Assembly: GCA_046758505.1 (NCBI GenBank)
Contig: JBHIAH010000029.1
Span: forward strand, 1-27,166
Direction of reading: 5' to 3'
DNA from: Candidatus Methylomirabilales bacterium
GTDB taxonomy: Bacteria; Methylomirabilota; Methylomirabilia; Methylomirabilales; CSP1-5
Length of the DNA: 27,166 bases
Shown piece after piece: positions 1 to 27,166 of the stretch. Both the position numbers and the translations under genes were made by a program. The first letter of the stretch is position 1. Each line of letters begins with the position of its first letter. The notes beneath the pieces are model-generated. The model made no database searches. It was not told the origin of the DNA and worked only from the letters and a program-made list of their open reading frames with translations.

Positions 1-1655
1 GTCCCCGGGGCGAGGTTGGTGTTGAAGAGGGGATCGTAGGCCCAGTTCCGGTTCGGGGGCCGGTAGTAGTTATCCCCCGCGTTCCCGCAGCAGCGCCAGT
101 TACCGGTGGCCTGGAGGCTGTGCCACAGCGCGATGATGGAGCCGTTATAGGTGAAGGTCTTGCCGTTCCAGTTCTCCAGGAAGCGGATGACGTTCTCGAG
201 CTGGCCGTTCCCCTGCCCCACGGCCGACTCCGCGTTCGGGCCCAGGGCGAAGGCGGCGTTCACCGTGGTGTTACTCGCCGGCCGGTTCGAGGTCACCTGG
301 GCCCCCTTGCTATCGGAGTTGTTCGGCCCCCAGTTGGTGGAGAGGACGGTGATGGCGTCGGCGAGGACGGCGGCCGGCACCTTGTTCACCGTGTTGTAGT
401 CCCCCTGAATGTAGACCGGGTTCTCCGAGACCACGGTGAAGCCCTGGCCCGGGAGCTGGGTCCCGTTCACCAGGCGGACCCCCTTGTGGAGCCCGTCGTG
501 GGCCACGTAGAGGATGCCGTTTTGCGGGGCCTCCCCGCTCGCCATCAAGGCGCTGATGTCCAGCTCGAGGACGGTGATATTGGCCTCTTCCCGCTTGTCA
601 TAGAAGGTCTTGGGCGTCACCACCCCGGCGGGGAGGGTGACGGGGGTGCCGTCCTTATGTTTCGCGGTCCCCGTGGTGTCCTCAATCCGCAGGTCGGCCT
701 GGTAGTAGAGCTTCGCCGCCTGCAGCTCCGGGGAGTCGGCGGCCGTCCCCCGCTCAATCAATTGGTGGGCCACCACATCGGGGTTGGCCGGGTCGTAGAA
801 GAGGTCCGGGAGGGGGGGGATGATCTCCTGGACCCCCATGGCGCTGTCCCGGACGAGGCCGTCGAAGGTCCCGAGGGCCGCCGTCCGCCAGTCCTGGACC
901 GCCCAGGGATTGGTGAAGCCCGGGTCGGTGTCGTGATCGAAGTTGAGCACCTGGTACGTCCCGCTCCCGTCCCTGATCTGGGGGTCACTCCCCCGGGTCG
1001 CCGGGTCCCGCTTGAGGTAGCGGTAGACGTTCCCCACGGTGGTCACGAAGGAGTCGAATTGCATGCTCGCATTGCGGACGTAGATGTTGCTGTTGGCGTG
1101 GACCCGGCCGTTGAAGGTCATGGGGGGGCCGGGGGCGATCTCGAGGTCCACCCCCGTGCCGTAGAAGACCCCGAACTGGAAGAGGGGGATCTCGAGGTAC
1201 TTCACCACCTGCTGGAGCTGGGTCCGGCTCTGCCGGGGCCCGGTCACGGCGGCCGTGATCCGGAAATCGGTCGTCTGGGCGAGGAGGCCCGCGTAGGGGC
1301 CCGTGTCGATCGTCGTGGCGTAGGGCGTCGGCCGGATGTAGGCGACCTGGAAGGTGGTGAAGCTATAGTTGGGATCGGTCAGGGTCGGGGGGAGGAGGCC
1401 GCCCAGGGCGGTCGGCGTCGGGGTCGGGGTGGCCGCCAGGAGGGCCCGGAGCCCCACGACGCCGGCCTCGAGCCCCGCCTCGGCGGCATAGAAGGTCTGG
1501 GTGTGGTTCCGGTAGTTGCTCGCCACCGTATCCTCGGTCTGGGCCACCGCCAGGAAGGTCAAGCCCTGGACCAACAGGACGGTCATGACCAGGAGGGTGG
1601 CGATGAGGACGGCGCCGCGCTGGGCGGTTGTAGCTCGGGTGATGCGCTGTTTCAT
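1..1655 (-). CDS. PilX-type N-terminal (pilus assembly/minor pilin-like) large protein, >550 aa, 3' end beyond the window edge
   Basis: Absent from the ORF track because it runs off the edge. Translated by hand from ATG 1655 (SD AAGGAG upstream): MKQRITRATTAQRG|AVLIATLLVMTVLLVQGLTFLAVAQTEDTVASNYRNHTQTFYAAEAGLE. This has a prepilin-like RG|A site, a hydrophobic helix and the PilX_N 'YAAEAGLE' motif. The frame stays open to position 1 (...RPPNRNWAYDPLFNTNLAPG). Confidence 0.85.
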   Translation of the reverse strand, partial: MKQRITRATTAQRGAVLIATLLVMTVLLVQGLTFLAVAQTEDTVASNYRNHTQTFYAAEAGLEAGVVGLRALLAATPTPTPTALGGLLPPTLTDPNYSFTTFQVAYIRPTPYATTIDTGPYAGLLAQTTDFRITAAVTGPRQSRTQLQQVVKYLEIPLFQFGVFYGTGVDLEIAPGPPMTFNGRVHANSNIYVRNASMQFDSFVTTVGNVYRYLKRDPATRGSDPQIRDGSGTYQVLNFDHDTDPGFTNPWAVQDWRTAALGTFDGLVRDSAMGVQEIIPPLPDLFYDPANPDVVAHQLIERGTAADSPELQAAKLYYQADLRIEDTTGTAKHKDGTPVTLPAGVVTPKTFYDKREEANITVLELDISALMASGEAPQNGILYVAHDGLHKGVRLVNGTQLPGQGFTVVSENPVYIQGDYNTVNKVPAAVLADAITVLSTNWGPNNSDSKGAQVTSNRPASNTTVNAAFALGPNAESAVGQGNGQLENVIRFLENWNGKTFTYNGSIIALWHSLQATGNWRCCGNAGDNYYRPPNRNWAYDPLFNTNLAPG

Positions 1656-1713
1656 GGCTGGACTCCTTGTGTCGGGTCCTCACCCGGTCGACGTCCGTGG
1701 TGGGAAAGGATAG

Positions 1714-1730
1714 AGCAGGGGCTGTGCCAA
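1714..1730 (-). promoter_or_regulatory. sigma-54 (-24/-12) promoter of the pilX-like gene
   Basis: Minus strand reads TTGGCACAGCCCCTGCT, i.e. GG-N10-GC with TGGCAC, about 60 nt upstream of the ATG. Confidence 0.8.
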
Positions 1731-1745
1731 ACTTTGAATCTGGCG

Positions 1746-1758
1746 TAACCTGCTGATT
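1746..1758 (-). promoter_or_regulatory. IHF binding site
   Basis: Minus strand AATCAGCAGGTTA matches WATCARNNNNTTR exactly and lies between the sigma-54 promoter and the putative enhancer sites. Confidence 0.65.
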
Positions 1759-1818
1759 GTATGGGCTAGACGAGACTACTGGAGGGGAGGGAGAAGGCTG
1801 GAGAAGCTAAGGAAGTCC

Positions 1819-1860
1819 GCCATGCTGTCACAGAGTCAATTTGACTCAGCCATTTTGTCA
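1819..1860. promoter_or_regulatory. putative enhancer (UAS) sites for a sigma-54 activator
   Basis: GCCATGCTGTCA (1819-1830), perfect palindrome GAGTCAA-T-TTGACTC (1833-1847) and GCCATTTTGTCA (1849-1860). All share GYCA-N3-TGWC and lie about 90-130 bp upstream of the -24 box. Confidence 0.55.
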
Positions 1861-3272
1861 TCGAAAATGTGGTTCAGGTTGTAGCGCTTGATCTTCCGAT
1901 ACAGGGTCCGTTGGGAGATCCCGAGAAGGCGGGCGGCAGCGGCCTTGTTCCCCTTTACCTCCCGCAGAGTGGCCAGCAGGGCCTGACGCTCGAGCACCTC
2001 GAGGGACGTCCCGACTGCGAAGGTGAGGGACCGCTCCGTGGTCAACTGTCGGAGGCTCCCGGGGAGGTGCTCTGGCCGGATTGACTCCCCGCGGGTCAAC
2101 ACCACGGCCCGCTCGATACAGTTTTCCAGTTCCCGGACATTGCCAGGCCAGTCGTAGTCCAAAAGGAGTGCAAGGGCATCCGGCGCGATCTCCCGGACCT
2201 CCCGTTTCAGCCGCTTGTGGTAGAGCTGGAGGAAGTGCTGTGCGAGGAGCAGGATATCCTCCCGGCGCTCCCTCAGGTCGGGGAGGTGGATGCCGATCAC
2301 GTTGAGGCGGTAGTACAGGTCGGGCCGGAACCGCCCTGCCGCCATCGCCTGGGCCAGGTCCTGGTTGGTCGCGGCGATGATCCGGACGTCCACCCGCGTC
2401 GGCTGCTCTCCTCCCACCGGCTTGACTTCCCCCTCTTGGATCGCACGCAGGAGCCTGACTTGCATGCTGGGGCTGGTCTCGCTGATCTCGTCCAGGAAGA
2501 GCGTCCCACCATCTGCCTCTTTGAAGAGCCCGCGCTTGGTGGCGATGGCCCCGGTGAAGGCGCCCTTGATGTGGCCGAATAGCTCGCTCTCGAGCAGGGT
2601 CTCGGTCAAGCCCCCACAGTTGATGGCCAGGAAGGGACGCTCCTTGCGGGGACTGTGAAAGTGGAGCGCCTTGGCGATCAGCTCCTTGCCGGTTCCGGTC
2701 TTTCCCTGGATGAGGACCGTGGCCTCGCTCCCCTCGAGGTCCTCGATCAGGCGGAAGATCTCCTGCATGCGGGGGCTTTTGCCGAGGATGTTGTCAAACT
2801 GGTGTCGCTCTTCGAGCTGGCGCCGGAGGTAGATGTTCTCTTGCCGCAGCTGCTGCTCCTCGATCGCTCGACGCACCAGGTGGAGGAGCCGCTCGGTGGT
2901 GGCGGGCTTTGTGAGGTAGGCGTACGCTCCCATCTTGATGGCTTCGACGGCCGAGTCGATCGAGGCGTGGGCAGTGGTAATGATCACCGGCAGGTCGGGG
3001 TGGTCGCCGTGAACCGCCTTCAGGAAGGCCAAGCCGTCCATGCCCGGCATCCGGAGATCGGTAATGACCAGATCGAGAGGGACCGCCTGGACGATGGCCA
3101 GGCCCTCCTTCCCGCCGGCCGCCGTGATCACCTCATAGCCGTTGGCCTCGAGGATCGTCTGGAGCAGCTCGCGGGAGACGGCGTCATCGTCTACCGCCAG
3201 GATCTTGATCTTCTTTGGGTCCACCTTCACCTTTTGCTCCAGGGGCTGCACCGCGCTTTGCTCTGTTACCAT
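1836..3272 (-). CDS. NtrC-family sigma-54-dependent response regulator (REC-AAA+-Fis HTH)
   Basis: Receiver domain (ILAVDDD, DLVITDLRMP, AYAYLTKP), Walker A GKTGTGKE, GAFTGA loop, Walker B LFLDEI, WPGNVRELEN and a C-terminal HTH (NKAAAARLLGISQRTLYRK). Confidence 0.95.
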   Translation of the reverse strand: MVTEQSAVQPLEQKVKVDPKKIKILAVDDDAVSRELLQTILEANGYEVITAAGGKEGLAIVQAVPLDLVITDLRMPGMDGLAFLKAVHGDHPDLPVIITTAHASIDSAVEAIKMGAYAYLTKPATTERLLHLVRRAIEEQQLRQENIYLRRQLEERHQFDNILGKSPRMQEIFRLIEDLEGSEATVLIQGKTGTGKELIAKALHFHSPRKERPFLAINCGGLTETLLESELFGHIKGAFTGAIATKRGLFKEADGGTLFLDEISETSPSMQVRLLRAIQEGEVKPVGGEQPTRVDVRIIAATNQDLAQAMAAGRFRPDLYYRLNVIGIHLPDLRERREDILLLAQHFLQLYHKRLKREVREIAPDALALLLDYDWPGNVRELENCIERAVVLTRGESIRPEHLPGSLRQLTTERSLTFAVGTSLEVLERQALLATLREVKGNKAAAARLLGISQRTLYRKIKRYNLNHIFDDKMAESN

Positions 3273-3290
3273 CCGCTCCCCTTCATCGCC

Positions 3291-3512
3291 TCACCGCGCC
3301 CGGCCGGCGTAGTGCGAAGCACAGCTGTCGCACCACAACGTACTCCACCGCGGCTCCTTGATGCTGATCAGCTCCAACACGCCCAATGCCGGGCGACGGG
3401 TGACGGTATACCTGAGCTTGCCGAGGGTGAAATCCGGGATGTTCACTTTGCATAGAGGCCTGATATGCGTCTCTGACCCACTGGCACTTCCCAGGGAGAA
3501 AAACGTGACCAC
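3291..3512 (-). CDS. small hypothetical protein (73 aa) with a CxxC motif
   Basis: Codons in this frame are GC3-rich compared with overlapping frames, and the stop lies just before the regulator's SD. The start is uncertain and no family is recognised. Confidence 0.35.
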   Translation of the reverse strand: MVTFFSLGSASGSETHIRPLCKVNIPDFTLGKLRYTVTRRPALGVLELISIKEPRWSTLWCDSCASHYAGRAR

Positions 3513-3928
3513 GGCTCCGGGGAGGGGTTTTCAAAGTCTGCACCGCCCGACTGTTCATGGGTACTCGCCCTGTCCCCCCGTGGCATTCCTCCTTCGGGGT
3601 AAGGATGCCACCTTCGCAATCTGGTCCGCACCGGAACCGAAAAATGCTCCCCCCTCGCGTCCGTATGGAGTGCCACGGAGACCAGGGACGTCTATCGGTC
3701 GGGGCAGACCCGAAAGGATCTGGCTTTATTGGCGCGGTGCAAGGATCGGACCAACCCGGAATCTCAGCGTCAATACACCGTTTGCTCGCTCCCATGCGGG
3801 GTGGATTATCTCAAGGAATTGGGCGTTGAGCGGTCAGAATGGGAGCACCGATCGGATGAGTGGAGTGCGCGAGCGGTCAGCTGGGGGGAAAACCGTGGAG
3901 GCTACGATTGGCGGATGATCGGCAACTC

Positions 3929-4855
3929 CTAGCCCAAGAGGCGGGCAATATTCCCGCTGAGCATCTGGGCAACCTGTGGTGACGGGACATGCAGTACCTT
4001 CAGGACCTGTGCCTGGGCCTCGAAGATATCCTTCCGCCACCCCCGAGGGAAGAAGCTGGAATCCGTTCCAAAGAGGATCCGTTCCGGCCCCATGACCTGC
4101 AGGGTCTTGGCAAAGAGAGTGCTGAGGTCGAGGGGGTAGGGCATGAGGCGGACCCAGCTGTTGGAGCTCGAGGTGTCAGTATAGATGTTCGCGCACTGGT
4201 CGGCGATGAGCAGGAGCTCGCGGAAGAACCCACATCCGAAGTGCGGGATGACAAAGGGGAGGCTGGGAAAGGCTTTGGCCACGCCGTGGAGGTCCACGGG
4301 ATTGGCGAAGCGCATTTCGAACCGACTCGGGAGGCCGAGCATGTCGCGGATGCCGACCTTCAGGTGGCCGCAGTGGACAAAGACGATGCCGCCGTGCGCG
4401 GCTGCCGTCTCGTAGATTGGCAGCAGGCGCGCGTCCCACAGGTGGAAGCGGTGCATGGCCGGAAAGAGGCAGACGCCTCTGAGGCCCAGCTCGGCGAAGG
4501 CCCGCGTGATCCGTGCGGGTGCCTCGTCGGACGTGGGATCCACCATGGCGTAGGGAATGATCCGGTCGGGATAGGCGTCGGCCGCCGCCGCAACCGACTC
4601 CTCGTCCCCCGGGACGCTGGCAATCAGGACCATCCGGTCGATGCCGTGCCGATCCATCTCGGCGACCCACCGTGTACCAAGGTGGACGGGGTCCGCCTCG
4701 GGAAAGTCCCAGGGGAGGCGTGTGTGCAGTGTGGGATAGAGTTCGGCCTCTGACGGGGGTTCGGGCAGCCCTCTCGCCAGCGTGGCGAAGAATCGGTGGG
4801 AGAAGAAATGGACGTGGGCATCAATGACGGGGATCTCGCCGAACGGTGTCTGCAT
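3929..4855 (-). CDS. amidohydrolase_2 family metal-dependent hydrolase
   Basis: IDAHVH, FVHCG, FVIPHFG, IYTDTS and RILFGTDS motifs. Confidence 0.9.
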   Translation of the reverse strand: MQTPFGEIPVIDAHVHFFSHRFFATLARGLPEPPSEAELYPTLHTRLPWDFPEADPVHLGTRWVAEMDRHGIDRMVLIASVPGDEESVAAAADAYPDRIIPYAMVDPTSDEAPARITRAFAELGLRGVCLFPAMHRFHLWDARLLPIYETAAAHGGIVFVHCGHLKVGIRDMLGLPSRFEMRFANPVDLHGVAKAFPSLPFVIPHFGCGFFRELLLIADQCANIYTDTSSSNSWVRLMPYPLDLSTLFAKTLQVMGPERILFGTDSSFFPRGWRKDIFEAQAQVLKVLHVPSPQVAQMLSGNIARLLG

Positions 4856-4897
4856 CGCCTCATCCCGGGAATGGTTCCACTCGTCGAGGTCGTCAGG

Positions 4898-4926
4898 ATT
4901 ATAGCGGTCGTATGGGTCCTTTGCAA
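4898..4926 (-). promoter_or_regulatory. sigma-70-type promoter of the amidohydrolase
   Basis: Minus strand TTGCAA-N17-TATAAT. Confidence 0.65.
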
Positions 4927-4967
4927 AGAGGGCTGTGCGATCCGGAGGGCTGGGGGAGTGGATAGAG

Positions 4968-5432
4968 CAGCACGTTCGGTCCCTCGCTCCCGGCCTCCCG
5001 CGGCGACCCTGTTCGGCGGCTTACGCCCTGGGTCCCTCCGTGTTCACGATCCGTGCAAAGAAAGTCGGACACGGATCGCGCCTCGGTTTCCCAGGCCGTC
5101 GCCCGCCGAGGGGCCCCGCCGCTCCCGGCATGTCGCTTGGGACCTCCACGTGCTGCACCCGGGTGAGAAAGCAGAGAACTAGGTCACGGAGCCGAGGGAG
5201 GGGCGGATCCGCGAGGAAAGCGGAATCTGGTTTGCGGGGCGGCCAGGGGGAACCTCCCGCCGGAGCGCAGTGCAGGTGGGGGATGGCCGTCCTGGTGCCT
5301 GGCCGTGGCGCCTTGCGCGGAACTGTGCACTCCACGAACCATTTACCAGTGGAATTATTACGCTGACGAGCGGAACGGCCCTCCCGAGGATCAAGATACT
5401 GTGAGACCGGGAGCGAGGGACCGAAGGTGCTG
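4968..5432 (+). repeat. structured intergenic repeat element, copy 1, with 30-bp terminal inverted repeats (MITE-like or structured RNA)
   Basis: 4968-4997 and 5403-5432 are reverse complements at 28/30 positions. The interior (to ~5396) is colinear with 18015-18436. There is no credible ORF. Confidence 0.85.
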
Positions 5433-5520
5433 TCTCCTTCGGCCGGGGAAGACCCACTCCGCGAGCCCTTCCCGGCTCGAGTGCGATGGGGTGTCTCGGA
5501 GTAAGAGACCAAATGTGCCA

Positions 5521-5549
5521 TTGCCCTCCCTTTTCCTCTCGGGTATCAT
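5521..5549 (+). promoter_or_regulatory. sigma-70-type promoter of nth (near-leaderless)
   Basis: TTGCCC-N17-TATCAT, with the ATG only 8 nt downstream and no SD. Confidence 0.5.
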
Positions 5550-5557
5550 GATGGCCG

Positions 5558-6214
5558 ATGAAAGAGACTAACATTGACGCGATTGTCCGCACCCTGAAGC
5601 GAGTCGTGGGAGGGTGGAATCCCACTGCCGTGGGACAGGTCGCGGAGGATTCCCGCGACCCCTTTCGCATCCTCGTCTCGTGTCTGCTGAGCCTCCGGAC
5701 CAAGGACGAGGTGACCGATGGGGCCTCTGCCCGCCTCTTTCGGCGTGCCGACACCCCCGCAAAGATGCTTCGGCTCCGCGAGGGAACGATCGCGCGGCTG
5801 ATTTATCCGGTGGGTTTTTACCGGACCAAGGCCAAGGTGATCCGCGGGGTCTGCCGCAGCCTGATTGACCGGTACGGGGGTCGGGTTCCAGACGACCTGA
5901 ATGAGCTGTTGACGTTAAAAGGGGTTGGCCGGAAGACGGCCAACTTGGTGGTCTCTCTCGGGTACGGAAGACCGGGGATCTGCGTGGATACGCATGTCCA
6001 TCGGATCTCGAACCGGTTGGGGTATGTGAAGACTAGGAAGCCGGAAGAAACGGAACAGGCCCTCCGGCGCACGCTTCCCCGGCGACACTGGATCACCTTC
6101 AACGATCTGCTGGTTACCTTCGGCCAAAACATCTGTAAGCCCATCTCCCCGCTCTGCAGTCGCTGCCCCGTGGAGCGGTACTGCGCCAAGGTGGGAGTCA
6201 CGAGAAGCCGTTGA
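5558..6214 (+). CDS. nth: endonuclease III (HhH-GPD glycosylase with 4Fe-4S cluster)
   Basis: LKGVGRKTANLV HhH motif, ICVDTHVHRISNRLG and C-X6-C-X2-C-X5-C (CKPISPLCSRCPVERYC). Confidence 0.95.
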   Translation: MKETNIDAIVRTLKRVVGGWNPTAVGQVAEDSRDPFRILVSCLLSLRTKDEVTDGASARLFRRADTPAKMLRLREGTIARLIYPVGFYRTKAKVIRGVCRSLIDRYGGRVPDDLNELLTLKGVGRKTANLVVSLGYGRPGICVDTHVHRISNRLGYVKTRKPEETEQALRRTLPRRHWITFNDLLVTFGQNICKPISPLCSRCPVERYCAKVGVTRSR

Positions 6215-6224
6215 CCGGCGACCG

Positions 6225-8090
6225 GTGAAAAGCATGCGTTCACGGTTCACGGGTCACAGTTCACGGAAAGAGCATTGGCTCAGGCTTTGGGTGCTGCTCG
6301 TACCCTTCTTGGTTGGGGCGGGCCTGCCGCCGGAAGAGGTGCTGACGGCAGGGGCGCTGCTCGAGCAGGTCCGGATCCTGGCGTCGCCGGCAATGACGGG
6401 CCGTGGGGTCGGTACCCCAGGGATTGCGCGGGCGGCGACGCACATTGTCCACGAGTTTCAGCAGGCGGGGCTGAAACCCGGAGGGACCGAAGGATACCGC
6501 CAGCCCTTTGGGGTGATCACCGGGGTGCATGTGGGGCCTCAGACCCGGATGCGCGTGATACGGGGAAAGCCCGACCGGAAGGAGCCGGAGGCCGTTGCCG
6601 AGCGGCTCTTTACCCCCTTTGGCTTCTCCGAAGATGGGGAGGTGGAAGGGGAGGTCTTCTTCGCAGGGTACGGGATCACCGCGCCGGAACTGCACTACGA
6701 TGACTATGCCGGCATCGATGTCACCGGTAAGATCGTCCTCGTCATGACCCATGAGCCACGGGAGAAAGATGAGCGGAGCCCCTTCCGGGATCCCAACGCC
6801 TACCGGTACACCGAGGTCCGCTACAAGGCCATCAATGCGAGAGAGCATGGGGCCAGGGCGATCCTGATCGTGGAGGACCCGGCCAATCATCGGGGGGAGC
6901 GAGAAGAGCTCTTCGCGATCCGGGGGGTCGCGGGCGGACGTCGCGTCGGAATCATCGCGATGAATGTCACGCGGAGGGTTGCCGAGGGACTCCTCACGCC
7001 CGCCGGGAAGACCCTCGTCCAGGTCCAGCGGGAGATCGATCGGGCGTTGACCCCTCACGGCTTTCTGATCCCGAGGGCCCGGGTGGCGATCCAGGTGAAG
7101 CTCATCGAAGAGCGAGGGACCACCGCCAACATCATCGGGGTCCTCCCCGGCAGAGATCCGCTCTTGCGAACGACCGCTATCGTCGTCGGTGCCCATTACG
7201 ACCACCTGGGTTTGGGGGGAGAATATTCCCTCGCCCCCTTGCAGTACGGTCGGATTCACCCCGGCGCCGATGATAACGCCTCGGGGACGGCCGGTCTGAT
7301 CCTGTTGGCCAGGGCCTTTGCGGAGCGCGGGGGGGCCAGGCGGACCCTGATCTTTACCGCCTTCTCCGCGGAGGAACTGGGCATCGTGGGCTCCGCCTAC
7401 TATGCGAAACATCCCTGGATCCCACTGGAGAAGACCGTTGCCATGGTCAATCTCGACATGATCGGCCGTCTCCGGAATCGAACCCTGTATGTTTTCGGCG
7501 TCAAGACGGGAGAGGAGTTTATCGACCTCCTCCAGCGAGTCAATGGGGGCCCCGACCTCACGCTCAAGCTCGGCGGGGACGGGTACGGTCCTTCGGATCA
7601 CACCAGTTTCTACACCCGAAAAGTTCCCGTCCTCTTCTTTTTCGCGGGGCCTCACACGGATTACCACCGGCCTTCGGACACCGTGGACAAGGTCAACGGA
7701 AAGGGACTGGCCGAGGTTGCTCGCTTCGTGTATCGGGTCATCGAGGATCTGGCCAATCGGCCCGAGCAGGTCACCTTCGTTCAGGTCAAGGAACCTCGGC
7801 CAGCGGGGAGAGGTCGGGGCTACGGGGCCTACTTTGGTGTGGTCCCCGATTTCGGGTCTCAGGAAGAAAAGGGGGTCCTGCTCAGTGCAGTCCGTCCCGG
7901 AAGCCCGGCAGCGAAGGCCGGCGTGCACGGGGGCGATATCATTGTGCACATGGCGGGGGTCCGCATCATAAATCTCCACGATCTCGTCTATGTGTTGCGA
8001 TCGAAGCGGGCCGGGGACCAGGTCGAGGTCGTCTTTGTGCGGAATGGCCAAGAGCTGCGGCGCACCGCCACTTTGGGGCGCCGCCGGTGA
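6225..8090 (+). CDS. secreted M28 family metallopeptidase with PA and C-terminal PDZ domains
   Basis: Signal-like N-terminus, PA insert (FAGYGITAPELHYDDY), GAHYDH, GADDNASG, AEELG, NLDMIG, SDH, YHRPSD and a PDZ domain (GSPAAKAGVHGGDII). The start could be GTG 6225 or ATG 6234. Confidence 0.92.
   Translation: MKSMRSRFTGHSSRKEHWLRLWVLLVPFLVGAGLPPEEVLTAGALLEQVRILASPAMTGRGVGTPGIARAATHIVHEFQQAGLKPGGTEGYRQPFGVITGVHVGPQTRMRVIRGKPDRKEPEAVAERLFTPFGFSEDGEVEGEVFFAGYGITAPELHYDDYAGIDVTGKIVLVMTHEPREKDERSPFRDPNAYRYTEVRYKAINAREHGARAILIVEDPANHRGEREELFAIRGVAGGRRVGIIAMNVTRRVAEGLLTPAGKTLVQVQREIDRALTPHGFLIPRARVAIQVKLIEERGTTANIIGVLPGRDPLLRTTAIVVGAHYDHLGLGGEYSLAPLQYGRIHPGADDNASGTAGLILLARAFAERGGARRTLIFTAFSAEELGIVGSAYYAKHPWIPLEKTVAMVNLDMIGRLRNRTLYVFGVKTGEEFIDLLQRVNGGPDLTLKLGGDGYGPSDHTSFYTRKVPVLFFFAGPHTDYHRPSDTVDKVNGKGLAEVARFVYRVIEDLANRPEQVTFVQVKEPRPAGRGRGYGAYFGVVPDFGSQEEKGVLLSAVRPGSPAAKAGVHGGDIIVHMAGVRIINLHDLVYVLRSKRAGDQVEVVFVRNGQELRRTATLGRRR
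6238..6265 (+). repeat. heptamer tandem array (GTTCACG-like x4)
   Basis: gttcacg gttcacg ggtcaca gttcacg. Confidence 0.7.
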
Positions 8091-8216
8091 CGCTCCCGGC
8101 GTAAGGGTCAGAACCCTCCCGCTGCTCTGGAGGCGGCGGGGGCCCTTCGGAGACGGCGCATCTCGCGATTGGCTTTGGCATGCGTTGGAGCATGAGGACG
8201 GGAAGGAGGGGGAATC

Positions 8217-9254
8217 ATGGCTGCAGATTCGTACCCGGTCTTTAAGGCGGCAGCGGTTCAGGCCGCCCCGGTATTCCTGGACCGTGAAGCGACGGTCGAG
8301 AAGGCCTGCCGCCTCATCGAGCACGCTGCCGAGCGGGGTGCAGCGCTGGTTGTCTTTCCGGAGGTGTTTATTCCGGCGTACCCCCTCTGGAGCTTTGTGT
8401 ACACACCGCTCGAAACCCATTCGTTCTTCCACCGGCTGTTTTGCAACTCCCTCCGGGTGCCGGGTCCCTTGACGGATAAACTGTGTGACGCTGCGCGGCG
8501 GGCGGGTGTCTACGTGTCGATGGGGATCAACGAGAAAACGGATGTCAGCATGGGCGCGATCTGGAACACCAATGTGTTTATCGACCGGAGGGGCACGATC
8601 CTGTCTCGTCATCGCAAGCTGGTCCCCACGTGGGTGGAAAAGCTGACCTGGGCAAACGGTGATGCGGCGGGACTCCGAGTCGTCAAGACCGACATCGGGC
8701 AGATCGGCGTATCGATTTGCGGGGAAAATACGAATCCGCTCGCGCGCTTTTCATTGCTGGCGCAGGGAGAGCAGGTGCACATTTCAACGTATCCTCCCGC
8801 ATTTCCATCGCGTCCGCCTGGCGATGCGGCGAGTTTCAATCTCGGCGATGCCATTCGCATCCGATCTGCGGCGCACTCCTTCGAGGGGAAGGTGTTCAAC
8901 ATCGTCGCGGCAAGTGTGCTGGATGACCGAACGATTGAAGAGGTCTGCCTGGGTGACGAGAAGCGGGCAGAGGTCCTCAGGAAGGCCCCGAAGCCGGTCT
9001 CGATCGTTGTGAACCCGAACGGCGAACTGGTCGGTGGGCCGATCGAAGGGGAAGGCATGATCATCGCCGATGTTGATATCAACGAGAGCATCGAGTGGAA
9101 ACAGATCCATGACGTTGTCGGGTATTACAACCGGTTTGACATCTTTTCCTTGAGACTCGACCAGCGTCCCCAGCGTCCCATCGAGGTGATCACCGGAACG
9201 CCGGATGTGCCGGAGGAGAGGCAGGGAGATCCCGAGAGGACCGGTCTGGGCTGA
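8217..9254 (+). CDS. nitrilase (carbon-nitrogen hydrolase family)
   Basis: Glu-Lys-Cys triad (VVFPEVF, RHRKLVPT, ICGEN), C-terminal DVVGYYNRFDIF and SD GGAGG. Confidence 0.93.
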   Translation: MAADSYPVFKAAAVQAAPVFLDREATVEKACRLIEHAAERGAALVVFPEVFIPAYPLWSFVYTPLETHSFFHRLFCNSLRVPGPLTDKLCDAARRAGVYVSMGINEKTDVSMGAIWNTNVFIDRRGTILSRHRKLVPTWVEKLTWANGDAAGLRVVKTDIGQIGVSICGENTNPLARFSLLAQGEQVHISTYPPAFPSRPPGDAASFNLGDAIRIRSAAHSFEGKVFNIVAASVLDDRTIEEVCLGDEKRAEVLRKAPKPVSIVVNPNGELVGGPIEGEGMIIADVDINESIEWKQIHDVVGYYNRFDIFSLRLDQRPQRPIEVITGTPDVPEERQGDPERTGLG

Positions 9255-9350
9255 AAACGCTGGTGACACGTCAGGGGTGCGGAGCTCCCTGCCCGTCCGG
9301 TTTTTCGCTTCCGCACTCATGGTCTTGACATCGGCGATCGCTGTCTACGG

Positions 9351-9367
9351 TTGGCATCGCGCTTGCA
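9351..9367 (+). promoter_or_regulatory. sigma-54 promoter of the LPPGL-repeat lipoprotein
   Basis: TTGGCATCGCGCTTGCA is a near-consensus TGGCA-N-TTGCA with GG-N10-GC. Confidence 0.8.
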
Positions 9368-9467
9368 AACTCCTCATGGGTGGCGGGACCGAAAGCTGGA
9401 ACCCCCTTTAGCCTCCCTCCGTCAGGAGACGGACTGGCTGAGGGGAGTTGAGGAGAAGGGGATCGAG

Positions 9468-9887
9468 ATGCGGAAGAGGATTTTACAAGGCGTGACCTGG
9501 GTGGTGGGTGCTTTGCTCCTGGTAGCCGTGGGGTGTGCGACGTACCCGAGCACATCAGGCAGAGTGGTCGTCCAGGACAGAAACGCACGGGTAGCGGTCG
9601 TGTTCACGGACCGGGATCGTCGCCTCATCCGGGACTATTACCATCGTCGTCGTCTCCCCCCCGGCCTGGCCAAGCGATCCTCCCTCCCGCCTGGGTTGCA
9701 GAAGCAGGTCCAGCGCCGTGGACACCTTCCGCCGGGACTCCGGGGAAAGGGCCTGCCGGACGAGCTGGAAGTCAAGCTGTCGCGCTTACCCGAAGGCTAC
9801 GTGCGGCTGCGGGTCGGAGTTGACGTTGTGCTCATGAATACGCGCACGCGCGTGATTGTGGATGTCGTCAAAGATATCGGCGGCTGA
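9468..9887 (+). CDS. lipoprotein with LPPGL repeats (RcnB/CigR-like)
   Basis: ATG 9468 follows a purine-rich SD. Signal peptide ends in ...LLLVAVG|C. Three LPPGL motifs precede LPEGYVRLRVGVDVVLM. Confidence 0.75.
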   Translation: MRKRILQGVTWVVGALLLVAVGCATYPSTSGRVVVQDRNARVAVVFTDRDRRLIRDYYHRRRLPPGLAKRSSLPPGLQKQVQRRGHLPPGLRGKGLPDELEVKLSRLPEGYVRLRVGVDVVLMNTRTRVIVDVVKDIGG

Positions 9888-10124
9888 TCCCTCGGCCTCG
9901 TAAAGCGATCTGATATTCCAGGAACCTCCTCCCAATCCGGTCTCCTTCTGGTTATTGGCTCTTCCGTCCCCTATTCCCTGCCAAATAATCACCGTTGACC
10001 TTTTACAGCCGATGACCTAGTCCGCTGGAGGGCGAAAAAGGGATCGGTCCGAATAGCGGCATGGTGTATGGTTAGCTTGGGCGAAGGCGCAGCCGGCTCA
10101 CCAGCAAGGGGAGAGGAGAAGGTC

Positions 10125-10925
10125 ATGGAGGAACTGAAGCGGGCCTACACAACGCTTATGGAGCATCTGCTGCTCCAGAGCCATCCGATTGCGATCAAGA
10201 TGCTCGCGGAGGGGGAGCCGATTCCGGAGAAGGCCCGGCGTCCCTTGCGGGATATGGGACGCCGCTTTTCCACCTGCCAAGGCTACAACATGGTGCGCCG
10301 CTATGGATGGACCGTCGCGATGACGAAGGAAGACATGCAGTGCGCGTTGGGGGTGCTCGTCCTCGGATTCGACAAACCCCTTCCCGTCTATACCGCGGGA
10401 AACCTCTGTGAGGGGATGTATACGGCCACCGCAGAGGCCGGGGCGAGGTCCGAAGCGGCGGTGGATCGGCACGAGGCGGGCCGCTTCCGGACGATCCTGA
10501 TGGCGCCACTGCACAAGGCTACCTTCATCCCGGAGGTCATCTGCCTCTACGGCAACTCCGCCCAGATCATGCGCCTCGTCCAGGCCGCCCTCTGGCACCG
10601 GGGTGGAAAGCTTACCTCTTCTTTTGGCGGCCGCCTGGACTGCGCCGACCTCATCGTGACGCCGGTCAAGATCGGGGAGTGTAACGTGATCCTGCCGTGC
10701 TCCGGCGATCGGATCTTCGCCCAGGTGCAGGATGACGAGATGGCCTTCGCCATCCCGCACAGTCGCCTCGATGAGGTGCTGGAAGGGCTTCGAGAGACCC
10801 ACAAGGCCGGCCATCGCTACCCGACCCCCTCGTATCTTCGCTACGAGGCGACGTTCCCCGAGAAATACATGGCCCTCTTTCCCCTGTGGGAGGCAGAAGG
10901 GAAGCAGTCCGATCAGGGCGCCTGA
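10125..10925 (+). CDS. DUF169 family protein
   Basis: PIAIK, STCQ, DMQCALG, PEVICLYGNSAQIMRL, CAD, LPCSGDR and DDEMAFAIP pattern. SD GAGGAG precedes ATG 10125. Confidence 0.85.
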   Translation: MEELKRAYTTLMEHLLLQSHPIAIKMLAEGEPIPEKARRPLRDMGRRFSTCQGYNMVRRYGWTVAMTKEDMQCALGVLVLGFDKPLPVYTAGNLCEGMYTATAEAGARSEAAVDRHEAGRFRTILMAPLHKATFIPEVICLYGNSAQIMRLVQAALWHRGGKLTSSFGGRLDCADLIVTPVKIGECNVILPCSGDRIFAQVQDDEMAFAIPHSRLDEVLEGLRETHKAGHRYPTPSYLRYEATFPEKYMALFPLWEAEGKQSDQGA

Positions 10926-10934
10926 GGCCGGAGA

Positions 10935-11729
10935 CTACAGGAACAGACGCATGCCGTCGTAGGCCACCTCGTCCGGGATGTCCGCGGCGCGGGCGAGGGC
11001 GTCGGTGTGCAGGTGGGTAAGGAGGAGGCGCTTGCAGTTCAGCGCGGACCGGTGTGTCTGGATATCCTGGTAGCTCATGTGAAATCGGACCGTCCGGTCA
11101 TATCGGTAGGATTCGCAGATAAAGAGGTCGCAGCCCTCCGAGAGCGCAATGAGGTTGTCCGTCCACTCAGTGTCCCCCGAATAGCCCAGGACCTTTCCCC
11201 CTGTCTTGACCTTGTACCCGTAGGCGACCTCCCGGTGGAGATGTACGACCTCAAGTGGGAAGACCTCGAGGGGCCCGATTCGCGTCCAGCTCTTTGGCTC
11301 GAGTTCGAGGTACTGAACGGGAAATCGCCGTTCCACCATCTGCTGGGTCTCTTTGTACATGAGTCCCCACAGCCCTTCCACCCGCTCTTCGATGCCCGGA
11401 GGGCCTGCGATGACCAGGGGTGCCTGTCGCCGACTGAGGAACTGATATTGGAGGAAGAGGAACGGAATGCCCGCCGTGTGATCCCCATGGAGGTGGCTGA
11501 TGAGTATGGCGCCGATCGCCTCCGGGTCCAGATCAAGCCGCTTCAACGCCATGAGGGTCGTGGCGCCGCAGTCCAGGAGAAAGGCCCAGGAAGAGAGATG
11601 TACCAGGAAGGCCGGTTGATTCCGACCCCCGCTGCCGAAGGCGTCCCCCGCCCCCAGGACGATGAGCTCCACTCCCCCTTCACGCACCGCCCCGCGACCC
11701 ACTGGTTCACCCCTTTCATTTGCTGCCAT
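10935..11729 (-). CDS. MBL-fold metallo-hydrolase (RNase Z-like subgroup)
   Basis: LGAGDAFGSGGR, LLDCG, SHLHGDH, YSGDT and LLTH. Confidence 0.9.
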   Translation of the reverse strand: MAANERGEPVGRGAVREGGVELIVLGAGDAFGSGGRNQPAFLVHLSSWAFLLDCGATTLMALKRLDLDPEAIGAILISHLHGDHTAGIPFLFLQYQFLSRRQAPLVIAGPPGIEERVEGLWGLMYKETQQMVERRFPVQYLELEPKSWTRIGPLEVFPLEVVHLHREVAYGYKVKTGGKVLGYSGDTEWTDNLIALSEGCDLFICESYRYDRTVRFHMSYQDIQTHRSALNCKRLLLTHLHTDALARAADIPDEVAYDGMRLFL

Positions 11730-11743
11730 TCCTCCCCCCCTGT

Positions 11744-11911
11744 GACAGCAGCAAGCAGTCAGCGGTCAGCACCTCACAGCATGCAGCAGCCAGCTATCAG
11801 CAATCAACGTATCTCGAAATGTCGATTTCGGATTTCGAATGTTAAAATTCAGGGACTTTCCCACAAAATTCCAAATCCGAAATACGTGACGCTGACTGCC
11901 GACAGCTGGTC
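11744..11911. repeat. nested inverted heptamer arrays
   Basis: Outer NNCAGCN units (11744-11809) face GCTGACT/GCCGACA/GCTGGTC (11891-11911). Inner ATTTCGR units (11811-11845) face TCCAAAT CCGAAAT (11870-11883). Confidence 0.7.
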
Positions 11912-11921
11912 GCCGCCGGCC

Positions 11922-12935
11922 TTAGGCCGGCGTCAGGACGGCCCGGAATCGCACGCGGTCATCCTTGATTCGCTGGAAGACCTCAGCAGTCTGCTCCAAG
12001 GGATACGTCTCGATCATCGGTCGAATGGTGTGCCTGGCCGAGAATGCCAGGCAATCCCGCAGGTCCTTTCGGGAACCGGCCGGCGACCCGATGATCTTCC
12101 GTCTTCCCGAAATCATGACGTCTGGACTGACACTGAAGGAGCCGGGGGCGGCCCCCAGGATCATCAGGGTTCCATCGGGGGCGAGGCCGCCCAGGACCTC
12201 CCCCATCTGCTCGGTCGCGATGGTGGGGGCAAGGATGACGTCTGCGCCCCCGAGGTCTTGGAGGGCCTGGGCCACCTTGCCCTGTTCCGCGTTGATCAGA
12301 TGATGCGCACCGAGGCGCTGTGCGAGGGTGAGTTTTTCATCCTTGCGGCTGATCGCGATCACCTCGCATCCCATCGCGCGGGCGTAGAGCACCCCGAGAT
12401 GCCCCAATCCGCCGATTCCGAAGACCGCCACGCGTTGGCCAGCCGTGGTGTGGGCGTTTCGAAGGCCGGAAAAGCTGGTGACGCCGGCACAGAAGAGCGG
12501 GGCGGCGTCAACGAAGCTGAGCGTCTCGGGGAACACGGTCACGTAGTCGGCCGGAGCCTTCAGGTACTCTGCGTAGCCTCCCGGGACGGTCACCCCGGTT
12601 CCTTGGAGGGCGGCGCACAGGATCTCCTCCCCCCGGAGGCATTCTCGGCAGCGGCCGCAGGTAGCGTAGAGCCAGGGCATGCCGACCTTCGCCCCGCGCT
12701 GGAGGTGGTCGACCTCTTTCCCGATTTCCTCGACCACTCCGGCCACCTCGTGGCCGAGGATCAGCGGAAACTTGATTATGTCCCACTCCCAATCGCCGTT
12801 GGCCAGGTGGAGGTCACTGTGGCAGACCCCGCACGCCCTCACCTTGATCAGGACGTCCCTCGGTCCGATCGTCGGCTGCGACATCTCCCGGACTGCCGGC
12901 GTCGCCTTCGGCCTCTCCACGACCACCGCCTTCAC
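11922..12935 (-). CDS. zinc-dependent alcohol dehydrogenase (AdhP-like)
   Basis: CGVCHSD, GHE, structural Zn site CGRCRECLRGEEILC, PLFCAGVT and GIGGLG. Confidence 0.93.
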   Translation of the reverse strand: MKAVVVERPKATPAVREMSQPTIGPRDVLIKVRACGVCHSDLHLANGDWEWDIIKFPLILGHEVAGVVEEIGKEVDHLQRGAKVGMPWLYATCGRCRECLRGEEILCAALQGTGVTVPGGYAEYLKAPADYVTVFPETLSFVDAAPLFCAGVTSFSGLRNAHTTAGQRVAVFGIGGLGHLGVLYARAMGCEVIAISRKDEKLTLAQRLGAHHLINAEQGKVAQALQDLGGADVILAPTIATEQMGEVLGGLAPDGTLMILGAAPGSFSVSPDVMISGRRKIIGSPAGSRKDLRDCLAFSARHTIRPMIETYPLEQTAEVFQRIKDDRVRFRAVLTPA

Positions 12936-12946
12936 GGAGTCCTCCT

Positions 12947-13441
12947 TCAGGGACGGGGGCTGAGAATCATCCAGGTGCCGAGTCCGTGGGCCACGACGCG
13001 CCCCTCGTGATCGAGGATATCGCCTTCCCCGACGACGAGATGTTTCCCTTGCCGGATGACGCGCCCGCGTCCGGTCAGCATGCCGGTTACTGCCGCTTCG
13101 AGGAAGTTAATCTTGAGCTCGGCGGTGACGACCTTCGCCCCTTCCCCCAGGCTGTTATAGGCCGCCCACCCAATCGCCTCATCCATGAGGGTCGAGATCA
13201 CGCCACCATGCACGACCCCGCCGCGGTTGAGCAGAAAGGGCTTGACCGGGATGCGGACCTCGGTCTGGCCGGCTTCCCCCTGGACGACCTCTTCGCCGAT
13301 GAGGTCCCGATAGTGGGGACGCTTCTGCTTTGTCCGGGCGGCTGCCATCCGCTCAGCCAGAGACAAAAGTTCAGCCCGTGCCTCCTCTCCGAGGGATCGA
13401 AAACGCCCCACGAGATGCTGCTCCTCGGTTGTCAGATCCAC
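12947..13441 (-). CDS. PaaI family hotdog-fold thioesterase
   Basis: LLNRGGVVHGGVISTLMDEAIG and VTAELKINFL. Confidence 0.88.
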   Translation of the reverse strand: MDLTTEEQHLVGRFRSLGEEARAELLSLAERMAAARTKQKRPHYRDLIGEEVVQGEAGQTEVRIPVKPFLLNRGGVVHGGVISTLMDEAIGWAAYNSLGEGAKVVTAELKINFLEAAVTGMLTGRGRVIRQGKHLVVGEGDILDHEGRVVAHGLGTWMILSPRP

Positions 13442-13453
13442 CGGCGACTCCTT

Positions 13454-14560
13454 TCAGATCCTTGTGTTGAATTTTCCCGCGTATCCGGTGAGCTCCACGT
13501 ATCCTTGACCCGTGATGGCCGTTCCCTGGTACGTTCCGCTCACGGCGACACTCCCCTCCCAGTAGATGACCTGGGTGCTCTTTCGAGTATCCAGTTCCTG
13601 GTCGGGGAAACTCGGGGTCACCGTGAGGAAGACGTGGTGGCGTGGGATCCGGATTTCCCATCCCATCGGGTAGGTCGCCTTGCTCCGGGGACTCTTCCAC
13701 GTTCCGGTCTGCCGAATGTCCACCTGTGAAAGGATCAGGGGGAGGGAGGTACCGTCCGGCAGAATCAGCGTCCCACTGGAGTGGGGGTCGGGGTGTCCTC
13801 CCTTCTGGCGCATCACGTAGAACATCAATTCGACGTCCTGATCGAGCTGCAGCCCGAACCAATCCCAGCCCTCGTGATCTTCACGCAACTGGTTGCTGCC
13901 AAACTCATGGTCCATCCAGCTCCAGCCGTGGACCTCCCCCGCCCGGCCGTTCACGGTCATCGTCCCGGCGGTCTGGAGACGGGTCAGGGAGTAGTAGTGC
14001 GAGGCGTAACCTGCACCCTCTCCCTTCTGACTCACCCCCCCTTTGCCGTGGATCACCGGGGGCTTGACGGGGGTCAGGGTGAGGTCCACGGCGTACGTGT
14101 CGTCCTTGGCCCGGAGGCGATGGGTATCCCCGTCCCCGTCGAGGCGCCAATCGCCGTTCCAGACCCTCAGGGCCGTGGTGCTGGCGCCGGCGGTCCCCAG
14201 TGCGGCCCGATTGAGCCGGTCAGTGAAGTGGAAGCGTTGGCGGTTCAGATCCGAGATGGCGAAGTGAGCCAGAAAAAGATCACGCACCGTCCAGCGGGAG
14301 GGATTGGCCACACTCCGTCCCTCTGCGGTGCCTGCCCGGAAGAAGGTGACCTGGTAGCCGTATCGCCGTCCATCGGATGTTCGGAGGTGTCCAGTATAGT
14401 ACCACCACTCGGTCTTGAAACCGGGATGGCTGAAGTGGTCCCGGGGAAATTGAAACGCGTAGCCGGGCAGGGCCCGGCGATATTCCCGGGCCTCGGCCCC
14501 GACCAAGAGACCCAGCAGAAGCAGGACGGGCAACCAGCTGGGCTTGCGCAGGGAAAACAT
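13454..14560 (-). CDS. AttH-like secreted lipocalin-fold / CrtC-like hydrolase
   Basis: Signal peptide, FPRDHFSHPGFKTEWWYYTGHL, SWMDHEF, GWDWFGLQL, YWEG and GYVELTGY. Confidence 0.9.
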   Translation of the reverse strand: MFSLRKPSWLPVLLLLGLLVGAEAREYRRALPGYAFQFPRDHFSHPGFKTEWWYYTGHLRTSDGRRYGYQVTFFRAGTAEGRSVANPSRWTVRDLFLAHFAISDLNRQRFHFTDRLNRAALGTAGASTTALRVWNGDWRLDGDGDTHRLRAKDDTYAVDLTLTPVKPPVIHGKGGVSQKGEGAGYASHYYSLTRLQTAGTMTVNGRAGEVHGWSWMDHEFGSNQLREDHEGWDWFGLQLDQDVELMFYVMRQKGGHPDPHSSGTLILPDGTSLPLILSQVDIRQTGTWKSPRSKATYPMGWEIRIPRHHVFLTVTPSFPDQELDTRKSTQVIYWEGSVAVSGTYQGTAITGQGYVELTGYAGKFNTRI

Positions 14561-14569
14561 CTTGGGGTG

Positions 14570-14598
14570 AATCTAGAGCAAGGCGGGGCCGGTGTCAA
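14570..14598 (-). promoter_or_regulatory. sigma-70-type promoter of the attH-like gene (near-leaderless)
   Basis: Minus strand TTGACA-N17-TAGATT, with the ATG 9 nt downstream and no SD. Confidence 0.65.
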
Positions 14599-14802
14599 GG
14601 CAATGTCCGGTCCCCCGCGATGTCGGTCGATCCGGACCGTGCGACTCTTACCTGTGCCGTTCGTGCCGCCGTATGCGGTCAAGGAAGGGCAGGCGGCCTC
14701 GGGCGTTCTATTGACCGAGCGATGGACGGGTGCTACCGTAGGCACGGCTGGCCGCTGCCCACCCCGGGGGCGCGCGTGGCCGGGCACCCGTGACGGATCC
14801 GG

Positions 14803-14831
14803 GCAACTCTTGAGCGGCGAGAGTGTCTAAC
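14803..14831 (+). promoter_or_regulatory. ECF sigma promoter (autoregulatory)
   Basis: GCAAC-N17-GTCTAAC, the same architecture as 16422-16450. Confidence 0.65.
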
Positions 14832-14840
14832 TCTGTAAAG

Positions 14841-15449
14841 ATGGCCGCACGTTCCTCTTCTGGTGGGGTCCCCGAGGGCCGGGATCCGGATCACGCCCTG
14901 GTGGATCGTGTCTTGGCAGGGGACCAGGAAGCCTTTACCCGGCTGATCGAGAGACACCAGCGGCGAGTCCTCAACTTCATGTATCGGATGGTCGGGGAGC
15001 GCGAGGCGGCGGAAGATCTCACGCAGGAGGTCTTTCTCAAGGTCTACGAGGCCTTGCCCCGATTTCGAAAGGCGGCGGCCTTCTCCACCTGGCTGTTCCG
15101 CATCGCCCACAACCACTGCCTCAATGCCCTCAGGGGGAAGGGACGTGAGATTCCGGTGACCGCGCTCGAGAACGATCCGTCGAATGCCAATCCGATTGCG
15201 AGGCTTGCGGACCCCGCTGCGTCTCCCGAAGGGACCCTCGAACAACGGGAGCTCTCTGCGGTGGTTCAGGAGAAACTCGGCGAGCTCACGCCCGACCACC
15301 GGGCAGTATTGGTCTTGCGAGATATCCAGGGGCTCTCCTACGACGACGTTGCCTCGACCCTCAACCTCGAGGGGGGGACCGTCCGATCGCGGATTCATCG
15401 AGCCCGGATGGAGCTGAAAGAGAAACTCCGGGACTATCTGGAGGCGTGA
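14841..15449 (+). CDS. ECF (RpoE/SigW-like) sigma-70 factor
   Basis: Region 2 (AEDLTQEVFLKVY, FSTWLFRIAHN) and region 4 (GLSYDDVA...GTVRSRIHRAR). ATG 14841 is preferred because GTG 14823 overlaps the -10 box. Confidence 0.93.
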   Translation: MAARSSSGGVPEGRDPDHALVDRVLAGDQEAFTRLIERHQRRVLNFMYRMVGEREAAEDLTQEVFLKVYEALPRFRKAAAFSTWLFRIAHNHCLNALRGKGREIPVTALENDPSNANPIARLADPAASPEGTLEQRELSAVVQEKLGELTPDHRAVLVLRDIQGLSYDDVASTLNLEGGTVRSRIHRARMELKEKLRDYLEA

Positions 15450-16291
15450 TGCGGTGCGAGGACATTCAGGGGCGCCTTTCGGCCTACCTCGAGGACGAGC
15501 TCGAACCCGCGGCGCGACGGGCGGTCGAAGACCATGTGCAGAAATGTACCGGGTGCCGCACGGAGCTCACGCTGCTCCGGCAGACCGTTTCTGCCCTCCA
15601 ATCCCTGGAGGAGATCGACGTGCCGCCCCGGCTTACCGCGGCAATCCAGGCCGGCGTCAGCGCCCGGGGGCATTCGAGGTGGCGGAAGGTTGCCTCCCGG
15701 GTCTTTTTCCCCCTCCACATCAAACTCCCCCTGGAGGCCGTGGCCGTCCTCCTCATTAGCCTCGGGGCCGTGTATCTCTTCCGCTCGACTCCGGAACTCA
15801 CGCGTGGGCCTCAGCCTCCTGCCGTGACCGAAAAGACCCGTGTGGATCGGCGCAACGCTCCCTCGGCACGAGGGCGGAGCCTTGAGGAGGAGGTCGCTCC
15901 ACGCAAGCAATCTGCCGCAAAACCCCGGGCGCGCCTCGAGGCCCAGGAAGAGGGAAAAGCTCCCGGGGAGAGGGATGCGGTCGCCCGGGCCCTGCGGAAA
16001 GAAGCCCCGGCCGCTGCCGGGGGAGTGATTCCTTTGCCCGAGGTGACCCTCAGGACGGAAAATCCCTTACGGGCGACTGCCCGGATCGCCAAGATCGCGG
16101 AAGGCTTGGGGGGCAGGCTTCTGGAAGTGCGGGACAAGGATCAGATCATCCTCGCGATCCCGGCCCGGGCATACGGTCGGTTTTTGACTGCGCTCCGGGA
16201 ACTGGGTGAACCGATGCATCCTCCGGCAGAGCCCCCCTCCCCCCCTTCTCCACAGGGGACCGTGACCTTCTCCCTTCGCCTGATCCCGTAA
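15446..16291 (+). CDS. zf-HC2 (ZAS) anti-sigma factor with a TM helix, DUF2275-like
   Basis: LSAYLEDEL...HVQKCTGC (HxxxCxxC) and FFPLHIKLPLEAVAVLLISLGAVYLF TM segment. The start overlaps the sigma stop codon. Confidence 0.88.
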   Translation: MMRCEDIQGRLSAYLEDELEPAARRAVEDHVQKCTGCRTELTLLRQTVSALQSLEEIDVPPRLTAAIQAGVSARGHSRWRKVASRVFFPLHIKLPLEAVAVLLISLGAVYLFRSTPELTRGPQPPAVTEKTRVDRRNAPSARGRSLEEEVAPRKQSAAKPRARLEAQEEGKAPGERDAVARALRKEAPAAAGGVIPLPEVTLRTENPLRATARIAKIAEGLGGRLLEVRDKDQIILAIPARAYGRFLTALRELGEPMHPPAEPPSPPSPQGTVTFSLRLIP

Positions 16292-16421
16292 TCCTTCGAT
16301 TCATACGTGCGATGACGAACGTATTCAGACTTCGCCCTCGGGCGGGGTGAGCACACGTGGTCATCACCCTTGGAGGAATACGTCACAGTGTTTGCGCACC
16401 GAAGCACTCGGTACCCCCCGG

Positions 16422-16450
16422 GGAACTTTTTGCCCGCCTTCTTGTCCAAC
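16422..16450 (+). promoter_or_regulatory. ECF sigma promoter of the DUF4139 gene
   Basis: GGAAC-N17-GTCCAAC, RpoE-like. Confidence 0.7.
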
Positions 16451-16494
16451 AGGGTGTCGGCACCCTTTTCGACAACCCGGACAAGGAGGTATCC

Positions 16495-17940
16495 ATGCAA
16501 CCCCTGATTCGTTCGTTGCTGGTTTTGGTGCTGCTGCTTTCGGCGGTGGCGTTGCCCCGGCCGCCCATAGCCCGGGCGGCCCGGAAGATCCCGATTGCCA
16601 CGGAGGCGCACCAGCAGTCCATGGCGGTGACCATCTATAACGGCAACCTGGGCCTGGTGAAGGACGTCCGGCGCATCCGGTTGCCCGCAGGGATTCACGA
16701 CTTGCAGTTCATGGACGTCGCCGCCCAGATCAACCCTGCCACGGTGCACCTCAAGTCCCTCACCGATCCGAGGAAGCTCAGGATTCTTGAGCAGAACTAC
16801 GAGTATGACCTGCTCAACCCCCAGAAGCTTCTCGAGAAGTACGTCGGGAAGCAGGTCACGTTGTGGGAGAAGAATCACTACACCGGGGAGGAGCGACAGG
16901 TCAAGGCCCTCCTCCTCAGCGTGAACGGCGGTCCGATCTACCAGATCGATGGGGCCATCTACCTGAACTATCCCGGCCGCGTGATCCTCCCCTCCATTCC
17001 GGAAAATCTCATCGCCCGGCCGACCCTGGTCTGGCGCCTCGACAATGCCCTCACCCGGTCTCAGGTCATCGAGGCGACCTATCTTACAAAAGGGATCACG
17101 TGGCGCGCCGATTACGTGCTGACGCTGGACGCGGAGGATAACGGAGGCGACCTGGCCGGGTGGGTCACCATTGATAATCGAAGCGGGGCGGCGTACACAC
17201 ATGCCACCCTGAAACTGGTGGCGGGGGATGTCAACCGGGCCAGGGGGGAGCGCGAGATGGCCGATGCCCTCAGAAGGGTGGCCGCCAAGTCTGCAGTCGC
17301 GGAACAGGCGTTTCAGGAAGAGGGGTTTTTCGAGTATCATCTCTACTCGCTCGACGGCAAGACGACGATCAAACAGAATCAGTCCAAGCAGATCAGTCTC
17401 CTCAGTGCCTCCGCAATTCCGATCCGGAAGCAACTGATCTATTACGGGGCGCAACACTACTACCGGAACCGGTACGGGAAGCCGATCTCCAACCAGAAGG
17501 TGGGGGTGTATCTGGAAGTTGCCAACACCCGGAAGAATCACCTGGGCATCCCGCTGCCCAAGGGTGTGGTTCGGGTGTACAAGGCGGATCGCTCCCGAAG
17601 CCTGCAGTTCATCGGCGAGGATCGCATCGACCACACCCCCAAGGATGAGACGGTCAAGATCAAAATGGGAGAAGCCTTCGATGTGGTGGGAGAGCGGATC
17701 CAGAAGGATTGGCGCAAGATCGCCTGGGGGGTGTATGAGGTGGCGTGGGAGATTGCGCTGCGCAATCACAAGGATGAGGACGTGCAGGTCACGGTCGTGG
17801 AGCCGATCCCCGGAGACTGGGAGGTCCTCCATGCGAGCCACGCGTACACCAAGGTGGAGGCCCACACCTTGGAGTTCCCCGTGGAGGTCCCCAAAGAAAG
17901 TGGCATCAAGATCCGATACCGGGTCCGCCTCACGTTTTAA
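16495..17940 (+). CDS. secreted DUF4139/DUF4140-type protein
   Basis: SD AAGGAGG, signal peptide, VTIYNGNLGLVKD, LEQNYEYDL, ITWRADY, GIPLPKGVVRVY and IGEDRIDHTP. Confidence 0.88.
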   Translation: MQPLIRSLLVLVLLLSAVALPRPPIARAARKIPIATEAHQQSMAVTIYNGNLGLVKDVRRIRLPAGIHDLQFMDVAAQINPATVHLKSLTDPRKLRILEQNYEYDLLNPQKLLEKYVGKQVTLWEKNHYTGEERQVKALLLSVNGGPIYQIDGAIYLNYPGRVILPSIPENLIARPTLVWRLDNALTRSQVIEATYLTKGITWRADYVLTLDAEDNGGDLAGWVTIDNRSGAAYTHATLKLVAGDVNRARGEREMADALRRVAAKSAVAEQAFQEEGFFEYHLYSLDGKTTIKQNQSKQISLLSASAIPIRKQLIYYGAQHYYRNRYGKPISNQKVGVYLEVANTRKNHLGIPLPKGVVRVYKADRSRSLQFIGEDRIDHTPKDETVKIKMGEAFDVVGERIQKDWRKIAWGVYEVAWEIALRNHKDEDVQVTVVEPIPGDWEVLHASHAYTKVEAHTLEFPVEVPKESGIKIRYRVRLTF

Positions 17941-17959
17941 TCCTCTTTGGCTCAACCTC

Positions 17960-18010
17960 GAGGGGGGACGTCCCTGCCCACGGGTGGGGATCGCCCCTCC
18001 TTCTCTTTTT
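17960..18010 (+). terminator. putative intrinsic terminator after DUF4139
   Basis: GAGGGG...GTCCCTGCC-CACG-GGTGGGGAT...CCCCTC followed by CTTCTCTTTTT. Confidence 0.5.
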
Positions 18011-18014
18011 ATCG

Positions 18015-18927
18015 CAGCACCTTGGGTCCCTCGCTCCAAGCCTCCCGCGGCGGCCCTGTTCGGTGGCTTACGGCCTGGGTCCCTCCGTGTTCACGTTCCG
18101 TGCAGAGAGACGAAGCACGGATCGCGCCTCGGTTTCCCAGGCCGCCACTCGCCGGGGGACCCCGCCGCTCTCGGCAATGTCGCTCAGGGCCTGCAGGCGC
18201 TACCTGGGTAAGGAGAGCAGGAGACTAGGGCACGCAGCCGAGGGAGGGGTGGATCCGCGAGGAGAGCGGAATCTGGTTTGCGTTCGGCCGGGGTCCCGCC
18301 GCCGGAGCGAAGCGCAGGTGGGGGTGGCCGCCCTGTTGCCTAAGTGAGGGGATCTGCGCGGAACTCCTCGTCTGCGCATTGCTGACCAAGTGGAATTATT
18401 CCGCCGACGAGCGGGACGCCCCTCGCGAGGCCAAGAGGTAAGGAACGGGCAAGCACCGTGAAGTCCCTCGCTCCAAGCCTCCCGCGGCGGCCCTGTGTGG
18501 TCCGAAAGCGTCCGGACTCCCGGCATGTCGCTCGGGGCCTGCAGGTGCCGCCCAGGGCCTGGTTTGCCCATCAACGTTGAGCCCAGAGTCGAGGAGTGGC
18601 GGATCCGCGGATAAGAGATGGGGGCTCGGGGAGTGGGCCTTCGCCGGCGTAACATTCCACGGATCGGTCCGGCGAAACCCGTAGCTTCCGCGCCGAGCCG
18701 TTCGAGGCGGCAGCAGCACGGCCATCCCCCACCTCCACTTCGTTGCGGTGGGAGGGGCCCCCTGGCCGCCCACAAACCAGGTTCCGCCCGGCTCCAGGCC
18801 CATCTCCCCTCGCCCCCTTGCAGATCTTGCGGTTCTTGGAGTTTCGCTGAGGTTCCTTCGAAGCCCTCAGTCGAGCCGTCAACGGCGAAGGAATCGGTGG
18901 CCGGGAGCAAGCGGCCACAGGTGCTGC
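18015..18927. repeat. composite of the structured repeat element: full copy 18015-18436, shortened copy 18452-18610, inverted half-copy ~18622-18787 and degenerate right terminal IR ~18897-18927
   Basis: 18026-18059 and 18463-18496 are identical over 34 bp. The reverse complement of 18640-18787 aligns with 5220-5370. 18897-18927 is complementary to 18014-18044 at 23/31 positions. Confidence 0.8.
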
Positions 18928-19020
18928 CTCTTCTTCTTATCGGCCTTGACTTTTTTGGGAATGCGCGGATAGCCTGGAGAGGACAAGGCTTCACCGAAGC
19001 AGAAGGGATCGGGGGGAGTG

Positions 19021-19770
19021 ATGCGGAAGGGGAGGACGAAGGCGCGGCTCGCCGCACGGCGAAATGTCACAGAGGCATTAGCCGTATTTACCTTCATTCC
19101 TCTGGGGAGGGTTGGGTTTCTCGCGGGGCAATATGCGGCGCTCGGACTGCGGGAGCGGGGAAAACTCCTTCGCCGGGATTATTCCATTGCCTCCTCCCCC
19201 TACCAGGACTTTCTGGAGTTTTTCATCGAGCGGGTGGAGGACGGCCAGCTCACCGCTCGCCTGTTTCAGCTCGAGCCGGGAGTAGAGCTGCTGGTCCACC
19301 CGCCCCAAGGGGGGTTTTCCCTCGATCGCGAGAGTGGTCGCCCCCACCACTTGATGGTCGCCACGGTGACGGGGATTGCGCCGTTCATGAGCATGGTCCG
19401 GAGCCTGGTGATTGAAGAGCGCCGGGGCGCGGCCCCGGAGATGCGCGTGACCCTTCTTCAGGGGGCGAGCTTTGCCGACGAGTTCGGCTACGATGCGGAG
19501 CTGAGGCGCATCGCGGCAAGCCATCCCTGGCTTGTCTATATCCCTGCGATCAGCCGTCCATCGGAGAATCCCGGGTGGCAGGGGGAGACCGGCCGGGTGG
19601 AGGGTTTGATCGAAAAGACCCTGGACTCCCTTCAATGGACGCCGCGGGATACGACGGTCTATCTCTGTGGGCATCCCGGGATGATCGAAAAGGGAAGGAA
19701 CATCCTGGCGGACCGGGGATTTCACGGGACCCAGGTCCGTGAGGAACAATACTGGGACGAGGAGTGTTAG
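19021..19770 (+). CDS. ferredoxin/flavodoxin-NADP+ reductase family protein
   Basis: FLAGQY, RDYSIASSP, GQLTARL, ATVTGIAPFMSM, YLCGHPGMI and terminal EQYW. Confidence 0.9.
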   Translation: MRKGRTKARLAARRNVTEALAVFTFIPLGRVGFLAGQYAALGLRERGKLLRRDYSIASSPYQDFLEFFIERVEDGQLTARLFQLEPGVELLVHPPQGGFSLDRESGRPHHLMVATVTGIAPFMSMVRSLVIEERRGAAPEMRVTLLQGASFADEFGYDAELRRIAASHPWLVYIPAISRPSENPGWQGETGRVEGLIEKTLDSLQWTPRDTTVYLCGHPGMIEKGRNILADRGFHGTQVREEQYWDEEC

Positions 19771-19780
19771 GAGGAAAGTT

Positions 19781-20599
19781 ATGTGTCCGCCACCCGCATT
19801 GGAGATGCTCCGGTCGCTGTTTTCATCCCCTGGGGCCCTCGGCTGGATGGGAATGGGCCTTGGGGCCGTCGCAGGCCAGTCGCCCACCAGCCGTCGGGCG
19901 AGGCCACCGAAGGCCTCGCATGTAGTTGACCTGACGCAGATCCTGACCCCGGAATTTCCGAGCTGGCCTGGGTACCCCTCCCTCGAGATTCACAATACCC
20001 ACCACCTTGCGCGCGATGGTTTTTTTGCCAATGCGTGGGACATCCACGAGCATAGTGGGACCCATGTGGATGCCCCCCTGCACTTCAGCAAAGAGGGTTG
20101 GTCGGCGGCTGACATCCCAGCGGAGGCGCTGGTGGTTCCCGTGGTTGTCCTGGACATCCGGCGGCGGGTGCGCCGGGATCCCGACGCGCAGGTCCGGGTG
20201 GAAGATGTCACGCGCTGGGAGAAAAAGCATGGACGGGTACCTCCAGGTGCGGCGGTGCTGATGTGGAGCGGATGGGAGGATCGGGTGCGCGACCCGGCCG
20301 CCTACCGGAATATGGACAGACAGGGGATCATGCACTTCCCGGGGTTCAGTCGCGAGGCGGCCGAGTTTCTGGTGACAGAGCGGGCTGTCGGCGGGATTGG
20401 TGTGGATACCCTCAGTCTCGATTACGGCCCCTCGACCGACTTCGGGGCGCACGTGACCGTGCTGCCGACCAACCGGTGGGGGATCGAAAACCTGGCCAAT
20501 CTGGGTCAGCTCCCGCCCAGGGGGGCGACCCTCTTCGCCGGCGTGCCGCGGGTCAAGGGGGCCTCAGGAGGCCCCGCCAGGATCCTGGCCGTGTGGTAG
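19781..20599 (+). CDS. cyclase family (kynurenine formamidase-like) metal hydrolase
   Basis: HEHSGTHVDAPLHF, HFPG, GVDTLSLD and IENLANL. SD AGGAGG precedes ATG 19781. Confidence 0.9.
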   Translation: MCPPPALEMLRSLFSSPGALGWMGMGLGAVAGQSPTSRRARPPKASHVVDLTQILTPEFPSWPGYPSLEIHNTHHLARDGFFANAWDIHEHSGTHVDAPLHFSKEGWSAADIPAEALVVPVVVLDIRRRVRRDPDAQVRVEDVTRWEKKHGRVPPGAAVLMWSGWEDRVRDPAAYRNMDRQGIMHFPGFSREAAEFLVTERAVGGIGVDTLSLDYGPSTDFGAHVTVLPTNRWGIENLANLGQLPPRGATLFAGVPRVKGASGGPARILAVW

Positions 20600-20622
20600 C
20601 TTCGGACGGGCCAACCGACAGC

Positions 20623-20724
20623 TTGACGGCGCCTTGGATTGTGTGGTAACTTCAATCAACAATGGAAAATGCGCAATACTGAAAATGGTGAGGCCCCGGG
20701 CGCTCAGGCGACCACGGGGTTTTT
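20623..20724 (+). promoter_or_regulatory. sigma-70-type promoter followed by a short leader with a terminator-like hairpin
   Basis: TTGACG-N18-TAACTT with TG extension, then GGCCCCGGGCGC-TCAG-GCGACCACGGGGTTTTT (20692-20724). Confidence 0.55.
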
Positions 20725-20751
20725 GTGTTGACCGCGGGACAGGAGTACCAG

Positions 20752-21504
20752 ATGAACGACGAACGGAAGCTGGCTGTCTTCATTGATTTTGAGAATATCG
20801 CCATCGGCGCCCGGGAGGCGAAGTATAAATCGTTCGAGATCGGCCTGGTGTTGGAGCGGCTCGTGGAGAAGGGCAAGATCATGGTGAAGCGGGCCTACGC
20901 CGACTGGGAGAAGTATCCGGAGTACAAGCGGCCTTTCCACGAAGCCGCCATCGAGCTGATCGAGATTCCGCGCCGGTCGTACAGCGGCAAGAACTCCGCG
21001 GATATCCGTATGGTGGTGGACGCCATGGACCTTTCGACCTCCAAGGAGCACATCGACACCTTTGTCATCGCCTCGGGGGACAGCGACTTCTCCCCGCTCG
21101 TTTCCAAGCTTCGGGAGAACAATAAGTTCGTCATCGGGTTGGGCGTGAAGAACTCATCCTCGGAGCTGCTGGTCGCCAATTGTGATGAGTTCATCTATTA
21201 CGAGGATCTGGTCCGGGGGATCAAGAAACCCCGGATGGAGAATCTACCCGCGAAGAAAGCCGGGGTCTTCGAACTCTTGGTCGATTCCATCCTGGCCCTC
21301 TCGCGGGAAAATAAGGACGTCCTCTGGGCCTCCATGGTCAAGCAGACGATGATGCGGAAGCGTCCCGACTTTAATGAGTCCTACTACGGGTTCAGTACCT
21401 TCTCCAAGCTCCTCGAGGACGCCGCCAAGCACCATATCGTGGAACTGAAACGTGACGACCGGAGCCGAACCTACATCATTGTGGGGTTGGGCGAAGGACA
21501 CTAG
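20752..21504 (+). CDS. NYN (LabA/DUF88, PIN-like) domain protein with C-terminal OST-HTH/LOTUS
   Basis: AVFIDFEN, RAYADW, GKNSADIRMVVD, SGDSDF, CDEFIYY and PDFNESYYGFSTFSKLL. SD AGGAG. Confidence 0.92.
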   Translation: MNDERKLAVFIDFENIAIGAREAKYKSFEIGLVLERLVEKGKIMVKRAYADWEKYPEYKRPFHEAAIELIEIPRRSYSGKNSADIRMVVDAMDLSTSKEHIDTFVIASGDSDFSPLVSKLRENNKFVIGLGVKNSSSELLVANCDEFIYYEDLVRGIKKPRMENLPAKKAGVFELLVDSILALSRENKDVLWASMVKQTMMRKRPDFNESYYGFSTFSKLLEDAAKHHIVELKRDDRSRTYIIVGLGEGH

Positions 21505-21528
21505 CGGGGTCCGATGACCGGACCCCGC
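21504..21528 (+). terminator. perfect 10-bp hairpin at the NYN stop codon
   Basis: GCGGGGTCCG-ATGAC-CGGACCCCGC, with no U-tract. Confidence 0.4.
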
Positions 21529-21613
21529 GGTTCGGGGTTCAGAGTTCGTGGTTCAGGGAAGATCCACCATTCTTATTCTTAAGCTATGAACCAAGAACCA
21601 TGAACCATGAACG
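21529..21613. repeat. inverted heptamer arrays (4x RGTTCRK / 4x AWGAACS)
   Basis: ggttcgg ggttcag agttcgt ggttcag, a 29-nt AT-rich spacer, then atgaacc aagaacc atgaacc atgaacg. Confidence 0.8.
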
Positions 21614-21631
21614 ACGTCGCCGGAGGCGAGT

Positions 21632-21814
21632 GTGGTGGAGCAGGGCCTCAAGGAGGCGATGCAGTGGATCAACGGCGAGCTTCAGGATAAGCCGGAGGCC
21701 AACGTCGGCCTCTTGATCGACCAGGCCAGCCGGCATTTCAACCTCACTCCCCTTCAGAGCGACTTCCTCTATCGCGAATACTCCCGCAAAGACACTCAGC
21801 CGAGGCCCGAGTAA
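21632..21814 (+). CDS. small helical hypothetical protein (~60 aa)
   Basis: SD GGAGG, GC3-rich codons, LKEAMQWI...LIDQASRHFNLTPLQSDFL pattern. Confidence 0.7.
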   Translation: MVEQGLKEAMQWINGELQDKPEANVGLLIDQASRHFNLTPLQSDFLYREYSRKDTQPRPE

Positions 21815-21857
21815 CCCCCTGGGGAGTCCGGGAGACGATCCCCCCCGCTAGTCCTCG

Positions 21858-24428
21858 CTACTCGTATCTGATCGCCTCGACGACGTCGATGCGGGAGGCG
21901 TAGAGGGCGGGGAGGAGGCCGGCAAGGAGGGAGGTCACCACGACGAGCCCGGCCGAGGTGACGAGGATCGACGGAGGGAACGCAAAGAGGAGCGACCAGC
22001 CGAAGGACTGCTTGTTGATGACGTGGATCAACACGAGCGCCAGGAAGAGACCGATGACGAGGCCGAGGATCTCAGCGAGCAGGCCGAGCAGTCCTGCCTC
22101 CTGAAGGATCACCCGGAGGACCTGCGCGGGAGGCGCACCGACCGATCGCAGGATGCCGATCTCCCGCTGCCGCTCCAGGACAGAGGCCCAGAGCGCGTTC
22201 AGGATTCCCAAAGCCGCCACGAGGACTGCGATGATCCGCAGGGCGTCCGTCACGGCAAAGGTCTGGTCGAAGATCGCCAAGATCCGTTTCTTGAGGTCCT
22301 GATTCCGCATGACCAGAATGGCCGCCCCCTCTCCCGCGCGCTTGATCCGCCGTGCCACGGCGGCTGGATCCCCCCCCGGCGTCAGATAAACCGCCAAGAC
22401 GTTGATCCCCGGTTCCCCCCAATAGCGCCGGAACAGACTGCGGTCCATGACGATCTTCCCGCCATCGGTGGTGTAGTCGTAGAAAACGCCGGCCACGGGA
22501 AAGGCGGCGGGACCGTTGGGGGTTTTGAGCACGACCTGATCTCCCTCCTGAATTCCGTGGGCCAGGGCGACCGTCTCGGAGATGATGATGCCCTGGCGAT
22601 CCTTGGCCCGCGGAAGGATCTCTTTTGAATCGCCGGCCACGAACAGGAGCCTGCCTCGGGCTGCCGCCACCGCAAAATCCCGGGTGGCCAGGAGGAGTTC
22701 CCGGCCCCGGAAGGGAATCTTTAGCCCGGTGAACGGGTCCACCGCAGCGATCCCCGGGATCGTACGGACCCGGTCGAGCAGTTCCCGGGGGAGCACCGCA
22801 TGAACACCCTTGGTGAAGCGAGAAGCGGGGGCCACGATCAGGTCTGCCCGGATCGTCTCCTGGACCCAGATCTCGACCGTCCGGCGGAAGCTTCCGATCA
22901 TGATGGCCACCCCGATCAACATGGCCAGGGCAGTCATCATCGCGGCGACCGCCACCGCATGCCTTCCCCGATATCCTCTGAGGTGGGAGGCGACGAGGAG
23001 CCCGTCGCCCCTCCCCATGCTGCTTCCGAGGCGACGGATCATCCAGGCGCAACCCAGGATAGCCCCCGGTGTGAGTAGGGCGCCACCCAGGATGAGCAAC
23101 ACCAGGGCCAGATAGCCGAAGACCGGGGTGCTGCCCACCGCCGCCTGGCGCGAGGCCCAGTAGGCCCCGGCGAGGAGCAGGAGGCCGAGAAGGAAAAGGG
23201 CCCCAGATCCCCGCTCCTCTTCGCCGGCCAGCGCCGGATTGAGGGCCTCACGGACCGGGATCCGTCCCCCCTGGAGGCTGGGATAGAGGGCAGCGAGCAG
23301 GGAGAAGGAGAGGCCGAGGCCGAGGGCAACCAGAAGGGTGACGGGATCAGCGTCGACCCGGGTGACCCGGACGAAGCTATACAGGTTCGAGACGGTCTGG
23401 GAGATCGTCTCGAGCACGTACCTCGCGAGAACGGTGCCCAGCGCGAGGCCCATGAGTGAACCGATCCCCCCTACGACCACGGCCTCTCCGAGGAAGAGGG
23501 CCACGACCTCACCCGCCTGGAGTCCCAGGGAGCGGAGGATGCCGATCTGGGGGCGCCGATGGATGACCGCCAGGGAGACAGTGCTGTAGATGAGGAAGGC
23601 CGCCACGACGAGCGCGATGGCGCTCAGGGCGTTCAGGTTCAGGCGGAAGGCGGCCAACATCGTTTCGACCTGGTGGTTGCGTTGCCCGGGTCGCGTCACC
23701 GTGAGATGGCTGGGGAGAACCTGTTCGAGCCGGGCGGCCGTCGCGTCAACCCCCACGCCGTCCCGAAGGACGAGGTCGATGCGGTCGAGCCTTCCGACCT
23801 TATCGAAGGCCGCCTGGGCGGTGGCGATGTCCATCAGGGCGAGGTGTCCTTCCAGGGCTCGGGCAGCCCCTCGGGCCTTCAGGAGGCCCTGAATGGTAAA
23901 CACACGCCGGTGGCTGCCGGTCAGCAAGGTGATGCGGTCTCCCACCGCCAGGCCGTGTGCGGCGGCGAACGAGCGGGAGAGAAAGAGAGTCTCCGGCTGT
24001 AGAAGGGTTGTGAGATGAACCGCCTGTTGCTGTCCTGTCAGGTGGTATTCCCGGAAGGCTCCTTCGGCCAGGAGGTCCGCCCCCAGGACCAAGAGTACCT
24101 CTCCCGGCCGCCCCGCCACGGGCGCAATACTCGTAATGAGGGGGGCCGCAAACTTGACCCCCTCCACCGCACGTACCTTGAGCAGGAGGGTCTCGTCGAA
24201 CCCCAACTCGCCGGCGGTGACGACCAGGGCACTTCGGCCAGCGACCGCATTGATCGTTCTGTGAAAGGAGGCCAGAATGCTGTGGTTTGCCAACTGGATC
24301 GCGACGAAGGCCGCGACACCAATGGCGATGCCACATGCGGTGAGGACGACGCGGAGGGGAAACTGGGTGAGCCCCCGGCCGAACAGGAGGAAAAACCCCC
24401 AGGTCTTTCGAATCACTCGACGATCCAT
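21858..24428 (-). CDS. duplicated FtsX/MacB-type ABC permease (AttF/G-like)
   Basis: Two MacB periplasmic + FtsX modules, RRPQIGILRSLG, ERQREIGILRSVG, FYDYTTDGG and VINKQSFGWS. Confidence 0.92.
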   Translation of the reverse strand: MDRRVIRKTWGFFLLFGRGLTQFPLRVVLTACGIAIGVAAFVAIQLANHSILASFHRTINAVAGRSALVVTAGELGFDETLLLKVRAVEGVKFAAPLITSIAPVAGRPGEVLLVLGADLLAEGAFREYHLTGQQQAVHLTTLLQPETLFLSRSFAAAHGLAVGDRITLLTGSHRRVFTIQGLLKARGAARALEGHLALMDIATAQAAFDKVGRLDRIDLVLRDGVGVDATAARLEQVLPSHLTVTRPGQRNHQVETMLAAFRLNLNALSAIALVVAAFLIYSTVSLAVIHRRPQIGILRSLGLQAGEVVALFLGEAVVVGGIGSLMGLALGTVLARYVLETISQTVSNLYSFVRVTRVDADPVTLLVALGLGLSFSLLAALYPSLQGGRIPVREALNPALAGEEERGSGALFLLGLLLLAGAYWASRQAAVGSTPVFGYLALVLLILGGALLTPGAILGCAWMIRRLGSSMGRGDGLLVASHLRGYRGRHAVAVAAMMTALAMLIGVAIMIGSFRRTVEIWVQETIRADLIVAPASRFTKGVHAVLPRELLDRVRTIPGIAAVDPFTGLKIPFRGRELLLATRDFAVAAARGRLLFVAGDSKEILPRAKDRQGIIISETVALAHGIQEGDQVVLKTPNGPAAFPVAGVFYDYTTDGGKIVMDRSLFRRYWGEPGINVLAVYLTPGGDPAAVARRIKRAGEGAAILVMRNQDLKKRILAIFDQTFAVTDALRIIAVLVAALGILNALWASVLERQREIGILRSVGAPPAQVLRVILQEAGLLGLLAEILGLVIGLFLALVLIHVINKQSFGWSLLFAFPPSILVTSAGLVVVTSLLAGLLPALYASRIDVVEAIRYE

Positions 24429-25123
24429 CCGTCTCGGAGGCGGAGGATCCGGTCAGCGGTGGAGGCCGCCTCCTGACTGTGCGTGGCCAGCACGACGGTA
24501 TACCCCTCCTCCTGATTTAGGGTCTGCAGGAGCCTGAGGACCGCCGCTCCCATCTGTGAATCGAGGTTGCCCGTGGGTTCGTCGGCCAACAGCAGGGAGG
24601 GCCGGGCGATGACTGCCCGCGCGACCGCGGCCCGCTGCATCTCACCCCCGGAAAGCTGATGGGGCCAGTGGTCGGCCCGCTCCGTCAGATCGAGCGCCGT
24701 GATGACCTCTGCGACGCGCTTCCGGATATCGCGCGTCGGCGTCCCTGCCAGGAGGAGGGGGAGGGCGACATTCTCCCAGAGGGTCAGATGGGGAAGGAGA
24801 TTATACAGCTGGTAGACGATGCCCACCTTCTCTCGGCGGAGGTGCGTCAGTGCCGCCTCGGGCATCGCGCTCAACAGTTGTCCCTCGAACCACACCTCCC
24901 CGCTCGTCGATCGGTCAATGCCGGCCATGAGATGGAGTAAGGTGCTCTTTCCACACCCGCTCGGCCCCATCACGGCCACACACTCTCCTCGACGAATGTT
25001 CAGGGAGACCCCCTGCAGGGCCCGGATGGGCTGCGACCCTTTGTGGTAAACTTTGGTGACCTGCGCGAGCCGGATCATGGAGGGGCTGCCATCTTTGCTG
25101 TCGCCGGCCGGTTTTTCACCCAT
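24413..25123 (-). CDS. ABC ATP-binding protein (LolD/AttE-like)
   Basis: GPSGCGKST, LSGGEMQR and LLLADEPTGNLD. Alternative start at 25078. Confidence 0.93.
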   Translation of the reverse strand: MGEKPAGDSKDGSPSMIRLAQVTKVYHKGSQPIRALQGVSLNIRRGECVAVMGPSGCGKSTLLHLMAGIDRSTSGEVWFEGQLLSAMPEAALTHLRREKVGIVYQLYNLLPHLTLWENVALPLLLAGTPTRDIRKRVAEVITALDLTERADHWPHQLSGGEMQRAAVARAVIARPSLLLADEPTGNLDSQMGAAVLRLLQTLNQEEGYTVVLATHSQEAASTADRILRLRDGWIVE

Positions 25124-25910
25124 CCTCGGAGGCCATGCGTCGCATGATCCAGTCTCCGAGCCTGGGGGAGAGGGCGTTCAGCACGACCAGAAGCCTGGCA
25201 GGGGGATAGACGATGACCTCCGGACGGGGAGACGTCGTGCAGCGGATGATGGCTCGTGCCACGTGGGTGGGGGTTTGAATGGGCGGTTTGGGACCAAGCT
25301 TTCGTCCCCGAGGGTCTTTGGCGGTATCGAAGAACTCCGTGGCGGTCCCCACCGGGCAGATGACGCTGACCGCGATGCTGCTCTGGTGGAGTTCGAGACG
25401 CAGCGACTCGGAAAGGCCGACCAGTGCAAACTTACTCGCACAGTACGCCCCGTACAGGGGGACGCCTCGTTTGCCAATAATGGAGGCGATGTTGATGATG
25501 TGGCCGCTTCCCTGCCTCTGCATGATCGGCAGGGCTGCCCGGATCCCATAAAACGCCCCCAGGAAGTTCACGCGGAGGATCGCCTCCATATCCTCCGGGG
25601 AAGTTTCTTCGACCGAGGCGAACAGGCCGGAACCGGCGTTGTTCACCAGAACGTCTACCCGACCGAAGCGTTCCAGGGCCCGGTGCACCATCGCCTCGAC
25701 GTCGTCCTGCCGGGCTACGTCGGTGGGGAGGCTGACCGCCTCGCTGCCGAGGCCATGGATCTCGTTCTCCAGCGTCTCGAGTCGCTCCTTCCGGCGGGCG
25801 GCCAGGGCCAGTCGGGCCTTCCCACGGGCGAAGAGCAGCGCCGTCTCCCGCCCGATCCCACTGCTCGCGCCGGTCACGATCACGACCTGTCCGGCCAGGT
25901 CTCTCCCCAT
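25116..25910 (-). CDS. short-chain dehydrogenase/reductase
   Basis: TGASSGIG, NNAG and YCASK. Confidence 0.93.
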   Translation of the reverse strand: MGRDLAGQVVIVTGASSGIGRETALLFARGKARLALAARRKERLETLENEIHGLGSEAVSLPTDVARQDDVEAMVHRALERFGRVDVLVNNAGSGLFASVEETSPEDMEAILRVNFLGAFYGIRAALPIMQRQGSGHIINIASIIGKRGVPLYGAYCASKFALVGLSESLRLELHQSSIAVSVICPVGTATEFFDTAKDPRGRKLGPKPPIQTPTHVARAIIRCTTSPRPEVIVYPPARLLVVLNALSPRLGDWIMRRMASEDG

Positions 25911-26059
25911 CAGTCCCCTCGTGTCGGCAGCACACCCCGCTGTGGTGCTCCCTCTCCTCTTTGTCCGCCCGACCTTTGTGGGATGGGGGAGGGGACCGCT
26001 CGAGCATGGGGCTGGACTCCGGTGATGTCGACCCTCCGGCCGGGGGAAGCGGGGCGGCG

Positions 26060-26359
26060 TTATTCCTGCGGGAAGGCAATAATCACGGCATCCAGGTGAA
26101 GTACCCGGTACTCGTCGGTTCCGAGGTAGAAATAATGCCCCTCCACCCCTTCGGGGCTCTCTTCGAAGGCCACCAGGGTCCCCACATCGGGCATCTCCCG
26201 AAAGGTATTGGCCCCCGCGTCGAAGCCGTCCCCGGCGGCGACCACCCGGCCGTACCTCATGGCGGAACCGCGCGGGCAGTGGATCGTAAGGCCTGATGGT
26301 GGCTCTGAGAGAAGCTGCACTACAAAATTGACCCCGTACACTTTATGATGCGGCAGCAT
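26060..26359 (-). CDS. divergent GroES/Cpn10-like protein (99 aa)
   Basis: Strong SD before ATG 26359. HKVYGVNFVVQ / SGLTIH / GRVVAAGDG / VGTLVAF / EYRVLHLDAVI correspond in order to the GroES motifs PLxDRVxV / xGGIxL / GxVVAVGxG / VGDxVxF / EYLIxxExDIL (alignment by eye). Confidence 0.65.
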   Translation of the reverse strand: MLPHHKVYGVNFVVQLLSEPPSGLTIHCPRGSAMRYGRVVAAGDGFDAGANTFREMPDVGTLVAFEESPEGVEGHYFYLGTDEYRVLHLDAVIIAFPQE

Positions 26360-26470
26360 GACCCCTCCCCTCCTGACGTGGATAGGGAACATCATAGCAC
26401 ATTATCGCCCGCGTCGTTAGGGCTTCGGATAATTTCTGGCCCCCTGACGGGGCCGCTGGCGAGAGAAGGG

Positions 26471-26499
26471 TTGGCAATTTCTGCTTGGGGGGGTACACT
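26471..26499 (+). promoter_or_regulatory. sigma-70-type promoter of the glutaredoxin gene
   Basis: TTGGCA-N17-TACACT. Confidence 0.5.
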
Positions 26500-26536
26500 C
26501 GATGGGCGCGCTGCCCGCGAGGGAACGGGGGGGAGG

Positions 26537-27052
26537 ATGATGCGGGAGGTCACAGTCTTTTACGCCACCGGCTGAAGCTCCTGTCATTTGGCGGTGGAGC
26601 TTCTGTCGCAGAAAGGGGTGCGATTTACCGCCAAAAATATTGCCGAGGATAGCAAGGCCAGAGAGGAGTTGACCCAGTGGACCGGCCGGATGAGTGTTCC
26701 GATGATTGTGGTGAACGGGAAGGTGGTGGTTGGCTTTGACCGTGGGCGCCTCGGGAGTCCCCGGGGCTCGTCTGATCGGGTCGGAAGGCAGGGGGACGGG
26801 GAGATGTTGTGCCCCGTCGACAGTGGACGACCCGACGGGGCGTGCGGGCCACCAGAGGCCCGGAGCCCAGGGGGGAAAGAAAGAGGGGAGCATGTAGTCG
26901 TTCCGCGCCCGGTGGCCGAGGGAGTGGATGCGGCCATCATCAGGGCGCGGGCCACGGATTTTGGCCTCATGGTGGAAAAGCCGCAAGGGAAAAGGCGAAG
27001 GGGGCGTTGTCCTCGGTTGCCTCATCCCGCCTTTGTACCGTATCGTGAGTGA
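26537..27052 (+). CDS. NrdH/glutaredoxin-like protein with in-frame UGA (UxxC), probable selenoprotein. The Grx domain ends ~26752 and the C-terminal tail is doubtful.
   Basis: MMREVTVFYATG-TGA(26573-75)-SSCHLAVELLSQKGVRFTAKNI...TGRMSVPMIVVNGKVVVGFDRGRL. The TGA occupies the first Cys position of CxxC, and ORFs 26345-26575 and 26588-27052 are in the same frame. Confidence 0.8.
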
Positions 27053-27112
27053 ACAGCAGGCTCGCAGGACTCAAGGAATGGTCTGATAGTACCGGAGAAA
27101 AGGAGGGGAGAG

Positions 27113-27166
27113 ATGGCGAAGGACACCTTAACCATCACCGACAACCGCACCGGCAAGACCTACGAG
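27113..27166 (+). CDS. gltA: citrate synthase, N-terminal fragment
   Basis: SD AAGGAGG and MAKDTLTITDNRTGKTYE, a typical citrate synthase N-terminus. Only 18 codons are visible. Confidence 0.75.
   Translation, partial: MAKDTLTITDNRTGKTYE

What the first reader, a model, noticed from the sequence alone, without database searches (positions are those of the whole stretch)
4968..5432. Unrecognised ~430-460 nt structured non-coding element with covarying helices and 30-bp terminal inverted repeats
Seen: the element is closed by a 28/30 IR (4968-4997 / 5403-5432) and recurs, diverged but colinear, at 18015-18436. Pairing is kept while sequence changes. GCGG/UCGC (5016-19 / 5099-5102) becomes GUGG/CCAC (18063-66 / 18145-48) around a fixed CUUA bulge. 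CUCCCGGC/GCCGAGGGAG becomes CUCUCGGC/GCCGAGGG and ACUCCCGGC/GUCGAGGAGU. CUCCCGCC/GGUGGGGG becomes CUCCCACC/GGUGGGGG. Short motifs stay conserved (GGAUCCGCG, GCGGAAUCUGGUUUG, GCGCGGAA, GUGGAAUUAUU). G-U wobbles favour the + strand as the folded strand. I see no target-site duplication and no transposase or RT nearby. Inference: a non-autonomous mobile element acting through folded RNA or ssDNA, or a multicopy structured ncRNA. I cannot match it to a family I know.
Basis: partly seen in the sequence, partly recalled or inferred. Interest (0 to 1): 0.8.

Follow-up and report, generated by a model that had tools for sequence, protein, structure and literature searches.

The report
Modular folded-DNA repeats in NC10 bacteria
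The stretch is one copy of an apparently undescribed family of ~190-base folded repeat modules, scattered at dozens of intergenic sites in one genus of NC10 bacteria, that look built to fold as single-stranded DNA on a chosen strand and are swapped between fixed sites, with no moving enzyme identified.

Summary
The sequence is real, but it is a composite, not one RNA. It joins module A (4968-5155), a 188-nt rod that folds on the MINUS strand, to module B (5189-5392), a branched ~200-nt fold best read on the PLUS strand, plus an inverted copy of A's end (the '30-bp IR', present in only 13 of 37 A+B composites). G000 has 37 such loci. Modules occur in 14 of 14 genomes of the genus; outside it the order-wide pattern found none (0 of 52). 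Covariation holds (80 A and 40 B copies). Conserved loops are purine-rich: C(GNA)G triloop in 40/40 B copies, tandem G·A pairs, GNA/GNNA 'zippers'. These are ssDNA-type motifs. Orthologous sites stay occupied while their cargo (A, B, two further modules C and D, inversions, deletions) changes. No target-site duplication, no Rfam match, no linked transposase, RT or nuclease. Best reading: a non-autonomous BIME/REPIN-like mosaic repeat acting as folded ssDNA, mobilised in trans by an unknown enzyme and reshuffled by recombination (0.55). A host function or an RNA role is not excluded. This scan has noted the same 'ssDNA grammar' in repeats of other genomes, but no look-alike of this family.

The parts
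4968..5155 (-). Module A: ~188-nt unbranched rod with purine-rich internal loops (GAGCGA/GAGCGA double tandem G.A at 5133-5138 with 4984-4989; GNNA/GNNA 4x4 loop; near-invariant inner asymmetric loop; variable apical loop)
5189..5392 (+). Module B: ~195-200-nt fold; covarying basal stem with tandem G.A, side hairpin capped by GNA/GNA zipper and C(GNA)G triloop (5265-5271), two variable ~20-nt segments around short conserved motifs
5403..5432 (+).
4942..4961 (-). Remnant of a module-B 3' arm left of the composite (outer inverted pair with 5438-5478); similar remnants stand at this site in G002, G009, G012
   Evidence: read by eye
5438..5478 (+). Remnant of a module-B 3' arm right of the composite
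   Evidence: ends approximate
4898..4927 (-). Sigma70-like site pointing away from the element toward the amidohydrolase gene (context, not part of the repeat)
   Evidence: gene family
5521..5549 (+). Sigma70-like site pointing away from the element toward the HhH-GPD (endonuclease III-like) gene (context)
   Evidence: gene family
18015..18201 (-). Second module A
18235..18433 (+). Second module B
18453..18552 (-). Truncated 'mini-A' (both arms, centre replaced by a small GAA/GAAA-capped hairpin); its start is an exact 34-nt direct repeat of 18026-18059
18618..18819 (-). Third module B, opposite orientation
   Evidence: (I1)
18896..18927 (+). Degenerate inverted copy of the A end closing the second cluster
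   Evidence: (I8, I11)

Best explanation
A genus-wide family of non-autonomous, modular palindromic repeats (works like BIME/REPIN/BOX mosaics, but with much longer units) whose functional form is a folded single DNA strand. Each module (A, B, C, D) is a self-closing hairpin or junction with a preferred strand. SHOWN: dispersion, strand asymmetry, covariation, ssDNA-type loop motifs, no TSD, cargo turnover at fixed intergenic sites. INFERRED: (1) the modules spread to many sites early in the genus; (2) new insertions are made from ssDNA exposed at replication or transcription by a structure-reading enzyme acting in trans, entering at the tip of short palindromes or of existing hairpins; (3) occupied sites are then rewritten by ectopic recombination/gene conversion between shared arms, inversion between inverted arms and microhomology deletion, which yields composites such as 4968-5432; (4) selection on the fold acts at the copying step. 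GUESS: the enzyme is a Y1 HUH (RAYT/TIRYT-like) transposase, the only multicopy mobile-type enzyme family seen in G000; nothing links it physically.
For: 37 loci in G000 (10 full A, 29 full B, 4 full D). 14/14 genomes of the genus, 0/52 other genomes of the order by exact pattern; covariance models 12 and 11 of 151 phylum genomes, all own genus but one E 8e-4 hit. Strand tests; 34 of 36 conserved unpaired positions of A are purines on the minus strand. B triloop C(GNA)G in 40/40 with N = C16, A13, G6, T5 and closing G-C to A-T in 5; GCGNAGC mini-hairpins and G.A-bracketed zippers are described DNA motifs (PMC13037366, PMC11014236, passages). 23 of 25 genome occurrences of the stem-zipper-triloop motif fall in modules. 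The same motif lies ~80 nt from the start of a 1.7-kb circovirus-like contig and next to a DUF559 gene in a Bacteroidetes repeat. Second window site: occupied in G000 and 8 of 8 congener loci examined, with different cargo; 66 of 81 shorter allele pairs at shared sites still hold a module. Modules nest in each other. One near-precise empty allele puts a 181-nt B at the centre of a 12-bp palindrome; B basal stems are copy-specific, mean 6.2 bp vs 4.3 shuffled, 0/3000. One contig of run X4 lacks 18026-18462.
Against: No enzyme gene is linked: 2 of 74 enzyme loci (Y1, DUF559, GIY-YIG, RT, IS110, tyrosine recombinase) had a module within the fetched DNA, one beside the xerC-like gene in the hslV operon and one ~800 bp from an integrase. 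The Y1 genes carry their own unrelated short IRs, and their number does not track module number (G005: 1 Y1, at least 17 A). No conserved GTAG/GTGG tag at the stem foot. Few young, near-identical copies within a genome; 50 of 80 A copies sit at sites shared between genomes and the tree is star-like, which fits old, host-maintained sites as well. The empty allele is a single case and may be a deletion; the X4 joint may be an assembly artefact across a 34-nt repeat. Tandem G.A pairs and purine-rich loops also occur in RNA (own knowledge). B's strand call by wobbles is weak (p 0.06).
Confidence: 0.55

Rival explanations
1. Domesticated chromosomal ssDNA sites: the modules (whatever their origin) are now kept by the host as strand-specific signals, e.g. 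primase/restart loading sites of the ssiA/G4-origin type or binding sites for a nucleoid or repair protein; opposite-strand A+B pairs would serve both strands.
For: A copies are 86-88% identical across genomes and sites, against 84% median for flanking (mostly coding) DNA; sites persist through cargo changes; mini-hairpins of this kind occur at phage G4 and RSF1010 ssiA priming sites and N4 promoters (PMC13037366, passages); divergent A/B geometry recalls ssiA/ssiB (recalled).
Against: Identity figures are inflated because top-scoring full-length copies were collected; copy number and module mix differ strongly between genomes (B matches 1 to at least 16); sites can be empty (nth site in G001, G006; 15 of 81 pairs); no genus-specific partner protein was identified; not found in the other genera searched.
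Confidence: 0.2
2. Multicopy structured RNAs (or RNA-mediated mobile units): each module is transcribed on its own folding strand and acts as ncRNA, antisense RNA or ribozyme.
For: Covariation and G.U-compatible changes are equally RNA-compatible; sequence alone hardly separates ssDNA from RNA motifs (stated in PMC5737381, passage); B has a branched fold with conserved single-stranded motifs.
Against: Invariant C(GNA)G triloop with free N; no conserved UUCG or GNRA cap in A or B seen in the alignments; window copy lies between outward promoters; folding strand mostly antisense to neighbours; opposite strands within one composite; RT absent from G000 and 3 of 4 congeners tested; Rfam negative.
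Confidence: 0.15
3. Classical MITE with 30-bp TIRs moved by a DDE transposase, or a relic of an IS110/IS200-IS605 (bridge/omega RNA), retron or integron system.
For: 30-bp IR closes 13 of 37 composites at 439-500 nt; B and D have fixed-length variable interiors that recall guide loops; IR-enclosed opposite-strand folds recall msr/msd (recalled).
Against: No TSD; IR is part of A's own stem; no arm pair enclosing an ORF in G000; IS110 0, TnpB 0, RT 0 in G000; variable segments are shared by copies at unrelated sites (by eye), so they are not per-site guides; strand order does not fit a retron transcript. DDE families were not searched.
Confidence: 0.1

Closest known systems
REP / BIME / REPIN with RAYT (TnpA-REP) (PMC8266576, PMC3116915, PMC6006769; passages read)
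   Same: Extragenic, multicopy, imperfect palindromes that fold as strand-specific ssDNA, form mosaics and inverted doublets, show compensatory changes, lack TSDs, persist long in genomes.
   Different: Units are 135-215 nt, not 20-60; no GTAG/GTGG foot; built on sheared G.A, GNA-triloop and zipper motifs; no cognate RAYT flanked by the repeat; only ~37 loci.
TIRYT / TnpA-Y1 subclass 2.1 elements (PMC3733652, PMC6006769; passages)
   Same: G000 holds 12 Y1 genes whose flanking IRs fit the GGGGWSAS-type description.
   Different: Those IRs are unrelated to modules A-C; they are only a candidate trans-acting enzyme.
BOX (Streptococcus pneumoniae), CIR (Caulobacter) and other MITE-like modular repeats (PMC3184786; table and passages)
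   Same: Modular intergenic repeats of 100-600 nt with interchangeable subunits and no own transposase.
   Different: No sequence comparison was possible; modules here fold on opposite strands, nest inside each other and are exchanged at fixed sites. The CIR paper (PMC166474) was not held.
Intrastrand-triplex TM repeats (PMC4666352; passages) and DUF559-flanking repeats
   Same: Intergenic structure-forming repeats at hypervariable sites; B's 20-23-nt zipper-triloop hairpin recurs in short repeats of Acidimicrobiia and Bacteroidetes, once beside DUF559.
   Different: Only that sub-hairpin is shared; B lacks the TM consensus; DUF559 is absent from G000 and the one clear copy in the genus has a TM-like repeat instead.
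ssDNA priming signals (phage G4 origin, RSF1010 ssiA/ssiB) and DNA mini-hairpins (PMC13037366; passages)
   Same: GNA mini-hairpin caps; paired signals on opposite strands.
   Different: Chromosomal, multicopy, no plasmid or phage match, no primase link tested.

Membership tests
REP/BIME/REPIN (RAYT-associated) | Extragenic, multicopy imperfect palindrome, strand-specific fold, mosaics | tested here: met
REP/BIME/REPIN (RAYT-associated) | Unit length about 20-60 nt | tested here: not met
   modules 135-224 positions
REP/BIME/REPIN (RAYT-associated) | GTAG/GTGG (or CGTC) tag at the 5' foot | tested here: not met
   GTAG 3/170 A, 2/90 B; GTGG 0/170, 4/90; CGTC 1/170, 6/90
REP/BIME/REPIN (RAYT-associated) | Cognate tnpA-REP gene flanked by the repeat | tested here: not met
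   0 of 28 Y1 loci from 6 genomes carry a module; draft genomes, 8 congeners not searched
REP/BIME/REPIN (RAYT-associated) | Cleavage by a Y1 HUH enzyme | not testable with these tools
   needs in vitro assay
MITE (DDE-derived) | Terminal inverted repeats on all full copies | tested here: not met
   13 of 37 A+B composites; many A or B alone
MITE (DDE-derived) | Target-site duplication | tested here: not met
   one empty B allele is compatible with none or a 2-nt GC repeat
MITE (DDE-derived) | Partner IS with the same ends | not tested
   DDE families were not searched; no multicopy DDE family noticed in the paralogue list (by eye)
Known Rfam RNA (incl. Flavo-1, HEARO, group I/II intron, ribozymes) | Covariance-model match at gathering score | tested here: not met
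   (best 20.4 bits vs 60)
Retron msr-msd | Adjacent reverse transcriptase | tested here: not met
   RT 0 in G000; 6 hits in G011, none with a module
IS110 bridge RNA / IS200-IS605 omega RNA | Recombinase or TnpB gene in genome next to the element | tested here: not met
   IS110 1 of 5 genomes, no module; TnpB 0 of 5; IscB not searched
Intrastrand-triplex TM / DUF559-flanking repeat | CCCTCNCCC..GGGNGAGGG..GGGNGAGGG consensus and DUF559 neighbour | tested here: not met
   consensus absent from A/B alignments (by eye); DUF559 0 in G000
Decayed protein gene | Frame-preserving indels, codon-periodic variability | tested here: not met
   1-nt indels dominate (41 of 51 in A, 72 of 90 in B), no 3-periodicity
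ssi priming signal | Primase-dependent priming on the folded strand | not testable with these tools
   needs assay

The most novel reading that the evidence does not exclude
A self-organising system of interchangeable ~190-nt ssDNA 'cassettes' that insert without target duplication into the tips of palindromes and of one another, read by a so far unknown structure-specific enzyme or host protein, and kept at fixed intergenic sites because the folded strands do a chromosomal job (priming, restart or nucleoid anchoring) on both strands. It would be a natural large structured ssDNA class, not just hairpins.
Probability: 0.2. Interest if true: 0.8.

Novelty: new variant of a known kind. Interest (0 to 1): 0.5.

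Why it matters
Natural ssDNA structures more complex than simple hairpins are rarely described (PMC5737381 says so for attC-like motifs, passage). This family offers 80+ and 40+ aligned copies with clear strand choice, free-N GNA triloops and G.A zippers, so the question 'DNA or RNA?' and 'what reads it?' can be tested directly. It also bears on how REP-like repeats persist and recombine without a linked transposase. If it is only a selfish mosaic repeat, its value is as a well-documented example and a lineage marker.

Tried and rejected
Rfam: window and three short stretches, nothing significant. Plasmid and phage blastn: only chance hits; A core pattern 0 in viral contigs. Enzyme hunts: Y1, DUF559 (60), GIY-YIG (80), RT (81), IS110 (82), tyrosine recombinase (83), TnpB (93), HNH (94; single conserved copy, flanks not read); module scan of 74 enzyme loci (84); recurring neighbours among 1564 flanking ORFs were housekeeping-type by eye; genes between paired A copies in metagenome loci were housekeeping-type; arm pairing found no ORF-sized cargo in G000; paralogue list showed Y1 as the only multicopy mobile-type family (by eye). 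DUF559 lead from L242 rejected for this genus. Copy-specific palindromic flanks for A: weak (1.29 vs 1.0 bp), not used. First B flank test was mis-anchored and redone. Search for precise empty junctions gave one case; most losses seen were imprecise, microhomology-type (output cut, only part seen). RNAalifold with DNA parameters was uninformative. Sequencing runs: no RNA holder listed, which says nothing on expression. Most joints are short-sided and reflect other copies. Literature searches found no description of this family; subscription papers and supplements (e.g. motif tables of PMC5737381, PMC8632094, PMC2864571) were not seen and could hold a related motif.

Full report
OBSERVATION. 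The 30-nt inverted repeat (4968-4997/5403-5432, 93%) and the colinear second copy (81%) are as described. The element lies between an amidohydrolase gene and an HhH-GPD gene, bounded by two outward-pointing sigma70-like sites, 3 found vs 0.1 expected. The second cluster follows a DUF4139-like gene and precedes an FAD/NAD oxidoreductase. Rfam gives nothing.

DISTRIBUTION. Blastn finds it in 13 of 13 congeners and 0 of 27 other relatives. Covariance models of A and B hit 12 and 11 of 151 phylum genomes, all in the genus but one marginal hit. An exact B pattern hits 14 of 66 genomes of the order, all 14 of the genus. In the GTDB scan 33 of 75 loci bear NC10/Methylomirabilota titles (one names CSP1-5), 13 'uncultured bacterium', 29 other taxa; I infer the window's lineage from these titles and from gene content. 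G000 has 37 loci: 10 full A, 29 full B, 4 full D.

ANATOMY. The finding is a composite. Module A (188 nt) is an unbranched rod. On 80 copies (80 of 81 full-length ones then in hand; one with an insertion left out) 19 of 59 named pairs show two-sided change and 92.8% of cells pair, above all 500 shuffles and all slid controls (two of my named pairs were wrong and count as unpaired). To avoid circularity I counted wobbles only on Watson-Crick pairs shared by the consensus folds of both strands: G.T exceeds A.C on the minus strand in 33 pairs against 7 (sign test 4e-5, relatedness ignored). 34 of 36 conserved unpaired bases are purines on that strand. GAGCGA faces GAGCGA (74/80 and 65/80) and GNNA faces GNNA (78/80 and 78/80). 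Module B (~195 nt; 40 copies) has 21 of 46 pairs with two-sided change, a C(GNA)G triloop in 40/40 with all four N, on a 2-bp stem that covaries, under a GGA/GCA-type 3x3 loop. Its wobble asymmetry toward plus is weak (23 vs 11 pairs); plus has the lower MFE in 37/40 (RNA) and 36/40 (DNA). A third rod, C (135 nt), occurs in congeners; a fourth, D (~216 nt), has B-type arms around a different ~137-nt interior and forms a tandem array on G000 C48. The 'right TIR' is an inverted copy of A's end, present in 13 of 37 A+B composites, without TSD.

DNA OR RNA. GCGNAGC/GCGNNAGC mini-hairpins are described as extraordinarily stable in DNA, the RNA form of the tetraloop version much less so, and occur at G4, ssiA and N4 sites (PMC13037366, passages); unpaired purines bracketed by sheared G.A pairs are DNA 'zippers' (PMC11014236, passages). 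23 of 25 genome-wide matches of the stem-zipper-triloop motif are in modules. The same hairpin appears near the start of a circovirus-like contig and in short repeats of other phyla, once upstream of DUF559 (only that ORF was tested). In co-directional gene pairs the folding strand is antisense in 37 of 52 A and 30 of 47 B cases, but sense in 6 of 8 C cases (home-made gene caller that mis-stranded at least one window gene; orthologous sites not collapsed). Against: tandem G.A pairs are common in RNA too (own knowledge), PMC5737381 (passage) warns that ssDNA and RNA motifs are hard to tell apart, and no expression data were available. I put DNA at about 4 to 1.

DYNAMICS. At the second window site G000 and all 8 congener loci examined carry an element between the same terminator-like hairpin and promoter-like site, with different contents: A+B, inverted A, end+C+inverted A, mini-A, mini-A+B. 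At the first site G001 and G006 are empty, G003 has another neighbour and no module, G002/G009/G012 hold a B-arm remnant, G004/G005/G008/G011 hold end+C+inverted A and G007 a deleted form. Of 81 shorter allele pairs at shared sites 66 still hold a module, 29 of 32 among pairs with flanks at least 90% identical (the pairs are redundant and all loci were fetched because they hold modules). A sits inside split B arms, D inside A, small GAA-capped hairpins inside the GNNA loops. One filled/empty pair places a 181-nt B at the centre of a 12-bp palindrome (L143 and L201 vs L367 and L327). One contig of run X4 joins 18025 to 18463 across an exact 34-nt repeat at main-strain depth; one study, possibly an assembly effect. 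A copies are 87.7% identical at the same site, 87.0% within a genome, 86.0% otherwise, against 83.9% for flanks; 50 of 80 are at shared sites; the tree is star-like with 7 of 77 branches supported. So the sites are old and the copies are either refreshed or individually conserved; top-hit sampling inflates these identities.

ENZYME. None found (see Tried and rejected). G000 has 12 Y1 genes with their own short IRs of the TIRYT/subclass 2.1 kind (PMC3733652, PMC6006769, passages), 5 GIY-YIG, 4 tyrosine recombinases, 1 HNH, and no RT, IS110, TnpB or DUF559 match. Of 74 enzyme loci 2 had a module nearby.

VERDICT. It works like a BIME/REPIN/BOX-type mosaic repeat but fails membership on length, tag and cognate enzyme; it is not a MITE, a known Rfam RNA, a retron or a decayed gene. 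I found no description in nine library searches; of eleven papers I read only keyword passages, no supplements. Earlier notes of this scan report the same GNA-triloop/tandem-G.A grammar in modular repeats of unrelated genomes (unchecked AI notes, seen after my reading was formed), and no look-alike of this family. New variant of a known kind; interest 0.5.

Noticed in passing
G000:C48:18040-18940 (between purC- and purS-like genes) and G000:C42:16720-16925: Module D: tandem array of three full units plus a partial one; B-type arms around a ~137-nt interior of nearly fixed length but variable sequence; two units are near-identical.
   Followed up: partly
L011-L020 (G000 Y1 loci): Twelve RAYT-like Y1 genes (231-347 aa open frames), each bounded by its own short inverted repeat of the GGGGWSAS type, i.e. 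TIRYT/subclass 2.1 elements.
   Followed up: partly
L280-L283, L285: Small GIY-YIG genes beside tRNA/tmRNA-like genes carry a separate palindromic repeat family; a piece of a similar repeat lies in the window near 18845-18885 (by eye).
   Followed up: no
L249:1390-1840 (G009): DUF559 gene with one in-frame TAG, flanked by triplex-type (TM-like) repeats.
   Followed up: partly
L175, L179, L180, L197, L204, L219, L227, L229, L232, L235, L240 (Acidimicrobiia titles), L238; L191, L198, L207, L211 (Bacteroidales titles); L173, L242: Short ~70-nt repeats sharing the GGA-zipper/GNA-triloop hairpin behind a C-run/G-run hairpin; tandem in L197, L179, L229; upstream of DUF559 in L242.
   Followed up: partly
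L248:60-120: A 1719-nt circovirus-like contig (capsid and helicase domains) has the same stem-zipper-triloop hairpin about 80 nt after its first bases, which read like a rolling-circle nonanucleotide (recalled).
   Followed up: partly
L178: A record titled Nitrospiraceae holds a typical B copy amid heptamer repeats; probably a mislabelled or mis-binned NC10 contig.
   Followed up: no
many module flanks, e.g. G000:C35:11100-11250, C33:7620-7800: Heptamer tandem repeats often abut the modules; already noted by this scan for this genome.
   Followed up: no
L293-L298 (G011): Six reverse-transcriptase matches on three contigs of one congener, none beside a module.
   Followed up: no
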